NCBI GenBank assembly: GCA_944371905.1
Contig: CALVYA010000007.1
Location: 452-64,451 of the forward strand
Source: an uncultured Bacilli bacterium
Lineage (GTDB): Bacteria; Bacillota_I; Bacilli_A; RF39; UBA660
Direction of reading: 5' to 3'
Length of the DNA: 64,000 nucleotides
The notes under the pieces are model-generated. The model had not been told where the DNA came from, did not search any database, and saw nothing but the letters and a program-made list of their open reading frames with translations. Below are positions 1 to 64,000 of the stretch, in pieces. How positions within the stretch are numbered: the first letter of the stretch is position 1; every line of letters begins with the position of its first letter. The position numbers were made by a program, and so were the translations under genes.

Positions 1-2240
1 AAATAATTGAAGATGAGAATAGTAATATCACCTATGAAATTAGTGGAGTAGAAGAAGGTTATACACTTTTGCAACCAGGAGAGACCAATACAGCCAAAGT
101 AACAATCAAATATAAAAGTGGAGTAACGAATATCAGTGAAACAAAAAAAGAATTAATGTTAACCTTTATTTATGTAGAAAATAGTGGGACAACAGGAGGA
201 AATTCAGGAGACTCCACATCAGATACAGAAAATGTAGTATATCAATTAGGAGATACCATAAGTACAGAAAATATAGTAAGAAATGATAATAGAAGCTTTG
301 GCAATTTGTTTTATGCTATATCTAGTAATGATACAAAAGATAACACTACTATTAACGTAATAACAGACCTTGTTTCACATACAGAAATGTCTGTTGAAAA
401 TATCGTAAATAGTGATACAATAAGTGTCGCATTTAAACCATTATCAGCTGGAGGGAGTGTCCCGGTTACTTATATAGATGTAACTAATCCAAGATTACCT
501 ACAATGGAAGAAATAGGATATATAGCTAATTTTAAATATGATAGTAGCAAAAATTATGATGGAGAAACGTTTGAGATGACTCAGGTCATGTTTAATACAA
601 ATACTTCTACTAATGATAAATTTTTAACATCCACAACAAAAGATGGAAAATATTATACTTATACGATCAATGGAACACAATTAACCATTCATTTAGTAGA
701 TGCTAGTGAAATAGTGTGGATAAGAGCTATCATTACTCTGAATAAAGAGGATTTAGATAAATATCAAAGATATCAGATAGGTGATTCTGTAGAATTAATA
801 GATGGTTCAAAATGGTATGTAACCAAAGATAGTGGAACAGGAAATGCTATGGTAACTTTAATCAGTGAAAATGGAGCATCAAGTAATGGAAGTGTATTAA
901 CTTATGGAACATATAGTAGAGGATTTGATACTAGTGGAAGTAATATATATAATCAATTTAGTAGTACAAATATAGGATACTATGTAAAGAATACAGTAGA
1001 AAGTTATATAAAGAACGCTATAAAAAGTAATGGTGGAAATGATGCTACTACCATAGCTAGATTATTAACAAAAGGGGAATATGATCGGATCACTAAAAAT
1101 GATACGACTATACCAAGTTGGTTAAAGATACCAGGGGCATTTTGGATGATGACAAATACAGGGAATAGTGTATATTATTTTAATGGGAGTAGTTTATCTA
1201 CAACCACAACCTTAACTTCTAATTATAAAGTAAGACCAGTCATAACGACATTAAAGAGTAATTTGAAAGATCCTATATATTTAGTGGATCAAATTTTAAA
1301 AGATAATACGGAAAGAGATGGTAATCGTTTAAATTTTGAATCTACTAGTGAAGAGTCAAAAACTAATGGTTTATATTATACTAATCGAAGAACGATAAAT
1401 AATAAAATAACATATTTTTTTAGAGGAGCAGTAGAGAATAATTATGTATATTTTGCAGGACTTTACTGGAGAATTATACGAATTAATGAAGATTCTAGTA
1501 TTAGATTGATTTATCAAGGAATTAATTATAATACAATGGGAACAGATGCTACGATAGGAACAGGTACGTTTAATAGTGAAACCATTGGGGATAATGCTTA
1601 TGTAGGATATATGTATGGGGCAGCAGGAAGCAATACTTATACTTTAACTCATGCCAACACTAATGGAAGTGTTATCAAAGAGAAACTAGATACTTGGTAT
1701 CAGAATAATTTATTAAGTTATTCTAGGTATATAGCAGATAGTGGATTTTGTGGCGATCGAAGTATAGCAGAAGAACCTGGGACTTGGGTTTCTTATGATA
1801 CTGCATTAGGATATGCTAAAAATGAAACTTATTATGGTCCATATAATAGAGTAGAGAATGATGCTAGACACCCGTTATTTGAATGTCCTCAAAAAAATGA
1901 TTGGTTTACTCTAAAAGGTAATACCCAAGGGAACGAAGCGCTTAATTATCCAATTGGATTGCTCTCTTTAGATGAAATTGTTTATGCAGGGGGGAGTTAT
2001 TCAATAGAAAATACTAGTTATTATCTTTATACAGAAGATTATTATTGGACTATGAGTCCTTATGAATTTAACGGAAATGGTTCTTATGTAGGAGTTGTAT
2101 CTTACAATGGTGCTATAACTCGTATTAGTGTAGATTCGCCAACTAGAGGTATTAGACCTGTTATTAATTTAAAATCTGATGTTGCAATAATAAGTGGTAA
2201 TGGAACCAGTTCTAATCCTTACGTTGTTAAGACAAATTAA
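1..2240 (+). CDS. Secreted surface protein, 5'-truncated by the window edge (paralog of 52532..54169)
   Basis: The frame is open from nt 3 to TAA at 2238-2240, so the TTG at 69 in the ORF track is not the true start. The first ~60 aa match the end of the N-terminal module of 6472..7902 and 52532..54169. The C-terminal ~330 aa (LYYTN..YFFRGAVENNYV..YWRIIRINEDSSIRLIYQG..DSGFCGDRS..YPIGLLSLDEIVYAGG..IRPVINLK..GNGTSSNPYVV) are colinear with 52532..54169. An extra module ending YKVRPVITTLK lies at about nt 760-1260. Confidence 0.75.
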   Translation, partial: IIEDENSNITYEISGVEEGYTLLQPGETNTAKVTIKYKSGVTNISETKKELMLTFIYVENSGTTGGNSGDSTSDTENVVYQLGDTISTENIVRNDNRSFGNLFYAISSNDTKDNTTINVITDLVSHTEMSVENIVNSDTISVAFKPLSAGGSVPVTYIDVTNPRLPTMEEIGYIANFKYDSSKNYDGETFEMTQVMFNTNTSTNDKFLTSTTKDGKYYTYTINGTQLTIHLVDASEIVWIRAIITLNKEDLDKYQRYQIGDSVELIDGSKWYVTKDSGTGNAMVTLISENGASSNGSVLTYGTYSRGFDTSGSNIYNQFSSTNIGYYVKNTVESYIKNAIKSNGGNDATTIARLLTKGEYDRITKNDTTIPSWLKIPGAFWMMTNTGNSVYYFNGSSLSTTTTLTSNYKVRPVITTLKSNLKDPIYLVDQILKDNTERDGNRLNFESTSEESKTNGLYYTNRRTINNKITYFFRGAVENNYVYFAGLYWRIIRINEDSSIRLIYQGINYNTMGTDATIGTGTFNSETIGDNAYVGYMYGAAGSNTYTLTHANTNGSVIKEKLDTWYQNNLLSYSRYIADSGFCGDRSIAEEPGTWVSYDTALGYAKNETYYGPYNRVENDARHPLFECPQKNDWFTLKGNTQGNEALNYPIGLLSLDEIVYAGGSYSIENTSYYLYTEDYYWTMSPYEFNGNGSYVGVVSYNGAITRISVDSPTRGIRPVINLKSDVAIISGNGTSSNPYVVKTN

Positions 2241-2268
2241 AATACATTCTTGACGAATGTATTTTTTT
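2241..2268. terminator. Bidirectional intrinsic terminator between convergent genes
   Basis: Perfect 9-bp stem aatacattc / gaatgtatt with a 5-nt loop. It is flanked by an A-run upstream and a T-run downstream. Confidence 0.7.
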
Positions 2269-3175
2269 ATGCCAATTCTTTAAATACTTTTTTATCAAAT
2301 ACATGTTGGTTGGTTTCTAATTCTTCTAATTCAGGAGTGGTAATTAAGAAGAAAGTATACTCTAAAGTATCGGTTCCATCGGTTAATACTGGATCATCCC
2401 AAGTTAAATCTAAATGATACCATTTCCCCTCCAAATACACTGCGTTCCAAATATGATTTTCGCTTACTACTTTAAAGTTGGGAATGTTATATTTATTTAA
2501 GAAGATTGCCATAGCATCTGCATATCCTCCACATAATCCGTAATGCTCAATTAGTACTCCATAAGCCGTGTTGGATTCATATTTAATAATATTACGATCA
2601 GCTCGTTCTTTATCATATTTTGTCGTATTTATAATATAATTATGAACAATTTTAATAATCTCTTTAGGATCTTTTTCTTCTTTAATTTCATTTTTTATGA
2701 TATCATCTACTACTTTGTTAATTTCAGCTATTTTATCTTCATCATAAGTCTTTTGAATTCTTAAGGTTACTCGTTTTAGTGTATCATATTCTGTTTTGAT
2801 GGTAGTGAAACTATTAAAAGGATGAACAAAACTATTAATATTAGAAAGAGTAGTTTGATCATTTGCTAAATATAATACATCATCCATACAACTTGGATAA
2901 GTTTTAGAGCAATAGAAAGTAAATTCATCTACGCCAGAATTAATTACCGTGTAATACATATTCATTAAATCTTTCTTAGAAGTTGCTTTAAAATCATCAG
3001 TAGTAGTAACATAGGATAAATTATAATCTCTAAAATATTTATTTTTAGTCTCAATTGATGATTCCTTACTAATACCACCAAAATTTTCTATTAAGAAGAT
3101 CACAATATTTTCCCGATATAAATAAGTACATCCAAGTAATAAAATTAACAAAACAAAAACTAAAACTCTCTTCAT
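2267..3175 (-). CDS. Transglutaminase-like cysteine protease domain protein, membrane-anchored
   Basis: N-terminal hydrophobic helix. The Cys-His-Asp core reads GLCGGYADAMAIFLNKYNIP..ENHIWNAVYLEGKWYHLDLTWDD, typical of the transglutaminase-like superfamily. RBS aaggtgaag precedes the ATG. Confidence 0.75.
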   Translation of the reverse strand: MKRVLVFVLLILLLGCTYLYRENIVIFLIENFGGISKESSIETKNKYFRDYNLSYVTTTDDFKATSKKDLMNMYYTVINSGVDEFTFYCSKTYPSCMDDVLYLANDQTTLSNINSFVHPFNSFTTIKTEYDTLKRVTLRIQKTYDEDKIAEINKVVDDIIKNEIKEEKDPKEIIKIVHNYIINTTKYDKERADRNIIKYESNTAYGVLIEHYGLCGGYADAMAIFLNKYNIPNFKVVSENHIWNAVYLEGKWYHLDLTWDDPVLTDGTDTLEYTFFLITTPELEELETNQHVFDKKVFKELA

Positions 3176-3224
3176 ATCTTCACCTTATATACATTTTAAC
3201 ATAAAAAAAAGAGTAATTAAAGAA

Positions 3225-3488
3225 CTACTCCATATTATTTTTCATTTTTGTTAATCTAGATTTTTGTCTTGCTGCTTTATTTTTATGAATTAGACCACTT
3301 TTCACAGCTTTATCAATTCTTTTGATTGCTACATTTAATTTTTCATCTACTACTTCTTTATTTCCAGCTTTTACTTCTTTTTCTAATTTTTTAATTGCAG
3401 TTTTAACACTAGAAGTTTTCACAGTATTAGCTTCACTTTTTTTTGCACTAGTTATCACTCTTTTTTTAGCGCTTTTAATATTTGGCAT
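3225..3488 (-). CDS. rpsT: 30S ribosomal protein S20
   Basis: MPNIKSAKKRV..KNKAARQKSRLTK is the classic S20 sequence. It is 87 aa, with RBS gaggtga upstream. Confidence 0.95.
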   Translation of the reverse strand: MPNIKSAKKRVITSAKKSEANTVKTSSVKTAIKKLEKEVKAGNKEVVDEKLNVAIKRIDKAVKSGLIHKNKAARQKSRLTKMKNNME

Positions 3489-3619
3489 TTTATCACCTCG
3501 CTTTTTTTGACTAAATATATTCTAACAAAAAAAGATATAAAATACAACAAAAACTTGAACTTTTTACTATTCTAGGTTTACATATTTTAAAATAATTGAT
3601 AAAATCATACTAGAATAGA

Positions 3620-5101
3620 ATGGTAAGGGTTGATATTATGTCTTTGGATAATAAAAAAAATTTATATGATGATGACATTAGTAAGACACAAAAATTAGAA
3701 TTAGAGCGTTATCAGAAATATTTAAAAAGTATTAAAAAATACGATCCTTTAGATGAAGAAGAGTATTTGTACCTTACTAGCGAAATGAGCAATATTATTA
3801 ATCATAGTGACGATTTATCAGATATTGAAGTATTAGAATTAACGAGTAAATTAGAAAAAATTGATTATAGCAAAGATTATACAATAGAATTATTAGAACT
3901 TACCAAAGAAATAAAACAAATAACGAAAACAAATCAAAAAGCGAGAAAAGAGTTAGAGATTCCAAAAGTAGATAAAAAAATAAATCCTAAAAAAGTGCAA
4001 GAAAAACCACTAACATCTACTTCGATATTGCCTAAAATAAATAATATCAAAAAGAAAGAAATACCTAAAAAGATAATGGTTGCTGATGCTAAAAAAACAG
4101 ATTCAAGGAAAGAGGTTCAAGAACCAAAAGAAAATCAAAGACCTACATTTAAAGAGTTAATTGATAAAAATAACAAAGATAATAATATTGAACATTTTAA
4201 CACAGAGCGTATTCATAAAATTAGAGTAGAGATGAATACACGAAGTAGTAATAAGAAAAAAAAGAAAAAACGAAAGATAGAAAAAGTGATATGGTCAACT
4301 ATTTTTGGTTGTTCTTTATGTGTCTTTGCCTTTCTTATATTGCGATATGTAAGGTGGGAATTTGAAAATAAAAGTGTAGAAGATCAAATTACAGATATTT
4401 ATGCTTTAGCTAATGTAGAAGAGACAGTGAACGAAGGAGCAATTACTAATCTTGGTGATTTACCTCAACAAGAAGTAACTGAAAGCGAAGACTCTTTTGT
4501 TCTTAGCGATTATTGGTATTATATGTCTATGTCTTTATTAGATGTGAATTTTGATGAGTTAAAGAAGAAAAATAATGAGACAGCTGGGTGGATTCAAGTA
4601 GCAGGGACTAATATTAATTATCCTTATGTTCATACTAGTAATAATGAATATTATTTAACTCATTCTTTTGATAAAAGTTATAATAGTGCTGGATGGGTAT
4701 ATTTAGATTATCGAAACGATCCTAATAGTTTTGGTAGAAATAATATTTTGTATGCTCATTCACGACTAGATAATACTATGTTTGGTAGTTTACGTGGAGT
4801 GATATCTCATTCTTGGTATACGAATCCTAATAATCATGTGGTTAAAATATCTACGCCATCTTTTAATTCGATCTGGCAAGTATTTAGTGTTTACACTATT
4901 GAACCAGAATCATATTATATTAAAACTAAATTTAATGATACAGAATTTGCTAAATTTTTAAATACTATTACAGCACGAAGTGTTTATAATTTTGGAGTAA
5001 CACCTTCGATCGAAGATAAAGTTTTAACATTGTCTTCTTGTTATTATGAAAATAAACGAGTGGTATTACATGCTAAATTAGTTAGATTAGAAGAAAAATA
5101 G
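3620..5101 (+). CDS. Class B sortase paralog with a long Lys-rich cytoplasmic N-terminal extension
   Basis: The C-terminal ~200 aa carry SrtB motifs: GWIQVAGTNINYPYVHTSNNEYYLTHSFDKSYNSAGWVYLDYRN, ILYAHSRLDNTMFGSL, VLTLSSC, RVVLHAKL. A single TM (VIWSTIFGCSLCVFAFLILRYV) lies at about aa 222, preceded by KKKKKKRK. The true start may be ATG 3638 (RBS aaggg). Confidence 0.8.
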   Translation: MVRVDIMSLDNKKNLYDDDISKTQKLELERYQKYLKSIKKYDPLDEEEYLYLTSEMSNIINHSDDLSDIEVLELTSKLEKIDYSKDYTIELLELTKEIKQITKTNQKARKELEIPKVDKKINPKKVQEKPLTSTSILPKINNIKKKEIPKKIMVADAKKTDSRKEVQEPKENQRPTFKELIDKNNKDNNIEHFNTERIHKIRVEMNTRSSNKKKKKKRKIEKVIWSTIFGCSLCVFAFLILRYVRWEFENKSVEDQITDIYALANVEETVNEGAITNLGDLPQQEVTESEDSFVLSDYWYYMSMSLLDVNFDELKKKNNETAGWIQVAGTNINYPYVHTSNNEYYLTHSFDKSYNSAGWVYLDYRNDPNSFGRNNILYAHSRLDNTMFGSLRGVISHSWYTNPNNHVVKISTPSFNSIWQVFSVYTIEPESYYIKTKFNDTEFAKFLNTITARSVYNFGVTPSIEDKVLTLSSCYYENKRVVLHAKLVRLEEK

Positions 5102-5150
5102 AAATGTTATAAATAAATACCATTTGTGTAAACTATAAATGGTGAGTTAT

Positions 5151-6182
5151 ATGAGTGAAATAGATTTAAAAAAATATCGGATAAGAACAGATTTGATAGT
5201 AGAAAGTATTGGTAGTAGTAATATAGAAGGAATTACTAAAAGAGAAAAAGAAGTAGACGACATTACAATTACTGATATTACTATTGATAAAGATATAGAA
5301 GAATTAAATAAAAAAAAGGGACGTTATATTACGATAGGTTTTAAAGATATTACCGATACTACGAATCGAAAAAAAGTAGAAGAAGTAGTAACTAGTGAAT
5401 TATCTAGTTTATTACAATTTATGAAGATAGATAAAGATAGTAGTTGTCTAGTAATAGGATTAGGCAATGATAAATCTACTCCAGATTCTTTAGGGCCTAA
5501 AGTAGTGAACGAATTGGTAGTAACTAGGCATCTTTATTTATTAGATGGAGTAAATGTTGAAAAAGGCTATCGAAATGTTTCAGCTTTTATTCCCGGTGTT
5601 ATGGGAAACACTGGTATTGAGGCAAGAGATATAATTAAAGGGTTAGTAAAAGAAATTGAGCCTGGTTTTGTTATTGTGGTAGATGCTTTGGCTTCTTCTT
5701 CGATCGAGCGAGTTAATCGAACGATTCAAATTACAAATACGGGAATTAATCCAGGAAGTGGAGTAGGTAATACTAGAATGGAAATATCTGATAAAACAAT
5801 TCATGTTCCTGTCATTGCCATAGGAATTCCCACCGTAGTAGATGCAGTTACGATTGTTAGTGATACGTTAAAATATTTATTAAAGAAATTTAGTTATAGT
5901 AAAGAAAATATTAACAATCATGCCAATAAATTAAAACCAGTTCATAGTATTAATTATTTAGAAAAAGATGTTAAAGAGTTACCAGCAGAAGATAAGGAAA
6001 AAATATTAGGATTTTTAGGAAATTTAAAAGAGGAAGAGATGCACCAGTTAATGGATGAAGTATTGTCTCCTATTGGTTATAATATGATGGTAACTCCTAA
6101 AGAAATTGATTTTGTTATCGATAAATTAAGTTTATTATTATCTACTTCTATGAATCGTGTTTTACATCCCAAAATGAACTAA
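5151..6182 (+). CDS. gpr: Spore germination protease GPR
   Basis: Colinear with B. subtilis Gpr: RTDLIVE, LVIGLGNDKSTPDSLGPKVV, VTRHL, PGVMGNTGIE, VDALASSSIERVN, TGINPGSGVGN, VPVIAIGIPTVVDA, LSPIGYNMMVTPKEIDF. The start was moved to ATG 5151 behind ggtga. Confidence 0.95.
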   Translation: MSEIDLKKYRIRTDLIVESIGSSNIEGITKREKEVDDITITDITIDKDIEELNKKKGRYITIGFKDITDTTNRKKVEEVVTSELSSLLQFMKIDKDSSCLVIGLGNDKSTPDSLGPKVVNELVVTRHLYLLDGVNVEKGYRNVSAFIPGVMGNTGIEARDIIKGLVKEIEPGFVIVVDALASSSIERVNRTIQITNTGINPGSGVGNTRMEISDKTIHVPVIAIGIPTVVDAVTIVSDTLKYLLKKFSYSKENINNHANKLKPVHSINYLEKDVKELPAEDKEKILGFLGNLKEEEMHQLMDEVLSPIGYNMMVTPKEIDFVIDKLSLLLSTSMNRVLHPKMN

Positions 6183-6218
6183 ATATACACAATTTGACAC
6201 TTATCTTATTTTATTTCA

Positions 6219-6247
6219 TTGACACTAACATACCTAGAGAATACAAT
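6219..6247 (+). promoter_or_regulatory. Sigma-A-type promoter for 6280..7902
   Basis: TTGACA (6219-6224), a 17-nt spacer, then TACAAT (6242-6247). Confidence 0.55.
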
Positions 6248-6279
6248 TAAACTAGAGTAACTAGGAAGAAGGATGAAGT

Positions 6280-6465
6280 ATGTTAGAGAACGCTTTAGTA
6301 AAAGAAATCAATCATTTAGATAATCGAGAAGAGATGAATAAAATAGAAATTAATATGTATTCTGAATTAATAAAACAAAAACAAATGATAAATGATGATG
6401 AAGAAATAGCTAAAGAATTGTATGATCAATTAATTGATAAAAAAGATGAGAAAGATAGAGGTTAG
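6280..6465 (+). CDS. Small acidic helical protein, unknown function
   Basis: 61-aa ORF with an RBS, ending 6 nt before the next start. It is rich in E/D/K and I recognise no family. Confidence 0.45.
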   Translation: MLENALVKEINHLDNREEMNKIEINMYSELIKQKQMINDDEEIAKELYDQLIDKKDEKDRG

Positions 6466-6471
6466 AGTATT

Positions 6472-7902
6472 ATGTATAATAAGAAAAAAGTAATTATTAT
6501 TGTAATGATGATAGCAGTAGTATTAATGGTTGTAGTATATGCGGCACTTAGTACAAAGTTAATTATCAATGGTACTGGTAAAATTACTAGTACTTGGCAT
6601 GTGTTTTTTGAAAGCATTGAAACAGAGGAGTTAAGAGGGGAAGGTAGTAATAATGGGGATCCAATAATTACGGATACTTCTATTAAATTTAATGTAAATC
6701 TTAGAAAACCAGGAGATGGTATTACTTATTCTGCGGTATTAAAAAATGGTGGAAGTATTGATGCTATTATCAATAATATTGATGCATCTATGTCTGGTGC
6801 ATCTGTTGTTCAATATAGTGTAACGGGTATTAAAAAAGGCGAAAAATTACCAGCTGGTGCCAGTAAGACGATAACGATTACTGTAGATTTTGATCGTAAT
6901 GCTACTAGTATTCCTGCAGTTACTTCTAATGAGTTAATTGTTAATATAGAGTGTATTCAAGATGATGGTCAAGCGATACCAGAAGAGGATATTACAATTC
7001 AAAAAATTATGTTAAAGCCAGGGGATACTGCTTCTTCCTTTTTATCAGGACCAATTGCTAAATCATCTATAGAAAGTATTAATTTTACCAATACTAATGT
7101 AGTAGCATCTAATGCTATAGATAGTTGGGATGTATCTAGTGATGGTAAAGGTGGGGTAATGGCATGGTATACCGATAGTGACAATGATAATCTTTATGAG
7201 GTTACTATAGGTCAAAAAGGAGGCGTAGTGGCTAATAGTAATTCTAGTAATTTATTTAATGGATTATCCCAGTTAACGTCTATTAACTTTTCTCAATTTG
7301 ATACTTCTGAAGTTACCAATATGTCTGGCATGTTTCGGCACTGTTCTTCGTTAACTTCACTTGATGTTAGTAGTTTTAACACTAATAAAGTAACGGATAT
7401 GAGTTGGATGTTTTCTGGTTGTTCTAAGTTAACTAGTCTAGATTTAAGTAACTTTAATACTTCAAATGTAACAACGATGATGAGTATGTTTTATGGTACA
7501 ATTAAAATGAATGATTTAAATATCAGTAGTTTTAATACTAGTAAAGTGACAGATATGTCTGGAATGTTTTATTCTGCTCAAGGGATAGAAAATTTAAATT
7601 TAAATCACTTCGATACTTCTAATGTAACTACTATGGAAAGAATGTTTTCTGAGATGGCTTCATTAGTTAGGCTAGATATTAGTAGTTTTGAAACCCCAAG
7701 ACTTACTAATATGAATTATTTTTGTAATTATAATACCAAACTAAAATATATAGATATGAGAAAGATGAACATGGTAAGTATTGGTAGTCCAACAGAAGCT
7801 TTTGCCGGATTAGATAGTATTGAAGAAATTATAGTAAGAAGTACTGATGAACAATATATTATTAATAAAAGTCATGCTTCTTATCCAGTAATAGTAGCCT
7901 AG
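6472..7902 (+). CDS. Surface protein: TasA/camelysin-like N-terminal module plus DUF285/BspA-type leucine-rich repeats
   Basis: N-terminus is MYNKKK + hydrophobic helix + VVVYAALSTKLIINGTGKITSTW..LRKPGD..LKNGGSIDAIIN..NIECIQDDGQ, shared with 52532..54169. About 7 repeats of F.T(S/N).VT.M..MF...S.LTSLD.S lie at nt ~7255-7762 and match the DUF285 (PF03382-type) pattern. Confidence 0.8.
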   Translation: MYNKKKVIIIVMMIAVVLMVVVYAALSTKLIINGTGKITSTWHVFFESIETEELRGEGSNNGDPIITDTSIKFNVNLRKPGDGITYSAVLKNGGSIDAIINNIDASMSGASVVQYSVTGIKKGEKLPAGASKTITITVDFDRNATSIPAVTSNELIVNIECIQDDGQAIPEEDITIQKIMLKPGDTASSFLSGPIAKSSIESINFTNTNVVASNAIDSWDVSSDGKGGVMAWYTDSDNDNLYEVTIGQKGGVVANSNSSNLFNGLSQLTSINFSQFDTSEVTNMSGMFRHCSSLTSLDVSSFNTNKVTDMSWMFSGCSKLTSLDLSNFNTSNVTTMMSMFYGTIKMNDLNISSFNTSKVTDMSGMFYSAQGIENLNLNHFDTSNVTTMERMFSEMASLVRLDISSFETPRLTNMNYFCNYNTKLKYIDMRKMNMVSIGSPTEAFAGLDSIEEIIVRSTDEQYIINKSHASYPVIVA

Positions 7903-7982
7903 TAATTAGGCTTTTTTATTTGTCTTACAAAACGACAATATTATCACTCTTCATAAATATAATTAAATATGAAGGTGATAAA

Positions 7983-8987
7983 ATGAATAAGAAAAGAGAT
8001 AAGAAAAAAAGTTTTGTAAAAAAATTGAAAGTTTTTTTTCTTGCTTTTGTTGCTATCTTATCTTTTATATATACTATAAAATTTTTAGATCAGATAAATT
8101 TAAAAGTAGATGATCTGTTCTTATCTACTTTAGTTTCTAAATCGAATAACATTAAAGGAAAAGGATTTAGTAGTAATGTTGTTAGTTATGTAATTGATTT
8201 AGACTTTTTTAACCCGGTTAATTTATTAAAAAATAATTATCGAGGATTAGTAAAAGAGGAGAAAGAACAAGAAGGAGATAAACAGTTAGTAACTATAGAT
8301 CCGGTAATAAAAGAAGAAGATACAAAAGAGGAAGATAATCAAGAGAAAGAAACTAATATTAAGAATAAAAGTCCTATTGTCTATATATTTAATACTCATC
8401 AAAGTGAAGAATATGCCTCTAAAAATTTATCTCCTCATAATGTGAAACCTACGGTCTTATTAGCTAGTTATATGTTACAAGAACGATTAGAAAAGAATGG
8501 TATTTATTCTATTGTGGAGGAAAGCGATATTTTAGAACTTCTTAGAATTAATAATTGGAATTATGCAAGTAGTTATAATATTACTAAGATGTTAATGGAA
8601 CAAGCGAAAGAAGATAATCCCTCTTTAATTTATTTTATTGATTTGCATCGAGATTCTATTTCACGGGATAAAACAACAGTTACTATTCGTGAAAAAACTT
8701 ATGCTAAAGTTTTATTTTTACTTGGTTTAGATAATCCTAATTATCAGGAAAGTAAGAAAGTAATATCTAGATTAGAGGAAATCATAAGTAGCAAATATCC
8801 TGGACTTAGTAAAGGCATCTACGAAAAAGGAGGAGAAGGAGTTAACGGAGTATATAATCAAGATTTTTCTAGTCGTTGCGTCCTAATTGAAGTAGGGGGA
8901 GTCGATAATACGATTGAAGAAGTATCTAATACTATTGATGCTATTACGGATATGTTAACTACTTATATAGAGGAGCAAAATGACTAA
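7983..8987 (+). CDS. spoIIP: Stage II sporulation protein P (SpoIIP family amidase)
   Basis: N-terminal TM, IVYIFNTHQSEEYAS, FIDLHRDS, AKVLFLLGLDNPNY, and synteny with gpr. The start was moved to ATG 7983 behind gaaggtga. Confidence 0.85.
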   Translation: MNKKRDKKKSFVKKLKVFFLAFVAILSFIYTIKFLDQINLKVDDLFLSTLVSKSNNIKGKGFSSNVVSYVIDLDFFNPVNLLKNNYRGLVKEEKEQEGDKQLVTIDPVIKEEDTKEEDNQEKETNIKNKSPIVYIFNTHQSEEYASKNLSPHNVKPTVLLASYMLQERLEKNGIYSIVEESDILELLRINNWNYASSYNITKMLMEQAKEDNPSLIYFIDLHRDSISRDKTTVTIREKTYAKVLFLLGLDNPNYQESKKVISRLEEIISSKYPGLSKGIYEKGGEGVNGVYNQDFSSRCVLIEVGGVDNTIEEVSNTIDAITDMLTTYIEEQND

Positions 8988-9297
8988 AGTTTGGAAAGTA
9001 GTATTATTAGCAATAGTAATTATTTTCTTAGTCATGTTTTTTACTTCTAGTAGTGGTTATTATGAATATGAGTTAAATAAAAAAGCTACTTTAACACAGG
9101 AAGCAATTGATGAATTTGAACAAGATATCGAAGCTGGAAAAGAGATCGATATTAATGACTATTTAGTAGAAGATAAAAAAGATTATAGTAATACTTTTTC
9201 TAATATAGGACTAGAAATATCTAATAAAATTGGTCAAATTTTTAAAGAAGGGGTAAAACTAATTTTTAATTCTGTTGGTAATTTAGTAGATGATTAA
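8980..9297 (+). CDS. Small membrane-anchored protein, unknown function
   Basis: The ATGA overlaps the spoIIP stop. One N-terminal TM (VVLLAIVIIFLVMFF). No family recognised. Confidence 0.5.
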   Translation: MTKVWKVVLLAIVIIFLVMFFTSSSGYYEYELNKKATLTQEAIDEFEQDIEAGKEIDINDYLVEDKKDYSNTFSNIGLEISNKIGQIFKEGVKLIFNSVGNLVDD

Positions 9298-9351
9298 ATA
9301 AAATTTATATGTTATAATATAGATATCGTTTGATAGAAGGAGTTATAGCAT

Positions 9352-10098
9352 ATGAAGTGTCAAAGATGTAATAAAGAAATAAAAGAGGGAGAATTGTTTT
9401 GCAATTATTGTGGAGCAAAAGTAGAAAAAGAAAATATAGAACATACGCAAAAGATTAATAGAACAGATAAAAAGGAATTAAAAGATGAGGATAGTGATAT
9501 ATTTTATCAACCAGGATTAGAAAAAAAGTCTCATAGCGTTAATTTGTTTTTAATTTTTATTATTCTGATTTTAATAGGAGTGATTGCTTATTTAGTTTAT
9601 TTTTATGAGGAACAGAAAAATGAAAATAATGAGGAAGAGACAATCAGTTATATTGATGTTTTTTATGATAATTATGTGTTAAAAACTACTAGTGATGTAG
9701 CACACGAATATAGGGAACATAAATTATTTTTAACGGTAGACAAATTGAATGGTGTATTTTATTCTATAGAGGATACTTATACAGATATTATAAATAATTT
9801 TGATGAAATTACTTTAAAGTGGAATGAATTAGGAATTAAAGTAGATTCTTATCATGAACTAAATCAAGCGATTTATGAAATCATAGGATCTAGTGATTTA
9901 GGATATTTTGTTATTTATTTGTTAGAGATCGATAACACTACTTTAGTACTAGAATTTAATTTTACTTCTTTAAGTGTATTTGATGAGATGGAAGATGAAG
10001 TACTAAAAATAGTCAAAAGTGTAAAAGTATCTACTACTTCAGCAGTAAATAATTTTGTTTATCCAGAATTTAATTTGGCCCCATTCGGTAGTCAATAG
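9352..10098 (+). CDS. Zinc-ribbon membrane protein, unknown function
   Basis: CQRCNKEIKEGELFCNYCGAKV zinc ribbon, a central TM, and strong RBS gaaggag. Confidence 0.55.
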   Translation: MKCQRCNKEIKEGELFCNYCGAKVEKENIEHTQKINRTDKKELKDEDSDIFYQPGLEKKSHSVNLFLIFIILILIGVIAYLVYFYEEQKNENNEEETISYIDVFYDNYVLKTTSDVAHEYREHKLFLTVDKLNGVFYSIEDTYTDIINNFDEITLKWNELGIKVDSYHELNQAIYEIIGSSDLGYFVIYLLEIDNTTLVLEFNFTSLSVFDEMEDEVLKIVKSVKVSTTSAVNNFVYPEFNLAPFGSQ

Positions 10099-10124
10099 AA
10101 AAAGTTTAGACTTTTTCTTTTTTC
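10098..10124 (+). terminator. Intrinsic terminator
   Basis: 8-bp stem gaaaaagt / actttttc, loop ttag, followed by TTTTTT. Confidence 0.7.
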
Positions 10125-10155
10125 TTTGTTACAATGGTATAGGATGGTGAATGAC

Positions 10156-11133
10156 ATGAAAGTTACAATTTTAGGTACAGGGGCATACGGATTAGCGTTA
10201 TCGCTTATGTTTAATCGCAATCATAATGATATTGTTTTATGGACGAAGTTTAGAGAAGAAAAAGAATATATAGAAAAAAATCAAGGGAATCCTAAAGTTT
10301 TGCCAAATATAACGATTCCTGAGAATATTATTATCACTACGGATTTAGATTTTGCTATTGCAGATTCTAATTTAATTGTAATAGCAGTTCCTACGGCATT
10401 TGTCGATGATATTAGTTTAGCATTATCTAGTAAGGTTAGTGATAATCAACATCTTTGTATTGCATCTAAAGGAATAGAACGAGATAGTTGTACTTTTGTT
10501 CATGATATTGTATTACGACATATTAAGACGAAAAATTTGGCAATTATTTCAGGGCCTTCGTTTGCTACAGATATTGCTAATATGAATCCAGTAGGATTAA
10601 GTCTTGCTACTACAAACAAAGAAACAGAAGCAATCATTAAAGCGACATTACAAAATGATTTATTAAAATTACGTACTACAGATGATATTATTGGAGTTGA
10701 GATTTGTGGATCTATAAAAAATGTGATAGCAATAGCAGCTGGAATGATTCATGGAATGGGATATCCAGAATCTACACAGGCTATGTTTATTACAGAATCT
10801 CTTCACGATATTCGTTCTTTAATAGATGCTTTAGGTGGAAATAAAAATACTATTTTATCTTTTGCTGGATTTGGAGATTTATTATTAACTGCTACTAGTA
10901 CTAAAAGTAGAAATTTTAAATTAGGGTATTTAATTGGAAATAATACTTCCAAAGATAAAATTGATGAATACATCAATACTACTACGATTGAAGGATTATA
11001 TACTTTAAAATCTATTCATAAATTACTAAGGAATAAAGAAGTAGATATGCCAATTATCGATTTAATTTATGATATCATTTATAATGATGCTAATCCTTTA
11101 GAATTGATTACTTTTTTAATTGAAAAGAAATAG
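10156..11133 (+). CDS. gpsA: NAD(P)H-dependent glycerol-3-phosphate dehydrogenase
   Basis: MKVTILGTGAYGLALS Rossmann start, ASKGIE, ISGPSFA.DIA, GSIKNVIAIAAG. The start was moved to ATG 10156. Confidence 0.9.
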   Translation: MKVTILGTGAYGLALSLMFNRNHNDIVLWTKFREEKEYIEKNQGNPKVLPNITIPENIIITTDLDFAIADSNLIVIAVPTAFVDDISLALSSKVSDNQHLCIASKGIERDSCTFVHDIVLRHIKTKNLAIISGPSFATDIANMNPVGLSLATTNKETEAIIKATLQNDLLKLRTTDDIIGVEICGSIKNVIAIAAGMIHGMGYPESTQAMFITESLHDIRSLIDALGGNKNTILSFAGFGDLLLTATSTKSRNFKLGYLIGNNTSKDKIDEYINTTTIEGLYTLKSIHKLLRNKEVDMPIIDLIYDIIYNDANPLELITFLIEKK

Positions 11134-11182
11134 CATAAATATTTGCTTTTATTCTCATAATATGTTTGGAGGGAACTATATT

Positions 11183-11617
11183 ATGAATAATAAAGAATTT
11201 TTAAAAAGCATTTATGAAGTGGTAAATATGGGGTATCATAGTTGTGATAAATTGTTAAAAGATTTGGAAGGAAAAGATAATAAAATAATTAGTGTGATCG
11301 AAGAAATGAAAGAAAAATATTGCGCTTTTCAAAAAGATACTAAAAAGTTAGATAAAAAGTACAAAACACAATTAGAAGATTTAGGAATGATGGCTAAAAT
11401 GGGGTCTTCTATGGAAATGAAAATGGAAGTTATGAAAGATAATAGTGATAGTAAAATCGCTGATGTGTTAATTAGAGGAAATACTATGGGTGTAGTAGAA
11501 ATAGAAAAAAGTATTCATAAATACGAAGAAAAATCAGATAAAGATGTTTTAAAATTAGCTAAGGCAGTTTTAGAGTTCCAAAAAGAAAATATAGAAACGT
11601 TAAAAGAATATTTATAG
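11183..11617 (+). CDS. Hypothetical helical protein
   Basis: ORF with strong RBS ggaggg before ATG 11183. No family recognised. Confidence 0.45.
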   Translation: MNNKEFLKSIYEVVNMGYHSCDKLLKDLEGKDNKIISVIEEMKEKYCAFQKDTKKLDKKYKTQLEDLGMMAKMGSSMEMKMEVMKDNSDSKIADVLIRGNTMGVVEIEKSIHKYEEKSDKDVLKLAKAVLEFQKENIETLKEYL

Positions 11618-11971
11618 TATTCTTTTTTTCATGAAAATTTCACAGAATATTTGCGTAGACTTCACATTGATTTTATATACTTAAAACATGAAAGGAAGGT
11701 GATGTGTTATAAGTAGGTAATACAATGAAAATTGTATACAACTAAAATTTATATATATAATGCGATTTTGATCACTACACTCCTTATTTCTTGCAACTTC
11801 TACACTAAATAAAAACTTACAAAATCGCAAATTATATGATTATGACGAACTAAAAATAAAGCCGCTATAGTTCAATTACATTTTGCTTACTATTAAAAAA
11901 TAAATTTTATAAACGTTAAGAAAAAGAGACTAAAACGTCTCTTTTTTGATCATATTAATAATGGTGATAAA

Positions 11972-12760
11972 ATGAAAGTATTAATTACAGGGTCATCTTC
12001 TGGAATTGCTTTTTTAACAGGAATTACATTATCTAGTAGAGGTCATTTTGTTTATATGACTACTCATACGAAGGAAGAAGCACATCATTTAAAAGAAAAA
12101 GTAGATGCTCTGGGCTTAAAAATAATGGTTTTTAAGTTAGATATTACAGATAATGAAGATAGAAAAATATTAAATAATTTAGATATTGATATTTTAATTA
12201 ATAATGCTGGAGTAGGAGTAGGGGGTTCAGTATTAGATTTAGATATGGATGATATTAGGAGAAATTTTGAAGTGAATTATTTTTCTTCTTATGATATTGT
12301 AAGGCGAGTAGGAAATAGAATGATTAAAAACAATAAAGAAGGTAAAATTATTATTATTTCTTCTTTAGCTAGTGTTTTTTCAATTCCATTTTTAGGAAGT
12401 TATTGCTCTAGTAAGGCAGCAATTAGTAGTATGGCTACTTCTTTAAGAAAAGAGTTAAAAACTTTAAAATCCAAAGTGAAAGTAGTATTAATTGAACCAG
12501 GTACTTACAAAACAGGATTTAATCAAGTAATGATCGATGAAGTAGATAAAAACATTACTAAAGATTCGGTATTTTATTGTTATAAAAATAAAATTTATAG
12601 AGATTTAAATAAAATGTTTTGTATTAGTGAGAAAAAGAAAGTAGATTCGATTGTCGTTAAAATAATTGAAGCGGTAGAGTGTAGTAATCCTAAATATAAA
12701 TATCGTGCTCCATTATTGCAGAGAATATTCACAAAAATTTATTTGATTTTTGCAAAATAA
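11972..12760 (+). CDS. Short-chain dehydrogenase/reductase (SDR)
   Basis: ITGSSSGIA cofactor motif, NNAG, and the S..Y...K catalytic pattern (SYCSSKAA). Confidence 0.85.
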   Translation: MKVLITGSSSGIAFLTGITLSSRGHFVYMTTHTKEEAHHLKEKVDALGLKIMVFKLDITDNEDRKILNNLDIDILINNAGVGVGGSVLDLDMDDIRRNFEVNYFSSYDIVRRVGNRMIKNNKEGKIIIISSLASVFSIPFLGSYCSSKAAISSMATSLRKELKTLKSKVKVVLIEPGTYKTGFNQVMIDEVDKNITKDSVFYCYKNKIYRDLNKMFCISEKKKVDSIVVKIIEAVECSNPKYKYRAPLLQRIFTKIYLIFAK

Positions 12761-12817
12761 TGTTTTCTTCTTTCTTTGTTCATGTTATACTAATTCTAGT
12801 ATAATAGAGGTGCAAAA

Positions 12818-13903
12818 ATGAAGAGAAGAAAATTAAAAAAAATATGGATTATTATACCAATAGTATTAGTTATTATTTTAGCGTATCCTTGTTTTGTAGC
12901 AGGACAAATTATTAGTCAAGGCTATGGCATAGGTTCGGTGTTTAAAATAGTTACTACGGGTATTAAAGATAAAGTATTAGAAAATGATTATAGTAAAACG
13001 TTAGAAGAAGCATTAAAAAGTAATGATTTTGAGAAAGATAATATCGATAGTTATTTAACTATTGAGTATCATGAAAAAAAGAATTTTATTAAAAGAATTA
13101 ATAATTTAGTAAGTAAGGGATATAGCCAAGCAGATATTAATTTGATTAATGAAAAAATCAATGATGATATGGTAGAGAAATTGTATGATCATGAATTAAT
13201 TAAAGATATCTCTAAATATTTAGCGTTTGATTATTTTAAGAGTGATAATTTATTTCGTTATATAGAGTATTATTATGGTGATTATGAAGAGGCAGTATTA
13301 TATGTTAATATTGGGCTTGATAGGGATTTTTATGAAGATGCTAATGTAATAACAGAATTTAGTACTACAGTTTTAGCTAATAAATATAATAAGTTAGATG
13401 AAAACTTTGAACCTGATAATATTGTTCAGATTAAATCTAGTTGTTCTAAAGGAGAAGAGTATTTATCCAAAGAAGCTCAGGTAGCGTTTGAAGATATGTG
13501 TGATGCAGCACTCGAAGATGATATGCATATTTTAGCAAATTCTGCTTATCGTAGTTATGAAAATCAACAAGAAGTTTATGATACTTATTTAAATTTATAT
13601 GGACAAAATTATGTGGATAATTATGTAGCATTACCAGGGTATTCTGAGCATCAAACAGGGCTTGCTTTAGATGTTGCAGCAAGAGATTATAATACATTTA
13701 GAAATTCTCCAGAGTATGAATGGATGTTAGAAAATGCTTATAAGTATGGATTTATTTTAAGATATCCAGAAGATAAACAAGATATTACCGGATATAAAAA
13801 TGAATCATGGCATTTTAGATATGTTGGGAAAGAAATTGCTAACTATATTCAAGAAAATGGAATTACTTATGATGAATACTATGTCATGTTTTTAGATAAA
13901 TAG
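12818..13903 (+). CDS. D-alanyl-D-alanine carboxypeptidase, VanY/peptidase M15B family, membrane-anchored
   Basis: SAYRSYENQ, PGYSEHQTGLALDV, YGFILRYPEDK, ESWHFRYVG, and an N-terminal TM. Confidence 0.85.
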   Translation: MKRRKLKKIWIIIPIVLVIILAYPCFVAGQIISQGYGIGSVFKIVTTGIKDKVLENDYSKTLEEALKSNDFEKDNIDSYLTIEYHEKKNFIKRINNLVSKGYSQADINLINEKINDDMVEKLYDHELIKDISKYLAFDYFKSDNLFRYIEYYYGDYEEAVLYVNIGLDRDFYEDANVITEFSTTVLANKYNKLDENFEPDNIVQIKSSCSKGEEYLSKEAQVAFEDMCDAALEDDMHILANSAYRSYENQQEVYDTYLNLYGQNYVDNYVALPGYSEHQTGLALDVAARDYNTFRNSPEYEWMLENAYKYGFILRYPEDKQDITGYKNESWHFRYVGKEIANYIQENGITYDEYYVMFLDK

Positions 13904-14002
13904 TTAAGGACTAACGAAGTTGGTCTTTTTTTTATTGACTTTATAGTATAAAATTGGATCTGTTAGCCAAGATAATAAAGAAAGAATATTGGAGTTGATA
14001 AG

Positions 14003-14818
14003 ATGTCTCATGGATTAATAAAAAAGTGTAGTAGTTATATACTTTCCATTATTTTTATTATGATGATTGCATTATCTATTTCTAAAAGTTTTCTATGGTT
14101 AAAAAGCTCAAACAAAACGAATAGTATTATGGATTCTATAACAAAAAAAGAATATAAAGAAGAAGTGATTGCTACTAATCAGGAATTATTTAATCCTCCT
14201 AATGATAAAAATGATTCTTATTGGGATTATCAAAATATTCCTTTTTTACAAGTAGATTTTAATGAGTTATTACAAGATAACGATGATACTGTTGGATGGA
14301 TTCAAGTGATAGGGACTAATATTGATTATCCTATTGTACAAGCGAAGGATAATGAGTTTTATTTGGACCATTCTTTTGATAAAAGTTATAACCAAGCAGG
14401 ATGGATATTTTCAGATTTTAGAAATAATCTAGATAATTTGAATCATAACACAATTATTTATGGTCATGCTAGATTAGACAATACTATGTTTGGCAGTTTA
14501 AAAGATATTTTAAATGAGAACTGGTTTCACGAAAAAGATAATCATATTATTAAAGTTTCTACTCCCATGCATAATATGATATTTCAAATATTTAGTGTTT
14601 ATGTTATTCCCAAAGAAAGTTACTATATAACTAGTGCCTTTCATAGTGATACTGCTTTTTTAGAATTTTTAAATACTATTACTGATCGTAGTATTATAGA
14701 TTTTTCTACTACTACTAATATTAGAGATCGAATTTTAACATTGTCTACTTGTAAAGATAATTTGGGAAATAGATTGGTACTTCATGCTAAACTAATAAAA
14801 AAAGAAACTCGCTCTTAA
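14003..14818 (+). CDS. srtB: Class B sortase
   Basis: N-terminal TM, then GWIQVIGTNIDYPIVQAKDNEFYLDHSFDKSYNQAGWIFSDFRN, IIYGHARLDNTMFGSL, ILTLSTC, RLVLHAKL. Confidence 0.9.
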   Translation: MSHGLIKKCSSYILSIIFIMMIALSISKSFLWLKSSNKTNSIMDSITKKEYKEEVIATNQELFNPPNDKNDSYWDYQNIPFLQVDFNELLQDNDDTVGWIQVIGTNIDYPIVQAKDNEFYLDHSFDKSYNQAGWIFSDFRNNLDNLNHNTIIYGHARLDNTMFGSLKDILNENWFHEKDNHIIKVSTPMHNMIFQIFSVYVIPKESYYITSAFHSDTAFLEFLNTITDRSIIDFSTTTNIRDRILTLSTCKDNLGNRLVLHAKLIKKETRS

Positions 14819-14827
14819 GAGTTTCTT

Positions 14828-15580
14828 TTAAGCTTGTAATAATTTTCTATAAGTATATACTATACCAGTAAATCCGAAAATTCCTAAAATTGCATAGGAT
14901 AATATAGGATCACTAGTACTAGGATTATCTTGTGCTTGGAATAGATCTTGTACTTCGTCCATAGATAATTCTTCTCCAGCAGGTAGTTTTTGTTCAATAC
15001 CATCTTTTTCGATTATTGCATTATCTGCATCATCTGGTACCCAAATGGATGGTTTATCACTGGATTCTGTAGTATTTATGATAGTAGTATTATCATCTAA
15101 CACTAGACGTGATTCTTCAGTAACATTAGAACCCTTTCCTAATTCAATTCCTCCAAAACCATTACCAGATACATCAATAGTACCTTCTAATTTAACGGTA
15201 GAACCATTGACTAATAATGCCGCATTACCACCAGTTAATTTAATATTTCTGATAGTAGCACTAGTTTTATATACTTGTAGAACGTAGATTCCACCCCAGA
15301 CAGTATTATCACTACTTTGACTACTTCCGAAGGTTCCTGTATATCTTATAGTTTTATGATTACCATCAATAGTTACAGGTCTCATAATGTTAATTTTTTC
15401 TGTTGTTTCAATATCTTGTCCTAATATAATTGTAGATATTACATCGTTAGCTAGTGCATCTTTCAATTCTTGTTGATTATTTACTGTCATAGTATCGGTT
15501 TTAGCTTCTACATGAACTATAGGAATTATAAAAATAGTAAGTAATAGAATCATTAGTGCTTTAGTTAAATTTTTTAACAC
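14828..15580 (-). CDS. Cell-wall-anchored beta-helix protein with SrtB-type sorting signal NPSTSD
   Basis: Signal peptide (..VHVEA|KT). Beta-helix-like repeats (IRNIKLTGGNAALLVNGSTVKLEGTIDVSGNGFGGIELGKGS). C-terminal NPSTSD (nt 14909-14926), then a hydrophobic helix and YRKLLQA. GTG start with RBS aggagga. Confidence 0.75.
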   Translation of the reverse strand: MLKNLTKALMILLLTIFIIPIVHVEAKTDTMTVNNQQELKDALANDVISTIILGQDIETTEKINIMRPVTIDGNHKTIRYTGTFGSSQSSDNTVWGGIYVLQVYKTSATIRNIKLTGGNAALLVNGSTVKLEGTIDVSGNGFGGIELGKGSNVTEESRLVLDDNTTIINTTESSDKPSIWVPDDADNAIIEKDGIEQKLPAGEELSMDEVQDLFQAQDNPSTSDPILSYAILGIFGFTGIVYTYRKLLQA

Positions 15581-15780
15581 TTGGTTTTCCTCCTTTCTAA
15601 TTATAGTTTTCCTGGTTAATTAGAAAATATACAAAAAAAATGTCGAAAATTTTACTTTTTTAAATTTTTTTTGTTTATTCTAGTATAAAACCAATAAAAT
15701 GGAACATATTAAATAAAGAATATTTTTTACTTACTTAAATTAATTATAATTATGTTGTATAATTATAGTAGGTGAGAGTA

Positions 15781-18279
15781 ATGATAGAATTAAAAAATAT
15801 AACGAAAATATACCAATCTAAAAAGTCTTTTTCTACGGTAGCCATAGATAATATTAATTTAAAATTTGATAATAAAGGCTTAGTATTTATTGTAGGGAAG
15901 AGTGGAAGTGGGAAATCCACTTTGTTAAATTTATTAGGGGGATTAGATAGTCCTACTAGTGGAGAAATTTCGATTAATGGTCGAGATATTTCTTCTTTTA
16001 GTCAAAGTCAGTATGATTCATACCGCAATACTTATATTGGCTTTGTTTTTCAAGAATTTAATATTTTAGAACAATATAATGTTTATGAAAATATTGAACT
16101 TTCTTTAAGATTACAAGGGAAAAAAACATCTAAAAAAGAAATGAACCATTTATTAAATAAACTTGGATTAACTAATTTAGAGTTAAGAAAAATAAACGAA
16201 TTATCAGGAGGTCAAAAACAAAAAGTAGCAATTGCAAGAGCACTAGTGAAAAAACCAGAAGTGATTTTAGCGGATGAACCAACGGGAAATTTGGATCAAG
16301 AATCCAGTGAACAAATATTTAAAATTTTAAAAGAAATTAGTAAGGAACAATTAGTTGTAGTAGTATCACATGATTTAGAGTCTGCCCAGCGGTATGCTTC
16401 TCGTATCATAGAAATAGAAGATGGAAAAATAATTGCAGATTCTAATAATACGGTAAAAAACAAGGGAGAAGAATTCATACTAAAGGAATCTAAATTACCA
16501 ATGTCATATGTTTTAAAAATGGCTATTACTAGTTTTAAAAGGAAACCAGTTAAATTATTTATGACAATTCTTCTAACAGCAATTTCATTTATTTTTTTAG
16601 GAATAACAGTTAATTGTGTATTATTCGATAAGACGATGTTAATTGTTAATACTATGAAGGATAATAATAACTATCTCTATGATGTTTTTCATACCGAGAG
16701 GAAAGGAAATTTAGCTATTCAGGGCTTAGAACTAAATAGTAATGATTTCACAAATATTAGTCATTTAACTTCTTCTTTAGTAAATCCGATTTATTTACTA
16801 TATGATAATAATAAATTGTTACAATTTGAATTTGTTGAAAATAATATCCAATCAGAGTATTATGATAAAGAGATTTCCTATTTGAGGTTTATTGAGGTAA
16901 AAGATGAGAGAATTTTAGGAAGGTTAATTGGAAGAGCACCACAACGAAAAGGAGAAATAGTGGTTCATAAATATATTGCTGATTATGCAATTCAGTTTGG
17001 CATTAAAACTACTAATGGGAACTTATATTTCCCAGAAAGTTATTTAGAACTAGTTAGTAATAATGAAAAGATAAAATTAGGGAATAATGAAGTTGTTATT
17101 ACAGGGATCATTGATGATGATAATAGTTTATTTTTAAGTGCTAAAGAAACAGGTGTTTTTGAGAACAAAGAGTTAGGTATCTTTTTTTCTGAAAGTTATG
17201 TAAATCGGGCAATCGATATTTATGTAAAAGATTTTGTGGATACTGTTAGTTTAAGAAGTGATGACAAGACGATTCTTGATTATGTTATAATTCAAAATCA
17301 AAAGGGAGATAAATCTTTATATGGATTAGATACTAAGTTTGTTTTTTTACAAGAAGAAGTAGATATCATAACTAAAAAAAATATTCGTAAGATGGATTCT
17401 TTAGATGAAGATGAAATTGTGCTATCTAGTGAAACTTTAATGAAATTTGATGATAAGTTTAATAGTGAATTTAATAAATATTTACTAGAGCATAGTAATA
17501 ATACTTTTGAAGAGTCTTTAAGAGAATTTTCATCTTCATATTTAGCTAGAAATAAGTTGAGTGTATATTTATCAATTTATTTACAAGATTTTTCTATTGA
17601 GAATAAAAAAGTAGAAATAGTTGGTATATCTTTAGATAAGAATAATTATATTAGTTATCATTATACCGATCATTATCATCCACAGTTAAAGAAAATCTAT
17701 TCGGTTAGAATCTTTGATGATAATATAGACTCTTTAACTAAATCTCTAAATAAATTAATGTATAATAATTATGTATCGAATAGCAATAAAGTATCACCTG
17801 GTGTTTATTATAGTTATGATGTGTTAGTAGATGTATCCGGTAAATTAATAGATGTCATCTTTTACTATGAAGCTTTAGATATTGTCTTTTTAATATTGAG
17901 TATTATATTTATTTTATTTACTTTACTATTATTTTCTAATTTTATATCAGTGTCTATTTCTTATTGTAAAAAAGAAATTGGTATTTTACGAGCACTAGGG
18001 GCAAGTAGGCGAGATATTATTAAAATATTTGGATACGAGTCAGTAATAATTGGTATTTTATCGTGGTTGATTGCTATGATAGGTTGGATTATTACTTGTC
18101 AGATCTTAAATCAAAATATTTTTTCTAATTTGTTTTATGAGTTAAATGGAATAGTAACTCATCCTTTCGTTCCAATAATTATGTTATTATATATGTTAGC
18201 AATTGCTTTATTGATTACCTCTATTTCTATTCGTAGAATAGTTAAAATTAATCCTATAGATGCAATTTTAAATAAATAA
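15781..18279 (+). CDS. Fused ABC transporter ATPase plus FtsX/MacB-type permease with a large extracytoplasmic domain
   Basis: Walker A GKSGSGKST, signature LSGGQKQ, Walker B ILADEPT. A TM lies at about aa 265, followed by a ~400-aa loop and a C-terminal 3-TM FtsX-like block (ILRALGASRRDI). Confidence 0.85.
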   Translation: MIELKNITKIYQSKKSFSTVAIDNINLKFDNKGLVFIVGKSGSGKSTLLNLLGGLDSPTSGEISINGRDISSFSQSQYDSYRNTYIGFVFQEFNILEQYNVYENIELSLRLQGKKTSKKEMNHLLNKLGLTNLELRKINELSGGQKQKVAIARALVKKPEVILADEPTGNLDQESSEQIFKILKEISKEQLVVVVSHDLESAQRYASRIIEIEDGKIIADSNNTVKNKGEEFILKESKLPMSYVLKMAITSFKRKPVKLFMTILLTAISFIFLGITVNCVLFDKTMLIVNTMKDNNNYLYDVFHTERKGNLAIQGLELNSNDFTNISHLTSSLVNPIYLLYDNNKLLQFEFVENNIQSEYYDKEISYLRFIEVKDERILGRLIGRAPQRKGEIVVHKYIADYAIQFGIKTTNGNLYFPESYLELVSNNEKIKLGNNEVVITGIIDDDNSLFLSAKETGVFENKELGIFFSESYVNRAIDIYVKDFVDTVSLRSDDKTILDYVIIQNQKGDKSLYGLDTKFVFLQEEVDIITKKNIRKMDSLDEDEIVLSSETLMKFDDKFNSEFNKYLLEHSNNTFEESLREFSSSYLARNKLSVYLSIYLQDFSIENKKVEIVGISLDKNNYISYHYTDHYHPQLKKIYSVRIFDDNIDSLTKSLNKLMYNNYVSNSNKVSPGVYYSYDVLVDVSGKLIDVIFYYEALDIVFLILSIIFILFTLLLFSNFISVSISYCKKEIGILRALGASRRDIIKIFGYESVIIGILSWLIAMIGWIITCQILNQNIFSNLFYELNGIVTHPFVPIIMLLYMLAIALLITSISIRRIVKINPIDAILNK

Positions 18280-18333
18280 TTGAAAATAAATGAATTATTT
18301 TATGGTAAAATATTAATAGAATGGAGGGACAAA

Positions 18334-18795
18334 ATGATTACAATTGAAAGATTAACAAAATTGATAGAAAAAGTCGTTGGAAACAACGAGCCATATTGGA
18401 TAGAACCAATAAAAAAAATAGTTTTACAAATTATAGAAATGGAAGACGGAGAAGAAAGTAGTATTAGTTATTTATTAGGGGAAGATACAAAAAAAATTAC
18501 TCCAAAACAATTGTTGGAGATAGATAAATTAGTGACAAAAGTTTGCTTGCAATTACAAATTAAATTAGAAAAAAGTTATCCTAACAATCAAATAACAGAT
18601 TCTTCTTATGTCATCTCATTTAAAAAAATGGATGGAAGATTAAAATGTCCTGTTTGCAATGAACCATTAACTTTGTTAGCACCTAGCGGAACAACATTAC
18701 ATTGTAGTAAATGTAATAAATATTATGTAAATAATAATGGTAGTGTTGGAAATGAAACGAGTACTCCTTATGTCAAAAATGATATTTTATATTAG
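18334..18795 (+). CDS. Hypothetical protein with C-terminal zinc ribbon
   Basis: RBS ggaggg before ATG 18334. Contains CPVCNEPLT..CSKCNKYY. Confidence 0.45.
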   Translation: MITIERLTKLIEKVVGNNEPYWIEPIKKIVLQIIEMEDGEESSISYLLGEDTKKITPKQLLEIDKLVTKVCLQLQIKLEKSYPNNQITDSSYVISFKKMDGRLKCPVCNEPLTLLAPSGTTLHCSKCNKYYVNNNGSVGNETSTPYVKNDILY

Positions 18796-19096
18796 TATTG
18801 CTTTGTGATCGTTATATAAAAAATGGTATAGTTGATTTTTATCACAATTTAGTTTAGTAAAGAAAGAAAATTGTGATACTAGGTTTAATATGACAAAATT
18901 ACATACGATTTCTATTTAGAGTTTAAAATCTTTATCAAGGTTTAACTCTTTTATTGTGATTTTTAATTGTAAATCTTTCTTTGTATCAACAAAAAAGTAT
19001 TAATCTCTGATAAGATTAATACATGAGAAAAAAGGATAGAACACAGAAAATAACTTTTGTTATAAAAGTCCTTGTCTTATTTCTATTTATCTTTAG

Positions 19097-19125
19097 TTGA
19101 ATGGCAATACTAAGGTTTTTATAAT
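19097..19125 (+). promoter_or_regulatory. Near-consensus sigma-A promoter with no downstream CDS
   Basis: TTGAAT (19097-19102), a 17-nt spacer, then TATAAT (19120-19125). It points at the 3' end of the minus-strand tRNA-Thr. Confidence 0.4.
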
Positions 19126-19240
19126 ACTTAACTGAATTTCTATATAAAACTAAAGAGTTATGATATTGCCAAAAGTTTGATTTATATTTTTACTTCAAAA
19201 TTATTTTTCCTATTTTCATAATCGTGATTTTTTCTAAATG

Positions 19241-19296
19241 AAAAAATCAATCTTTCGATTGAATTCTATATAAAAGTTCGAGCTTTTCGAACAGAT
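19241..19296 (-). terminator. Terminator hairpins downstream of tRNA-Thr
   Basis: On the minus strand, gttcgaaaagctcgaac is followed by TTTTA, and tcaatcgaaagattga is followed by TTTTTT. Confidence 0.55.
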
Positions 19297-19303
19297 TTTC
19301 CAA

Positions 19304-19377
19304 TGGTGCCGAAAGACAGAATTGAACTGTCCGCTGATCCTTACCAAGGATCTGTTTTACCACTAAACTATATCGGC
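19304..19377 (-). tRNA. tRNA-Thr (anticodon GGU)
   Basis: Reverse complement is GCCGATATAGTTTAGTGGTAAAACAGATCCTTGGTAAGGATCAGCGGACAGTTCAATTCTGTCTTTCGGCACCA. It folds as a cloverleaf with anticodon stem GATCC/GGATC, loop TTGGTAA, a T-arm, and an encoded CCA. Confidence 0.85.
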
Positions 19378-19501
19378 AAATACCTTATCAGTATATCATA
19401 TTTAAAAAATAATTTAAATACGTTAAATAAAATTAATTTAGATAATATTAGTAATTTATATATTTTATGTTATAATAACTAATGAATATGCAGGTGATAA
19501 G

Positions 19502-20464
19502 TTGAAAACGAATGTTAAATTTTATGTATATATAATAATATTAGTTTGTTTTGCTGCAGTTATTTGGATTAAATATGATTATGATGCAGATAAAAATCAT
19601 ACTAATCTTACTAAAGAAGACAATTCTTTTATAGAATTTTTAAATAATAGTAATATAACAGAATCTACTTTTAGTTGTTACGCTAAAAACGAAACGATTA
19701 TTTATTTAGATGATGAATATTTATTGACAAATACTGGTGATTTGTATGAAGTTAAGTATGGCAGTACATTTGAAAACGGTCACAATTGTAGAAGAGTAGA
19801 ATCTGATATAAAATTTAAAAATTTTTATGATAATAATAAAATCATTTATGATGATGAATTGGTTCTCTATGATGTAACTAAGAATTTTGCTCCTTATGAA
19901 AGTGAGATAATAGAATATTATCAAATGGATTTATCTAATTTAGAAGAAGTAAGAAAACAATATCCTTATATTTATTTTTATGACGTAGAAGCTAAAGAAT
20001 TAAATTTAGATAACTCTTTATTATCGTCTAATAAAATATTAATTGATAATAAAGGAAATATTAATATATATACGAATTATGGATATCCTAGTTCATTAAA
20101 TTTGTTACAAAGTGAAGATACAGAAATTATATTTGATAGACTAGATTATATGGGGATTATTTTATCGATATTTAGAACTAATAAAAATCAAGTATTAAAA
20201 GGGGATAATATTAGTTATTTGAAAGTTTCAGAAGAAGTTCCTAATGAATTATATGGACTTCGTGTTATTACTACAAAAGGAATGTATAACGAGGTAGTAG
20301 ATGATAAATGTAAAGAGCAAGTATGTGATACTAAGTTAGTAAGAGATAAAGAATTTTCAAAGTATTTTGATAATATTGTATATAGTAATGGTAAATATTT
20401 ATTTACAAAGGATACGCCTACTAAAATATACAATATTGAATCTTATGTTCCAAGTGAAAAATAA
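19502..20464 (+). CDS. Membrane-anchored extracytoplasmic protein, unknown function
   Basis: TTG start behind aggtga. N-terminal TM. No family recognised. Confidence 0.5.
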   Translation: MKTNVKFYVYIIILVCFAAVIWIKYDYDADKNHTNLTKEDNSFIEFLNNSNITESTFSCYAKNETIIYLDDEYLLTNTGDLYEVKYGSTFENGHNCRRVESDIKFKNFYDNNKIIYDDELVLYDVTKNFAPYESEIIEYYQMDLSNLEEVRKQYPYIYFYDVEAKELNLDNSLLSSNKILIDNKGNINIYTNYGYPSSLNLLQSEDTEIIFDRLDYMGIILSIFRTNKNQVLKGDNISYLKVSEEVPNELYGLRVITTKGMYNEVVDDKCKEQVCDTKLVRDKEFSKYFDNIVYSNGKYLFTKDTPTKIYNIESYVPSEK

Positions 20465-20492
20465 AAATACAAAAGTTTTTTCCTTTGTATTT

Positions 20493-20840
20493 TTATTTTT
20501 TTGCTTTTCTTTCTTTTTTTAGAATTTTTTCTTGTTCTTTAGTAATAGAAATAGGAGTTAGAGTTTTGTTATCTATATATTGAACAGCTGGTAATTCTCT
20601 CATTTCTTCAATGTCTGGATGTTTATTAGCAATACCTTCTAGCCATTCTCTAGCTTCATATAAAGTATTTGTTGGGCATCCAGTATCAGCTTCGATCAAT
20701 CTTCCTCCTATATTTCTAAAGTAAATAGCACCATTTTTAATAATGGTATGAGAAAATTCTAGTGTTAAAACGTTATTATTATTTAATATTAGATTTTTAA
20801 CTTTTAAACCGTTAATATTTGCTTTATAGTATTGTTTCAT
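20493..20840 (-). CDS. Hypothetical protein
   Basis: ATG 20840 lies behind RBS gaggaa. The ORF-track start at 20873 lacks an RBS. No family recognised. Confidence 0.45.
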   Translation of the reverse strand: MKQYYKANINGLKVKNLILNNNNVLTLEFSHTIIKNGAIYFRNIGGRLIEADTGCPTNTLYEAREWLEGIANKHPDIEEMRELPAVQYIDNKTLTPISITKEQEKILKKERKAKK

Positions 20841-20958
20841 GATATTCCTCCTTTGGTAGGTAATATTATACATAATTTTTTGCGTTTTGTATACAATAAA
20901 ATAAAAAAAGTATTGAAATATTATTTTTATTTTGCTATAATCATTTTGTCGTGCAAAT

Positions 20959-21035
20959 GGCGAGATAGCTCAGTTGGCTAGAGCAATCGGTTCATACCCG
21001 ATAGGTCGAGGGTTCGAATCCCCCTCTCGCTACCA
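20959..21035 (+). tRNA. tRNA-Met (CAU), elongator type
   Basis: GGCGAGATAGCTCAGTTGGCTAGAGCAATCGGTTCATACCCGATAGGTCGAGGGTTCGAATCCCCCTCTCGCTACCA. Anticodon loop is TTCATAC. There is no initiator-type GGG/CCC anticodon stem. It resembles the Firmicute elongator tRNA-Met. Confidence 0.8.
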
Positions 21036-21158
21036 ATTTTGTTTATTTTACTAGGTTTTAAGCCTAGTTTTTTATTGGGAATATCTGATATAGGTATTCC
21101 CATCTTTTTTATTTTAAGAATAAATGATATAATTATCTAAACAACAAATAGTAATTTG
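20991..21158 (+). repeat. Direct repeat copy A (tRNA-Met 3' part plus ~123 bp flank)
   Basis: Aligns by eye with 22283..22449 from the anticodon loop through CCA and on to ..caaatagtaatttg. This includes two hairpins (ctagg..cctag, gggaata..tattccc). Confidence 0.8.
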
Positions 21159-21174
21159 AAAGAGAGGTTCATTT

Positions 21175-21372
21175 ATGAATAAAGGAAACACTGGAATATT
21201 ATTAATAATATTAGGAAATATATTGTACTTGGCTTATACTTTTTTTTGTGGTAATGAAGTTACACCATTTAGTGAATTTAGTTCAGGACTGCTATTAGGT
21301 TTATCAGTAGGAATTAATCTAACAGGAATAATATTATTGGTACTATATATTTTAAAAAATGAAAAAAAATGA
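21175..21372 (+). CDS. Small 2-TM membrane protein (paralog of 32753..32977)
   Basis: 65 aa. LIILGNILYLAYTFF..FSEFSSGLLLGLSVGINLTGIILLVLYILK aligns with 32753..32977. Confidence 0.6.
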   Translation: MNKGNTGILLIILGNILYLAYTFFCGNEVTPFSEFSSGLLLGLSVGINLTGIILLVLYILKNEKK

Positions 21373-21400
21373 TTATATAGAAAAGTAAGGAGGCAAAAAA

Positions 21401-21556
21401 ATGTATAAAACTGTTGTTATAGGGTATTCTCCAAAGGTAGATGATATGGCACAAAAAGTAGAAGAAAAAGCAAATGAAATGTTAGAAAATGGCTATAAAT
21501 TAGTTACAATGTCAATTACAGGAACAGCAAAAGCAATTTTAGTATTTAAAAAGTAA
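21401..21556 (+). CDS. Unlisted 51-aa ORF, unknown function
   Basis: Not in the ORF track. Strong RBS aaggagg lies 7 nt before ATG 21401. Sequence is MYKTVVIGYSPKVDDMAQKVEEKANEMLENGYKLVTMSITGTAKAILVFKK, ending in a stop at 21554-21556. Confidence 0.5.
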   Translation: MYKTVVIGYSPKVDDMAQKVEEKANEMLENGYKLVTMSITGTAKAILVFKK

Positions 21557-21577
21557 GTAAAAAATAGAGGAGTTTCT

Positions 21578-22114
21578 ATGAATAGTATTATAATATATGG
21601 TTCCCATTATGGAACAACCAAACAATACGCAGAAGAACTTTCGAAAAGAACTAATATAAAAGTAATTTCTTTTAAAAAAATTAATCAACAAATAAATGAT
21701 TATGATAATATTATTTATCTAGGTGCTTTGTATGTTGGTGGAGTATTAGGAATGTCAAAAACACTAAAAATTTTAAATAATATTTCAAACAAAAAAATTT
21801 TTATTGCAACGGTTGGTCTTTCAGACCCATTAGATGAAGTGAATAAAAATAATATAAGAAAAAATATGAAAAATCAGATATCAAAAGAAGTTTTTGAAAA
21901 GGCAAAAATCTTTCATTTAAGAGGTGGCATAGATTATTCAAAATTAAACTTTGTCCATAAAACTATGATGAAATTGCTTTATAGTGCAGTTAAGAATTTA
22001 CCAAAAGAAAAGCAAACAGCTGAAGATAGAGCAATGATAGAAACTTATAACCAAAAAGTTAATTTTATTGATTTTTCTAGTTTAGACAAAATAATTACTG
22101 AAGTACAAAAATAA
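21578..22114 (+). CDS. Flavodoxin-domain protein (HemG/Flavodoxin_5-like)
   Basis: The N-terminus IIIYGSHYGTTKQYAEEL is typical of the flavodoxin-like family. 178 aa. Confidence 0.7.
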   Translation: MNSIIIYGSHYGTTKQYAEELSKRTNIKVISFKKINQQINDYDNIIYLGALYVGGVLGMSKTLKILNNISNKKIFIATVGLSDPLDEVNKNNIRKNMKNQISKEVFEKAKIFHLRGGIDYSKLNFVHKTMMKLLYSAVKNLPKEKQTAEDRAMIETYNQKVNFIDFSSLDKIITEVQK

Positions 22115-22282
22115 AGACAAATTATAATTTATCGATTAAATATCTATAAAAAATTTGTAATTATATTTTAGTTATTTTTTATAAAAAATAGTTCAAACTT
22201 ACTCAAATTTTACAAATGATGAAAACTCTTAAAAATAAAGGCTTTGTTGATATTTTGCATTATATTACTAATTATAGTTTTT

Positions 22283-22449
22283 TTCATACCTGATCGGTCG
22301 AGGGTTCGAATCCCCCACTTGCTACCAAATTTGGTTATTTTACTAGGTTTTGTATCTAGTTTTTTTGTTGGGAATATTTAATAGGTATTCCTAACTTTTT
22401 AATTTTAAAAATAGATGATATAATTATCTCAACAGCAAATAGTAATTTG
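22283..22449 (+). repeat. Direct repeat copy B: orphan tRNA-Met 3' fragment plus flank
   Basis: ttcatacctgatcggtcgagggttcgaatcccccacttgctacca has 4 mismatches to tRNA-Met positions 33-77 and no 5' half. About 120 bp of flank follow, roughly 80-85% identical to copy A. Confidence 0.8.
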
Positions 22450-22465
22450 TTGAGGAGGAATGATT

Positions 22466-22783
22466 ATGAAAAAAACAATGTTGACTGTTGTACTATGTGG
22501 GGTTATGATTTTAGGACTAACTGGGTGTGGCAAATCAACTACAGAAGTTAGTGAAGCAGAATTAAACAAAGTTAATAATCAAATAATTGAGTATTTTTCA
22601 TCCGAAAATGGAGAATACGATAATTTAAGTTTTAATTATGTTGACTTAACAAACAAAAAAGTTGTAGTTGGTTTAATAGATAATAGTAAAGAGCAACAAG
22701 ATAAATTTAAAAAACTTGTTATCAATTCAGAACTCATAGAATTTATTAAAGGCGAAAACTTAATAGACTATAATAATCAATAA
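22466..22783 (+). CDS. Lipoprotein, unknown function
   Basis: Lipobox LTGC after a signal helix. RBS gaggagg. Confidence 0.65.
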   Translation: MKKTMLTVVLCGVMILGLTGCGKSTTEVSEAELNKVNNQIIEYFSSENGEYDNLSFNYVDLTNKKVVVGLIDNSKEQQDKFKKLVINSELIEFIKGENLIDYNNQ

Positions 22784-22877
22784 TTCAAATTACATTTTTT
22801 CGAAATGTTAAAACAGGTTGCTTGTAGCAACAGAAGATTTATAATACACTTAACTGGATGAAAGGAGAAAGTATAAT

Positions 22878-23393
22878 ATGTTAAAAGATAATTTAAGAAC
22901 ATTAAGAAAAAATAAAGGACTTTCACAAGAAGAGTTAAGTGTTAAATTAAATGTTGTTAGACAAACAATTTCCAAATGGGAGTCAGGATTATCGGTTCCA
23001 GATGCTGAAATGTTAATTGCTATATCAGAAATTTTTGAAATACCCGTTAGTGAAATTCTTGGTGAAAGTATAGAGGAAAAAGAAAACAATTCTTTAAAAG
23101 CAATATCTGAAAAATTAGAAGTTATTAATGAACAATTATCTATACAACAAAAGCAAAAAAGAAAAAGAACAATAAACCTCTTACTAATTATAGATGTATG
23201 TATTATAGTACTTTTTATATTATTAGCAGTATTGGATAGTCCATATAGAACTTTTGATTATAACAATCCTGAATGGGCTATTATTGGAACATTATGGCAT
23301 TCGTTTGAGTGGGTATTTTTTAGAGTGGCTCCATTTTTGATTATGATAATTACTTTCTTATTAGGAATAATATTGATAAAAAGAAATAAATAA
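22878..23393 (+). CDS. XRE-family HTH regulator with C-terminal TM segments
   Basis: LRTLRKNKGLSQEELSVKLNVVRQTISKWESG is an HTH_3 motif. Two C-terminal hydrophobic helices. Confidence 0.8.
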   Translation: MLKDNLRTLRKNKGLSQEELSVKLNVVRQTISKWESGLSVPDAEMLIAISEIFEIPVSEILGESIEEKENNSLKAISEKLEVINEQLSIQQKQKRKRTINLLLIIDVCIIVLFILLAVLDSPYRTFDYNNPEWAIIGTLWHSFEWVFFRVAPFLIMIITFLLGIILIKRNK

Positions 23394-23500
23394 AAATTAT
23401 AACTAGATTCTAAGATGTAAATAAAAATAGCAAAATTGTAAAATTTAATTGATAGAAAAAAATCTGTTAAAGTAGTAAACTTAATTTAGAGGTGAAGAAA

Positions 23501-23950
23501 GTGAGTTTAGGAAGTAATTTATTTCAAATAAGAAAAAAAGCAGGGTTATCACAGGAAGTAGTTGCTGAAAAATTAGGTGTTAGTCGACAGACAATTTCAA
23601 AATGGGAAACAGATGAAACTGTTCCTGATATTTACCAATCAAAAAGATTAGCAAAATTATATAATTTATCTTTAGATGAACTAATAGAATTTGACATTGA
23701 TGTTAAAGAAATTGAGAAAATAATAAAAAACACTAATGATGAAAAAGAAGCAAAAATTAATTGGACTAATGCTTGGAGCAAAAAATATCCTATTCTTGCA
23801 ACTTATCAAGATAAAGTAAATACGTCAAAGTATGCTACTGAAATTAAAAAAATGCTTAATAATTTGTGTGTGGAGTATGGATATAGTAAATTGGATAGTA
23901 TGTTAGTTTTGAAAGACATACTTTATCACGAATGGAAAGGCGATAAGTAA
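23501..23950 (+). CDS. XRE-family HTH regulator
   Basis: IRKKAGLSQEVVAEKLGVSRQTISKWETDE. GTG 23501 lies behind gaggtga. The ORF-track GTG at 23492 lies inside the RBS. Confidence 0.8.
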   Translation: MSLGSNLFQIRKKAGLSQEVVAEKLGVSRQTISKWETDETVPDIYQSKRLAKLYNLSLDELIEFDIDVKEIEKIIKNTNDEKEAKINWTNAWSKKYPILATYQDKVNTSKYATEIKKMLNNLCVEYGYSKLDSMLVLKDILYHEWKGDK

Positions 23951-24053
23951 AAGATTTTTAATCCTTATATTTTAAGATGTAAATAATTTAATATTTATAT
24001 CTTATTTTTTTATGTTATATGTTATACTAGTAATATAAATGGAGTGAGGAAAA

Positions 24054-24710
24054 ATGAATCAAAGAGTATTATGTTTTATTTTATGTAGTATTTTGTTATT
24101 AGGAATTACTGGTTGTGGTAATACGGATAAAGAAACTGAAAAGTTATCTAATCCACTAGAGGAGACTAAAATTAATTTAAATGATAATATTGAAGTAACT
24201 GTAAAAACAGAAAGTACAGGTACACCTGATTGCTTTTTCTATATGTTCGCTACTAATTTAGAAGAAGTATTTCCAAATGCTAAAATAGATACTTATGATA
24301 ATTATCGCTTTGTATCTTATTGGATGGGTAATGCTAATGATAGAGCGGATGGCGAAATAACAGAAGAAGATTTAAAAACAAATATAAATGCTTTACAATT
24401 TAATAGTAATCAAGAAAAAGCAATCGATGATTTATTTAAGCAATATCAAGATAGTGAACATCCAGGTATTAAAGAAGTAGAGTATAGTTTTTCAGAACAT
24501 CGTCTTTCTTTTGCATACCATTATTTAATCTTTAAAAATAATGATGATAAGTACTTATCTGATGGAGAAATTTTAAATTCTGAAGTTCAAAAGATATTAG
24601 TAGATGCTATTAGATTTAATGGTACTTGTGGTGGATTTGATTTTTCGGAAGATATGATTTTAACCGAGGAGTTATGTGAAGAATATCATTTGAGTTGTGA
24701 TAGATGGTAA
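24054..24710 (+). CDS. Lipoprotein, unknown function
   Basis: Lipobox ITGC after a signal helix. Confidence 0.6.
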   Translation: MNQRVLCFILCSILLLGITGCGNTDKETEKLSNPLEETKINLNDNIEVTVKTESTGTPDCFFYMFATNLEEVFPNAKIDTYDNYRFVSYWMGNANDRADGEITEEDLKTNINALQFNSNQEKAIDDLFKQYQDSEHPGIKEVEYSFSEHRLSFAYHYLIFKNNDDKYLSDGEILNSEVQKILVDAIRFNGTCGGFDFSEDMILTEELCEEYHLSCDRW

Positions 24711-24752
24711 TTTAAACGTAATTTGATTCATATGAATGGAGAGTAGAGGTAT

Positions 24753-25202
24753 ATGAATATTATAGAAATCGATATTAGAACTCCTAAGTTGTTACAAGAA
24801 TTGTTAAATATTTGGGAAGATTCTGTAAAAGCTACTCATTTGTTTTTGTCTAGTAAAGAAATAGAGAAGATTAAAAACTATGTTCCTCAAGCTTTAGAGA
24901 TGATAGATCATTTGATTATTATAGAAGATGAAAAGAGACTTCCTGTTGGATTTATGGGAATCGAAAATCAAAAATTAGAAATGTTATTTATTCAAAGTAG
25001 CGAAAGAGGGAAAGGCTTAGGAAAACAACTTTTAAACTATGGTATAGAAAAATTTGATGTTAATGAATTAACTGTTAATGAACAAAATCCACTTGCTAAA
25101 GGCTTTTATGAACATATGGGATTTGTTACTTATAAGAGAACGGATTTAGATGAGCAGGGAAATCCTTATCCAATTCTATATATGAAATTAGAAAGAAAAT
25201 AA
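24753..25202 (+). CDS. GNAT family N-acetyltransferase
   Basis: RGKGLGKQLL acetyl-CoA motif. 149 aa. Confidence 0.8.
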   Translation: MNIIEIDIRTPKLLQELLNIWEDSVKATHLFLSSKEIEKIKNYVPQALEMIDHLIIIEDEKRLPVGFMGIENQKLEMLFIQSSERGKGLGKQLLNYGIEKFDVNELTVNEQNPLAKGFYEHMGFVTYKRTDLDEQGNPYPILYMKLERK

Positions 25203-25262
25203 ATGGAATATAAAATGGTAGTGCTGAAAAGCTAAACTTTTACATGAATCTGTGGTGGCTGT

Positions 25263-26312
25263 ATGAAAATCGAGAATGAAATTTTTAAAAGAATGCATGT
25301 AAATTTTGATAAATTAATAGATTATGGCTTTATGAGAGAAAGTGATAATTATAAGTATTCTAAAATATTTATGAATGGTAATTTTAAAGCGGATATCATG
25401 ATCACTAAAAATGGAATATTATCTGGTAGAGTATATGATTTACAAATTGATGATGAATATACAAATATTAGAATTGAAAATAATGTAGGCGAATTTATTA
25501 ATAGTGTTAAGGAAGAATATCAAAATATTTTGATAGATATAAGAAATCATTGCTTTGAAAAAGAATATTTTATTCATGACCAAGCGAATCGAATTGCAAG
25601 GCTAATTATTGATAGATACCAAGATATTCCAGAGTTTTTGTGGGTTAAATTTCCAGGATATGGAGTATTTAGAAATTCTAATAATAATAAATGGTATAGT
25701 ATTATTATGAACATAAATAAAAGTAAAATAGATAAGAACCATTTTAAAGAAATAGAAATTATCAATGTAAAATTAGAGGAAGAGAAAATTAAAAAATTAT
25801 TAACTAGAAAAGGATTTTATCCCTCTTACCATATGAATAAAAAGAATTGGATTACTATTATTTTAGATGATACATTATCTGATGAAGAAATTATGGACTA
25901 TGTAAAGGAAAGCCATAGTTATACGGAAATATCAAAGGAATGGTTGGTTCCTGCTAATCCTAAATTTTATGATGTTATTCATTGTTTTGATGAAACAGAT
26001 ACTATTACTTGGAAACAATCTACTAATATTGTGGAAGGAGATATTATCTATTTATATGTTGGTAAACCTTATTCAGCTATTTTATATCAGTGTGAAGTAA
26101 TAGAAGCTCATATTCCCTATTTTTATCAGGATCAAAATCTATCTATAAAAGAAGTTATGAAAATTAAATTATTAAAACGTTACCATCCACAAGAATTTAC
26201 TTTAGAGCGATTAGGTCACTATGGTATAAACACCATTAGAGGACCAAGAAGTATTACTAAAAAATTAAGCCAAGAGTTAACTAGAGCTAAAGAAGATAAT
26301 TACGAAGAGTAA
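25263..26312 (+). CDS. MmcQ/YjbR-family domain fused to a PUA/EVE-like C-terminal domain
   Basis: The central block FPGYGVFRNSNNNKWYSIIMNI..GFYPSYHMNKKNWITIILDD is YjbR-like. The C-terminus WLVPANPKFYDV..W..VEGDIIYLYVG resembles EVE/PUA-like domains, which is the less certain call. Confidence 0.55.
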   Translation: MKIENEIFKRMHVNFDKLIDYGFMRESDNYKYSKIFMNGNFKADIMITKNGILSGRVYDLQIDDEYTNIRIENNVGEFINSVKEEYQNILIDIRNHCFEKEYFIHDQANRIARLIIDRYQDIPEFLWVKFPGYGVFRNSNNNKWYSIIMNINKSKIDKNHFKEIEIINVKLEEEKIKKLLTRKGFYPSYHMNKKNWITIILDDTLSDEEIMDYVKESHSYTEISKEWLVPANPKFYDVIHCFDETDTITWKQSTNIVEGDIIYLYVGKPYSAILYQCEVIEAHIPYFYQDQNLSIKEVMKIKLLKRYHPQEFTLERLGHYGINTIRGPRSITKKLSQELTRAKEDNYEE

Positions 26313-26329
26313 AAGAGAGGGGTTATATT

Positions 26330-26716
26330 ATGAAATTTAATCCATTGATCCCAGAATTAAGTGTTACTAATATAGAGAAAAGTAAAGAATTTTATCTTGC
26401 TATTGGTTTTACAATCATGTATGAGAGAAAAGAAGATAAATTTGCTTTTTTGGAATATGAAGGTAATCAAATTATGATAGAGGAAATCAATGATAATTGG
26501 AATACAGGAAGGTTAGAGTATCCCTTTGGAAGAGGCATAAATATTAGTATGAGTGTTTCTGATCTTGATAAGTATTACCAAGATTTAGTAAATAAAAAAA
26601 TTACTTTTTTTAAACCTTTAATGATAAATAAATACAATGTTAATGGAACTATATATGAAGATAGAGAATTTTTAATTCAAGATCCAGATGGATATTTACT
26701 AAGATTTAATAATTAA
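26330..26716 (+). CDS. VOC/glyoxalase-bleomycin resistance family protein
   Basis: 128 aa. The beta-alpha-beta pattern matches and the ending LIQDPDGYLLRF is typical of the family. Confidence 0.7.
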   Translation: MKFNPLIPELSVTNIEKSKEFYLAIGFTIMYERKEDKFAFLEYEGNQIMIEEINDNWNTGRLEYPFGRGINISMSVSDLDKYYQDLVNKKITFFKPLMINKYNVNGTIYEDREFLIQDPDGYLLRFNN

Positions 26717-26738
26717 ATAAGAAATAGGAGATAGAAAG

Positions 26739-27371
26739 ATGTTAGAAGATGTAGAAGTTTTATGCCATAGTAGTATTAGATTTCATAAAGGGAGAATTAT
26801 TTATTTTGATCCATTTAAAATAGATAAAAATTATCATGATGCTGATATCATATTTATTACTCATGATCACTATGATCATTATTCAATTGAGGATATCAAT
26901 AAAGTAATAAAAGAAGATTCTGTGTTAGTAATACCTAAAAATTTACTATCTAGAGTAGTGGAGGATGGATTTTCGAAAGAAAAAATTATGATAGTGGAGA
27001 TAAATCAAAATTATGATATAGCAGGGCTTACTTTTAGAACGATTCCTTCTTATAATAAAAATAAACCCTTTCATCCTAAAGAAAATCATTGGGTAGGATA
27101 TTTAATAGAGCTAGAGGGGATTACTTATTATATTGCAGGAGATACGGATGCGATAGAAGAAAATAGAAAATTAAAATGTGATGTGGCATTTGTTCCCGTT
27201 GGTGGTGTTTATACTATGGACTATCAAGAAGCGGCCGAATTAGTAAATGAAATAAAACCTAAAATAGCTGTACCAACTCATTATGGGAGTATTGTTGGAC
27301 ATAAAGAAGATGGAATGAGTTTTTCTAAATTAGTTGATCCTAATATTAAATGCTACATTTTTATAAAATAG
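26739..27371 (+). CDS. MBL-fold metallo-hydrolase
   Basis: ITHDHYDH metal motif, later GDTD, and a C-terminal H (PTHYG). Confidence 0.8.
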   Translation: MLEDVEVLCHSSIRFHKGRIIYFDPFKIDKNYHDADIIFITHDHYDHYSIEDINKVIKEDSVLVIPKNLLSRVVEDGFSKEKIMIVEINQNYDIAGLTFRTIPSYNKNKPFHPKENHWVGYLIELEGITYYIAGDTDAIEENRKLKCDVAFVPVGGVYTMDYQEAAELVNEIKPKIAVPTHYGSIVGHKEDGMSFSKLVDPNIKCYIFIK

Positions 27372-27391
27372 AATGCATGGGAAGTGAAAAT

Positions 27392-28264
27392 ATGGAATTA
27401 GTACAAGTAGGGGATAGAACTTATTATATTAAGAATCCTACCAATATAGGGATATATAAAGTAGATGAGGAAAATGTTTATTTGATTGATACCGGCAATG
27501 ATAAAGACGCTGGGAAAAAGATATTAAGAATAATCGAAGAGAAATCTTGGCAAGTAAAAGGTATTATTTCAACTCATTCGAATGCTGATCATATTGGAGG
27601 AAATAAAGTAATTCAGGATAGAACAGGTTGTGATATTTTAGCGTCTTCTTTAGAAAAAAGTCTTATAGAACATCCTATTTTAGAGCCTTCTTTTTTGTAT
27701 GGTGGGTATCCGTTTAACGATCTTAAGAACAAATTTTTATTGGCTAGAGAATCTACTGTTACCCCGATTTTAGATAACTTACCAGAGGGACTAGAATATT
27801 TTTCATTGAAAGGTCATTTTTTTGATATGATAGGAATTAAAACTAGTGATGATGTTTACTTTTTAGCAGATTCTCTATTTAGTGAAGAAACGATTGATAA
27901 ATATCATTTATTTTTTATTTATGATGTCAAAGAGTTTTTGAATACACTGGATTATTTGGAAACTTTGCGAGGAAAGTTTTTTATTCCTTCTCATAGTGAT
28001 GCTACTAGTGATATTTCTTCTTTAATTCAACTTAATAGGAATAAGATCAATGAAATTATAGATAAACTATATGATATTTGTAAGAATGAAGTAACTTTTG
28101 AAGAAATAGTAAAAGAAATATTTGATGAATATCACTTATTGATGAATGTTAATCAATATGTGTTAATTGGTAGTACAATTAAGTCTTATTTATCTTATCT
28201 TTATGATGAAGGAAAGATCTGTTATGAATTTGTAGATAATCAAATGATTTGGAAACGAGTATAG
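27392..28264 (+). CDS. MBL-fold metallo-hydrolase
   Basis: STHSNADHIGG motif. The start was moved to ATG 27392 (RBS gggaagtga). Confidence 0.75.
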   Translation: MELVQVGDRTYYIKNPTNIGIYKVDEENVYLIDTGNDKDAGKKILRIIEEKSWQVKGIISTHSNADHIGGNKVIQDRTGCDILASSLEKSLIEHPILEPSFLYGGYPFNDLKNKFLLARESTVTPILDNLPEGLEYFSLKGHFFDMIGIKTSDDVYFLADSLFSEETIDKYHLFFIYDVKEFLNTLDYLETLRGKFFIPSHSDATSDISSLIQLNRNKINEIIDKLYDICKNEVTFEEIVKEIFDEYHLLMNVNQYVLIGSTIKSYLSYLYDEGKICYEFVDNQMIWKRV

Positions 28265-28271
28265 GTTTAGA

Positions 28272-28303
28272 TAAAAAAGCCGATAAAAATAATCGGCTTC
28301 ATT
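28272..28303. terminator. Hairpin terminator between convergent genes (better on the minus strand)
   Basis: aagccgat / atcggctt 8-bp stem. The A-run on the plus side becomes a T-run for the minus-strand merR-like gene. Confidence 0.6.
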
Positions 28304-28335
28304 TATGGGTATGTTCAAAGTATTTTTTAATATTA

Positions 28336-28737
28336 TCAGGCATTTGTTGAAGAGTAATGTTTTACTCTTTTTTCATTGCCGTCTTTTATTGCTTCATCAT
28401 AATACCAACATTTATATTTGATCATTTCTAAAGCATTTTCTAATTCTTTTATTTCTTTTTCAATATGTTCTTTTCGTCTTATAAACATTTCTTTTCTTTT
28501 TAATAATGTTTCATCTCCTATAGAACACCAATTCATGAATTCTTTGATTTCTTTTATCTGCATACCAGATTTTTTTAAACATTCAATCACTCTTAATGCT
28601 TCTAAAGTTTTGTCATTAAATTTTCTAATACCAGAAGAATCTCTATCAACATCATTCAGTAAGCCTTCTTTATCATAATATCTCAAAGTAGAAATGGGTA
28701 GATTAAACATTTTAGACACTTCTCCAATTGTGTACAT
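28336..28737 (-). CDS. MerR family transcriptional regulator
   Basis: MYTIGEVSKMFNLPISTLRYYDKEGLL is the canonical MerR HTH, followed by a coiled-coil. Confidence 0.9.
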   Translation of the reverse strand: MYTIGEVSKMFNLPISTLRYYDKEGLLNDVDRDSSGIRKFNDKTLEALRVIECLKKSGMQIKEIKEFMNWCSIGDETLLKRKEMFIRRKEHIEKEIKELENALEMIKYKCWYYDEAIKDGNEKRVKHYSSTNA

Positions 28738-28855
28738 AATTACCTCCTATATTTTTTGATTTTCTCTTGACCTAAAGTTAGGTTTATGTATTAAACTTAT
28801 CTTAACATCATGAACAATGATTGTCAATGAATGAAAGGAGACCTCTTATAGGGTA

Positions 28856-29368
28856 ATGAAGAAAATACTAATATTGGTTATAGTAATGATAGTTTTAGCC
28901 TGGTTTATTTTCTGTAAATCTTTTACTTTAAAAAATAAAGAGGATCAGAATAGTAATTTAGAAAATAATAATGTACTAAATAAGGATGAGGAAAGGGATA
29001 ACAACATGAATAAAGAAGAGATATGGAAAGTTAATATCATAATTAATGATACTACTTTTACAGCAACATTAATAGATAATGAAACTACTAGGGAGTTCAT
29101 GAATTTGTTACCACTCAACATAACGATGAATGAATTAAATGGTAATGAAAAGTATTACTATCTTGATAAATCTCTTCCTAATCATGCTACTGCAGTAGAA
29201 AAAATAAATACAGGAGATCTTATGTTATATGGAAGTGATTGCTTAGTATTATTTTATGATACTTTTCATACTAATTATTCTTATACTAGAATAGGTACTT
29301 TAGACGAACCTAATAATTTGAAAACTATAGTTAGCAATGGAAATATAAATATTTCTATTACGAAATAA
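28856..29368 (+). CDS. Cyclophilin-like-fold protein with N-terminal signal anchor
   Basis: FTATLIDNETTREFMNLLPLNITMNELNGNEKYYYL..GDLMLYGSDCLVLFY matches the family annotated as cyclophilin-like fold protein. N-terminal hydrophobic helix. Confidence 0.65.
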   Translation: MKKILILVIVMIVLAWFIFCKSFTLKNKEDQNSNLENNNVLNKDEERDNNMNKEEIWKVNIIINDTTFTATLIDNETTREFMNLLPLNITMNELNGNEKYYYLDKSLPNHATAVEKINTGDLMLYGSDCLVLFYDTFHTNYSYTRIGTLDEPNNLKTIVSNGNINISITK

Positions 29369-29642
29369 ATTATAAGAAAGGCGATATTATAAAAGAGGAA
29401 AAATTAAAATAATATAAAACGTAATGTTTTTGTTGTAGTTGCCATTGTATTTATAATTGTAATTGACAGTATTGGTACATATTTATTTACTAAAGAAGAG
29501 GAGGAAAAAAGAGATGAATCAAGATATTATAAATAATTTACAAAATAAAAAAGAGAAACGAGTATTTAATTTTGAAACGAACAAAAAATATAAATAGCCT
29601 TGGTTGTAAGGAAAAACACGATTGGTATTAAGGAGGAATCAT

Positions 29643-30308
29643 ATGAATAAGAAAGCAATATTTATAATTACTATGGTGATAGCAGTTGTAGTAATTGGTG
29701 TAGGAATATTTTTTGCTATAAATAATTCAAGTAATAATCAAAATAATAATATAGATCCTAATGAAAATATAAACAATGATAATAATTCTAATGACGAACA
29801 AAATAATAATCAAAATGATACTAATGACAATATAGGAAACAATAATAGTGTAGTATTATATTTTTCAGCAACAGGAAATACCAAGCGAATTGCTGAATAT
29901 ATTCAAGATATTACTAATAGTGATATTATTGAAATACTACCACAAGAAGAATATACTAGTGAGGATTTGGATTATAGTAACGATAATTGTAGAGCTAATA
30001 TAGAACAGAATGATGACAATGCAAGACCAGAAATTGCTAATCGTATAGATGTTAGTAATTATGATATTATTTATTTAGGATTTCCTATTTGGTGGGGAGA
30101 TGTACCAAAAATTATCTTAACTTTAATGGATACTTATGATTTTAGGGGTAAAACAGTGATTCTCTTTTGTACTTCTGGAGGAAGTGGTATCGAGCAAAGT
30201 TTGAATACTTTAAGAGATTATGAAGGAATTAACTTTGTTGAGGGCGAAAGATTTAGTTCTAGTACTTCAAAAGATGAAATCGAAGAATGGATTTGTTCCT
30301 TAAATTGA
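29643..30308 (+). CDS. Flavodoxin with N-terminal TM anchor and Asn-rich linker
   Basis: MNKK + TM helix, a ~45-aa N/D/Q-rich tract, then VVLYFSATGNTKRIAEYI..GFPIWWGDVPKII..FCTSGGSG. Paralog of 39328..39804. Confidence 0.8.
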   Translation: MNKKAIFIITMVIAVVVIGVGIFFAINNSSNNQNNNIDPNENINNDNNSNDEQNNNQNDTNDNIGNNNSVVLYFSATGNTKRIAEYIQDITNSDIIEILPQEEYTSEDLDYSNDNCRANIEQNDDNARPEIANRIDVSNYDIIYLGFPIWWGDVPKIILTLMDTYDFRGKTVILFCTSGGSGIEQSLNTLRDYEGINFVEGERFSSSTSKDEIEEWICSLN

Positions 30309-30489
30309 GAATAAATACTATTGAAAACTAGAGTAATCTAGTTTTTCCTTTTAAATTGTGGTATAATTTGTATGAAATTTTAAAGACAATGTTATGAAAA
30401 ATAAAAATATGATTGAGCACTAACTTTGTAAGTTGATTATTAATGATTATTTTTTGGTATTCATTATTATGAGGTAGGAGATAATAAAT

Positions 30490-30795
30490 ATGGAATATAT
30501 AGCTATGATAGGATTAGGATTATGTTTTATTGCGTTGGGGATCTATAATATCAAAGGTAATATTTCTTCAATTCACTGGTATAATCGTACAAGAGTTACT
30601 ATGGATAATGCTAAAAAATATGCAAAATTGATTGGAATAGGAACAGTAGTGATTGGTAGTAGTATGATAGTAACAGAAGTATTAAAATTAATTTTTGATA
30701 TAGAAGAGATAACGTACCTTTTGATATTGGGAGTAGTAGTTGGATTAATTTTTATATTATATGCACAGATAAAATATAATAAAGGTTTATTTTAG
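30490..30795 (+). CDS. Small 3-TM membrane protein (DUF3784-like)
   Basis: Hydrophobic profile, with the SSIHWYNRTRV motif between TM1 and TM2. Confidence 0.5.
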   Translation: MEYIAMIGLGLCFIALGIYNIKGNISSIHWYNRTRVTMDNAKKYAKLIGIGTVVIGSSMIVTEVLKLIFDIEEITYLLILGVVVGLIFILYAQIKYNKGLF

Positions 30796-30815
30796 AAGTA
30801 AGGAGAAAAGAAAAA

Positions 30816-31013
30816 ATGAATGAAAAAAAGAATAAAGATAAGGAAGAAGAGAATTATTTAGCACTTGGATTATCATTAGGAATGTGTTTTGGTGCATCCT
30901 TAGGAACGATAGTAGGAATTTTTTTGGATAATATTCCTCTTTGTATATGTTTTGGTATTAGTATTGGAATGATGCTAGGTTTAGTAATAGGTACAACTAT
31001 TAAAAAGAAGTAG
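30816..31013 (+). CDS. Small Gly-rich 2-TM membrane protein
   Basis: 65 aa. LGLSLGMCFGASLGTIVG and FGISIGMMLGLVIG are glycine-zipper helices. Confidence 0.5.
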   Translation: MNEKKNKDKEEENYLALGLSLGMCFGASLGTIVGIFLDNIPLCICFGISIGMMLGLVIGTTIKKK

Positions 31014-31214
31014 AAGAATATCAAATTCATGAGTTAGACTCAATGTTTGCAGGAAAAGATATTTTATATTACGAATAGAAAAGAGAACTAATAGTATATT
31101 AAAAAAACTGAACATATTGAACTAGAAGATACAACCAATTATGGTAGGTAAACCAACAGTCGGTTGTTTTTTTTCTTTTATTGGGGTACATTAAATAGGT
31201 AGAAAGGAGTTTTT

Positions 31215-32102
31215 ATGGATCCAAAAAAGACAGGAAATTTAATTTCCAAGGCCAGGGGCGAAAAAGGATTGACGCAAAAAGAATTAGCTAGTAAATTACA
31301 CATTACAGATAAAGCGGTTTCTAAATGGGAACGAGGGATTAGTCTACCTGATATTTCATTATTTATCCCTATCTCTGAATTGTTAGGTATTAGTCTTTAT
31401 GAACTATTAGGAGGTACATCTAAAAATGATAAACTTGGTCAAAAAGATGTAGATGATATGATTAAAAAAACTATAAAAAAAGGAAAAGAAGATAATAGAT
31501 GGAAACATATTATAAAAAATATAGTGATTGGTATCTTATCTTTTCTTATCTTTGTATTCATGGTATTATTTCTATTAGATTTTACAAATCTTGAAAACTA
31601 TTTTGATCCTTATCGCCCTGAAAAGATAAAAATAAGTGATTATGATCAATACAATATAGTTATTACTAATAAATATTTATTAAATGAAGATAATGCATTA
31701 TGTAATTATGAAAATAAAAATTGTATTGGCCAATTAATTTCAGCTTTGCCTTTAAGCAAGGAAACAAGACCCATGGCCAATGAGCAATTAGATACCCTTA
31801 TATATACTTATAGTATATCGGAGCAAGATTATAATAAAATGTTTTATGATAAAAACTATGTTAAAAAAGGGATGATTGTTACTTCATTAAAAGAATTTAT
31901 TATTATGAAAGAATTAGATGCTTTGGAGTTTAATTTTACAGATAAACTCTATAAAATTCATCGAGACGATGTTATTTACTTTTTTAAGGAGAAAAAGATA
32001 TCATTTAATGATTTAACGAAAGAAGAAGTTTGGACTAGACATGTAATTGAAAAATTAAACGATCAAGAATTTAGAGATTCATTTCCTATTATTGAAAATT
32101 AA
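31215..32102 (+). CDS. XRE-family HTH regulator, membrane-tethered with an extracytoplasmic domain
   Basis: ARGEKGLTQKELASKLHITDKAVSKWERG, a TM at about aa 100, and ~170 aa beyond it. Confidence 0.8.
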   Translation: MDPKKTGNLISKARGEKGLTQKELASKLHITDKAVSKWERGISLPDISLFIPISELLGISLYELLGGTSKNDKLGQKDVDDMIKKTIKKGKEDNRWKHIIKNIVIGILSFLIFVFMVLFLLDFTNLENYFDPYRPEKIKISDYDQYNIVITNKYLLNEDNALCNYENKNCIGQLISALPLSKETRPMANEQLDTLIYTYSISEQDYNKMFYDKNYVKKGMIVTSLKEFIIMKELDALEFNFTDKLYKIHRDDVIYFFKEKKISFNDLTKEEVWTRHVIEKLNDQEFRDSFPIIEN

Positions 32103-32189
32103 AAGTACTAAATTATATTGCTTTATAAAATAGATCTTTATTTTAATGAAGATTTATTTTTTTATAGTATAATAGTAATTGGTGATAGT

Positions 32190-32756
32190 ATGAGTGAATT
32201 GAATAAAATGATTCGTGGTCAATTATATAATCCTAAAGATTTAAAATTAATTTATTTACGAGATAAAGCGACTCGATTGCTCTATAAATATAATCATAGT
32301 TGTTTTCATGAATATGATATGAAAAACAAATGGTTAAAAAAACTTTTAAATACCAAAGGTAATTTTTGGATAAAACCTCCTTTTTACTGTGATTATGGAT
32401 TTAATATTACCATTGGAAAAGAAGTTATGATAAATTATAATTGTACTTTATTAGATGTTTGTCCTATTATCATAGGTGATTATACGTTAATTGGTCCTAA
32501 TACTGGTATCTATACAGCAACGCATCCTATAGATCCTAAGGCAAGATTAAAAAAAGAATTTGGTAAACCAATTACTATCGGAAAGCATGTTTGGATTGGG
32601 GGAAGTTGTGTTATTTTGCCAGGAGTAACGATAGGGGATAATTCTGTTATAGGTGCTGGTAGCACTGTAGTTCATGATATACCTAGTAATGTAGTTGCTG
32701 TTGGTAATCCGTGTAAAGTGATAAAAGAAATAAATAATGAAAAGAGATCATTATGA
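32190..32756 (+). CDS. Maltose/galactoside O-acetyltransferase (left-handed beta-helix)
   Basis: MIRGQLYNP, hexapeptide repeats, IGKHVWIGGSCVILPGVTIGDNSVIGAGS, and VAVGNPCKVI. Confidence 0.85.
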   Translation: MSELNKMIRGQLYNPKDLKLIYLRDKATRLLYKYNHSCFHEYDMKNKWLKKLLNTKGNFWIKPPFYCDYGFNITIGKEVMINYNCTLLDVCPIIIGDYTLIGPNTGIYTATHPIDPKARLKKEFGKPITIGKHVWIGGSCVILPGVTIGDNSVIGAGSTVVHDIPSNVVAVGNPCKVIKEINNEKRSL

Positions 32757-32977
32757 AAAAAATCTTTATTAAGAGTGGAATTAGTTTGATTATATTAGGA
32801 GAAATTTTATATTTACTTCTTAAATATTTTATAGAAGAAGGAACCAGCGATTTTAGTAATTTTACGCAAGGAGTATTACTGGGAATTTCTGTTGGTATCA
32901 AGTTAATAGGAGTAATTTTGATTTTGGTTTATCTTATTAAAGATAGAAAATCTCTAAAGAAAAAGAAAAAAAATTAA
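32753..32977 (+). CDS. Small 2-TM membrane protein (paralog of 21175..21372)
   Basis: The ATGA overlaps the upstream stop. The sequence aligns with 21175..21372 over its full length. Confidence 0.6.
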   Translation: MKKIFIKSGISLIILGEILYLLLKYFIEEGTSDFSNFTQGVLLGISVGIKLIGVILILVYLIKDRKSLKKKKKN

Positions 32978-33124
32978 TTTTAATATTTATATTAGTTATT
33001 ATCATATTTTGGATTAAACTATGATAGAAAAAGAAGTAAATCGATGCATTAAAAATTGCTATTATTGTTTTTTAATATTATAATGATAGTAGAATATAGT
33101 TCATAAAAAGAAGGAAGTGATAAG

Positions 33125-33802
33125 ATGAAAAAATATGGAAGTATTCTTTTAGGAAGTGTTCTAATTTTAGTGGGGATTATTTTTGGATTAAATGCTTTAG
33201 ATATTACTGATATTAATATTTTTTTTGATGGATGGTGGACGTTCTTTATTATTATACCTTGCTTGATAGGAGTTTTTAATGACCGTGATATTACGGGTGA
33301 TATAATAGGATTGGGTATAGGAATTGTATTATTTCTTGCTTGTCAAGGGATTCTATCATTTGAAATTATTTGGAAGTTAATGGTACCAGTTATTTTGGTT
33401 CTCCTAGGATTAGTTATTATTTTTAAGGATGCATTACAAGGTAAAACAAGAAAAGAAATGAGTAAAGTTGAAAAGAAGGATGTAAAGACTTATAGTGCTA
33501 CTTTTGGTAGTCAGCGACTTAATTTTGATCATGAGGAGTTTAAGGGGTGTGAATTATCTGCTGTATTTGGTGAAATAATTTGTGATTTAAGAGAATCTAA
33601 AATATCTAGCGATGTAGTAATTAATGTTAGTTGTATTTTTGGGGGAATTGACATTTTATTACCTAAAGATATGAAAGTTAAAGTAACTTCTACTCCAGTT
33701 TTTGGCGGAATTAATAATAAATATATCAATTCTAAAAAAGAAAAGGTTAAAACGATTTATATTAATGCAACTTGTATATTTGGGGGAGTTGACATTAAGT
33801 GA
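33125..33802 (+). CDS. LiaF-like cell-envelope stress protein (TM domain plus DUF2154-like domain)
   Basis: N-terminal 4-TM block (GWWTFFIIIPCLIG). C-terminal beta-repeat block SAVFGEIICDLRES..IFGGIDILLP..IFGGVDIK. Confidence 0.65.
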   Translation: MKKYGSILLGSVLILVGIIFGLNALDITDINIFFDGWWTFFIIIPCLIGVFNDRDITGDIIGLGIGIVLFLACQGILSFEIIWKLMVPVILVLLGLVIIFKDALQGKTRKEMSKVEKKDVKTYSATFGSQRLNFDHEEFKGCELSAVFGEIICDLRESKISSDVVINVSCIFGGIDILLPKDMKVKVTSTPVFGGINNKYINSKKEKVKTIYINATCIFGGVDIK

Positions 33803-34623
33803 TAAACTTTCACAAAATAATTAAGTATTGTGCTTTAGCCTTTGCTTTTTTTCTTGTGTTTGGAATTTTATCTGGAATTATGTATTTGATGATGTCCTTA
33901 GGAAATGCCTTTTCTAAGGATTCTAATCCTAGTGATAGGTTAGAAGAGTTAAATATCAATGGTACTGCAAAAGTAATCAATATAAATATTAATCACTCTA
34001 ATTTAATAATAAAAACAGGTGAACTGTTCAAAGTAATGACTAACAATGAAGATATTGTCATAAGAGAAGAAGAGAATGGACTTTTTATTGAAGAAGAAAA
34101 TAATCGTTGGTTGTCTTTTGGTAAGAATGAAGATAATTTAGTTATTTATGTTCCTAATGATTTAATTTTAGATGAAATAGTGATTGATACTGGCACTGGT
34201 AAAATAGAAATAGATAAATTATCCACCCAAAAATTATATTTGGATTTAGGATCAGGAAACCTTGTAGCAAATCAACTAGAAGTGCTAGAGAAGAGTGAAA
34301 TTGATGGTGGAGTTGGAGAAATAGAAGTAAAACAGGGATTACTTTATAATCTTGATTTGGATATGGGAGTAGGAAATGCAACTTTAAATTCTTATTTATT
34401 AGGAAAGAGTGATATTAGTGTAGGAGTTGGTTCTATAAACTTAAATTTAATGGGGAATAAAGATGAATATAATATAACCGTAGATAAGGAAATAGGTTCG
34501 GTTAAAATGGAAGGTACTGAAATTCGTTCTAATACTCACTATGGTAATGGCTCTAATTTGATTCAGATTGATGGTGGTATAGGAAATATAGATATTGATT
34601 TTAAAGGTGGATTTTATGAGTAA
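33799..34623 (+). CDS. DUF4097-like beta-helix (putative adhesin fold) protein, membrane-anchored
   Basis: GTGA overlaps the upstream gene. One TM. Repeated G.G.I. strands (TGTGKIEIDKL, LGSGNLVANQL, GGVGEIEVKQG, MGVGNATLNS, VGVGSINLNL, GGIGNIDIDF). Confidence 0.6.
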   Translation: MINFHKIIKYCALAFAFFLVFGILSGIMYLMMSLGNAFSKDSNPSDRLEELNINGTAKVINININHSNLIIKTGELFKVMTNNEDIVIREEENGLFIEEENNRWLSFGKNEDNLVIYVPNDLILDEIVIDTGTGKIEIDKLSTQKLYLDLGSGNLVANQLEVLEKSEIDGGVGEIEVKQGLLYNLDLDMGVGNATLNSYLLGKSDISVGVGSINLNLMGNKDEYNITVDKEIGSVKMEGTEIRSNTHYGNGSNLIQIDGGIGNIDIDFKGGFYE

Positions 34624-35490
34624 GGATATTCTTGTAGTTAAAAAGTTAACTAAATATTATGGAGCAACGAAAGGGGTAGAGAATTTATCTTTTTCTTTAC
34701 AAGAAGGTGAGATATTAGGTTTTATCGGTCCTAATGGAGCGGGAAAGTCGACTACTATTCGCTCTATTATGAATTTAGTTAATAAAACAAAAGGTGAAGT
34801 TTTGGTATATAATCGTCCTTTGACCAAAGATAATGTAAAATTAAAAGCTATAATAGGGTATTTACCAAGTGAAATTCATTTATATGAAGATTTATTAGTA
34901 AAAGAAATGTTGGATTATCATGAAAGTTTTTTTACTAAAGATATCCATAAAAGAAGAGAAGAATTGGTGCAACGTTTAAAATAGATGAGACTAAAAAAAT
35001 AGGAGATTTATCATTAGGAAATTTAAAAAAGGTGGGAATTGTTTTAGCTTTTATGCATGAGCCTAAAATTATTATTTTGGATGAACCAACAAGCGGATTA
35101 GATCCTATGATGCAAAATGTTTTTTATGAATTAATGAAAGAAGAAAAAAAGAAAGGGACTAGTATCTTTTATTCTACTCATATTTTAAGTGAAGTATCTA
35201 AAGTCTGTGATCGTGTAGGAATTCTTAAAGATGGGAATTTATTAAAAATAGAAGATGTAAAAGAGTTATCAAATAAAAATTTAACATTGGTAACTATTGT
35301 TTCTAATGAAATAGATAGAATAGTACAGCAATTAGCTATTGATGTTCTGCTTCAAGAAAAAGATAGGATTCAATTTAAAAATACGATGACACCAAATGAA
35401 TTGTTAAGAAAATTATCTAAGTATAATATAGATAAAATATTGATAGAAGAAGCTAGTTTAGAAGATATTTTTTTACATTATTATGAATAG
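34616..35490 (+). pseudogene. ABC transporter ATP-binding protein interrupted by a frame change at 34975-34984
   Basis: The N-terminal half (Walker A GPNGAGKST) ends at TAG 34982-34984. The signature (LSLGNLKK) and Walker B (IIILDEPTSGLD) continue in the -1 frame from 34981 with no lost residues. Confidence 0.8.
34975..34984 (+). other. Slippery heptamer U_UUA_AAA followed by UAG at the frame junction
   Basis: The zero-frame reads cgT TTA AAA TAG. The -1 frame reads ata gat gag.. and encodes the expected continuation IDETKKIGDLSLG. Confidence 0.6.
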
Positions 35491-35501
35491 GAGTAAGGCT
35501 T

Positions 35502-36293
35502 ATGTTGCAAAGAGAATTGAAAATTAATTTTAAAAATTTTGTTATATGGTTGTCTATTTTAATAGGTATCTTTTTGATTGTCTATTGTATTTATCCTATG
35601 ATTATTCAAGGTGATAACATAAAGGAAATCGATAATTTGATGAAGTTATTTCCTCAAGAAGTATTAATGGCTTTTAATATGGATATTACTTCTTTAAATA
35701 GTGTTTTTGGTTGGATAAAATCAGAAGGTTTTATCTTTGCTCTTTTAATTATTGCATCTTATGCTGGTATTATGGGTTCTAATATTTTGCTGAAAGAGGA
35801 AAATGACAAAACAATAGAATATTTAATCAGTTTACCTGTTACTAGAAGAAAAATAGTAATAAGTAAAATTGTGTGTGGCTGGTTGTATCTTATTTTTATG
35901 GTATTGGTTTTTGCTACTTTTAATTATATTGGATTATCTCTTAGCGGAACCTTTGATATAAAAGAATTTATTCTTTTAAGTATTACTCCTTTCTTTTCTT
36001 CTTTGGTTATTTTTTCTTTCTGTATGTTCTTATCTACGTTTACTAATAAAACTAAAAAAATGATAGGGATTAGTTTAGGGGTAGTTTTTGTTAGTTATAT
36101 GTTACAGGTATTATCAACCTTAAGTAATCAAGTAGAATTTTTAAAATATATATCTGTTTTTACTTTATCAGATATTCGAAATGTAATATTAAATATAGAA
36201 ATAAATCCAAGTTTAGTTATTGTTAGTTTTCTTTTAACTTTCCTATTTAGCATTATGACTATAGTTAGATATGATAGTAAAGAATTAGTGTAA
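35502..36293 (+). CDS. ABC-2 type transporter permease
   Basis: A 6-TM profile, adjacent to the ATPase. Confidence 0.7.
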   Translation: MLQRELKINFKNFVIWLSILIGIFLIVYCIYPMIIQGDNIKEIDNLMKLFPQEVLMAFNMDITSLNSVFGWIKSEGFIFALLIIASYAGIMGSNILLKEENDKTIEYLISLPVTRRKIVISKIVCGWLYLIFMVLVFATFNYIGLSLSGTFDIKEFILLSITPFFSSLVIFSFCMFLSTFTNKTKKMIGISLGVVFVSYMLQVLSTLSNQVEFLKYISVFTLSDIRNVILNIEINPSLVIVSFLLTFLFSIMTIVRYDSKELV

Positions 36294-36313
36294 GATATTA
36301 TCTAGGAGGTACT

Positions 36314-36829
36314 ATGAAAAAGAGAATATTCATTATTAGTTTGCTAGTAATTGTGATAGTGACTTTATTAGGTATATTTTTATGGCATTATTCTAATGAT
36401 CAGACTTCCAATAAAATTTATTCTTCGGAAGAGTTGCAAGTAGTTTCTAAAAATCAAGATTATGTAATTGCAGTCAATAATAATAGATATGCTATTTTTA
36501 TTAAAGATGAGAATGGGTATAAGAAAGTAAAAAGAATATCTAAAGGAAAGGAATTAACTAAAGATAATATATGCTGGTTAAATGATCGGGTTTATATTTT
36601 TTCTTCTGATTATGCTAGTTTTTACAGGCTGAATAATACATATGAAGAAGTGGTGTCCACTACTTTATTATTTGATAAAAAACCAATGGTGTTCGAACGA
36701 ATTTTAGGAATTGAGGATGGATGGATTTATTATAACTTTGTTTATGAGAAAAGTAGTTATACAGGTAAAATAGATTTTGATTTAAAAAAGGTATCGATTA
36801 TTGAAAAAGATGGAATTGCTGTGGACTAA
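36314..36829 (+). CDS. Membrane-anchored protein, unknown function
   Basis: RBS aggagg. N-terminal TM. No family recognised. Confidence 0.45.
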   Translation: MKKRIFIISLLVIVIVTLLGIFLWHYSNDQTSNKIYSSEELQVVSKNQDYVIAVNNNRYAIFIKDENGYKKVKRISKGKELTKDNICWLNDRVYIFSSDYASFYRLNNTYEEVVSTTLLFDKKPMVFERILGIEDGWIYYNFVYEKSSYTGKIDFDLKKVSIIEKDGIAVD

Positions 36830-36930
36830 GAAAATATGAAAAAATATTTTCTTTTTTCTTGACTTATACTTAACTTTAGGTTGTATATTTAATATATAGA
36901 AATATATGACAATAGAAAGGAACTATCAAA

Positions 36931-37470
36931 ATGGATAATATATATGACTTTTATAGTTCAATTTTAAATATAGATAATAAAGAGGATCGTATGACTTTAA
37001 ATCTTATAAAAACTATTACAAAAGAAGAAATGGATAAAATATTGACAATATCTTCTGATACTGATGGTTATTGTAAAATTTTAGCTAGTCAAATTGGCAA
37101 TCGACTGAATGAATATGGCATTCATCATTATTGGATCGATCTAGAAGATTTAGTAAAAGTGGATCATACTGTATTAATTGCAGAATATAAAACAGGAAAT
37201 ACGATCAAAAGATATTTAATTGATCCTAGTTTTTCTCAATTTAATAAAAGAGAAAGTCACTATCTTTTAAGTCTTTCTCAATGGCCAAGTGAAAAAATAA
37301 AGGATCAAGGTATGGTGCGAGATTTATTACAGGAAGGCATAACTTTAATCGATGATGTTAGATGGACAGATTATCTTCAAGCATTTACTAATCAAAAAAT
37401 AAATGTTAATTTAGCGGAATGCTTATTAGATAATAGTTTAAGATATATATCAAGTAAAAATAAAAAGTAG
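36931..37470 (+). CDS. Cytoplasmic protein with transglutaminase/papain-like Cys-His-Asp arrangement (tentative)
   Basis: GYCKILASQIGNRLNEYGI..VDHTVLIAEY..YLIDPSF has the same order and spacing as the core of 2267..3175. Confidence 0.35.
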   Translation: MDNIYDFYSSILNIDNKEDRMTLNLIKTITKEEMDKILTISSDTDGYCKILASQIGNRLNEYGIHHYWIDLEDLVKVDHTVLIAEYKTGNTIKRYLIDPSFSQFNKRESHYLLSLSQWPSEKIKDQGMVRDLLQEGITLIDDVRWTDYLQAFTNQKINVNLAECLLDNSLRYISSKNKK

Positions 37471-37491
37471 TTTTTGAAAGGAAGAGTTAGT

Positions 37492-38238
37492 ATGGAAAAA
37501 CAAACAGCAGGAAGAGATTCATTAGGAGAATTTGCTCCTAAGTTTGCCTCTTTAAATGATGATGTATTATTTGGTGAAATATGGTCAAGAGTAGATAAGT
37601 TATCTTTAAGGGATAGATCGTTAATTACCATATGTATTTTTATGGGAAAGGGCTTAATAGATAATTCTTTAAAATATCATTTAATTAATGCTAAAAAAAA
37701 TGGAATTACGAAAGAAGAAATGGCTGAAATTATTACTCATGCGGCTTTTTATGCTGGTTGGCCTAATGCATGGGCTGTATTTAATTTAGCAAAAGAGGTG
37801 TATAGTATGGATAATGAGATACAAGAACACGGGGGTATGTTTGGTCTTGGAGAGCCTAATGTAGCATTCGCTAAATATTTTACAGGCAAATCTTACTTAA
37901 AGCCATTGACTAATTCTAAAGATACTAAAGTATCTTTAGCTAATGTGACTTTTGAACCAGCTTGTAGGAATAACTGGCATATTCATCGTGCAAAAGAAGG
38001 TGGGGGACAAATTTTGTTATGTATTGATGGAGAGGGTTGGTATCAAGAAGAAGGAAAAAGTGCACAAAGTTTAAAGCCTGGAGATGTTGTTTTTATCTCA
38101 GCTAACGTAAAGCATTGGCATGGTGCTAAAAAAGATTCTTGGTTTAGCCATATTGCTATAGAAGTTCCTGGAGTTGATACAGAGAATGTTTGGTGTGAAA
38201 AAGTAAGCGAGGAAGAATATAATAATTTATCAAGATAA
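37492..38238 (+). CDS. Carboxymuconolactone decarboxylase-family domain fused to a cupin domain
   Basis: The N-terminus FGEIWSR..LSLRDRSLITI..ITHAAFYAGWPNA is CMD-like. The C-terminus NWHIH..GGQILL..G..PGDVVFI..VKHWHGA is cupin. Confidence 0.75.
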   Translation: MEKQTAGRDSLGEFAPKFASLNDDVLFGEIWSRVDKLSLRDRSLITICIFMGKGLIDNSLKYHLINAKKNGITKEEMAEIITHAAFYAGWPNAWAVFNLAKEVYSMDNEIQEHGGMFGLGEPNVAFAKYFTGKSYLKPLTNSKDTKVSLANVTFEPACRNNWHIHRAKEGGGQILLCIDGEGWYQEEGKSAQSLKPGDVVFISANVKHWHGAKKDSWFSHIAIEVPGVDTENVWCEKVSEEEYNNLSR

Positions 38239-38328
38239 AATGGGTATTACTTTATATAAAGGAATTTACCAGATATTACCATAGCAAACAAACGTTTGAT
38301 ATATTATAATGTTATTGAGGTGATATTT

Positions 38329-39291
38329 GTGAAGAAAAAAGAAAATGAAATTGTTATATTTGAAGGACAAAATGTAAAATTAGAAGTCAATATCAATGAT
38401 GATACTGTATGGTTATCTCTAGATCAAATGAGTGATTTATTTGATAGAGATAAGTCAGTTATATCAAGACATATAAAAAATGCTATTGCTGAAGAATTGA
38501 AAGATCAAGAGGTTATTGCAAAATTTGCAACTACCACTAAACATGGAGCAATAGCAGGAAAAACACAAACTCATATGGTAGATTATTATAATCTAGACAT
38601 GATTATTAGTGTTGGGTATCGTGTCAAATCTAAAAATGGTATTATTTTTAGAAAATGGGCAAATCAAATCTTAAAAGATTATATGTTAAAAGGTTATGCA
38701 GTAAATCAAAAAAGGTTAGAATATTTAGAAAAAACAGTTAAATTAATTGATATAGCTAATCGCATGGATGATAGATTAGAGAGTGATGATGCCAAAGAAA
38801 TTTTGCGAGTAATTGGAAATTATTCTAAAGCCCTAGATTTACTTGATGATTATGATCATAGAACCTTAAAAAAGATAAGTGGTAATCAAGATGATAGAAA
38901 AATAAAATACGAAGAATGTATCAAAATTATTAATCAATTGCGATTTAATGAAGAAAGTGATATTTTTGCTCTGGAAAGAGATAAGGGATTAGCATCTATT
39001 ATTAATAATATTTATCAAAGTTTTGATAATAAAGACGTTTATAAGAGTATTGAAGAAAAAGCTTCTAATTTTCTATATTTAATTGTTAAAAATCATATTT
39101 TTATTGATGGAAATAAAAGAATAGCAGCTACTTTATTTATATATTTTTTGAATTTCTATGATATTTTATATAAAGATGGTGCTTTGATGATTGATAATAA
39201 TACCTTAACAGCGTTAACGCTATTAATAGCAGAGTCTAATCCAAAAGAAAAAGATGTTATTATTGATTTAGTGATGAATTTTTTAACTTAA
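38329..39291 (+). CDS. RhuM-family N-terminal domain fused to a Fic/Doc domain
   Basis: RhuM-like VWLSLDQMSDLFDRDKSVISRHIKN..YYNLDMIISVGYRVKSKNGIIFRKWANQILKDY. C-terminal Doc-type motif HIFIDGNKRIAAT. GTG 38329 lies behind gaggtga. Confidence 0.75.
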   Translation: MKKKENEIVIFEGQNVKLEVNINDDTVWLSLDQMSDLFDRDKSVISRHIKNAIAEELKDQEVIAKFATTTKHGAIAGKTQTHMVDYYNLDMIISVGYRVKSKNGIIFRKWANQILKDYMLKGYAVNQKRLEYLEKTVKLIDIANRMDDRLESDDAKEILRVIGNYSKALDLLDDYDHRTLKKISGNQDDRKIKYEECIKIINQLRFNEESDIFALERDKGLASIINNIYQSFDNKDVYKSIEEKASNFLYLIVKNHIFIDGNKRIAATLFIYFLNFYDILYKDGALMIDNNTLTALTLLIAESNPKEKDVIIDLVMNFLT

Positions 39292-39327
39292 AAGAGTAAA
39301 TAATATAGTAAGAAAAAGGAGAAATTT

Positions 39328-39804
39328 ATGAACAAAATATTAATTTGTTATTTTTCAGCTAGTGGAATAACAAAAAAGGTAGCAGAACATATTGCTACTA
39401 TAACTAGGGGGGACTTATTTGAAATTGAACCAATGGAATTATATACTACAGAAGATTTAAATTGGAATAACAACCATAGTCGATCTTCCATAGAAATGAT
39501 GAGCGATACTATAAGACCAAAGATAAAAAATAAAGTAAATAAGGTAGAAGATTATCCAGTTATTTTATTAGGTTATCCTATCTGGTGGGATTTAGCTCCT
39601 AGAATTGTTAACTCTTTTATAGAAGAACATAATTTAGAAGGAAAAAAAGTATATATTTTTGCTACTTCTGGCGGGAGTGGAGTAGAAAATAGTTTTAGTG
39701 ATTTAAAAAGGCGTTATCCTAATATTAACTTTATTAGTGCTAAAAGATTGTCACCAAGTATTTCTAATGATGAAATTTTGACATGGATCAATAGCACAAT
39801 ATAA
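39328..39804 (+). CDS. Flavodoxin
   Basis: ILICYFSASGITKKVAEHI..GYPIWWDLAPRIV..FATSGGSG. Cytoplasmic paralog of 29643..30308. Confidence 0.85.
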   Translation: MNKILICYFSASGITKKVAEHIATITRGDLFEIEPMELYTTEDLNWNNNHSRSSIEMMSDTIRPKIKNKVNKVEDYPVILLGYPIWWDLAPRIVNSFIEEHNLEGKKVYIFATSGGSGVENSFSDLKRRYPNINFISAKRLSPSISNDEILTWINSTI

Positions 39805-39872
39805 TAAATTTGAAAGAAATAAGCAATATATAGTTTCATCCGTGGTATAATAAAATTTATAGGAGGGATAGA

Positions 39873-40757
39873 ATGGAAAAGTCAAAAGTATATTTTATTA
39901 AGGAGATTACTCCTGAAAACATGATTAAAGCATATAATGCAGTAGGACATAAATTAACTGGTAAGGTAGCTGTAAAACTACATTCTGGTGAAAGAGGAAA
40001 TCAAAATTATTTAAAACCTGAATTTGTAAAAGATATGATTAATTATGTTCATGGTACAGTTGTTGAATGTAATACAGCATATGAAGGAGCTAGAAACTCA
40101 ACTGAAAAACATCGTGAATTAATTAAAGAACATGAATGGGATAAATATTTTCCTTTTGATTTATTAGATGCGGAAGGCCCTGATATGGTTTTGGATATTC
40201 CGAATGGTAAAATATTAAAGAAAAATTATGTTGGGAAAAATTTAGCTAACTATGATTCACTTCTTGTATTATCTCATTTTAAAGGACATGCTATGGGTGG
40301 ATACGGAGGAGCTTTGAAACAACTTTCTATTGGTTGCGCATCTTCTAGTGGTAAAACATTAATTCATACAGCTGGGGTTACTGATGATCAAAAGGTATTA
40401 TTTAATAATTTACCAGAACAAGATAGATTTTTAGAAGCGATGGCAGATGCTGCTTCTAGTGTGGTAGATTATTTTAAAGGAAATGTTGTTTATCTTAATA
40501 TTATGAAAAATATTTCTGTTGATTGCGATTGTGATGGACATGCTGCTAGTCCTTGTATGCAAGATATTGGTATTTTAGCTAGTCTAGATCCTGTAGCAAT
40601 CGATCAAGCTTGTTTGGATTTAGTATATAACTCTAATGATCCTGGAAAAGATGAGTTAATAGAAAGAATTGAATCTCGTCATGGAGTTCATACGATTGAA
40701 TCAGCAAGCGAATTAAAGGTAGGATCACGTGAATACGAATTAATTTCAATTGATTAA
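39873..40757 (+). CDS. DUF362 domain protein
   Basis: KVYFIKE..GKVAVKLHSGERGNQNYLKPEFV..GTVVECNTAY and a C-terminal Cys cluster (DCDCDGH) fit the DUF362 pattern. Confidence 0.65.
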   Translation: MEKSKVYFIKEITPENMIKAYNAVGHKLTGKVAVKLHSGERGNQNYLKPEFVKDMINYVHGTVVECNTAYEGARNSTEKHRELIKEHEWDKYFPFDLLDAEGPDMVLDIPNGKILKKNYVGKNLANYDSLLVLSHFKGHAMGGYGGALKQLSIGCASSSGKTLIHTAGVTDDQKVLFNNLPEQDRFLEAMADAASSVVDYFKGNVVYLNIMKNISVDCDCDGHAASPCMQDIGILASLDPVAIDQACLDLVYNSNDPGKDELIERIESRHGVHTIESASELKVGSREYELISID

Positions 40758-40849
40758 TTGAAAAGTACATATTTATTTATGTGCTTTTTTTATATTGACA
40801 TTTTGTTATAACTGTTATATAGTGAATATAACAAAAAGAGGTGATGGGA

Positions 40850-41227
40850 TTGAATATTATTATCAGTAATAATAGCGATATTCCTATTTTTATACAAATA
40901 AAAAATGCTATTAAAGAAGAAATATATAATGGAAATTTAAAAGAAAACACTTCATTACCTTCTGTGAGAGCTTTGGCAAATGATTTGAAGATTAGTTTTT
41001 TAACAGTGAAAAGAGCTTATGATGAGTTAGAAAGTGAAGGCTATATTAAAACTATCTCTAAAAAAGGAAGTTTTGTAGCACCTCGTAATTTAGAATTGAT
41101 GAGAGAAGAAAAATTAAAAGAAATACAAACGTTAATCGAAAAAATATATCATATTTCTAAAATTTCTAATATTACAGAAGAAGAAATAAAAGAGATGTTT
41201 CGATTTATTTTTGAGGAGGAAAGATAA
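40850..41227 (+). CDS. GntR family (YtrA-like) transcriptional regulator
   Basis: IFIQIKNAIKEEIYNGNLKENTSLPSVRALANDLKISFLTVKRAYDELESEGYI. A short C-terminus is typical of the YtrA subfamily. TTG 40850 lies behind gaggtga. Confidence 0.85.
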   Translation: MNIIISNNSDIPIFIQIKNAIKEEIYNGNLKENTSLPSVRALANDLKISFLTVKRAYDELESEGYIKTISKKGSFVAPRNLELMREEKLKEIQTLIEKIYHISKISNITEEEIKEMFRFIFEEER

Positions 41228-42085
41228 ATGGAAAATGCAATAGAGTTAAAAAATATTTGTAAGAGTTATCTTGATTTTCATTTGGATAATATCAGTTTTA
41301 ATGTTCCTAAAGGCACTATTGTAGGACTGATAGGAGAAAATGGAGCTGGAAAGACTACTACGATAAAGTCAATTTTAAATATTATTGATACAAAAGGAAC
41401 TATTCAAGTATGGAATCAAGATCATAAAAAAAGAGAAAAAGAAATAAAGCAAGATCTTGGAGTAGTGTTAGATGATAGTTTTTTATCTATGTATTTAACT
41501 GCTAAAGGACTTAATTCGATTATGAAAGAATTTTATACTAATTGGGATGATAAATTATATTTTAAGTATTTACAAGAGTTTAAATTACCTAGTAATAAAT
41601 TAATTAAAGATTTCTCTAGTGGTATGAAAATGAAACTAAAAATTATTATTGCTATTTCTCATGCTCCTAAAGTTTTATTATTAGATGAACCAACTAGTGG
41701 ACTAGATCCTATTGTAAGAAATGAGCTATTAGATGTTTTTAGAAAATATATTCTAGATGATGAAGAACGTTCTATTTTAATATCTTCTCACATTACTAGT
41801 GATTTAGAGCATATTGCTGATTATATTGTATTTATTCATGAAGGTAAAATTATTTTTAATCTTGCTACTTCGGATTTGCTTGAAAATTATGGAATTGTTA
41901 AGTGTAATGAAAAAGATTTCAAAAGTTTAAATAGTAATGATTACATTAGTTATAAAAAAGGAAAATATCAATATGAAGTACTTGTAGACAATAAAAAAGA
42001 GATTATGAAAAAGTATAAATTTGAAGTCATTGATAAACCAAGTATTGATGAAATTATGTTATTTTATGTGAAAGGAGAAAAATAA
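41228..42085 (+). CDS. ABC transporter ATP-binding protein
   Basis: GENGAGKTT, FSSGMKMKL, LLLDEPTSGLD. Confidence 0.9.
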   Translation: MENAIELKNICKSYLDFHLDNISFNVPKGTIVGLIGENGAGKTTTIKSILNIIDTKGTIQVWNQDHKKREKEIKQDLGVVLDDSFLSMYLTAKGLNSIMKEFYTNWDDKLYFKYLQEFKLPSNKLIKDFSSGMKMKLKIIIAISHAPKVLLLDEPTSGLDPIVRNELLDVFRKYILDDEERSILISSHITSDLEHIADYIVFIHEGKIIFNLATSDLLENYGIVKCNEKDFKSLNSNDYISYKKGKYQYEVLVDNKKEIMKKYKFEVIDKPSIDEIMLFYVKGEK

Positions 42086-42756
42086 TGAAAGGATTAATTA
42101 AAAAGGATTTACTTAATTTAGCTAGTTATAAAACTTCACTTTTTATATTAATTATTTTTTGTAGTATAGCAATTATTAGTACTAATTCTGTTACTTTTGC
42201 TCCAATTATAATTTCCACTATTATTGGAATGATCGTATTATCTACTTTTAATTATGATGAAATATCAAAATCTGATAAATATATTTTATCTCTTCCTGTA
42301 ACTAGAAAAGATATTGTTTTATCTAAATATATTTTGGCTATTGCATCTACTATAATTAGTGCTGTTTTAGGAGTTGTACTTACTGTTATCATTGTAGAAT
42401 TGATGAATATGATTAGATCCAATGAATTCATTAATCTTAATTATGATAGTTTATTTAGTACAGCATTGGGAGGAATGTTTGGAATAGCTTTGATTCAATC
42501 CATTCAAATACCAAGCATTTATAAATGGGGTGCAGAAAAAGGACGTATTCAAATGTTTGTGTTAATATTCTTAGTTATATTATTAGTGTTAGGCTCTTCT
42601 TCCTTGTTTGCTAAAATAGTCTTCCGTATGGATATAAGTAGTATGTTATCTTTCTTAAATAAATTTGGTATTTTTCTTCTTGTAGGGTTGATCATGTTAA
42701 TGTACTATATATCTTATAAGATATCATATAAAATATTTTCTAAAAAAGACTTTTAA
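42085..42756 (+). CDS. ABC-2 type permease
   Basis: The ATGA overlaps the ATPase stop. Multi-TM profile. Confidence 0.7.
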   Translation: MKGLIKKDLLNLASYKTSLFILIIFCSIAIISTNSVTFAPIIISTIIGMIVLSTFNYDEISKSDKYILSLPVTRKDIVLSKYILAIASTIISAVLGVVLTVIIVELMNMIRSNEFINLNYDSLFSTALGGMFGIALIQSIQIPSIYKWGAEKGRIQMFVLIFLVILLVLGSSSLFAKIVFRMDISSMLSFLNKFGIFLLVGLIMLMYYISYKISYKIFSKKDF

Positions 42757-42769
42757 AAGTCTTTTTTAC

Positions 42770-42798
42770 TTGTGAGATAGCATCTTTTATGATAATAT
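42770..42798 (+). promoter_or_regulatory. Promoter for tRNA-Gln (and probably the GluRS-like gene)
   Basis: TTGTGA (42770-42775), a 17-nt spacer, then an extended -10 TGaTAATAT (42790-42798). It sits just after the permease terminator hairpin (42742-42767). Confidence 0.5.
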
Positions 42799-42811
42799 AT
42801 GATATGTAAAT

Positions 42812-42885
42812 TGCTCCATAGCCAAGCGGTAAGGCATCGGACTCTGACTCCGACATCGTTAGTTCGAATCTAACTGGAGCAGCCA
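42812..42885 (+). tRNA. tRNA-Gln (anticodon CUG)
   Basis: TGCTCCATAGCCAAGCGGTAAGGCATCGGACTCTGACTCCGACATCGTTAGTTCGAATCTAACTGGAGCAGCCA. The U1-A72 pair is typical of bacterial tRNA-Gln. Anticodon loop is CTCTGAC. Confidence 0.85.
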
Positions 42886-42924
42886 AATAAAAATAACTAT
42901 GTTGATATAGAAAGAAGGATCCGT

Positions 42925-44568
42925 ATGAATTATGATGAGTTAGCAAATTTAATATTTCCTGACGTATTAGATTCTAGTGTGTATGAGGCAAAATATCCTA
43001 AACGCAAGTTGAAAGAAGGAGCTATGGTTACTAGATTTGCACCTAGTCCTACTGGTTTTGTTCATATGGGTAGCCTTTATACTTCTTTTGCTGATATTAG
43101 ATTAGCAAGACAAACAGGAGGGGTTGTCTATCTTAGAATTGAAGATACTGACCAAAAAAGAGAAATAGAAGATGGAATCACGGGAATTATTCATGATTTT
43201 GATAATTTAAAAATTTATTTTGATGAAGGACCAACACAAGGAGGAGATTATGGTCCTTATATTCAAAGTAAAAGAAAAGAAATTTATCAGAGTTTTGCTA
43301 AAAAATTGTTAAAAGAAGGAAAAGCTTATCCATGTTTTATCACAGAAGAAGAATTAAAAGAGATCAAAGAGGTTCAAGAGAAAAAGAAAGTTCGTATTGG
43401 TTTTTATGGCAGATGGGCTAAATATCGTGATTTGAAAGTAGAAGAAGCAATTGCTAAAATTAAAGCAGGAGTTCCTTATATCATTCGTTTAAAATCTCCT
43501 GGTAATTTTGAAAATAAAGTGGTTTTAGATGATTGTATTAAAGGAAAAATTGAAATGCCTGAAAATGATATGGATGTTGTTATTATTAAATCTGATGGGC
43601 TTCCTACTTATCACTTTGCCCATGCTATTGATGATCATTTAATGCGAACTACTCACGTGGTAAGAGGGGATGAATGGGTATCTTCTTATCCTATTCATAA
43701 GCAATTATTTGAAGTATTAGGATTTGAAGTACCAAAGTATGCTCACATAGCACCGCTGACCATTAGAGAAGGAAATACTGTTCGTAAATTAAGTAAGAGA
43801 AAGGACAAGGAAAGTGCTATTAGTTTCTATCATAAATTAGGAGTGCCTAATGAAGTGATCAATTTATATATTGCTACTGTTAATAATTCTAATTTTGAAG
43901 AATGGTATGTGGCTAATCCTGATAAAACAATAGACGATTATGAGTTTACTTTTGATAAAATGCCAGTCGGTGGAAGTTTATTTGATTTAGAAAAATTACA
44001 AAGTATTTCTAAAATATATTTTAGTAAATTAACTGCTGTTGATATATATAATAGAACATTAGAATATGCTAAACAATATGATATGGAGTTTTATAACTTG
44101 ATGAATCAAGATAAAGATTATTTAGTAGCGCTTTTAAACATCGAAAGAAATGTAGAACGTCCTAGAATGGATATAGGAAGTTATAGTGATGTAAAAAAAC
44201 AATTCTGGTATATGTATGATGAATTATTTAATAAAATAGAGGCTCCTTATAAAGAGGTATCTTATTCTTATGATGTATCATTTATTAAAGATTATTTTGT
44301 CAATGTATATAATGAAGAAGATACGGAAGAAGATTGGTTTCATAAAGTAAAAGAATATGCTAAGGATAAAGGATTTGCAATTAATCGTAAAGAATATAAG
44401 GAAAATCCTAGTAGTTTCTTAGGAAATATTGCTGACTTTTGTAGTATTATAAGAGTAATGTTAACTACTTCGAATACATCACCTAATATGTATGATTTAT
44501 TAAAAATTTATGGAAAAGATAAATTATTAAAAAGAGTAGATTTGTTTTTGGATAGTATTAATCAGTAA
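42925..44568 (+). CDS. gltX: Glutamyl-tRNA synthetase family enzyme, atypical long form (547 aa)
   Basis: RFAPSPTGFVHMGS (HMGS in place of HIGH), YLRIEDTD, SDGLPTYHFAHAIDDHLMRTTHVVRGDEW, and KLSKRK (KMSKS). There is a ~34-aa N-terminal extension before the Rossmann start. Confidence 0.75.
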   Translation: MNYDELANLIFPDVLDSSVYEAKYPKRKLKEGAMVTRFAPSPTGFVHMGSLYTSFADIRLARQTGGVVYLRIEDTDQKREIEDGITGIIHDFDNLKIYFDEGPTQGGDYGPYIQSKRKEIYQSFAKKLLKEGKAYPCFITEEELKEIKEVQEKKKVRIGFYGRWAKYRDLKVEEAIAKIKAGVPYIIRLKSPGNFENKVVLDDCIKGKIEMPENDMDVVIIKSDGLPTYHFAHAIDDHLMRTTHVVRGDEWVSSYPIHKQLFEVLGFEVPKYAHIAPLTIREGNTVRKLSKRKDKESAISFYHKLGVPNEVINLYIATVNNSNFEEWYVANPDKTIDDYEFTFDKMPVGGSLFDLEKLQSISKIYFSKLTAVDIYNRTLEYAKQYDMEFYNLMNQDKDYLVALLNIERNVERPRMDIGSYSDVKKQFWYMYDELFNKIEAPYKEVSYSYDVSFIKDYFVNVYNEEDTEEDWFHKVKEYAKDKGFAINRKEYKENPSSFLGNIADFCSIIRVMLTTSNTSPNMYDLLKIYGKDKLLKRVDLFLDSINQ

Positions 44569-44572
44569 TAGG

Positions 44573-44594
44573 CGGAGTAAAAACTCCGTTTTTT
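44573..44594 (+). terminator. Intrinsic terminator
   Basis: cggagt / actccg stem, aaaa loop, then TTTTTT. Confidence 0.75.
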
Positions 44595-44651
44595 AAATAG
44601 TTCTTTCTGTTTTGTTAATTATATGTTACTATTATGAATAGGAGATGCTAT

Positions 44652-45386
44652 ATGAAAAAGTATATTTATTTTTTGATCGTAGGAATTTTTTTAGTTTTAC
44701 CAAAGAATGTTTTAGCAATAGTAAAACCAACAGATAGGTTTTATATTAATGACTATGCCAATATTTTGAATAGTGAAACAGAAGATTATATTTTTGAACA
44801 TAGTAGAAATTTAGATACTAAAACAAAGGCTCAAATAGTAATCGTTACGATTAAGAGTCTAGAAGGAGATAGTTTAGAAGAATATGCTACTACTTTATTT
44901 CGAGAGTTTGGGATCGGTGACAAAGACGAGAATAACGGACTGTTGATATTACTTGCTTTAGAAGAAAGACAAGTAAGAGTAGAAGTGGGATATGGACTAG
45001 AGGGAATATTACCTGATGGTAAAACAGGAAGATTCCAAGATAAATATATGATTCCTTTCTTTAGTGAAGATAATTTTGATGAAGGAATGCTTAATGGATA
45101 TAAAGCTTTTTATAAAGAATTAGTTAATTATTATGGGATTGATGAATCTATCGATGAACCTATCGAAGAGGAAGAAAATGAAATATCTCCTTTCGTAGGG
45201 TTAATTATGGTTCTTTTCATCATTGGTTTTCCCACTAGTATCATAATATTATCTATGATGGGACGAGGTAATTTCACTGGAAGAGGTGGCTTTGGTGGAT
45301 CCTTTAGAGGTGGTGGTTTTTCTTCCGGTGGTTTCTCCGGTGGGGGAGGATTTTCTGGTGGAGGCGGAAGTTCTAGAGGTTTTTAA
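44652..45386 (+). CDS. TPM-domain protein (YgcG-like) with TM and Gly-rich tail
   Basis: INDYANILN, AQIVIVTIKSLEG, NNGLLILLALEERQVRVEVGYGLEGILPD, a TM, then a GGFSGGGG tail. Confidence 0.8.
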   Translation: MKKYIYFLIVGIFLVLPKNVLAIVKPTDRFYINDYANILNSETEDYIFEHSRNLDTKTKAQIVIVTIKSLEGDSLEEYATTLFREFGIGDKDENNGLLILLALEERQVRVEVGYGLEGILPDGKTGRFQDKYMIPFFSEDNFDEGMLNGYKAFYKELVNYYGIDESIDEPIEEEENEISPFVGLIMVLFIIGFPTSIIILSMMGRGNFTGRGGFGGSFRGGGFSSGGFSGGGGFSGGGGSSRGF

Positions 45387-45445
45387 AAGAGTTAGTTGCT
45401 ATTATTTAATAATATGATAAAATAGTTTTAGAAAGGTAGATGAAT

Positions 45446-46015
45446 ATGGGGAAAAAAATAGGAATTGTTATTGGAATTATTGTTGTTATTTTGGTGGCTG
45501 TTGGCGCTATGTTAGTAGGAAGTTATAATTCTTTGGTAGATTTGAAAGAAGATGTTGAAAATGAATTTTCTAATGTATCTGTTATGTTAGAGCGAAGAGC
45601 TAATTTAATTCCTAATTTAGTAAATACTGTGAAAGGATATGCAGCTCACGAGCAAGCAGCTATCGATAGTGTAACTACAGCAAGAGAAAATTTATTAAAT
45701 GCTAATACTATTGAAGAAAAAAGTGAAGCTAATAATGAACTTACAACAGCATTGAATGGATTAATGGTTATCGTCGAAAATTATCCTGATTTAAAAGCAA
45801 GTGAAAACTTTATTCAACTAAGTGATGAACTTGCTGGATCAGAAAATAGAATTGCTACAGCAAGACGTGATTATAATGAAGTAGTAAGAGATTATAATTC
45901 AAAAATCAAAAAATTCCCAACTAATATTTTAGCCTCTATGTTTGGTTTCTCTGAAGAAGAGTATTTTGAGACGGAGGAAGCTAACACAGAAGTACCAGAA
46001 GTTAATTTTGAATAA
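45446..46015 (+). CDS. lemA: LemA family protein
   Basis: N-terminal TM, YNSLVDLKEDVENEFSNV, RRANLIPNLV, and YPDLKASENF..L...ENRIA.AR..YN are canonical LemA motifs. Confidence 0.9.
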   Translation: MGKKIGIVIGIIVVILVAVGAMLVGSYNSLVDLKEDVENEFSNVSVMLERRANLIPNLVNTVKGYAAHEQAAIDSVTTARENLLNANTIEEKSEANNELTTALNGLMVIVENYPDLKASENFIQLSDELAGSENRIATARRDYNEVVRDYNSKIKKFPTNILASMFGFSEEEYFETEEANTEVPEVNFE

Positions 46016-46080
46016 AATATATTGTCAAAAAAAGATGATATATGTTAAAATAATAATGTCTTTTTAAGACATTATTTTAT

Positions 46081-46156
46081 GGCCTGTTGGTGAAGTGGTT
46101 AACACGCCGCCCTCTCAAGGCGATATTCATGGGTTCAAGTCCCATACAGGTCACCA
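46081..46156 (+). tRNA. tRNA-Glu (anticodon CUC)
   Basis: GGCCTGTTGGTGAAGTGGTTAACACGCCGCCCTCTCAAGGCGATATTCATGGGTTCAAGTCCCATACAGGTCACCA. It resembles the Firmicute tRNA-Glu backbone. Anticodon loop is CTCTCAA. A hairpin plus T-run follow. Confidence 0.8.
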
Positions 46157-46283
46157 TATAGAAAGCAACCCTTATTTTATGAGGGTTTTATTATGGGCAA
46201 AAGTTACCTTATTTTTATTTCAATAAAATATTGTAAAATATATTTCTTTAGAATATAATAGTGGTATGAAACTGGGGGATATT

Positions 46284-47120
46284 ATGGAAAATAAAGAAAT
46301 AGAACATGATTTACAACTTTTAAAGGTTGTTTTTAATCAACAAAACTATAAAGATCTTTTAGATTTAGTAGGAGATCATCAAGAAGAAATATTTAAGATA
46401 GATACTTATCCTATTGATCATTATGCTAATAAATTAATTCGTAGTGACCATAGAGATACTCTTCGCTATTTTTATCAAAATATTAAATATTATTTACAAA
46501 GTAAAAAAGAGTATGCACCTAAAATGCAAGAGGGTATTGCTATATTTGCTAGTAAAGTAGCTATTATGCAGGCTTATTATCCAGGAAGTATTGACAATTA
46601 TTTTAGAGCAGGGGATGGATCTTTACTTCGTGAAATGTGTAATCCATTTGAAGAAATTACTAGATTATTATTATGTGTTGCTAAAGATGAATACTGGAGT
46701 AATCCTAATAAAGCTATTAGTGATTATGCTCTTTCTTTTGATAAATTAAGATTCGAAGATAGTGCTTATTTAAAAGTAGTCCAAGAGGCATTAAATGGAA
46801 AAGAATTAAGAGATAAAATAGATTTCTTTTATAGTTCTGATATTTTAGATGCTATTAGTAGAGATTTGGAGTTTTCTAATATTACTTCTTTTGATCCTTT
46901 TACTGCTACTACAAAAGATAATAGGGGACTTATCTTAGAACAAATAAATAGATGTATCGATTTATATCATATGAAAGTGGATGTAGGTGTCTTTACTGGA
47001 GAAATTCCAAATTGTGATACTAGAGATAAATTGTTATCAAAATTTGAAGACCGTTCTTTTTATGCAAAACGAAATATTGGAATTTATGAACGTACCAAAG
47101 AATTGGTAAAAGAATGCTAA
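46284..47120 (+). CDS. Hypothetical cytoplasmic protein
   Basis: ORF with RBS tggggga before ATG 46284. No family recognised. Confidence 0.45.
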   Translation: MENKEIEHDLQLLKVVFNQQNYKDLLDLVGDHQEEIFKIDTYPIDHYANKLIRSDHRDTLRYFYQNIKYYLQSKKEYAPKMQEGIAIFASKVAIMQAYYPGSIDNYFRAGDGSLLREMCNPFEEITRLLLCVAKDEYWSNPNKAISDYALSFDKLRFEDSAYLKVVQEALNGKELRDKIDFFYSSDILDAISRDLEFSNITSFDPFTATTKDNRGLILEQINRCIDLYHMKVDVGVFTGEIPNCDTRDKLLSKFEDRSFYAKRNIGIYERTKELVKEC

Positions 47121-47201
47121 AAATAGCGTTCTTTTATTAGGATTTATATTTACAAATAGATAAAATATGCGTAAAATATAATCAAGGAGAGATGAATTTT
47201 A

Positions 47202-47747
47202 ATGGGTGAAGAGATTTTATTATTAACTGAAGATAAAATGGAAAAAGCAGTAGTATCTCTTGAAAAGAGGTTTACTACAGTAAGAGCAGGAAGAGCTAAT
47301 CCTACTAGTTTAGATGGAGTTATGGTAAACTACTATGGAGTAGATACTCCTTTGAAACAATTAGCAACGATATCAGTGCCAGAAGCAAGACAACTTTTGA
47401 TTAAACCTTTTGATAGAAGTTGTTTAAATGCTATAGAAAAAGCAATTTTTGAATCTAATTTAGGGTATACTCCTAATAATGATGGAGAAACAATTCGAAT
47501 TATTATTCCTATGTTAACTGAGGATAGAAGAATAGAACTTACAAAACAAGTAAAAGCTATGGCAGAAGAAGGAAAAGTTGCCATTAGAAATATTAGAAGA
47601 GAAGCAATTGAAGAAATAGAAAAACTAGAGTTACCAGAAGATGTAGAAAAACATCAAACGAATGAAATCCAAAATTTAGTTAATGAATATAATAAAAAGA
47701 TCGATGAAAAATTAAAAGAAAAGGAAGAAGAACTATTAAGTATATAG
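47202..47747 (+). CDS. frr: Ribosome recycling factor
   Basis: FTTVRAGRANPTSLDGVMVNYYG..TPL.QLA.ISVPEAR.LLIKPFD and IRNIRREA are canonical RRF motifs. Confidence 0.95.
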   Translation: MGEEILLLTEDKMEKAVVSLEKRFTTVRAGRANPTSLDGVMVNYYGVDTPLKQLATISVPEARQLLIKPFDRSCLNAIEKAIFESNLGYTPNNDGETIRIIIPMLTEDRRIELTKQVKAMAEEGKVAIRNIRREAIEEIEKLELPEDVEKHQTNEIQNLVNEYNKKIDEKLKEKEEELLSI

Positions 47748-47760
47748 TTCTTTTTAACAT

Positions 47761-48642
47761 ATGATAAATATTAAAGAATTAAAAAAATATGAACCTTTAT
47801 ATGTTATAGGTCACAAAAACCCTGATATTGATACTGCAGTCTCTAGCAGCATTTTAGCTAGTATTTTAACTTATTTTGGAATAGAAGCATACCCTGCTAT
47901 TTTAGATAAGAATTATGATTTTGATAATTATAATAAGAAAATGATGGACGATTGTATTGTGTATCAACCTAAAGTAATAAAGAAAGAAGAGCTATCCAAA
48001 CAACATTTTATAATAGTAGATCATAATGATCCTATACAGTCTATTGGAGATAGTGCTACTATTGTTTGGGGTATGGATCATCATAAAAATAGTAATAAAG
48101 TAGATAATATGTTAATTAGCACCTTATGTTGTAATAGTTTATTTATTTATGATTATTTTAAAGATATCTATCCATTTAGTAAGAAAGAGTTATTTCAAAT
48201 TTATATGGCAACATTAAATGATAGTGCTTTCTTTAAAGCTAGTAGATATACAAGTTTTGATAAAAAAATATTAGATACTATGGGAATGGATATAGATGTA
48301 GAAAAATTATTTCATAACTATTTTGAATTCACTGATTTTAGTAGTGGCATGGATAATGTAATTCATAGATGTAATAAAATATACGAATATCATGGAGTGC
48401 GATTTAATACCTCTTTAATAAAAAGTAATAACCAAAATCAATATTTATTAGAAGAATATAAAAAGAGTTTACAAAAAGAAAAGGAACCTATGTTAGGAGT
48501 ATGGCAAAATTTTGAAGCCAAAGAAACCTTTGCTTTCTTTTGGTATCAAAATCAATTACAAAGTTGGTATTATCCTTATATTGCTAGTAGGAGTAAAGAT
48601 GTTATGAATGATGTAGTAAATTATTTAGAAAGAAGTGATTAA
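47761..48642 (+). CDS. DHH family phosphoesterase (PpaC-like N-terminal motifs)
   Basis: GHKNPDIDTAVSS, IVDHND, and GMDHHK match DHH motifs I-III. The C-terminal half is not clearly DHHA2. Confidence 0.55.
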   Translation: MINIKELKKYEPLYVIGHKNPDIDTAVSSSILASILTYFGIEAYPAILDKNYDFDNYNKKMMDDCIVYQPKVIKKEELSKQHFIIVDHNDPIQSIGDSATIVWGMDHHKNSNKVDNMLISTLCCNSLFIYDYFKDIYPFSKKELFQIYMATLNDSAFFKASRYTSFDKKILDTMGMDIDVEKLFHNYFEFTDFSSGMDNVIHRCNKIYEYHGVRFNTSLIKSNNQNQYLLEEYKKSLQKEKEPMLGVWQNFEAKETFAFFWYQNQLQSWYYPYIASRSKDVMNDVVNYLERSD

Positions 48643-48654
48643 ACTTAATAATTG

Positions 48655-48683
48655 CTTGCATTCACTAAATTTTATGTTATAAT
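48655..48683 (+). promoter_or_regulatory. Promoter of the pheST leader
   Basis: TTGCAT/CTTGCA -35, a 16-17 nt spacer, then an extended -10 TGtTATAAT (48675-48683). Confidence 0.6.
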
Positions 48684-48688
48684 TAACA

Positions 48689-48907
48689 TTGATATTTATG
48701 GCTATTATTAAGAAGTAGTAATAAGTTATTTATTTAAAAGAGAGTTACTGGTTGGTGGAAAGTAATAAATGGAACTTATGAATTCATCTTATAAGCTTTT
48801 ATTAATAATAAACGTTATCTCGCGTTAAGAGACAATGAGTTATAGTTAAACTATAAAATAAGGTGGTACCACGGATATATTCGTCCTTAATTGGTATCGC
48901 TTTTTTT
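48689..48907 (+). promoter_or_regulatory. T-box riboswitch leader (Phe specifier UUC)
   Basis: AGAGA box at about 48739. Specifier-loop context gaa-UUC-a, with UUC at 48783-48785. T-box sequence aaataaGGTGGTACCacgg at 48856-48874. The terminator pairs gtggtacc (48863-70) with ggtatcgc (48893-900), followed by T7. It lies directly upstream of pheS. Confidence 0.85.
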
Positions 48908-48923
48908 ATTGTAAGGAGGAATT

Positions 48924-49976
48924 ATGAAAGAAAAAGTTGAAGGAATCAAAACAAGTTTAGATAGTGATTTACGTAGTATTACATCTTTAAATGATTTAGG
49001 ACAATTAAAATCTAAATATTTAGGTAAAAAAGGCGTAGTTACGGATCTTACTAGCAATATGAAAGAGTTATCCGTAGAAGAGAGAAAAGAAGTAGGGAAA
49101 ATTGCTAATGAGATTAGGGAAGAAGTAAATAATAAATTGAATGAGAAAGAAGAAGAGTTAAAAAATAAAGAATTAAATGAAAAATTAGAAAAAGAAACCA
49201 TTGACATTAGCTTACCAAGTAAGAAGTTTAAAAGAGGAAGTCGTCATCCATTTAATCGTATTGTAGAAGATGTAGAAGATTTCTTTGTATCTATGGGATA
49301 TGATGTTGTAGATGGGCCTGAATTAGAGACGGATGAGAATTGTTTCCGTTTACTAAATTTACCAGATGGGCATCCAGCAAGAGATGCACAAGATACTTTT
49401 TATATTGATGAAGAATATTTATTAAGAACTCAAACTTCCAGTGTACAAGCAAGAGAAATGCAAGCGAATAAAGAAAAGACACCAATTAGAATGATTTGTC
49501 CTGGTAAGGTATATAGACGTGATGAAGACGCAACGCATTCTCATCAATTTGGACAGGTAGAAGGATTAGTCATTGATAAAAATATTTCTCTTGCAGATTT
49601 AAAAGGAACCTTGGAATTATTTGCGAAAAAGATGTTAGGTGAAAATACTAGTGTACGTTTTAGACCAAGTTATTTTCCGTTTACAGAGCCTAGTGTCGAA
49701 GTGGACGTATCTTGTTTCAAATGTGGTGGTAAAGGATGTGCTTTATGTAAGCAAACAGGATGGATTGAAGTATTAGGTGCTGGTATGGTACATCCTAATG
49801 TACTTAGAATGGGTGGATATGATCCTGAAATATGGACAGGATTTGCTTTTGGTACAGGATTAGATCGCTTTGCAATGTTCCGTTATGCCATACCTGATAT
49901 TCGTTACTTATATACGAATGATATTAGATTTTTAGAACAATTCGATAGAAAGGATGAAGAAAATGAAATTAAGTAG
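48924..49976 (+). CDS. pheS: Phenylalanine--tRNA ligase alpha subunit
   Basis: HPFNRI, GHPARDAQDTFY, LRTQTS.VQ, PGKVYRRD, FRPSYFPFTEPS, and GAGMVHPNV are class II motifs. Confidence 0.95.
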   Translation: MKEKVEGIKTSLDSDLRSITSLNDLGQLKSKYLGKKGVVTDLTSNMKELSVEERKEVGKIANEIREEVNNKLNEKEEELKNKELNEKLEKETIDISLPSKKFKRGSRHPFNRIVEDVEDFFVSMGYDVVDGPELETDENCFRLLNLPDGHPARDAQDTFYIDEEYLLRTQTSSVQAREMQANKEKTPIRMICPGKVYRRDEDATHSHQFGQVEGLVIDKNISLADLKGTLELFAKKMLGENTSVRFRPSYFPFTEPSVEVDVSCFKCGGKGCALCKQTGWIEVLGAGMVHPNVLRMGGYDPEIWTGFAFGTGLDRFAMFRYAIPDIRYLYTNDIRFLEQFDRKDEENEIK

Positions 49977-52326
49977 AAAATTTGTTAGCGATTACGTAGA
50001 TATTGATGTAGATATTAATACTCTAGCAGAAGATATGACTAGTATTGGTAATGAATATGATTCTTGTGGTAAGTTAATTCCTGCTACTAAGTTAATAATT
50101 GGTGAAGTAATTGATTGTCATCCACATCCTGATAGTGATCATTTAAATGTTTGCAAAGTAGATATTGGTAGTGAAATCTTACAAATTGTGTGTGGTGCTC
50201 CTAATGTAAGAAGTGGTCTTAAAGTTATAGTAGCACTAACTGGAGCTGTATTACCAGGTGGTGTAATTAAAAAAAGTGTAATTCGTGGAGAAGAGTCTAA
50301 TGGAATGATCTGTGCAATTAGTGAATTAGGTCTTGAACATAAATTTTTAACTAGTAAAGATATTGATGGCATTCATGAATTACCACAAGATGCTAAAGTA
50401 GGATCTGATCCTATTAAGTATTTAGAATTAGATGACGAAGTAATTGATTTTGAATTAACATCCAATCGAGGAGATTTATTAAGTATTTTGGGGATGGCTT
50501 ATGAAATAGGGGCTTTATATAATAAAAAAGTAAAAGATATTGATTTAAGTTATGAAAGTACTGAGGAAGATGTTAATAATGTATTTAGCTTAGATATTAG
50601 AACTTCTAATTGTCCTTTATTTTTAGCTAAAAAAGTAACGAATGTAACAATCAAAGAAAGCCCGGCGTTCATTAAAAATAGATTAATAGCCTCTGGTATT
50701 AGGCCTATTAATAATGTTGTTGATATTTCTAATTATGTTATGTTAGAGACAGGTCAACCATTACATTATTATGATGCTAATCGATTGGGTGAGAAAATAG
50801 TTGTGCGTATGGCCAATGATGGAGAAGAATTAACTACTTTGGATGGACAAAAACGTATATTATCTAATAGTGATATAGTAATTGCTACCGATAAGGAAGC
50901 AGTGGGACTTGCTGGAGTTATGGGGGGACTTACTACTGAAATCGAAGAAGATACAAAAGATATTATTATTGAGTCGGCTATTTTTAATGCAACCTCTATT
51001 CGTAAAACTTCAAAGAAGGTATTAAGAAGCGAGGCAAGTAATCGTTTTGAAAAAGGACTTGATCCTAAAAGAACTTATATGGCTATAGAGAGAAGTTGTC
51101 ATTTATTAGAGAAATATGCGGATGCTACTATTGTTGGAGGGATAGTAGAATATAAAGATATGGATATTAATGATAGAAAAATAGATATTACATGTGAGAA
51201 AATTAATAAAGTATTAGGAATTACGATTCCAGAAGATGAAATATTATCTATTTTTGATAGACTAGGATTTACTTATACTATTAATAAAGATTTAATTACT
51301 GTAGTAGTACCTACTAGAAGAATTGATATTAGTATTCCTGAAGACTTAGTTGAAGAAGTAGGAAGAATCTATGGAATTGATAAAATTCAAGGTAAGAAAC
51401 TAGAGTTACCAGTAAAACCAGGTAATTGTAATAAAAATATAAGATTAATTCGTAATAAATTAGCAAGTCTTGGATTAAATGAGACATTAAGTTATTCATT
51501 AATTTCAGAAAGTGATGTTCATAAATTTACTAATGATGAATTTACTCATGTAAAAGTATTAGATCCAATGAGTGAAGATCGTAATACGTTAAGGTATAGT
51601 TTAATTCCATCTTTATTAAATATTTATAATTATAATAAAGCAAGATCTAACCACGATATTTCTATTTATGAAGTAGGAAAAGGGTTCTATAAAAAAGATA
51701 ATGAATATTATGAAGAAAATAAGCTAGCTATTTTAATGACTGGAAAGTATTTAGAAGGTATCTCTTCCATGAAAGTTGATTTCTATGTTATTAAAGGGAT
51801 TTTAGAAGAATTATTAGAATATTTAGGTTATAAAAATCGTTATAGTCTAAAAATAGATAATCTTCCAAGAGAATTTCATCCTGGTCAAAGTGCATCTATT
51901 GTTTTAAATGGTAACCCTATTGGTATTATTGGTAAATTACATCCAAGTGTTACTAAAGATGATATTTATGTAATAGAAATTAACTTAGATAAATTATTTA
52001 GTTTCAAAGTTAAGAGTATGCAATATAAAGAATTATCTAAATATCCAGCGATTGCTAAAGATATGGCATTCATTGTTAAAAAGAATATTATGGCAAGCGA
52101 AGTTATGGATGTTATCAAAAGAGCTTGTGGTAGATTACTAGTAGATATTTCTGTTTTTGATGTTTATGAAGGAGATAAAATAAATAGTGACGAAAAGTCG
52201 ATTGCCTTTACTCTTACTTTCCAAGATCAAAATAGGACTTTAAGTGATGAAGAGGTCATGGATTTATTTAGTAAAGCAATTAAAGAAGTTGAAGTTAAGC
52301 TTCATGGCGTATTAAGAGATAAATAA
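49963..52326 (+). CDS. pheT: Phenylalanine--tRNA ligase beta subunit
   Basis: MKLSRKFVSDYVD start, a tRNA-binding domain (VCKVDIG..QIVCGAPNV), B3/4 and B5 domains, and a C-terminal FDVYEG..KS.A. The start was moved to ATG 49963. Confidence 0.95.
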   Translation: MKLSRKFVSDYVDIDVDINTLAEDMTSIGNEYDSCGKLIPATKLIIGEVIDCHPHPDSDHLNVCKVDIGSEILQIVCGAPNVRSGLKVIVALTGAVLPGGVIKKSVIRGEESNGMICAISELGLEHKFLTSKDIDGIHELPQDAKVGSDPIKYLELDDEVIDFELTSNRGDLLSILGMAYEIGALYNKKVKDIDLSYESTEEDVNNVFSLDIRTSNCPLFLAKKVTNVTIKESPAFIKNRLIASGIRPINNVVDISNYVMLETGQPLHYYDANRLGEKIVVRMANDGEELTTLDGQKRILSNSDIVIATDKEAVGLAGVMGGLTTEIEEDTKDIIIESAIFNATSIRKTSKKVLRSEASNRFEKGLDPKRTYMAIERSCHLLEKYADATIVGGIVEYKDMDINDRKIDITCEKINKVLGITIPEDEILSIFDRLGFTYTINKDLITVVVPTRRIDISIPEDLVEEVGRIYGIDKIQGKKLELPVKPGNCNKNIRLIRNKLASLGLNETLSYSLISESDVHKFTNDEFTHVKVLDPMSEDRNTLRYSLIPSLLNIYNYNKARSNHDISIYEVGKGFYKKDNEYYEENKLAILMTGKYLEGISSMKVDFYVIKGILEELLEYLGYKNRYSLKIDNLPREFHPGQSASIVLNGNPIGIIGKLHPSVTKDDIYVIEINLDKLFSFKVKSMQYKELSKYPAIAKDMAFIVKKNIMASEVMDVIKRACGRLLVDISVFDVYEGDKINSDEKSIAFTLTFQDQNRTLSDEEVMDLFSKAIKEVEVKLHGVLRDK

Positions 52327-52467
52327 GAGAAAAGATTGTAGAAATACAGTCTTTTTTGTTGAAATTTATAGGGTAGAGGAGTGCTTAAAAGAGAAAGTTT
52401 ATTTGGTAGAATAAAATTATAGAATATGATACCCTGTCAAAAAGTGTAAGGACCCTAAAAATTTTTC

Positions 52468-52498
52468 TTGAAAATTTCCTGGGGAGGGGGGGTATAAT
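52468..52498 (+). promoter_or_regulatory. Promoter of 52532..54169 with a G4-A-G7 tract in a 19-nt spacer
   Basis: TTGAAA (52468-52473), spacer atttcctggggaggggggg (52474-52492, 19 nt), then TATAAT (52493-52498). RBS ggagtga and ATG 52532 follow. Confidence 0.6.
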
Positions 52499-52531
52499 GT
52501 ATATAGGATAAACTAAAACGGAGTGATAAGG

Positions 52532-54169
52532 ATGTATAGGAATAAGAAGAAAATAGTGATAGGAATACTATGTATAGTAGTATTAATCATGGTAGTAGTG
52601 TATGCAGCATTTAATACAAGATTAACGATTAACGGAACAGGAAATATCACAAGTACTTGGAATATAGAAATAACTTCTATTACTAGTAGTATTACAGGAA
52701 CAGCTTATAATATAACAGAACCAACCTATAGTGGAACGAATGCAACTTTTAATGCAGGATTAAAGAAACCGGGAGATAAGATAGAATATAATATTACAAT
52801 TACCAATAATGGAAGTATAGATGCTATTATTAATACAGTAGATATAAAAACAACAGGAAGTTATGTTATTTTATACACAGTAGAAGGAATACAGAATCAA
52901 GAGAGATTAGCAAGTAAAGGTAGTAAGACATTTAAAATCATAGTAGAGTTTGATAGGGAAGCTACTAGTATACCAAGTGATACTACAAAAGAAATCATAA
53001 TGAATATCGAGTGTATTCAAGATGATGGACAACAATTAACTCCAAGTGATCCTAATATTGATAATGAAGATACTGGATTAACACTAGTAAATGCTATATT
53101 AAGAGATAACCAAGCTCAAAGTGATGAGAGTATAGATTTTAGCAAAACGAGTGAAGAAGATGGAACGAAAGGATTATATTATACTAATAAAAATACAGAG
53201 GATAATAAAACAACGTATTATTTTAGAGGAGCAGTAGAGAATAACTATGTTAAATTTGGTGTGTATCAACAAAAGCTTTCTAAATATAGAGGATATTATT
53301 CTAGTACAATGACAGGAGGACATTTTGAATATGATACATTAAGCGAGTGTCAAAATGCTAGTAGTTTTAATCAAAGTTGTACAGAGGTTGTATACGCTAA
53401 TTCAGGAGATCCAATGTATTGGAGAATTGTAAGAATCAATGAAGATGGAAGTATTAGATTAATCTATCAAGGGATAGCTCCAAATATAATAGAAGATGGT
53501 GCAACCATAGGTGAATATAACTTTAATATTGATAATAATGATAATGCCTATGTAGGATATATGTATGGAACACCAGGAAGTAGTAGTTATGAGGAGACAC
53601 ACGCCAATATCAATGATAGTATAATCAAGACAGCATTAGATACTTGGTATGATGAGTATTTATTGAGCTATGCTTCTTATATGGCAGATAGTGGATTCTG
53701 TGGCGATAGAAGTATCTATAAAGAGGAAGGAACAGGATTAGGGTATGAAAAGAAAAGAACATTTTACGCTTCTTATAATAGATTAGAAAATATAAATCAA
53801 CCACAGTTCATATGTTTGCAAAGTAACGATTTATATACAATAAAGAATAGTGTAAAAGGAAATAAAGCCTTAGATTATCCAATAGGATTAATTACTGCGG
53901 ATGAAATAGTTTATGCAGGTGGATCAAGGAGATTAAATGAAAGTTGCTATTTGAATATCGATAGTACTTATTTTACAATGACTCCTTTTTCTTACGACTA
54001 TGGTACTTACATCTATAGTATTGATAGTGGGACACTTTTGGATTCCAAGCCGACAACTGGTGTACTGAATGTCGCGCTTGCTCGTCCTGTTATTAATTTA
54101 AAGGCAACAGTAGAAATCTCTAGTGGAGATGGAACTAGTAGTAATCCTTATGTGATAAAAACTAGTTAA
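52532..54169 (+). CDS. Surface protein: TasA/camelysin-like N-terminal module plus conserved C-terminal domain (paralog of 1..2240)
   Basis: MYRNKKK + helix + VVVYAAFNTRLTINGTGNITSTW..LKKPGDKIEYNITITNNGSIDAIIN..NIECIQDDGQ. The C-terminal domain reads LYYTNKNT..YYFRGAVENNYV..YWRIVRINEDGSIRLIYQG..NAYVGYMYG..DSGFCGDRS..YPIGLITADEIVYAGG..ARPVINLK..GDGTSSNPYVIK. Confidence 0.8.
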   Translation: MYRNKKKIVIGILCIVVLIMVVVYAAFNTRLTINGTGNITSTWNIEITSITSSITGTAYNITEPTYSGTNATFNAGLKKPGDKIEYNITITNNGSIDAIINTVDIKTTGSYVILYTVEGIQNQERLASKGSKTFKIIVEFDREATSIPSDTTKEIIMNIECIQDDGQQLTPSDPNIDNEDTGLTLVNAILRDNQAQSDESIDFSKTSEEDGTKGLYYTNKNTEDNKTTYYFRGAVENNYVKFGVYQQKLSKYRGYYSSTMTGGHFEYDTLSECQNASSFNQSCTEVVYANSGDPMYWRIVRINEDGSIRLIYQGIAPNIIEDGATIGEYNFNIDNNDNAYVGYMYGTPGSSSYEETHANINDSIIKTALDTWYDEYLLSYASYMADSGFCGDRSIYKEEGTGLGYEKKRTFYASYNRLENINQPQFICLQSNDLYTIKNSVKGNKALDYPIGLITADEIVYAGGSRRLNESCYLNIDSTYFTMTPFSYDYGTYIYSIDSGTLLDSKPTTGVLNVALARPVINLKATVEISSGDGTSSNPYVIKTS

Positions 54170-54173
54170 GCCT

Positions 54174-54203
54174 AAGTTACCTAAATAAATGGTAACTTTT
54201 TTT
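54174..54203 (+). terminator. Intrinsic terminator
   Basis: aagttacc / ggtaactt 8-bp stem followed by a T-run. Confidence 0.75.
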
Positions 54204-54236
54204 CTTCTAGGCATATAATTTAGTAGGTGAGGTCTT

Positions 54237-54605
54237 ATGTCTAAGGAAGAGTTTAAAAGTTTTGTAAGAAGGAATCCTACTTTGGTTAAACATGTGAATA
54301 ATAACGAAGTAACTTGGCAACATTTATATGAAATGTATAGTTTGTATGGAGAAAATAATTCTGTATGGAATGATTATTTAACTATACCAGAAGAAAGGAA
54401 TGAACCTAAGGTCACTAAAGCAAATGAAAAAGCTTTTAATGAATTGATTTCTATGATTAAAAATGTTGATTTGGAGAAAGTGCGTCATGGTATTGAGGGA
54501 GTTCAAAAAACCATTTCTTTAGTTCAAGATCTTGGATTAGGAGGAAATAAAAATCAACACGAAGAATATCAAGCAAGACCTTTATATCAACACTTTGAAG
54601 ATTAA
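54237..54605 (+). CDS. YlbD-like (putative spore coat) protein
   Basis: EEFKSFVRRNPTLVKHVNNNEVTWQHLYEMYSLYGENNSVWNDY parallels the B. subtilis YlbD N-terminus. Synteny with ylbE/ylbF/rsmD. Confidence 0.6.
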   Translation: MSKEEFKSFVRRNPTLVKHVNNNEVTWQHLYEMYSLYGENNSVWNDYLTIPEERNEPKVTKANEKAFNELISMIKNVDLEKVRHGIEGVQKTISLVQDLGLGGNKNQHEEYQARPLYQHFED

Positions 54606-54826
54606 TGAAATTAAATTTAGTTAGATCTTTAAGAAATAATCCTCCTTTATATCATTATTTGAAATATAATTCCTACTGGTATAAAGAACTAAATAGAAAT
54701 CCTAGTTCCATTAAAGAATTAGAGCAAGAAATGAAGAAAGCCTATAAATTAACTCCTGAAGATAGAATAAGTAAAATCAATGATAAAATAAGTTTTATTG
54801 CTTCCTTCTTAGAAGTATTAAAATAA
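54605..54826 (+). CDS. YlbE-like protein
   Basis: YWYKELNRNPSSIKELEQEMKKAYKLT parallels YlbE. Overlaps the upstream stop by 1 nt. Confidence 0.6.
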   Translation: MKLNLVRSLRNNPPLYHYLKYNSYWYKELNRNPSSIKELEQEMKKAYKLTPEDRISKINDKISFIASFLEVLK

Positions 54827-54870
54827 AGCAATAATTCTTTTTTTATGTTATAATTTTAGCGGTGGTAATT

Positions 54871-57102
54871 ATGAAAAAAGAACTTTTAAGTCCAGTTGGA
54901 AGTAGGGAAGCCTTATATCAAGCGATTCATAATGGTGCGGATGCTGTATATTTAGGTGGTAAAAAATTTGGCGCTAGAATGTTTGCTAATAATTTTGATA
55001 AAGAGGAAATAAAAAAAGCAATTGATTATTGTCATTTATATGGAGTAAAAATATATATTACAATTAATACAGTTGTTTTTGATAGTGAAATAGATGAATT
55101 TTTAGACTATGTAGAATATATTTATAAAAGCGGAGTCGATGCTGTGATTATGCAGGATATTGGAATGATTACTTTAGTTAGATCTAAGTTTCCTGATCTA
55201 GAGATTCATGCCTCTACGCAGGTTCATAATTACAATGAAGAAGGAATTAAATTATTAAAAAGTCTAGGAGTCACTAGAGTAGTATTAGCAAGGGAATTAT
55301 CTCTTGACGAAATTAACCATCTTCATGTTGACATAGAGAAAGAAATCTTTATTCATGGAGCACTTTGTGTATGTTTTTCAGGTTGTTGCTTATTTAGTAG
55401 TATGAATACCAATCGTAGTGGTAATAGAGGAGAATGTGTAGCATCTTGTAGATTACCATATAAGTTATATAAAAATAAGGAAGAAATTAAGACGGATGGA
55501 TATTATTTACTTAGTACTAAGGAGTTAAATACTAGTACAGAACTAAAGAAAATTTTGGATAGCGATATTACTAGTTTAAAGATCGAAGGAAGAATGAAGA
55601 GCCCTGAATATGTTGGCTTTATTACAAGATTTTATAGAAAATTAATGGATAATTATTATGAAAATAAAAGTTTGATGGTAAGTAGTAAAGATCTAGAAGA
55701 ATTAAAAACACTTTTCAATCGTGAATTCACTCGTGGATATTTATTTAATGCGTATGGAAAGGAGCTTATGAATATTAAAAGCCCCAACCATATTGGGTTA
55801 ACGATTGGACGAGTGATTAGTATAAATGATAAATATATCAAGATTAAGTTGGACCATGATTTATATCAAGAAGATGCTATTAAATTTCTTGGTATTGATA
55901 AGGGAATGGTTATTAATAAATTATATGATGATAAAATGTTGCTTACTAATCTTGTCAAAAAAGGAAATATTGCTATTATTGATAATAAAGTAGGTTTAAA
56001 TAGATTAGTAGATGTTGCTATTACTATTAGTAATCATCTTTTAAAAAAACTACAAAATTACGAAGAGAAGAAGATTGATGTTACTTTTGATGTAGAAGCA
56101 TTTATGGATAAACCTTTACTTGTTCATGTAAGTGATGGAAAAAATAATGTGGTAGTTTATGGCAATATTGTTCAGCAATCTATGAATCAACCAATTACTA
56201 AAGAAAATATTAATCGTCAATTATCTAAATTAGGAAATACTCCTTTTAGAGTACAAAATATAAAAATAAATATGGATAACCATATTTTTGTACCATTAAA
56301 AGAGTTAAATGAATTAAGACGAGATGCAGTCCAAAAACTAATAGCTAAAAGAGTAGAAGTTCCTTGTAAGAAAGTTTATGATACAGTAATATCTAGCCAT
56401 AAAAAAGTTATGAAAGATGTAAAACTAGGAATTCTAGTAAGAAATGAAGAACAATTGCTAGTATCTCTTTCTAATAACCTTGACTATATTTATGTAACGG
56501 ATTTTTTGCTTTATAATAAATATAAAGATCATTCTAATATTTATTTTAGAACGAATAGAGTTATTAGTACGTTTCCAGAGTTTTCTAATATGAATTTATT
56601 AATAACAGAATTAGGAGGAATACATAAATATACTAAAAATAATTATGTTTGTAGTGATTATTATTTAAATGTTACTAATAATGCTAGTATTAAATTATTA
56701 GAAGAGTTGGGGGTAAAAAGAGTAACGATCTCTCCTGAAGTAAAAGAGTTATCTTCTATTACTGCTCAGGTTGATGTAGAAATAGTGATTTATGGAAGAA
56801 TAGAATTAATGATTACTAAATATTGTCCTTTAAATATGCTAGTCAATAAAGATAATAAAAAATGTAATTTATGTTTTAGGAAAGATAACTATTATTTAAA
56901 AGATCAAAACAATCATGATTATCCATTAATACTAAATAATCACATTACTCACATTATGGATCATAAAAATATTAATTTAATTCATAATATAAAGGAATTC
57001 AAAAAAGTAGGTATTAATTGTTTTAGAATTGAATTACTGGATGAAAATTCTAAAGAAGTAGAAGAATTGATTAAAAAAATAAAGGAAGTTATATATGAAT
57101 GA
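54871..57102 (+). CDS. Peptidase U32 family protein, long form
   Basis: ELLSPVGSREALYQAIHNGADAVYLGGKKFGARMFANNF..GVKIYITINT..ASTQ is the canonical U32 N-terminus. A second U32-like C-terminal region follows. Confidence 0.85.
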   Translation: MKKELLSPVGSREALYQAIHNGADAVYLGGKKFGARMFANNFDKEEIKKAIDYCHLYGVKIYITINTVVFDSEIDEFLDYVEYIYKSGVDAVIMQDIGMITLVRSKFPDLEIHASTQVHNYNEEGIKLLKSLGVTRVVLARELSLDEINHLHVDIEKEIFIHGALCVCFSGCCLFSSMNTNRSGNRGECVASCRLPYKLYKNKEEIKTDGYYLLSTKELNTSTELKKILDSDITSLKIEGRMKSPEYVGFITRFYRKLMDNYYENKSLMVSSKDLEELKTLFNREFTRGYLFNAYGKELMNIKSPNHIGLTIGRVISINDKYIKIKLDHDLYQEDAIKFLGIDKGMVINKLYDDKMLLTNLVKKGNIAIIDNKVGLNRLVDVAITISNHLLKKLQNYEEKKIDVTFDVEAFMDKPLLVHVSDGKNNVVVYGNIVQQSMNQPITKENINRQLSKLGNTPFRVQNIKINMDNHIFVPLKELNELRRDAVQKLIAKRVEVPCKKVYDTVISSHKKVMKDVKLGILVRNEEQLLVSLSNNLDYIYVTDFLLYNKYKDHSNIYFRTNRVISTFPEFSNMNLLITELGGIHKYTKNNYVCSDYYLNVTNNASIKLLEELGVKRVTISPEVKELSSITAQVDVEIVIYGRIELMITKYCPLNMLVNKDNKKCNLCFRKDNYYLKDQNNHDYPLILNNHITHIMDHKNINLIHNIKEFKKVGINCFRIELLDENSKEVEELIKKIKEVIYE

Positions 57103-57409
57103 GTTATTACAAGAAAAAATGGATGAATTATTTACTGAATTAGATCAAACGAAAGAAATACAAAGGTTAAAAGAGTTAAAAAGATCAATATTAAACGATG
57201 AGAAGTTAAAAAAATTATTAGAAGACTATCGTAACAATTCTAATTTATATAATCCTAAAACCATAGAAATGAAACGTCAAATAATCAATGCTCCGATCAT
57301 TCAAGAATATCATTTATTGGAGGATGAATTATATTTTTCTATATTAGAAATTAATCGAAAATTAGAGACATTATTTCATAAAAAGAGGTGTGATGATGAG
57401 AATTATTAG
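57095..57409 (+). CDS. ylbF: YlbF/YmcA-family regulatory protein
   Basis: 104-aa helical protein with the family pattern (..IQRLKELKRSILNDEKLKKLLEDYR..). It sits upstream of rsmD as in Bacillus. Confidence 0.6.
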   Translation: MNELLQEKMDELFTELDQTKEIQRLKELKRSILNDEKLKKLLEDYRNNSNLYNPKTIEMKRQIINAPIIQEYHLLEDELYFSILEINRKLETLFHKKRCDDENY

Positions 57410-57941
57410 TGGAACATTAAAAGGAAGAGTAGTGAAAGGCTATGATGTCGATGGTACTCGCCCTACGATGGATAGAGTTAAAGAATCTGTATTTAGTATG
57501 ATTCAAAATAAAATAGAGGATGCTACGGTTTTAGATCTTTTTGCTGGGAGTGGTAATTTAGGAATAGAAGCTATTAGCAATGGTAGTAAAGTATGTTATT
57601 TTAATGACTTAAATAAAGAGTGTATAAAAGTAATGAACAATAATCTGAAAGAGTTTAACATTGCTGATAAGTCAGTAGTATTAAATCAAGATTATAAAAG
57701 ATGTTTGGATTATTTAAAAGAAAAGGCTTTATCTTTTGATCTTATTTTTTTAGATCCTCCTTATAGAATGGAATGTCTTAATGAAGTAATAGAAAAAATT
57801 TTAGAAAATAATTTATTAAAAGACAAAGGACTAATTATCTGTGAGATTAGTTATGATTATTTATATGATTTTGCAGGATTAGAAAAAATAAAAAAGCGTA
57901 AATATGGAGACAAAATAGTTATTATATTAAAAAATAAATAG
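57396..57941 (+). CDS. rsmD: 16S rRNA (guanine966-N2)-methyltransferase RsmD
   Basis: MRIISGTLKGR, TRPTMDRVKESVFSMI, VLDLFAGSGNLGIEA, and FLDPPY. Confidence 0.9.
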   Translation: MRIISGTLKGRVVKGYDVDGTRPTMDRVKESVFSMIQNKIEDATVLDLFAGSGNLGIEAISNGSKVCYFNDLNKECIKVMNNNLKEFNIADKSVVLNQDYKRCLDYLKEKALSFDLIFLDPPYRMECLNEVIEKILENNLLKDKGLIICEISYDYLYDFAGLEKIKKRKYGDKIVIILKNK

Positions 57942-57985
57942 TGTATTATTTATTTTTTTTTGGTATAATTACCATAGGTGATGGT

Positions 57986-58933
57986 ATGAGGCTTAATAAT
58001 AGAGGATTTGCTGTATCAACTATTCTTTATGGTATATTATCTTTAACTATTATAATTTTAATGCTCATTTTTGGTATGATGAAATCTAGTAAGGATTTAA
58101 ATCAAGAATTAGTAAGTAATATTGAAGAAGATGTCAATGAATGTGTTACTAGTGAAGTAGAATTAGAATCTTGTTATTTTAATGGTGGTGTTTGTGATCC
58201 TAGTGAATATTATAGTTGTATTGGAAAAGAAACGAAACTTACTACTTTAGCGGATGTTGTTCAAATAGGAGATTATGTAAACTATGATGCTGGTATTTGG
58301 ACTTCTACAGTTGCTACGCCAACTAGTGCGTCTCCTTTTACTTTTGGCGGATATACCGCGGGAAGTAGTAGAAATAATAGTTCTTCTTGTTTGCAAGGAA
58401 CTAATTATAATGGATGGCGTGTATTATCTGTAGAGGATGATGTAGTAAAATTGATTCATGCAGGAATACCAGAATGTATGTATGTTAATTTTTCTAATAC
58501 AGCTCCTAATCGTGTGAACAATTATTTAAATATTATTACAGGCTCATCTTCTGGAGATATAGATACAACGCTTCCTTCTACTCCTAAAGATTGGAGCATT
58601 TATGTGAATACTGATTATGCAACTAATGCTTATTTAGTAAATAAAATAGAATTAAATGCATGGTATAATCAAGCTTATCATAATTCTTCGGATATATCTT
58701 ATGCGACTGTGACTAGTGATTTAATTCATATAAGAACGAATTATTTGATTTCTGATCTTTATAATTATACTAGTTATTATGTTTATAATGATAATAATAA
58801 TTATTCAGTAATTTCTATGGCGGGAAATGGAATATTTGGTATTCGTCCGGTTGTTGTATTAAAATCTGGTATTAGAACTAGTGGATCTATTACTAACACA
58901 AATGGTAATAAAGAATGGATATTAATTAAATAG
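57986..58933 (+). CDS. Secreted protein with prepilin-like leader and a distant copy of the RPV..LK module
   Basis: MRLNNRG|FAVSTILYGILSLTIIILMLIF resembles a class III (prepilin) signal but has T, not E, at +5. The body has IGDYVNYDAGIW, NGWRVLSVEDDVVKLIHAGI and GIRPVVVLKSG, echoing 1..2240 and 52532..54169. ATG 57986 lies behind aggtga. Confidence 0.55.
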   Translation: MRLNNRGFAVSTILYGILSLTIIILMLIFGMMKSSKDLNQELVSNIEEDVNECVTSEVELESCYFNGGVCDPSEYYSCIGKETKLTTLADVVQIGDYVNYDAGIWTSTVATPTSASPFTFGGYTAGSSRNNSSSCLQGTNYNGWRVLSVEDDVVKLIHAGIPECMYVNFSNTAPNRVNNYLNIITGSSSGDIDTTLPSTPKDWSIYVNTDYATNAYLVNKIELNAWYNQAYHNSSDISYATVTSDLIHIRTNYLISDLYNYTSYYVYNDNNNYSVISMAGNGIFGIRPVVVLKSGIRTSGSITNTNGNKEWILIK

Positions 58934-58996
58934 TAAAAGTTGATTAATAAAAGATGAATAATTATTATATGATGATAGTAGTAGGGAGTGTTAACA

Positions 58997-59932
58997 ATGA
59001 TGGAAAAGAATAAAAAACGTTTGATAAAAGTTTTAAAATATACTTTTATTATTATAGGAATCATATTTTTAGTTAGTTTTATTTCTAACACTGTAGTTTT
59101 AGCGGATGTGGGAAATAATAATCGATATGATACAACTGATAGTAGTAGTAGCTATTCTGGGGGAGGGGATTTCTATTTTGATTTTGGATGGATAATATAT
59201 ATTTTATTTGAATTATTTGGACCTATTCCCGGAATTATTCTGTTATTGATTTTATTAGGAGTATTTATTTGGGCTAGTAAAACAGGAAGACTAAAAAAAT
59301 TTGCTAAACAAGTATCACATGCTAGTCATACTAATTTACATTCAGAACCAATTGGGGTAGATAATACTAATATGGTGGCTAATAAAATAAGAGAAATAGA
59401 TCCTAATTTCTCTGAAGATGATTTTCTGGGCTGGGTTAGAGAAGTGTTTTTAAAAATGCAACAAGCATGGACGGAACGTAATTGGAAAATAATAAGACCA
59501 TTTGAAAGTGAAGAGTTGTTTAGTCAACACAATGCTCAATTAGAAGAATATATAAGAAATAATAAAATTAATAAAGTAGAGAAGATCAATATTAATTTTT
59601 GTACCTTACGTGATTTCAAAATAGATGGTGATAAAGAAGTATTGACGGTAGAGTTACATGCTATTATGCGAGATTACGTGGTAGATGCAACTACAAATAA
59701 GGTTTTGGAAAGTGATCCAAATAAAGATTGGCATATGAATTATTTCATGACTTTTAACCGTAAAGTAGGAGTAAAAACAGAAGCTGGAATCAGTAATAAA
59801 TCAACAACCAATTGTCCTAATTGTGGTGCACCTACAGAAATTACTTCAGCAGGACAATGTGAATATTGTAAAAGTGTGATTACAACTGGAGATCATGATT
59901 GGGTATTAAGCGATATTAGATCAATTCATTAA
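58997..59932 (+). CDS. Membrane protein with Tim44-like domain and C-terminal zinc ribbon
   Basis: Two hydrophobic segments, then FLGWVREVFLKMQQAWTERNW..RPFESEELF (Tim44-like pattern), then CPNCGAPTE..CEYCKS. Confidence 0.6.
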   Translation: MMEKNKKRLIKVLKYTFIIIGIIFLVSFISNTVVLADVGNNNRYDTTDSSSSYSGGGDFYFDFGWIIYILFELFGPIPGIILLLILLGVFIWASKTGRLKKFAKQVSHASHTNLHSEPIGVDNTNMVANKIREIDPNFSEDDFLGWVREVFLKMQQAWTERNWKIIRPFESEELFSQHNAQLEEYIRNNKINKVEKININFCTLRDFKIDGDKEVLTVELHAIMRDYVVDATTNKVLESDPNKDWHMNYFMTFNRKVGVKTEAGISNKSTTNCPNCGAPTEITSAGQCEYCKSVITTGDHDWVLSDIRSIH

Positions 59933-59959
59933 TGTAAATAAAAAAAGGAGGATATGAAT

Positions 59960-61168
59960 ATGGGATTAATTAAAGCAGCTATTGGAGCTATTGGAGGTAC
60001 TTTAGGCGATCAATGGCAAGACTTAGTAAAATGTGAGGATATGGGGAATGATATCCTAATGGTAAAGAAAACAACTAAAAGTGGTCAAATTTCTAAAGGA
60101 AGTAGAATTATTGTAGGACCAAGTCAAGTAGCAGTTATTTATGATTCTGGTAGAATTTTAGATGCTACTGCGGAAGAAGGAGTTTATGAATTTGATGAAT
60201 CAAGTTCACCTTCGTTTTTTGGAGGTAATTTTGGTGCAGTGTTTAAAGAAATGTGGCAAAGATTTACTTATAATGGAACGCCAGCCAAAGAACAGGCTAT
60301 TTTTTACTTTAATACTAAAGAAATACTAGATAATAAATTTGGAACAGCATCACCAATTCCTTTTCAAGATTGGTCACACGCGATTCCTAACCAAATGACG
60401 GGGACGCTTGCTCCTATGGCGGTAAAGGTAAGATGTTATGGAAAGTATACATTTAAAATTGATCAAGTAGATGTATTTATGAGAAATCACGCAGGGGTTA
60501 GTGACATTGTAACGAAAGATGTTTTGGTAGAACAGATGGATTCTGAAGTAAAAGGTGCATTTCAAAATGTGTTAAATGAATTAGGAAATAGTACTTATAA
60601 AGTACCAGTATTAGAATTACCTAGTAATACCGATGAAATTAAAGAGATGATGGATAAAAATGTTTTCGACGAACCAATCAGGAATCGTGGAATCAAATTA
60701 GTTGGATTTGTTATTGAATCTGTATCATTAGACGAAGAAAGTGATAAGAAAATTTCGCAATATGAAATGAGTTCGAATGCTTTCATGCAACAAGGTGCTG
60801 TGATTGGTGCTATGCAAGATGCTGCTAATAATAGTGCTGGTTCAGCTACGGGCTTCATGGGAGTTGGTATGATGAATATGGCTTCTAGTACTGGAATGAT
60901 GGGAAGTGCTGTACAAAATGCTTTTTCTGCCCAAGGAGCATCTACTACTAGTAGTCCAGTAGATCCTTATCATAAAAATGCGTCTGTTGCTAACTCTACT
61001 TCTAACCAAGAGACAACTAAAACAATATGTAAAAATTGTGGAAAAGAAGTAATTGGTAAATTCTGTTCCGAATGTGGAACTCCTGTAGAAGAAGTAAAAA
61101 AATGTCCTAATTGTAATATGGAAGCAACAGGTAAATTCTGTAGTAATTGTGGTACTAAAATAGAATAA
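59960..61168 (+). CDS. SPFH/band-7-like protein of the YdjI (virion-core-like) family with a double zinc ribbon
   Basis: MGLIKAAIGAIGGTLGDQW..ILMVKK..GSRIIVGPSQVAVIYDSGRILD..GVYEF fits the YdjI/COG4260 family. The C-terminus has CKNCGKEV..CSECGT and CPNCNMEA..CSNCGT. Confidence 0.65.
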   Translation: MGLIKAAIGAIGGTLGDQWQDLVKCEDMGNDILMVKKTTKSGQISKGSRIIVGPSQVAVIYDSGRILDATAEEGVYEFDESSSPSFFGGNFGAVFKEMWQRFTYNGTPAKEQAIFYFNTKEILDNKFGTASPIPFQDWSHAIPNQMTGTLAPMAVKVRCYGKYTFKIDQVDVFMRNHAGVSDIVTKDVLVEQMDSEVKGAFQNVLNELGNSTYKVPVLELPSNTDEIKEMMDKNVFDEPIRNRGIKLVGFVIESVSLDEESDKKISQYEMSSNAFMQQGAVIGAMQDAANNSAGSATGFMGVGMMNMASSTGMMGSAVQNAFSAQGASTTSSPVDPYHKNASVANSTSNQETTKTICKNCGKEVIGKFCSECGTPVEEVKKCPNCNMEATGKFCSNCGTKIE

Positions 61169-61246
61169 AGAGAAGTTCTCTTTATTTTTTTAAAAATTCT
61201 TTTAATAGAGATTTATTATGTTATAATTATAATAGGGTGATAGTAG

Positions 61247-62089
61247 ATGATGAAAAAAGATAAGAAGAAAAAAGATGTGGGGGAGGATTATTCTAATTTT
61301 GCATTACGATTGGTTTTGATATGTACTATCTTAATTTTAGGTAGTAGTATTATTTTTGCCTTTAGAAATAATTTTATAGAGGATGATAAGAAAAAAGAAG
61401 AGATGGAAGTTGACCAAGAATTAATTGATTTATTATATAGTTATGTGGCTTATGGTAAGGAAATAAAATCAATGCAATACTTTTATGTTAATGATACTTT
61501 AACGAAAGATACTTTTGATAACTTTGAAAAAGTGAAATATGCTTTTCAATTAGTAAATGAAAATAATGTTAACGATTTAACCGAAACAGGATTTACTATT
61601 GATAAAGATACTTATCAAAAATTAGTTAATACTATCTTTGGCCAAGATTCTGAAATTGAGAACGCAAAAGAGTTTGAAGTTATTAGTACTAATGTTTTAA
61701 AAGATAGTATTGTCAATGTAAAATATGCTGAAACACAAAATAAGTATATTGTGACTAAAATAAAAGATTTTGACAGGCCAATGATTTCTCCTGTATATAC
61801 TAAAGTAATTGATTCAGCAGTAGATAGTACTAATAATACAATTATTATTAAAGAAAAAGTTATTTTTACATCGGTAGATTATGATAAAGAAGGACATGTT
61901 TCTAACATAAAAGTTTATAAAGATAGTTTTCATCAAAAATTAATAAAGGAAGTAACCACTCATGTTAACTATCCAATGGAAGAGTTCAATTTTGAGAATT
62001 ATTTAGAGGATGCTATTACAGTAACTTATACTTTTAAGCTTAGTGATGATGGAAATTATTATTTCGAAAGTAGTAAAATAGAAGAGTGA
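61247..62089 (+). CDS. Membrane-anchored protein, unknown function
   Basis: A Lys-rich N-terminus, one TM, and an extracytoplasmic body. No family recognised. Confidence 0.45.
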   Translation: MMKKDKKKKDVGEDYSNFALRLVLICTILILGSSIIFAFRNNFIEDDKKKEEMEVDQELIDLLYSYVAYGKEIKSMQYFYVNDTLTKDTFDNFEKVKYAFQLVNENNVNDLTETGFTIDKDTYQKLVNTIFGQDSEIENAKEFEVISTNVLKDSIVNVKYAETQNKYIVTKIKDFDRPMISPVYTKVIDSAVDSTNNTIIIKEKVIFTSVDYDKEGHVSNIKVYKDSFHQKLIKEVTTHVNYPMEEFNFENYLEDAITVTYTFKLSDDGNYYFESSKIEE

Positions 62090-62117
62090 TCTTCTGTTTT
62101 TTTGTAAAAAAAAGAAC

Positions 62118-63026
62118 TTAGAAAATACAAGTTCTCAATATTCTTTCCGTGTTTTTAAAATTAAGTTTAGCGATATCATGTAATTTATCCTTTCCATATT
62201 TTTCAACTACCTCCATACCAATGGTATCAACCGCATTACCAGCTCCTTTAGGAAGAGGTATATGAATAGAGTCGCTTAACTTATCAAATTCTTTTATGAA
62301 AATATAACGACTAATGATAGAAGCACATGCTACTGCTAAATTTTTGTCTTCGGCTTTAGTCATAAAAGTAATGCCTCGTTGGATATTAGGGGATTCTTTT
62401 ATATAATCGTAATATCTTTGCTCTCTTGCAAATTCGTCTACTATAATGTAATCATAAGTTTCTTGAATTGAATGAGTCATTTGAAATAGGACTTTATTAT
62501 GCATGATTGCCTTAATTTTATTAATATTATAAGAATCATTATATTTATCGTTATATTCGCTATTAGTTAAGATAATACTTTTGTATGGTATTTTTTTGAT
62601 GATTTCTGGAGCGATTTTACTAATTTTATTATCATCTAATTTTTTAGAATCTTTAATTCCTAATGACTCTAAATAAGGAATGTTATCTTTATTTACATAA
62701 CAACTAGTAACAACAATGGGTCCAAAATAGTCTCCCGTGCCAACTTCATCAGATCCAATAGAGGAGCAATGATAATATTTACCTAAATCTTTAGACTTAG
62801 CAGTATCATTAGCGTTTTGACCATCCATTTCTTTCCACATAGTAGCGTCTACATCGGCAGAAGATCCTTGGAACATAATTTTACCAGATTCATACATTGT
62901 AATAACAGTATCTTCATCTTGTGCTTGAAATACTACGTAAGGAATTATTTTGTCTCTTTTTTTATTAGCATAGTATTTAATCATTTTTTCTCTTGTTTTA
63001 TCACTTACTCTAATTACAACGTTCAT
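62118..63026 (-). CDS. rnhC: Ribonuclease HIII
   Basis: The N-terminal domain VVFQAQDEDTVITMYESGKIMFQG and the catalytic GSDEVGTGDYFGPIVV..KDSKKL..ASIISRY are colinear with B. subtilis RnhC. Confidence 0.9.
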   Translation of the reverse strand: MNVVIRVSDKTREKMIKYYANKKRDKIIPYVVFQAQDEDTVITMYESGKIMFQGSSADVDATMWKEMDGQNANDTAKSKDLGKYYHCSSIGSDEVGTGDYFGPIVVTSCYVNKDNIPYLESLGIKDSKKLDDNKISKIAPEIIKKIPYKSIILTNSEYNDKYNDSYNINKIKAIMHNKVLFQMTHSIQETYDYIIVDEFAREQRYYDYIKESPNIQRGITFMTKAEDKNLAVACASIISRYIFIKEFDKLSDSIHIPLPKGAGNAVDTIGMEVVEKYGKDKLHDIAKLNFKNTERILRTCIF

Positions 63027-63110
63027 AATTACACCTCAAAAACATTATATCAGAAATTACGATAGGAAAAAAGGTAATTTTAAAATTCTAGTTTTTATTT
63101 ATCAAAAATA

Positions 63111-63139
63111 TTGACTTAAAAATTATAATAGTATATAAT
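63111..63139 (+). promoter_or_regulatory. Promoter for the tRNA-Ile2/tRNA-Leu pair
   Basis: TTGACT (63111-63116), a 17-nt spacer, then TATAAT (63134-63139). Confidence 0.6.
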
Positions 63140-63215
63140 TAATTTCGAGTTTGATAACCGTATGCTCTAAAGATTAGAAAACCGGATTGTCAAGGCTCAG
63201 AAACCTTTATTTTAG

Positions 63216-63292
63216 GGACCCTTAGCTCAGTTGGTTAGAGCATCCGGCTCATAACCGGACGGTCATAGGTTCGAGTCCTATAGGGTCCACCA
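63216..63292 (+). tRNA. tRNA with CAU anticodon, probably tRNA-Ile2 (lysidine)
   Basis: GGACCCTTAGCTCAGTTGGTTAGAGCATCCGGCTCATAACCGGACGGTCATAGGTTCGAGTCCTATAGGGTCCACCA. The C4-G69 and C5-G68 pairs and overall similarity to Firmicute tRNA-Ile(CAU) favour Ile2 over Met. Confidence 0.6.
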
Positions 63293-63300
63293 TTTATTTT

Positions 63301-63384
63301 GCGGGTATGGCGGAATTGGCAGACGCACTAGACTTAGGATCTAGCGCCTTAGGCATGCAGGTTCAACTCCTGTTACCCGCACCA
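63301..63384 (+). tRNA. tRNA-Leu (anticodon UAG)
   Basis: GCGGGTATGGCGGAATTGGCAGACGCACTAGACTTAGGATCTAGCGCCTTAGGCATGCAGGTTCAACTCCTGTTACCCGCACCA. It has a long variable arm and anticodon loop CTTAGGA. The hairpin agaactt..aagttct plus a T-run follow at about 63431-63460. Confidence 0.85.
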
Positions 63385-63566
63385 TAAGAGTTTAATCTGA
63401 ACCTTTAGAGGAATCGGATAATTTATAAATAGAACTTGTCAAAAGTTCTTTTTTATTACTCTATTATAATGATTAAAAATTTTTATAATAATGTAGGATA
63501 TATTGTAGTTAGTAAAGACTAATTAAATTAATAAGGATACATATTTATGTATCCTTTATTAAGTGT

Positions 63567-64000
63567 CTACCTTGTAATAATAATTAATCTTTGTCCTATA
63601 CTTAGCGTATTATCTAATAAATTATTAAGAGATGTAATAGCATCTACGGTAGTATTATAACGTCTTGCAATGGAATATAGGGTATCTCCCGGTTGCACAA
63701 TATAGGTAATAGTAGAAGTATTTTCATTACTAGAAGGGATTTGCAATACTTGCCCGACGCTTAAAATATCGTTAGTTAAATTATTTAGTGCTCTAATAGC
63801 ATCTACGGTAGTATTATAACGTCTTGCAATGGAATATAGGGTATCTCCCGGTTGCACAATATAGGTAATAGTAGAAGTATTTTCATTACTAGAAGGGATT
63901 TGCAATACTTGCCCGATGCTTAAAATATCGTTAGTTAAATTATTTAGTGCTCTAATAGCATCTATGGTAGTATTATAACGTCTTGCAATGGAATATAGAG
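63567..64000 (-). CDS. LysM-repeat protein, 5' end outside the window
   Basis: The frame is open to the window edge (the ORF-track TTG start at 63905 is internal). It has repeated LysM domains YIVQPGDTLYSIARRYNTTVDAI.ALNNL..D.LS.GQ.L.IP separated by SSNENTSTIT linkers. Confidence 0.8.
   Translation of the reverse strand, partial: LYSIARRYNTTIDAIRALNNLTNDILSIGQVLQIPSSNENTSTITYIVQPGDTLYSIARRYNTTVDAIRALNNLTNDILSVGQVLQIPSSNENTSTITYIVQPGDTLYSIARRYNTTVDAITSLNNLLDNTLSIGQRLIIITR
63641..64000 (-). repeat. 159-bp tandem repeat (LysM domain plus linker), 2 full copies plus a partial one
   Basis: Units start at 63641, 63800 and 63959. Copies 1 and 2 differ at a single base by eye (cccgaCgctt vs cccgaTgctt). 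Confidence 0.85.

What the first reader, a model, noticed from the sequence alone, without database searches (positions are those of the whole stretch)
52468..52498. G7 homopolymer inside a 19-nt promoter spacer of a surface-protein gene: candidate phase-variation switch
Seen in sequence: TTGAAA is followed by atttcctGGGGAGGGGGGG and then TATAAT, about 34 nt upstream of ATG 52532. The spacer counts 19 nt, and 7 consecutive G occupy its 3' end. I saw no other intergenic G-run of this length in this very AT-rich window.

Established knowledge: sigma-70-type promoters work best with 17 +/- 1 nt spacers. Homopolymer tracts in spacers are classic slipped-strand phase-variation devices, as in Neisseria, Haemophilus and Mycoplasma surface-protein promoters.

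Inference: loss of one or two G would bring the spacer to 18/17 nt and raise expression. The sequenced state may therefore be a low/OFF state of a phase-variable surface antigen.
Basis: partly seen in the sequence, partly recalled or inferred. Interest (0 to 1): 0.6.

Follow-up and report, generated by a model that had tools for sequence, protein, structure and literature searches.

The report
Poly-G promoter switch, surface-protein family
The G-run sits between the two halves of a gene promoter. It is a slightly decayed copy of a poly-G tract found in front of many genes of one large, unnamed surface-protein family in uncultured gut Bacilli, where the intact tracts change length from sample to sample, as known phase-variation switches do.

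Summary
An RBS and the ATG at 52532 follow.

A G7 run alone is not rare. The 11-of-12 G block is, and the same layout recurs across the gene family:
- About half of the promoters fetched by protein similarity alone carry a G9-G12 tract, or a point-interrupted one, directly 5' of the -10.
- 14 of the 15 G>=8 runs in 278 kb of related loci lie at that position.
- G-free paralog promoters have 17-18-nt spacers. G-tract promoters have 17-20, most often 19.
- In all five sets of same-locus contigs with a pure tract, the tract length differs. In the two near-identical pairs it is the only indel in about 3 kb.
- Plain or decayed promoters were identical across 2-7 assemblies.

The window's copy is interrupted (G4-A-G7). 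It showed no length change in consensus contigs of at least five chicken-gut samples, so it is probably a slowed or locked, low-expression variant.

No raw reads or transcription start data were available, so switching within a population and the ON/OFF assignment remain inferred.

This is a new member of a known kind, comparable to porA poly-G, opc poly-C and Mycoplasma vlp poly-A.

The parts
52334..52357 (+). Weak terminator-like hairpin (GATTGT-6 nt-ACAGTC) plus T6 after pheT. It marks the upstream edge of the repeated cassette.
   Evidence: Read from the sequence. The terminator scan did not flag it because it has fewer than 3 G-C pairs. Contig depth rises about 10-fold from 52352 onward.
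52352..52467 (+). Upstream part of the multicopy promoter cassette. It includes a conserved box at 52431-52456 (ACCCTGTCAAAAAGTGTAAGGACCCT; core TGTCAA-N4-TGTAAG).
   Evidence: Nearly the same sequence lies upstream of paralogs L111-L113. The box is also present in L001, L009/L090/L091 and L092/L093. Its function is unknown.
52468..52473 (+). -35 hexamer TTGAAA
   Evidence: The same or similar hexamers (TTGAAA, TTGCCA, TTGCAA, TTGATT) sit at the equivalent place in 40 family promoters. In several loci the hexamer directly follows the upstream gene's terminator T-run.
52474..52492 (+). 19-nt promoter spacer atttcctGGGGAGGGGGGG
52481..52492 (+). Interrupted poly-G tract G4-A-G7, a 12-position tract. 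The residual G7 at 52486-52492 is the only part still likely to slip.
   Evidence: Paralogs and orthologs carry pure G9-G12 at this position. Most related copies in chicken-gut runs read G instead of A at 52485.
52493..52498 (+). -10 hexamer TATAAT
52505..52506 (+). Predicted transcription start, inferred as 7-8 nt after the -10. The predicted 5' UTR is about 26 nt.
   Evidence: Inference from the geometry only. The one metatranscriptome had no contig over the 5' end.
52520..52525 (+). Ribosome-binding site GGAGTG
   Evidence: A conserved cGGAG lies 7-10 nt before the start codon across the family.
52532..54169 (+). Gene for a 545-aa predicted membrane-anchored extracellular protein: N-terminal helix, Ig-like beta-sandwich, and a large conserved C-terminal domain of unknown function.

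Best explanation
The element is the promoter of one member of a multicopy gene family. Depth ratios suggest roughly 8-14 copies per genome. The family encodes N-terminally anchored, probably cell-surface proteins of uncultured low-GC gut Bacilli.

In about half of the family's promoters, the 3' part of the -35/-10 spacer is a poly-G tract of 9-12 nt that directly abuts the -10.

Proposed mechanism:
- Slipped-strand mispairing during replication adds or removes single G's.
- This moves the spacer between 17-18 nt and 19-20 nt. The 17-18-nt lengths are those used by the G-free paralog promoters and are presumably active. The 19-20-nt lengths are presumably weak or off.
- Each paralog's transcription therefore switches independently and heritably.

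The window's copy is a derivative in which one G of a 12-position tract has become A (G4-A-G7), with a 19-nt spacer. This interruption probably lowers the slippage rate strongly. This copy is best read as a slowed or nearly locked allele in a low-expression state. Loss of one G from the remaining G7 would still give an 18-nt spacer.

Shown:
- the anatomy;
- conservation of the tract's position;
- tract-length polymorphism at the same locus;
- the spacer-length contrast with plain promoters.

Inferred:
- slippage as the cause;
- the effect of tract length on transcription;
- surface exposure of the protein;
- reduced mutability of the interrupted tract.
For: 1. Anatomy. TTGAAA, 19 nt, TATAAT, 33 nt, ATG, with an RBS.

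2. Survey not biased by the tract. Loci were fetched by protein similarity, not by the tract. Among the metagenome loci with usable upstream DNA, 13 have a G-rich tract abutting the -10, 11 have plain AT-rich spacers and 2 have no promoter.

3. Position. 14 of the 15 G>=8 runs in 278 kb of related loci (both strands) lie in that spacer position on the gene's strand.

4. Spacer lengths.
- G-tract promoters: 17 nt (3), 18 (9), 19 (13), 20 (3).
- Plain paralog promoters: 17 (6), 18 (5), plus one doubtful 22.

5. Same-locus polymorphism in all five sets with pure tracts.
- L004 G10 / L037 G9.
- L092 G11 / L093 G12, where the tract is the only indel in 3090 nt with 3 mismatches. Logan contigs at this locus read G12 in X1 and G11 in X9 and X26.
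- L094 G12 / L095 G10.
- L096 G11 / L097 two bases shorter, the only indel in 2703 nt.
- L111 G11 / L112 G12 / L113 G12.

6. Controls.
- A plain-promoter locus is identical in 7 assemblies, including a T9 run.
- Another plain locus is identical in 3 assemblies.
- The decayed tract GGGAGGAGGGG (18-nt spacer) is identical in L009, L090 and L091.

7. Multicopy cassette.
- Contig depth over the promoter and 5' end is 8-14 times that of the unique flanks in six runs, and about 4 times in a seventh, low-depth run.
- The window and paralog L092 are 94-100% identical from -50 to +550, but only 28-80% identical in the 3' half.
- L092's unique flank has the same depth as the window's pheT flank in four runs, so both are probably in one genome.

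8. Surface prediction.
- AF2 model with mean pLDDT 86.6, showing an N-terminal helix (residues 2-30) followed by a beta-sandwich.
- Weak choice-of-anchor-D and DUF11 hits.
- The window paralog at 6472-7902 shares the N-terminal 176 aa and carries PARCEL surface-protein repeats (E = 4e-55).
Against: - No raw reads were available. All runs were held only as assembled contigs. Heterogeneity within a population, which defines phase variation, was not seen.
- Differences of one G between short-read assemblies can arise from homopolymer errors or library PCR slippage. Only L094/L095 and L096/L097 differ by 2 nt.
- The window's own tract was invariant in exact contigs from X1, X2, X3, X7 and X8, and in a near-exact contig from X6. 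The identical interrupted tract also precedes a gene whose product is only 62% identical (L001). Both argue that this copy does not switch often.
- No transcription start or expression data exist for any tract length. The metatranscriptome gave only two exact contigs, both inside the CDS.
- The most common assembled state is 19 nt. That fits 'most copies off', but it could also mean that 19 nt with a G tract is functional.
- G-richness persists in the decayed tracts. This could mean selection for G-rich sequence itself rather than for spacer length.
Confidence: 0.6

Rival explanations
1. Locked relic. This copy once had a switching G12 tract, but the G-to-A change at 52485 has stopped the switching. 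It now acts as a fixed, weak 19-nt-spacer promoter with no phase variation.
For: - The tract was invariant in consensus contigs of at least five samples.
- The identical G4-A-G7 promoter precedes a different gene (L001). It also occurs in another upstream context in X6.
- More strongly decayed tracts (L009/L090/L091, L029, L030) all sit at a fixed 18 nt, which shows that tracts do decay into stable promoters.
Against: - A G7 run is still within the range that slips in known contingency loci (my own knowledge, not tested here).
- Contigs hide minority variants.
- A promoter locked at a poor spacer length would be expected to decay further or be lost.
Confidence: 0.22
2. Static G-rich promoter element. 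The G block next to the -10 is recognised by a regulator or a sigma-factor region, or acts through DNA structure. Length differences between contigs are neutral or technical.
For: - The G block is conserved at one position in contigs whose record or run names point to chicken, rabbit and human gut sources.
- G-richness survives in interrupted tracts.
- Eight of the eleven pure G11 promoters with the CC(C)TA-type spacer have the same 19-nt spacer.
Against: - Tract length differs in all five same-locus sets and is the only indel in near-identical 3-kb pairs.
- A T9 run and the plain promoters do not vary across 7 assemblies.
- About half of the paralogs work with ordinary AT-rich 17-18-nt spacers and the same hexamers, so no G element is needed.
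Confidence: 0.1
3. A different promoter drives the gene, such as TTGGTA-16-TATGAT (52403-52430) or TTAAAA-16-TAGAAT (52385-52412). The G tract would then lie in the 5' UTR.
For: The scan lists both as 9/12 matches. The region 52352-52467 is conserved among the chicken-gut copies.
Against: - Three matches were found against 2.0 +/- 1.5 expected in shuffles.
- These sites are missing in L009 and L092, whose homology to the window starts downstream of them.
- In several loci the -35 of the G-tract promoter directly follows the upstream terminator, which leaves no room for another promoter.
- No Rfam family matches the intergenic region.
Confidence: 0.05
4. Chance G-run or sequencing artefact, such as the poly-G produced by two-colour Illumina chemistry.
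For: A lone G7 occurs in 38% of simulated windows.
Against: - The 11-of-12 G block occurs in 0.3% of simulations.
- The same architecture recurs in dozens of independent assemblies at one promoter position.
Confidence: 0.02

Closest known systems
Neisseria meningitidis porA promoter (poly-G between -35 and -10) and opc promoter (poly-C)
   Same: A homopolymeric G/C tract lies inside the spacer of a sigma-70-type promoter of a surface-protein gene. Tract length sets the spacing and so the expression level. See van der Ende 1995 and Sarkari 1994, cited as refs 24 and 32 in PMC5084427. Tract lengths of about 9-12 are similar; the porA figures are from my own knowledge.
   Different: Those are single-copy outer-membrane protein genes of a Gram-negative pathogen. 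Here the organism is an uncultured Gram-positive-type gut commensal lineage, the gene is one of many paralogs, and the protein family is unrelated. No expression data exist here.
Mycoplasma hyorhinis vlp genes (poly-A tract in the promoter)
   Same: Both are multigene families of variable surface proteins in which each gene has its own promoter homopolymer. Insertions and deletions in the tract switch each gene independently (PMC10502178). In both, the promoter and 5' region are conserved and the rest of the protein diverges. Both hosts are low-GC Bacilli or Mollicutes-type organisms.
   Different: The vlp tract is poly-A, not poly-G. Vlp proteins are lipoproteins with tandem repeats. This family has no lipobox and no C-terminal tandem repeats. 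The genes seen here are scattered behind housekeeping genes (pheT, Zip, RecO and others), not clustered.
Mycoplasma mycoides Vmm and Haemophilus influenzae hifA/hifB (TA repeats in the promoter spacer)
   Same: A simple-sequence repeat inside the promoter spacer changes the -35/-10 distance (PMC10502178; van Ham 1993, ref 18 in PMC5084427).
   Different: Those repeats are dinucleotides, which change the spacing in 2-nt steps. Here the tract is a mononucleotide run.

Membership tests
Promoter-spacer homopolymer contingency locus (transcriptional phase variation by slipped-strand mispairing) | A homopolymeric tract lies between the -35 and -10 hexamers of the gene's promoter | tested here: met
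   The tract is G4-A-G7 within a 19-nt spacer between TTGAAA and TATAAT. Pure G9-G12 occupies the same place in paralogs and orthologs.
Promoter-spacer homopolymer contingency locus (transcriptional phase variation by slipped-strand mispairing) | Tract length differs between otherwise near-identical copies of the same locus | tested here: inconclusive
   Met for relatives with pure tracts: five of five same-locus sets differ. Not met for the window's own interrupted tract, which was unchanged in contigs of at least five samples.
Promoter-spacer homopolymer contingency locus (transcriptional phase variation by slipped-strand mispairing) | Frequent, reversible length heterogeneity within one population or clone | not testable with these tools
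   Every run was held only as assembled contigs, which drop minority variants. An X4 contig that stops exactly at the last G of the L092 tract is only suggestive.
Promoter-spacer homopolymer contingency locus (transcriptional phase variation by slipped-strand mispairing) | Expression level depends on tract length | not testable with these tools
   Indirect evidence only: G-free paralog promoters have 17-18-nt spacers and G-tract promoters have 17-20 nt. The metatranscriptome gave no 5' ends.
Promoter-spacer homopolymer contingency locus (transcriptional phase variation by slipped-strand mispairing) | The controlled gene encodes a surface-exposed or host-interaction product | tested here: inconclusive
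   Prediction only. The model shows an N-terminal helix plus an Ig-like sandwich. There are weak choice-of-anchor-D and DUF11 hits. A paralog with the same N-terminal module carries PARCEL repeats. No solved relative exists.
Mycoplasma Vlp-type variable lipoprotein system | Several paralogs per genome share a conserved promoter and 5' region and diverge in the remainder | tested here: met
   Depth ratios of 8-14 times in six of seven runs. Identity profile of 94-100% from -50 to +550 against 28-80% further 3'. Three paralogs lie in the window itself.
Mycoplasma Vlp-type variable lipoprotein system | Lipoprotein signal peptide (lipobox Cys) and tandem-repeat C-terminal region | tested here: not met
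   In the alignment, the residue before the only N-terminal Cys is L or M, not G/A/S, and that Cys is not conserved. The C-terminal part is a conserved globular domain, not a set of repeats.

The most novel reading that the evidence does not exclude
Uncultured, low-GC gut Bacilli of chickens, rabbits and humans may carry a lineage-wide system for varying their cell surface in many combinations.
- Each genome would hold about ten paralogs of an unannotated surface-protein family. The family has more than 7,000 clusters at 50% identity.
- Each paralog would sit behind its own poly-G promoter-spacer switch, on a homogenised promoter and 5' cassette.
- Point-interrupted tracts, such as the one in this window, would be evolutionary 'locks' that fix a paralog's expression level.

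If true, Mycoplasma- or Neisseria-style contingency promoters would be a common strategy of commensal gut Firmicutes, not a speciality of pathogens.
Probability: 0.5. Interest if true: 0.7.

Novelty: new member of a known kind. Interest (0 to 1): 0.55.

Why it matters
Homopolymer switches in promoter spacers are textbook devices of a few pathogens.

Here the same device appears as a conserved feature of a very large, unannotated protein family in uncultured gut commensals. Each genome holds several independently switchable copies.

If confirmed, this would have three consequences:
- It would give a handle on how these uncultured bacteria vary their surface under immune or phage pressure.
- It would mark the family as surface-exposed and under diversifying selection.
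- It would warn that metagenome assemblies of these lineages break, and report arbitrary tract lengths, at these promoters.

The interrupted tracts offer a natural series for studying how contingency loci decay into fixed promoters.

Tried and rejected
- **Raw-read check of tract-length heterogeneity.** Three run searches returned only runs held as assembled contigs. The decisive test could not be done.
- **Transcription start from a metatranscriptome.** X25 gave only two exact contigs, both inside the CDS, and none over the 5' end.
- **RNA element.** Rfam gave no hit in 52327-52531. The only hit in the region was the T-box before pheS.
- **Function by sequence or fold.** No Pfam or NCBIfam hit passed its cut-off. 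There was no PDB sequence match. The fold search gave only generic Ig-like matches, none with E <= 0.001. The first AF2 model, from 17 sequences, was poor (pLDDT 52). The 111-sequence model was good.
- **SipW/TasA-type signal peptide.** I suspected this from the motif 'YAAFNT'. No NCBIfam hit supported it, so I dropped the idea.
- **Exact-protein look-up of the window's product.** It is not on record.
- **Illumina poly-G artefact, chance, and alternative upstream promoters.** All were considered and rejected (see the rival explanations).
- **Literature.** No paper on this family, or on phase variation in these lineages, turned up in the held library.

Full report
**1. The observation**

The sequence reads cTTGAAAatttcctGGGGAGGGGGGGTATAATg.
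- The -35 hexamer TTGAAA is at 52468-73.
- The 19-nt spacer is at 52474-92.
- The -10 hexamer TATAAT is at 52493-98.
- GGAGTG at 52520-25 is the RBS.
- The start codon is the ATG at 52532. The ORF list offers a GTG at 52523, but that lies inside the RBS. The family alignment starts at MYRNKKK, which corresponds to the ATG.

This G7 is the only G or C run of 7 or more in the window. A lone G7 is not remarkable: 0.26-0.46 are expected per window, and 38% of Markov simulations contain one. The real unit is a block with 11 G in 12 nt, which occurred in 0.3% of simulations.

**2. Context**

- Upstream lie pheS and pheT, with a T-box leader at 48695-48891. pheT ends at 52326 and is followed by a weak hairpin plus T6.
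- Downstream is a 545-aa ORF, then genes for ylbD-like and ylbE-like proteins and a long 746-aa ORF that I did not annotate.
- The window is 24-31% GC.
- The DNA occurs mainly in chicken-gut metagenomes.
- Relatives of the protein come from MAGs labelled 'uncultured Bacilli bacterium' and from Clostridium sp. CAG:710.

**3. The gene product**

- No Pfam or NCBIfam model reaches its cut-off. There are only weak Ig-like, DUF11 and choice-of-anchor-D hits over residues 52-136.
- The family is very large. At least 4,769 clusters at 90% identity match with E <= 1e-5 among the 8,000 candidates scored. 7,449 clusters at 50% identity match with E <= 1e-3, and 882 with E <= 1e-30.
- The C-terminal domain (residues about 295-543) also occurs repeatedly inside giant proteins of up to 4,905 aa.
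- An AlphaFold model built from 111 sequences has mean pLDDT 86.6. It shows an N-terminal helix (residues 2-30), a beta-sandwich (about 45-165) and a large mixed domain.
- The PDB gave no sequence hit and only generic Ig-like fold matches.
- The window holds two more paralogs. One runs off the window start and ends at 2240. The other, at 6472-7902, shares the first 176 residues and then carries PARCEL surface-protein repeats (E = 4e-55).
- 'Surface protein' is therefore a reasonable prediction, not a demonstrated fact.

**4. The tract is a family feature**

I fetched 80 metagenome loci and 8 genome loci by protein similarity only. Exact-protein look-ups added more. For the 42 loci with usable upstream DNA I tabulated the promoter.
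- 28 have a G-rich tract directly 5' of the -10. The forms are:
  - pure G9-G12, for example TTGCCAaatccctaG11TATAAT, TTGATTttcaatG9/10tgTATACT and TTGAAAttttcctG11/12TATAAT;
  - point-interrupted versions: GGGGAGGGGGGG in the window and L001, GGGGTGGGGGGG in L006, GGGTGGGGG in L029, and GGGAGGAGGGG in L009, L090 and L091.
- 12 have ordinary AT-rich spacers with the same kind of hexamers.
- 2 have no recognisable promoter.
- In 278 kb of these loci, both strands, there are 15 G>=8 runs. Fourteen of them occupy exactly this position on the gene's strand.
- In several loci the -35 directly follows the terminator of the upstream gene. The G-tract promoter is therefore the gene's promoter, and the tract is not transcribed.

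**5. Spacer lengths**

Plain promoters of paralogs have spacers of 17 nt (6) or 18 nt (5), plus one doubtful 22. G-tract promoters have 17 (3), 18 (9), 19 (13) or 20 (3). The strongly decayed tracts all sit at 18. This contrast is what a length-based switch predicts. The polymerase in these organisms uses normal 17-18-nt spacing. The G tracts move the spacing between that range and 19-20 nt.

**6. Length polymorphism at the same locus**

Every set of contigs that encodes the identical (or, for L004/L037, a closely related) protein in the same genomic context, and carries a pure tract, differs in G number.
- L004 G10 / L037 G9.
- L092 G11 / L093 G12. Logan contigs at this locus read G12 in X1 and G11 in X9 and X26. 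The X4 contig stops exactly at the last G.
- L094 G12 / L095 G10.
- L096 G11 / L097, which is two bases shorter and creates GATAAT with a 17-nt spacer.
- L111 G11 / L112 G12 / L113 G12.

In the two near-identical pairs, the tract is the only indel. L092/L093 align over 3090 nt with 3 mismatches. L096/L097 align over 2703 nt with 4 mismatches.

Controls:
- A plain-promoter locus is identical in seven assemblies, including a T9 run.
- Another plain locus is identical in three assemblies.
- The decayed GGGAGGAGGGG promoter is identical in three contigs.

Caveat: a difference of one G between short-read assemblies can be technical, and consensus contigs do not show heterogeneity within a sample.

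**7. A multicopy cassette**

- In the chicken-gut runs, contig depth rises from about 10 over pheT to 100-200 from 52352 onward. Many contigs break there and continue into different flanks.
- At the paralogous L092 locus, the ratio of 5'-cassette depth to unique-flank depth is 8-14 in six runs and about 4 in a seventh, low-depth run.
- L092's unique flank has the same depth as the window's pheT flank in four runs. Both loci are therefore probably in one genome.
- Window and L092 are 94-100% identical from -50 to +550, but only 28-80% identical further 3'.
- The complete intergenic region of the window recurs upstream of L111-L113.
- A 98.7%-identical copy of the window's gene sits in a different upstream context, with homology starting at window position 52424 (L009).
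- The promoter, 5' UTR and N-terminal module thus behave as a homogenised cassette in front of divergent C-terminal halves.

**8. The window's own copy**

- Most related copies in the runs read G at 52485, which would make the tract a pure G12. The window has A there.
- Exact contigs without gaps cover the tract in X1, X2, X3, X7 and X8. A near-exact contig covers it in X6, in another upstream context.
- L001 carries the identical interrupted tract in front of a gene whose product is only 62% identical.
- At the consensus level, therefore, this allele is stable and has been inherited or copied unchanged. The pure tracts are not stable in this way.
- I conclude that it is a slowed or locked derivative with a 19-nt spacer, presumably weakly expressed.
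- Two exact metatranscriptome contigs inside the CDS show that this gene, or a near-identical one, is transcribed at some level. They do not show from which tract state.

**9. Mechanism and rivals**

- Best explanation (0.6): this is a poly-G contingency promoter of a multicopy surface-protein family, and the window's copy is an interrupted allele.
- Fully locked relic (0.22).
- Static G-rich promoter element with neutral or technical length noise (0.10).
- A different, upstream promoter (0.05).
- Chance or artefact (0.02).

The evidence for and against each is given in the Rival explanations section. What is missing is read-level heterogeneity, a mapped transcription start, and expression as a function of tract length.

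**10. Comparison with known systems**

- In mechanism it resembles the N. meningitidis porA (poly-G) and opc (poly-C) promoters, cited in PMC5084427.
- In its multigene layout it resembles the M. hyorhinis vlp genes, which have a poly-A tract in each promoter (PMC10502178).
- It is not a Vlp-type lipoprotein system. There is no lipobox and no tandem-repeat region.
- I found no paper describing this family or this device in these lineages. The held library is incomplete, so this is not proof of absence.
- I file it as a new member of a known kind.

**Verdict**

The class of mechanism is well supported for the family, but this copy is a decayed tract that may switch rarely or not at all. Interest is 0.55.

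Noticed in passing
window 52431-52456: A conserved box, ACCCTGTCAAAAAGTGTAAGGACCCT, lies about 12-37 nt upstream of the -35. Its core is TGTCAA-N4-TGTAAG, a direct repeat with 10-nt period. It is shared by the chicken-gut copies L001, L009, L090-L093 and L111-L113, but not by the human-type or rabbit-type promoters. It may be a regulator binding site.
   Followed up: partly
window 6472-7902 (small ORF upstream at about 6281-6466): This paralog shares the N-terminal 176 aa and has PARCEL repeats instead of the usual C-terminal domain. It has no G tract and follows a small ORF, so it may be part of an operon. L051 has the same arrangement.
   Followed up: partly
window 1-2240: A third family member is cut by the window start. 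Its C-terminal domain is 47% identical to the gene of interest. It contains a G6 run at 1989-1994 inside the coding sequence.
   Followed up: no
window 48695-48891: A T-box leader lies upstream of pheS/pheT (113 bits, E = 3e-25).
   Followed up: yes
window about 53270-53420 (protein residues about 245-295): The window's protein has an insertion of about 50 aa containing cysteines (…YQQKLSKYRGYYSSTMTGGHFEYDTLSECQNASSFNQSCTEVVY…). Its closest paralogs lack it, but more distant family members have it.
   Followed up: no
L084:267-277: This is the only G>=8 run in the related loci that does not abut a -10. A G11 is followed by CAAATAGTAAC, about 150 nt upstream of the estimated gene start.
   Followed up: no
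L097 (about 460-470) compared with L096: The sequence is two bases shorter at the junction of tract and -10 (G10 followed by ATAAT). This can be read as G9 plus GATAAT with a 17-nt spacer. It may be a real variant or an assembly error.
   Followed up: no
L114:1-107: The same protein as in L111-L113 is preceded by G10 and a completely different upstream sequence that starts at the tract. This may be recombination at the tract or a chimeric assembly join.
   Followed up: no
Loose ends: Further paralog promoters in the same chicken samples have G-poor, apparently decayed spacers, such as TTGCAAaattaggagatGGGGGTATAAT and TTGCAAaaatgctagaggtaGGTATAAT. Both have about 16 nt. This suggests a series running from pure tract to fixed promoter.
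   Followed up: partly
Family-wide: The C-terminal domain (query residues about 295-543) recurs up to 22 times in giant proteins of 2,000-4,900 aa. It is a widespread, uncharacterised extracellular module with no PDB relative.
   Followed up: no

Follow-up and report, generated by a model that had tools for sequence, protein, structure and literature searches.

The closest described systems are the donor-strand fibres of the TasA superfamily. In the AbpX type, known from Pyrodictium abyssi AbpX and its bacterial and archaeal homologues, the ~160-aa subunits carry an SPase I signal, have an aromatic second residue once mature, and combine a beta-rich core with an amphipathic donor strand at the N-terminus. 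Their loci also encode minor subunits, tip/anchor proteins, DUF5305, and a many-TM (ten-TM) SPase I of the TIGR02228 type (bioRxiv 10.64898/2026.01.04.697558). Minor, tip, and anchor subunits are found in both AbpX and haloarchaeal Tafi donor-strand fibres (bioRxiv 10.64898/2026.01.04.697558; PMC11821415). The Tafi system comprises the TafA/C/E subunits, the signal peptidase TafD, and the DUF5305 protein TafG, and in two specialised subunits, TafC at the tip and TafF as the anchor, one end has the subunit fold (PMC11821415). In Bacillus subtilis, the post-cleavage strand of TasA is donated to the next subunit, and TapA is an accessory subunit giving a donor strand. In the SipW-BsaA-BsaB-BsaC system of Clostridium perfringens, SipW processes BsaA, which is remotely homologous to TasA and has its signal at residues 1-27; residues 28-38 lack order in models of the monomer and are inserted into the following subunit (PMC7395162, PMC11580942).

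We analysed a window of 64,000 nucleotides (the whole stretch of DNA under study) from an uncultured Bacilli bacterium, in which three plus-strand genes share an N-terminal module (N-module) fused to C-terminal passengers. These were 52532..54169 (545 aa from ATG; N-module plus passenger C-domain), 6472..7902 (476 aa), and 1..2240 (frame-3 ORF 3..2240), which covers only aa 109-853, the 3' part, of a paralogue of 853 aa. All three are members of one very large family of modular, probably secreted surface proteins from uncultured low-GC gut Bacilli, and we consider it fairly probable that the module is a donor-strand handle processed by a SipW-type peptidase.

The start of the 52532 gene was assigned to the ATG because the GTG reported by the ORF finder at 52523 lies within the spacing between the ribosome-binding site and the ATG, and because homologues begin MYRNKKK. 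The GGAG ribosome-binding site (52520..52523, plus strand) is 8 nt before ATG 52532, and CGGAG was invariant across the aligned upstream regions of the family. The protein opens with a predicted Sec signal peptide (aa 1-25; 52532..52606) consisting of MYRNKKK, a hydrophobic helix of ~18 residues, and VYA. A conserved N-terminal extension follows (aa 26-43, AFNTRLTINGTGNITSTW; 52607..52660), then the beta-sandwich core of the module (aa 44-163; 52661..53020) with the motifs LKKPGD, NNGSIDA, and a C-terminal ...IECIQ. The core had nine strands and pLDDT of ~90 in AlphaFold, with an overall pLDDT of 82-83 for the two models. Stand-alone modules stop at the position equivalent to Q163 of the 52532 protein, and the fused N-terminal unit is the same unit that occurs alone as a 165-210-aa protein. 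Beyond it lie a linker (aa 164-184, DDGQQLTPSDPNIDNEDTGLT; 53021..53083) with a short strand at 175-181 in the AlphaFold model and the passenger C-domain (aa 185-545 plus the stop codon; 53084..54169), which has a mixed alpha/beta fold. All of these features are on the plus strand.

The first ~173 residues of the 52532 and 6472 proteins, which include the ~165-aa module, were 51% identical (BLASTP E = 2e-59), and every motif quoted for this pair in the original prediction of a common architecture was present. Another assembly of the locus (L005) encodes an 853-aa protein whose residues 109-853 match ORF 3..2240 exactly, and the N-terminus of this protein (MYRRKRL...VMSLGYAALSQYVELEGIASIDRSW) fits the module profile (hhalign 99.6%, E = 6e-25). 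The window therefore starts inside the module of this paralogue, again as predicted. The proposed divergence past the module was also confirmed. The ~360-aa C-domain of 52532 shared 47% identity (E = 9e-98) with the C-terminus of the truncated ORF, where the rest of the N-module and an extra middle domain ending RPVITTLK come before the same C-domain. In 6472, by contrast, the module (aa 1-163; 6472..6960) is fused to DUF285/PARCEL leucine-rich repeats matching PF03382 (152.8 bits, cutoff 25, E = 4e-45) and TIGR02167 (182.8 bits, cutoff 30, E = 4e-55, 6 repeats).

The family proved larger than the three-copy, lineage-specific expansion first suggested. Five fused members were on the 99,002-bp contig containing the window and at least eight were in a close relative, and an N-module profile search returned 385 protein clusters (50% identity) at E <= 1e-30. 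Proteins of the family are common in gut metagenomes from humans and animals, and none of the bacteria encoding them has been brought into culture. The fused genes were solitary and sat among housekeeping genes.

The sequence at the end of the hydrophobic helix was the first point of likeness to TasA. Among the collected proteins, 276/309 had the motif M-[AV]-[VI]-G-Y-A↓A-F (↓, predicted cut), and the (G/V)YA↓AF(S/N)T of the family resembles by eye the TWA↓AFND site of TasA (PDB 5OF1, 8AUR). VYA↓AF is the predicted SipW-type cleavage site of the 52532 protein. The SipW-cognate signal model TIGR04088, which the original prediction had proposed as a test, had no match at E <= 1 in the three window proteins or in the stand-alone homologues, although the model is short and HMMER filters may drop weak matches. 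An amphipathic strand, L.I.GT..I.S.W, follows the site and is the best conserved segment beyond it, with L31 and W43 invariant and I33 and G35 at least 90% conserved. Residues 28-39 had pLDDT <50 in both AlphaFold models, which left this strand unplaced, and aa 26-43 were collinear with the AbpX donor strand QWSETLSLSATI. On the basis of conservation and low pLDDT, we regard aa 26-43 as a candidate donor strand, like the strand of BsaA that is similarly unplaced in monomer models. The BsaA strand is locked by an N35-K74 isopeptide bond catalysed by E56 (PMC7395162, PMC11580942). Possible counterparts, N34 and K78/K79, were present in the 52532 and 6472 proteins, and the 853-aa paralogue had neither N34 nor the K-P-G-D motif.

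The helix might instead be an uncleaved signal anchor that stays in the membrane, making these type II membrane proteins that show their passenger from the membrane, with the Ig-like module as a stalk and no fibre. We find this rather unlikely. The hydrophobic stretch of ~18-20 residues is long enough for a permanent membrane anchor, but TasA and BsaA too have long SipW-type signals. The helix in the AlphaFold models (residues 3-27, to 28) runs through VYAAF, yet hundreds of members keep small residues at -1/-3 and A-F at +1/+2, as at the TasA site. The solitary position of the fused genes and the lack of a peptidase gene on the 99-kb contig would suit an anchor, whereas the genes of stand-alone homologues that begin in the same way lie beside one for a dedicated signal peptidase. 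A plain stalk would also not need the invariant strand that AlphaFold could not place. An anchor would nevertheless supply what is otherwise missing from the three window proteins, which had no C-terminal TM segment, no LPXTG, and no sortase motif ([LIS]P.[TSA][GANS]) anywhere, and which end ...NPYVIKTS, ...SYPVIVA, and ...NPYVVKTN. Sortase-domain genes were found nearby. A lipoprotein reading was rejected, as a lipobox was lacking and the helix Cys was not conserved.

Processing and donor-strand exchange, our preferred reading, would place the module with TasA, and the original prediction had described it as TasA/camelysin-like. Profile searches did not bear this out. Peptidase_M73 (PF12389) scored 12.3 bits (E = 0.15) against the full 52532 protein and 15.2 bits (E = 0.02; aa 79-125 only) against the N-module alone, both below the 22.5-bit gathering threshold. 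Searches of PDB sequences and profiles with the N-module, a 36-sequence profile, and a full-length profile found nothing significant (TasA E = 0.35-0.67). The structural comparison was equally negative. Foldseek returned no match at E <= 1e-3 for either model against the PDB or for the full-length model against BFVD, and no TasA-superfamily entry was in the top 50; the only matches were generic Ig-like folds at E ~2e-3 or weaker.

Profile-profile alignment was less one-sided. Using module profile A3, hhalign gave 75% for AbpX (P = 2.6e-5; collinear throughout, starting at the signal and reaching the C-terminal VEQN/YVQN) and 69% for TasA (P = 4e-5; an approximate query sequence, of which ~51 residues of the mature N-terminal region, from FNDIKSKD, agree with the PDB alignment), while shuffled controls had P >= 0.17. 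A broader 442-sequence profile lowered these values to 30% for AbpX and 46% for TasA. The signal peptide contributed much of the hhalign signal, with mature parts only giving 1.7% for AbpX (P = 0.03) and 40% for TasA (P = 3e-4). The mature-only TasA alignment spanned only LKPGD..NNGSL, a motif common to DUF11, CARDB, and DUF7507. The hhalign similarity to TasA and AbpX is only suggestive.

These results also bear on whether the N-module is a generic CARDB/DUF11-type Ig domain of ordinary secreted proteins, from which the peptidase only removes the signal and in which the module is a non-polymerising spacer or wall-spanning domain. Sub-threshold Pfam matches among 36 family members were to DUF7507 (29), HYDIN Ig domain (22), DUF11 (20), and CARDB (16), compared to 18/36 for Peptidase_M73 (best 4.6e-4), and the LxxPGD...N.G motif was matched by DUF11, CARDB, and DUF7507 as well as by M73, or better. 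The module profile also matched multi-repeat proteins of 2,500-5,000 aa with 18-36 such domains, in keeping with the generic Ig-like sandwiches from Foldseek. However, arrays of up to ten 165-210-aa paralogues with their own signals, immediately upstream of SPase-DUF5305, are the signature of a pilin/fibre locus, and the same peptidase/DUF5305 pair accompanies proven donor-strand fibres. The conserved N-terminal strand outside the folded core is a further argument against a simple spacer, and we judge the generic Ig reading to be quite unlikely.

The donor-strand reading draws most on the stand-alone homologues. These modules, 37% identical, formed a three-gene array directly upstream of a 389-aa peptidase, followed by DUF5305 (PF17231). 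The peptidase passed TIGR02228 (98 bits, cutoff 51.85), contained SGSMSP...HR motifs, and was of the multi-TM archaeal/ER-type (SipW-type) with Ser/His. In a genome scan that used a 9-sequence alignment of the module, the peptidase and DUF5305 pair was present in 33/61 genome loci, 98 stand-alone modules (165-210 aa) were within 8 kb of a peptidase in tandem arrays of up to 10, and 16/20 fused genes had no peptidase within 8 kb. A trio of a 165-174-aa module, a 382-aa S26 peptidase, and DUF5305 was also seen at each of six loci from relatives of the window's lineage, reached through DUF5305 homologues of a close relative, and aspS came before the trio in 5/6 (hisS-aspS where the contig reaches). 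None of the six was from a sample holding the window's contig, L084 being from the same project and a different sample. The literature ties this peptidase and DUF5305 to AbpX and Tafi fibres, and the stand-alone operon has the gene content of donor-strand fibres of the TasA superfamily (AbpX/Tafi/TasA/BsaA-like).

The original prediction also called for a SipW-type (S26) peptidase in the genome. None was found in the window or on the 99-kb contig by an ORF catalytic-motif scan and phmmer with a SipW-type peptidase, and the contig had no stand-alone subunit. A syntenic relative (GyrA 87%, GyrB 93%, and MurG 81% identical) did contain the S26-DUF5305 pair, together with at least eight fused genes. 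The dedicated peptidase, often with DUF5305, expected of TasA-superfamily subunits was beside the stand-alone homologues and not beside the window genes. The broader claim of a SipW-processed TasA-like module with swapped passengers was partly supported, by genomic context and motifs more than by homology or by the profile and fold tests first proposed.

The helix followed by a beta-sandwich would also fit a type IV pilin-like or archaeal-pilin-like protein that retains its helix as an assembly interface after prepilin peptidase cleavage, and Foldseek had a weak match to the Sulfolobus AAP filament (E = 0.06, ranks 47-48). We rejected this reading as very improbable. There was no class III signal and no G/A↓F-hydrophobic motif before the helix, the small-x-small site instead follows the helix, and the linked peptidase is S26 rather than an A24 prepilin peptidase. 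No pilus ATPase or platform genes were called in the annotated operon loci.

Each known fibre system shared some features with the family and lacked others. The stand-alone homologues had the same gene set as AbpX loci, but similarity to AbpX itself was weak, and mature position 4 in the family is T or Q rather than the acidic residue linked to Ca2+ coordination. The window proteins differ further in bearing passengers of 300-700 aa, and their genes in being outside an operon, many of them behind poly-G promoters. TasA has the LKPGD and NNGSL motifs in the same order, but the family module is smaller than mature TasA, has ~19 extra residues between the cleavage site and LKPGD, and missed TasA in both Pfam and Foldseek. 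Unlike B. subtilis SipW, the family peptidase carries a fused multi-TM domain of ~250 aa and has DUF5305 as its partner. BsaA loci similarly have several paralogues and sortase genes nearby, but the bsa genes are clustered rather than dispersed and BsaA is without a large passenger. Tafi has a comparable dedicated SPase I and DUF5305 beside several small donor-strand subunits, a likeness in gene content, but it is archaeal and Tat-secreted.

Passengers across the family included DUF285/BspA-type LRRs, DUF6273, the ~360-aa C-domain, dockerin, PT-HINT, and others, a diversity that is typical of adhesins and toxins. The C-domain of 52532 had >6,582 homologues, all of them without Pfam assignment, and the PDB and BFVD contained no relative of it by structure or sequence. 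Among the homologues listed (the query's own cluster left out), 109/119 carried the N-module. Its tail, W/F.M(S/T)P...RPVINLK...NPY, appears distantly DUF6273-like by sequence. PF19789 (DUF6273) had no match to the 52532 protein at E <= 0.1, a 48% identical homologue (P0272) matched DUF6273 over its last 57 aa at 22.7 bits (E = 1e-4; cutoff 23.5 bits), and five other fused members passed DUF6273 clearly, down to 3e-15. DUF6273 has been reported with a C-type-lectin-like fold, and the ~360-aa passenger of 52532 may likewise be lectin-like.

Most fused genes, both paralogues and orthologues, were preceded by the same promoter cassette with tracts of G10-G14 and spacers of 18-21 nt. That of 52532 (52468..52498, plus strand) consists of TTGAAA (-35), ATTTCCT, the G tract GGGGAGGGGGGG (52481..52492), and TATAAT (-10), with a spacer of 19 nt. 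The 853-aa paralogue had a G12 promoter tract in L005, and the 6472 gene had no poly-G cassette upstream. Within 1.32 Mb of family loci, all 16 of the 16 G/C runs of at least 9 were upstream of fused family genes, and a metagenome scan for the cassette found five extra loci. Tract length varied between otherwise identical sequences: the identical gene P0257 had G12 in one sample and G14 in another, and L080 and L082 had G11 and G10 between identical flanks, with some error expected in homopolymer lengths from short-read assemblies. This variation between assemblies suggests that the cassette is a putative slipped-strand phase-variation switch of expression. The copy in front of 52532 may itself be locked, since its tract is interrupted by an A (G4AG7) and was identical in three assemblies.

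Homopolymer switches in promoter spacers are known from the poly-G of Neisseria porA, the poly-C of opc, the poly-A of Mycoplasma hyorhinis vlp, and the poly-C of Bordetella fim. As in those systems, the surface-protein genes have the homopolymer placed exactly between -35 and -10, with a separate tract for every member of the multigene family and with lengths that differ between isolates or assemblies. The family cassette, with spacers of 18-21 nt, is a putative switch of this kind. A literature search found no poly-G promoter switch for TasA-superfamily genes or for this bacterial lineage, and to our knowledge such switching has not been described for either.

In the mechanism we propose, the dedicated peptidase would cut at VYA↓AF, and the freed N-terminal strand would then enter the sandwich of a neighbouring subunit by donor-strand complementation. 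The fused proteins could thereby plug into, or cap, a fibre of stand-alone subunits, which would leave their C-terminal passengers exposed (the DUF285 LRR domain or the ~360-aa domain). Most fused genes are solitary with their own G10-G14 promoter, and therefore each is probably switched independently by slipped-strand mispairing. We tentatively extend this to a plug-and-play display of reduced-genome gut Bacilli that is possible though doubtful at present. A core operon of stand-alone subunit, ten-TM SipW-type peptidase, and DUF5305 would build a TasA/AbpX-like fibre, and the solitary fused genes dispersed among housekeeping operons would supply it with adhesin, lectin, or toxin passengers by strand exchange, each poly-G-switched, to give a combinatorial phase-variable adhesin coat.

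The ~360-aa C-domain, with >6,500 homologues and no Pfam or structural relative, is a worthwhile structural target, and the poly-G cassettes are a simple sequence signature for finding the family. They also predict that phase variation in this lineage of gut commensals would be stochastic and would act gene by gene. Work on TasA-superfamily fibres has so far treated them as homopolymeric scaffolds of biofilms, with a few accessory subunits encoded in the operon; in this lineage, hundreds to thousands of different proteins appear to have the subunit domain as their N-terminal handle. Were this handle to act by donor-strand exchange, it would provide a general means of Gram-positive surface display without sortase and a scaffold for protein engineering. 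If plug-and-play display is true, the N-module would direct sorting and assembly as generally as LPXTG/sortase or class III pilin signals do.

ORFs 52532..54169 (545 aa; 52532) and 6472..7902 (476 aa; 6472) matched the original prediction, and its sequence observation of a shared N-terminal architecture with differing passengers was confirmed. Over the first ~173 residues, the two were 51% identical (E = 2e-59), with all of the predicted motifs present. The proposed start of 52532 was correct because homologues begin MYRNKKK; the GTG at 52523, the ORF finder's start, falls downstream of the GGAG (52520) but ahead of the ATG. ORF 3..2240 exactly matched residues 109-853 of a protein of 853 aa in another assembly of the locus (L005). 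The N-terminus of that protein matched the profile of the ~165-aa N-terminal module at 99.6%. 52532 and this truncated ORF shared a passenger of ~360 aa (the C-domain; 47% identity, E = 9e-98), and 6472 differed in having DUF285/PARCEL repeats. All three proteins lacked an LPXTG motif or C-terminal anchor. The window had 27.5% G+C and contained sporulation and cell-wall genes (Gpr, SpoIIP, YlbD_coat), with MurG and MurB just outside it on the same contig. This 99,002-bp contig held five family members, the 853-, 476-, and 545-aa proteins along with P0257 (490 aa) and P0229 (500 aa), as single genes amid housekeeping operons (ftsQ-region/ruvAB, priA, gyrA, gpr/spoIIP, and pheT/ylbD). It also contained three sortase-domain paralogues, at 3620..5101 and 14003..14818 in the window and to its right (L008 4047-4904). 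The first of these (493 aa) sits between two family genes; besides its C-terminal sortase domain (Pfam E = 4e-8), it has a single TM segment and an extended N-terminal region rich in Lys.

The C-domain of 52532 had >6,582 homologues and no Pfam assignment. Among the 119 listed homologues, leaving out the query's own cluster, 109 carried the module, so module plus C-domain makes up a large family in its own right (480-570 aa); the other ten had no module match, and most resembled N-terminally truncated fragments. In the full-length model of 52532 (pLDDT 82) the C-domain was mixed alpha/beta, and neither structure nor profile comparison gave it any relative in PDB or BFVD. Its tail resembled the end of DUF6273, against which the homologue P0272 scored 22.7 bits (cutoff 23.5); DUF6273 has a reported C-type-lectin-like fold and is found in phage receptor-binding proteins. 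The 853-aa paralogue had an extra middle domain (window ~180..1290, aa 170-540) also ending in a W..MT...RPVITTLK tail, which gives two DUF6273-like-tailed domains in series. It was missing a ~49-aa insertion with two Cys present in the C-domain of 52532 (window 53261..53410, aa 244-293; ...TLSECQNASSFNQSCTEVVY...). Apart from this insertion, C390 and C428 were invariant in the C-domain family and may form a disulfide. Passengers recognized by Pfam among 96 other fused members (module plus passenger) included DUF285 (6), DUF6273 (5), Flg_new (5), and BspA-type LRR_5 (3), with PT-HINT, phage tail collar, dockerin, CBM_X2, and Laminin_G_3 also found, while most of the 96 had a passenger with no Pfam match.

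The module had been proposed to be TasA/camelysin-like (SipW-type), and most of the direct tests suggested for this were negative. Pfam Peptidase_M73 scored 12-15 bits (cutoff 22.5) and covered only LKKPGD..NNGS, leaving the module formally outside that family, and this motif was matched by DUF7507, DUF11, CARDB, and the HYDIN-type Ig domain as often as by M73 or more often. TIGR04088 (NCBIfam) did not match the window proteins, and a 36-sequence profile searched against the PDB reached TasA at E = 0.35-0.67 only. AlphaFold modelled the module (pLDDT 83) as a helix (residues 3-27) and a sandwich of nine strands, leaving residues 28-39 unplaced, and Foldseek returned generic Ig-like domains only. 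A less likely rival reading, in line with these generic matches, is that the module is a non-polymerising Ig spacer. With hhalign, the family profile gave 69% for TasA (P = 4e-5; of the TasA sequence used, ~51 mature N-terminal residues from FNDIKSKD agree with the PDB alignment) and 75% for P. abyssi AbpX (P = 2.6e-5; sequence from the preprint supplement), the latter collinear across the full length. Shuffled controls scored far lower. Values dropped with a broader profile (TasA 46%, AbpX 30%) and with the signal peptide removed (TasA 40%, motif region only; AbpX 1.7%). Homology of the module to the TasA superfamily by sequence is suggestive, not established.

Close relatives were few in a word-indexed search with the module, although it returned stand-alone proteins of 166 aa, the module by itself, with 37% identity. 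Their locus had three module paralogues in a row, then a 389-aa peptidase, then a DUF5305 protein. The peptidase had several hydrophobic, TM-like segments before the catalytic domain (~ten windows over threshold, some overlapping), and its C-terminal domain, with SGSMSP and HR motifs, scored 98 bits (cutoff 51.85) to TIGR02228, the archaeal/ER-type signal peptidase I class that includes SipW. A many-TM SPase I (TIGR02228) with a DUF5305 'SPase accessory' is a hallmark of AbpX (bioRxiv 10.64898/2026.01.04.697558) and Tafi (PMC11821415) loci, described in 2025-2026 as encoding TasA-superfamily donor-strand-complemented fibres with minor, tip, and anchor subunits. The dedicated peptidase (L001 9996-11165; 382-aa orthologues in L075-L084) carried a fused N-terminal multi-TM domain of ~250 aa that Pfam did not recognize, in agreement with the 'ten-TM SPase I' of AbpX loci.

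Exhaustive profile searching at E<=1e-3 recovered 9,284 clusters of proteins (50% identity), of which 385 reached E<=1e-30. The best 150 clusters included 36 stand-alone proteins (<=235 aa), 102 proteins of 250-1,100 aa that start with the module at residue 1, and 9 of 2,500-5,000 aa with 18-36 matched stretches. Scanning one genome per species gave 61 loci, nearly all in MAGs of uncultured 'Bacilli' or 'Tenericutes' from the gut, and a TIGR02228-type peptidase and DUF5305 were downstream on the same strand in 33/61. Stand-alone modules clustered near the peptidase (98 within 8 kb), with as many as ten per array; 16/20 fused genes had no peptidase within that distance. Six to ten tandem stand-alone paralogues (170-210 aa, each with its own signal) preceded the peptidase-DUF5305 pair at L020 2827-9653, L026, L030, and L034, which suggests heteropolymeric fibres or antigenic variants. 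Family loci also occurred in MAGs labelled as distant phyla, namely CAYRLX01 'Muribaculaceae' (L037, L041, L044, L056, L064), 'Sphaerochaetaceae' (L047), and 'Saccharibacteria' (L070), which points to the system having spread horizontally or to low-GC Bacilli contigs being mis-binned or mislabelled.

No S26 (SipW-type) peptidase was found on the 99,002-bp contig. The Hadza MAG CAKPHC01, a close syntenic relative (GyrA 87%, GyrB 93%, MurG 81% identical), had at least 8 fused genes, some at insertion sites common with our contig, and an S26-DUF5305 pair. A trio of a 165-174-aa module, a 382-aa S26 peptidase, and DUF5305 occurred in 6/6 further loci from relatives of the window's lineage, none tied to its own organism, with aspS just upstream in 5/6 (hisS-aspS where the contig reaches). 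It looks unlikely that the window's genome is missing a SipW-like peptidase.

Across 276 proteins the N-terminal motif was M-[AV]-[VI]-G-Y-A|A-F-[SA]-[TQ]-x-L-x-I-x-G-T-x-x-I-x-S-x-W. The predicted site had small residues at -3 and -1 and an aromatic at -2, followed by A-F, mirroring TWA|AFND of TasA, and AbpX homologues share the aromatic mature position 2. A second, also less likely rival is that the N-terminal helix is an uncleaved membrane anchor; this site and the peptidase beside the stand-alone genes speak against it. A type IV pilin reading was rejected for the position of the motif and the type of peptidase. The strand after the predicted site was the best-conserved part of the module and had pLDDT <50 in both AlphaFold models, paralleling BsaA residues 28-38, which are likewise unplaced in models and insert into the next subunit (PMC7395162, PMC11580942). 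Taken together, these features point, indirectly but coherently, to donor-strand complementation by the module's N-terminal strand.

Most fused genes in the window's lineage were preceded by a promoter cassette that was not part of the original prediction, with the consensus TTG(A/C)(A/C)A, 7-9 nt, poly-G (G10-G14 or interrupted), and TATAAT. That of 52532 was at 52468..52498 (TTGAAA-ATTTCCT-GGGGAGGGGGGG-TATAAT), with CGGAG and the ATG ~20 nt beyond. Others preceded the 853-aa gene (L005 13533-13563, G12), P0257 (G12), genes of the closest species (G10 and G4AG7), seven CAKPHC01 paralogues (G10-G12, one G5AG5), and a 483-aa member from another species (G10-G11), with further copies in L013-L018 and L025 near 9930 and L079-L082 near 19370. 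Upstream conservation of fused genes reached ~170 nt. All 16 G/C runs >=9 in 1.32 Mb of fetched DNA directly preceded fused family genes, and the cassette was found in 0/143 stand-alone operon genes. A pattern scan of metagenome contigs added five cassettes; the downstream protein was readable for two, both family members, and two others repeated the leader upstream of the L079 member. Allowing for some error in homopolymer lengths from short-read assemblies, tracts varied for a given gene: the identical P0257 protein had G12 in one sample and G14 in another (copies at L073 4065-4095 and L074 4343-4375), and L080 and L082 had G11 and G10 in identical flanks. Spacers between -35 and -10 with poly-G were 18-21 nt. 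These sequence patterns suggest slipped-strand phase variation of promoter strength, with one switch per gene. The tract of 52532 itself was interrupted and identical in three assemblies, P0229 had only a G5 remnant, and 6472 had no long G tract. Directly upstream of 6472, a highly acidic 61-aa ORF (6280..6465) was kept in three other assemblies and may be co-transcribed with it. The P0257 gene was 99.5% identical between L074 (from 4337) and L073 (from 4059) from the cassette through the gene into ruvA, with unrelated upstream sequence (rsgA-rpe in one, murB-ftsQ in the other), a break due either to paralogous upstream regions of ~170 nt having recombined or to an assembly chimera at the repeat.

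The TasA superfamily, SipW-type processing, DUF5305, and operon-encoded tip/anchor subunits were already known (PMC7395162, PMC11580942, PMC11821415). Our literature search found no report of a vast, dispersed gene family in uncultured gut Bacilli that uses the subunit as an N-terminal handle for swapped passengers, and no description of the 360-aa orphan domain or the poly-G promoter cassettes. The most economical reading is that the stand-alone subunit, encoded in a core operon and processed by a dedicated peptidase/DUF5305 complex, would build a TasA/AbpX-like fibre. Fused proteins from the dispersed genes, with the same signal, strand, and sandwich, would be cut by this peptidase and would then join or cap the fibre, exposing variable binding domains; many of these proteins would be individually phase-variable.
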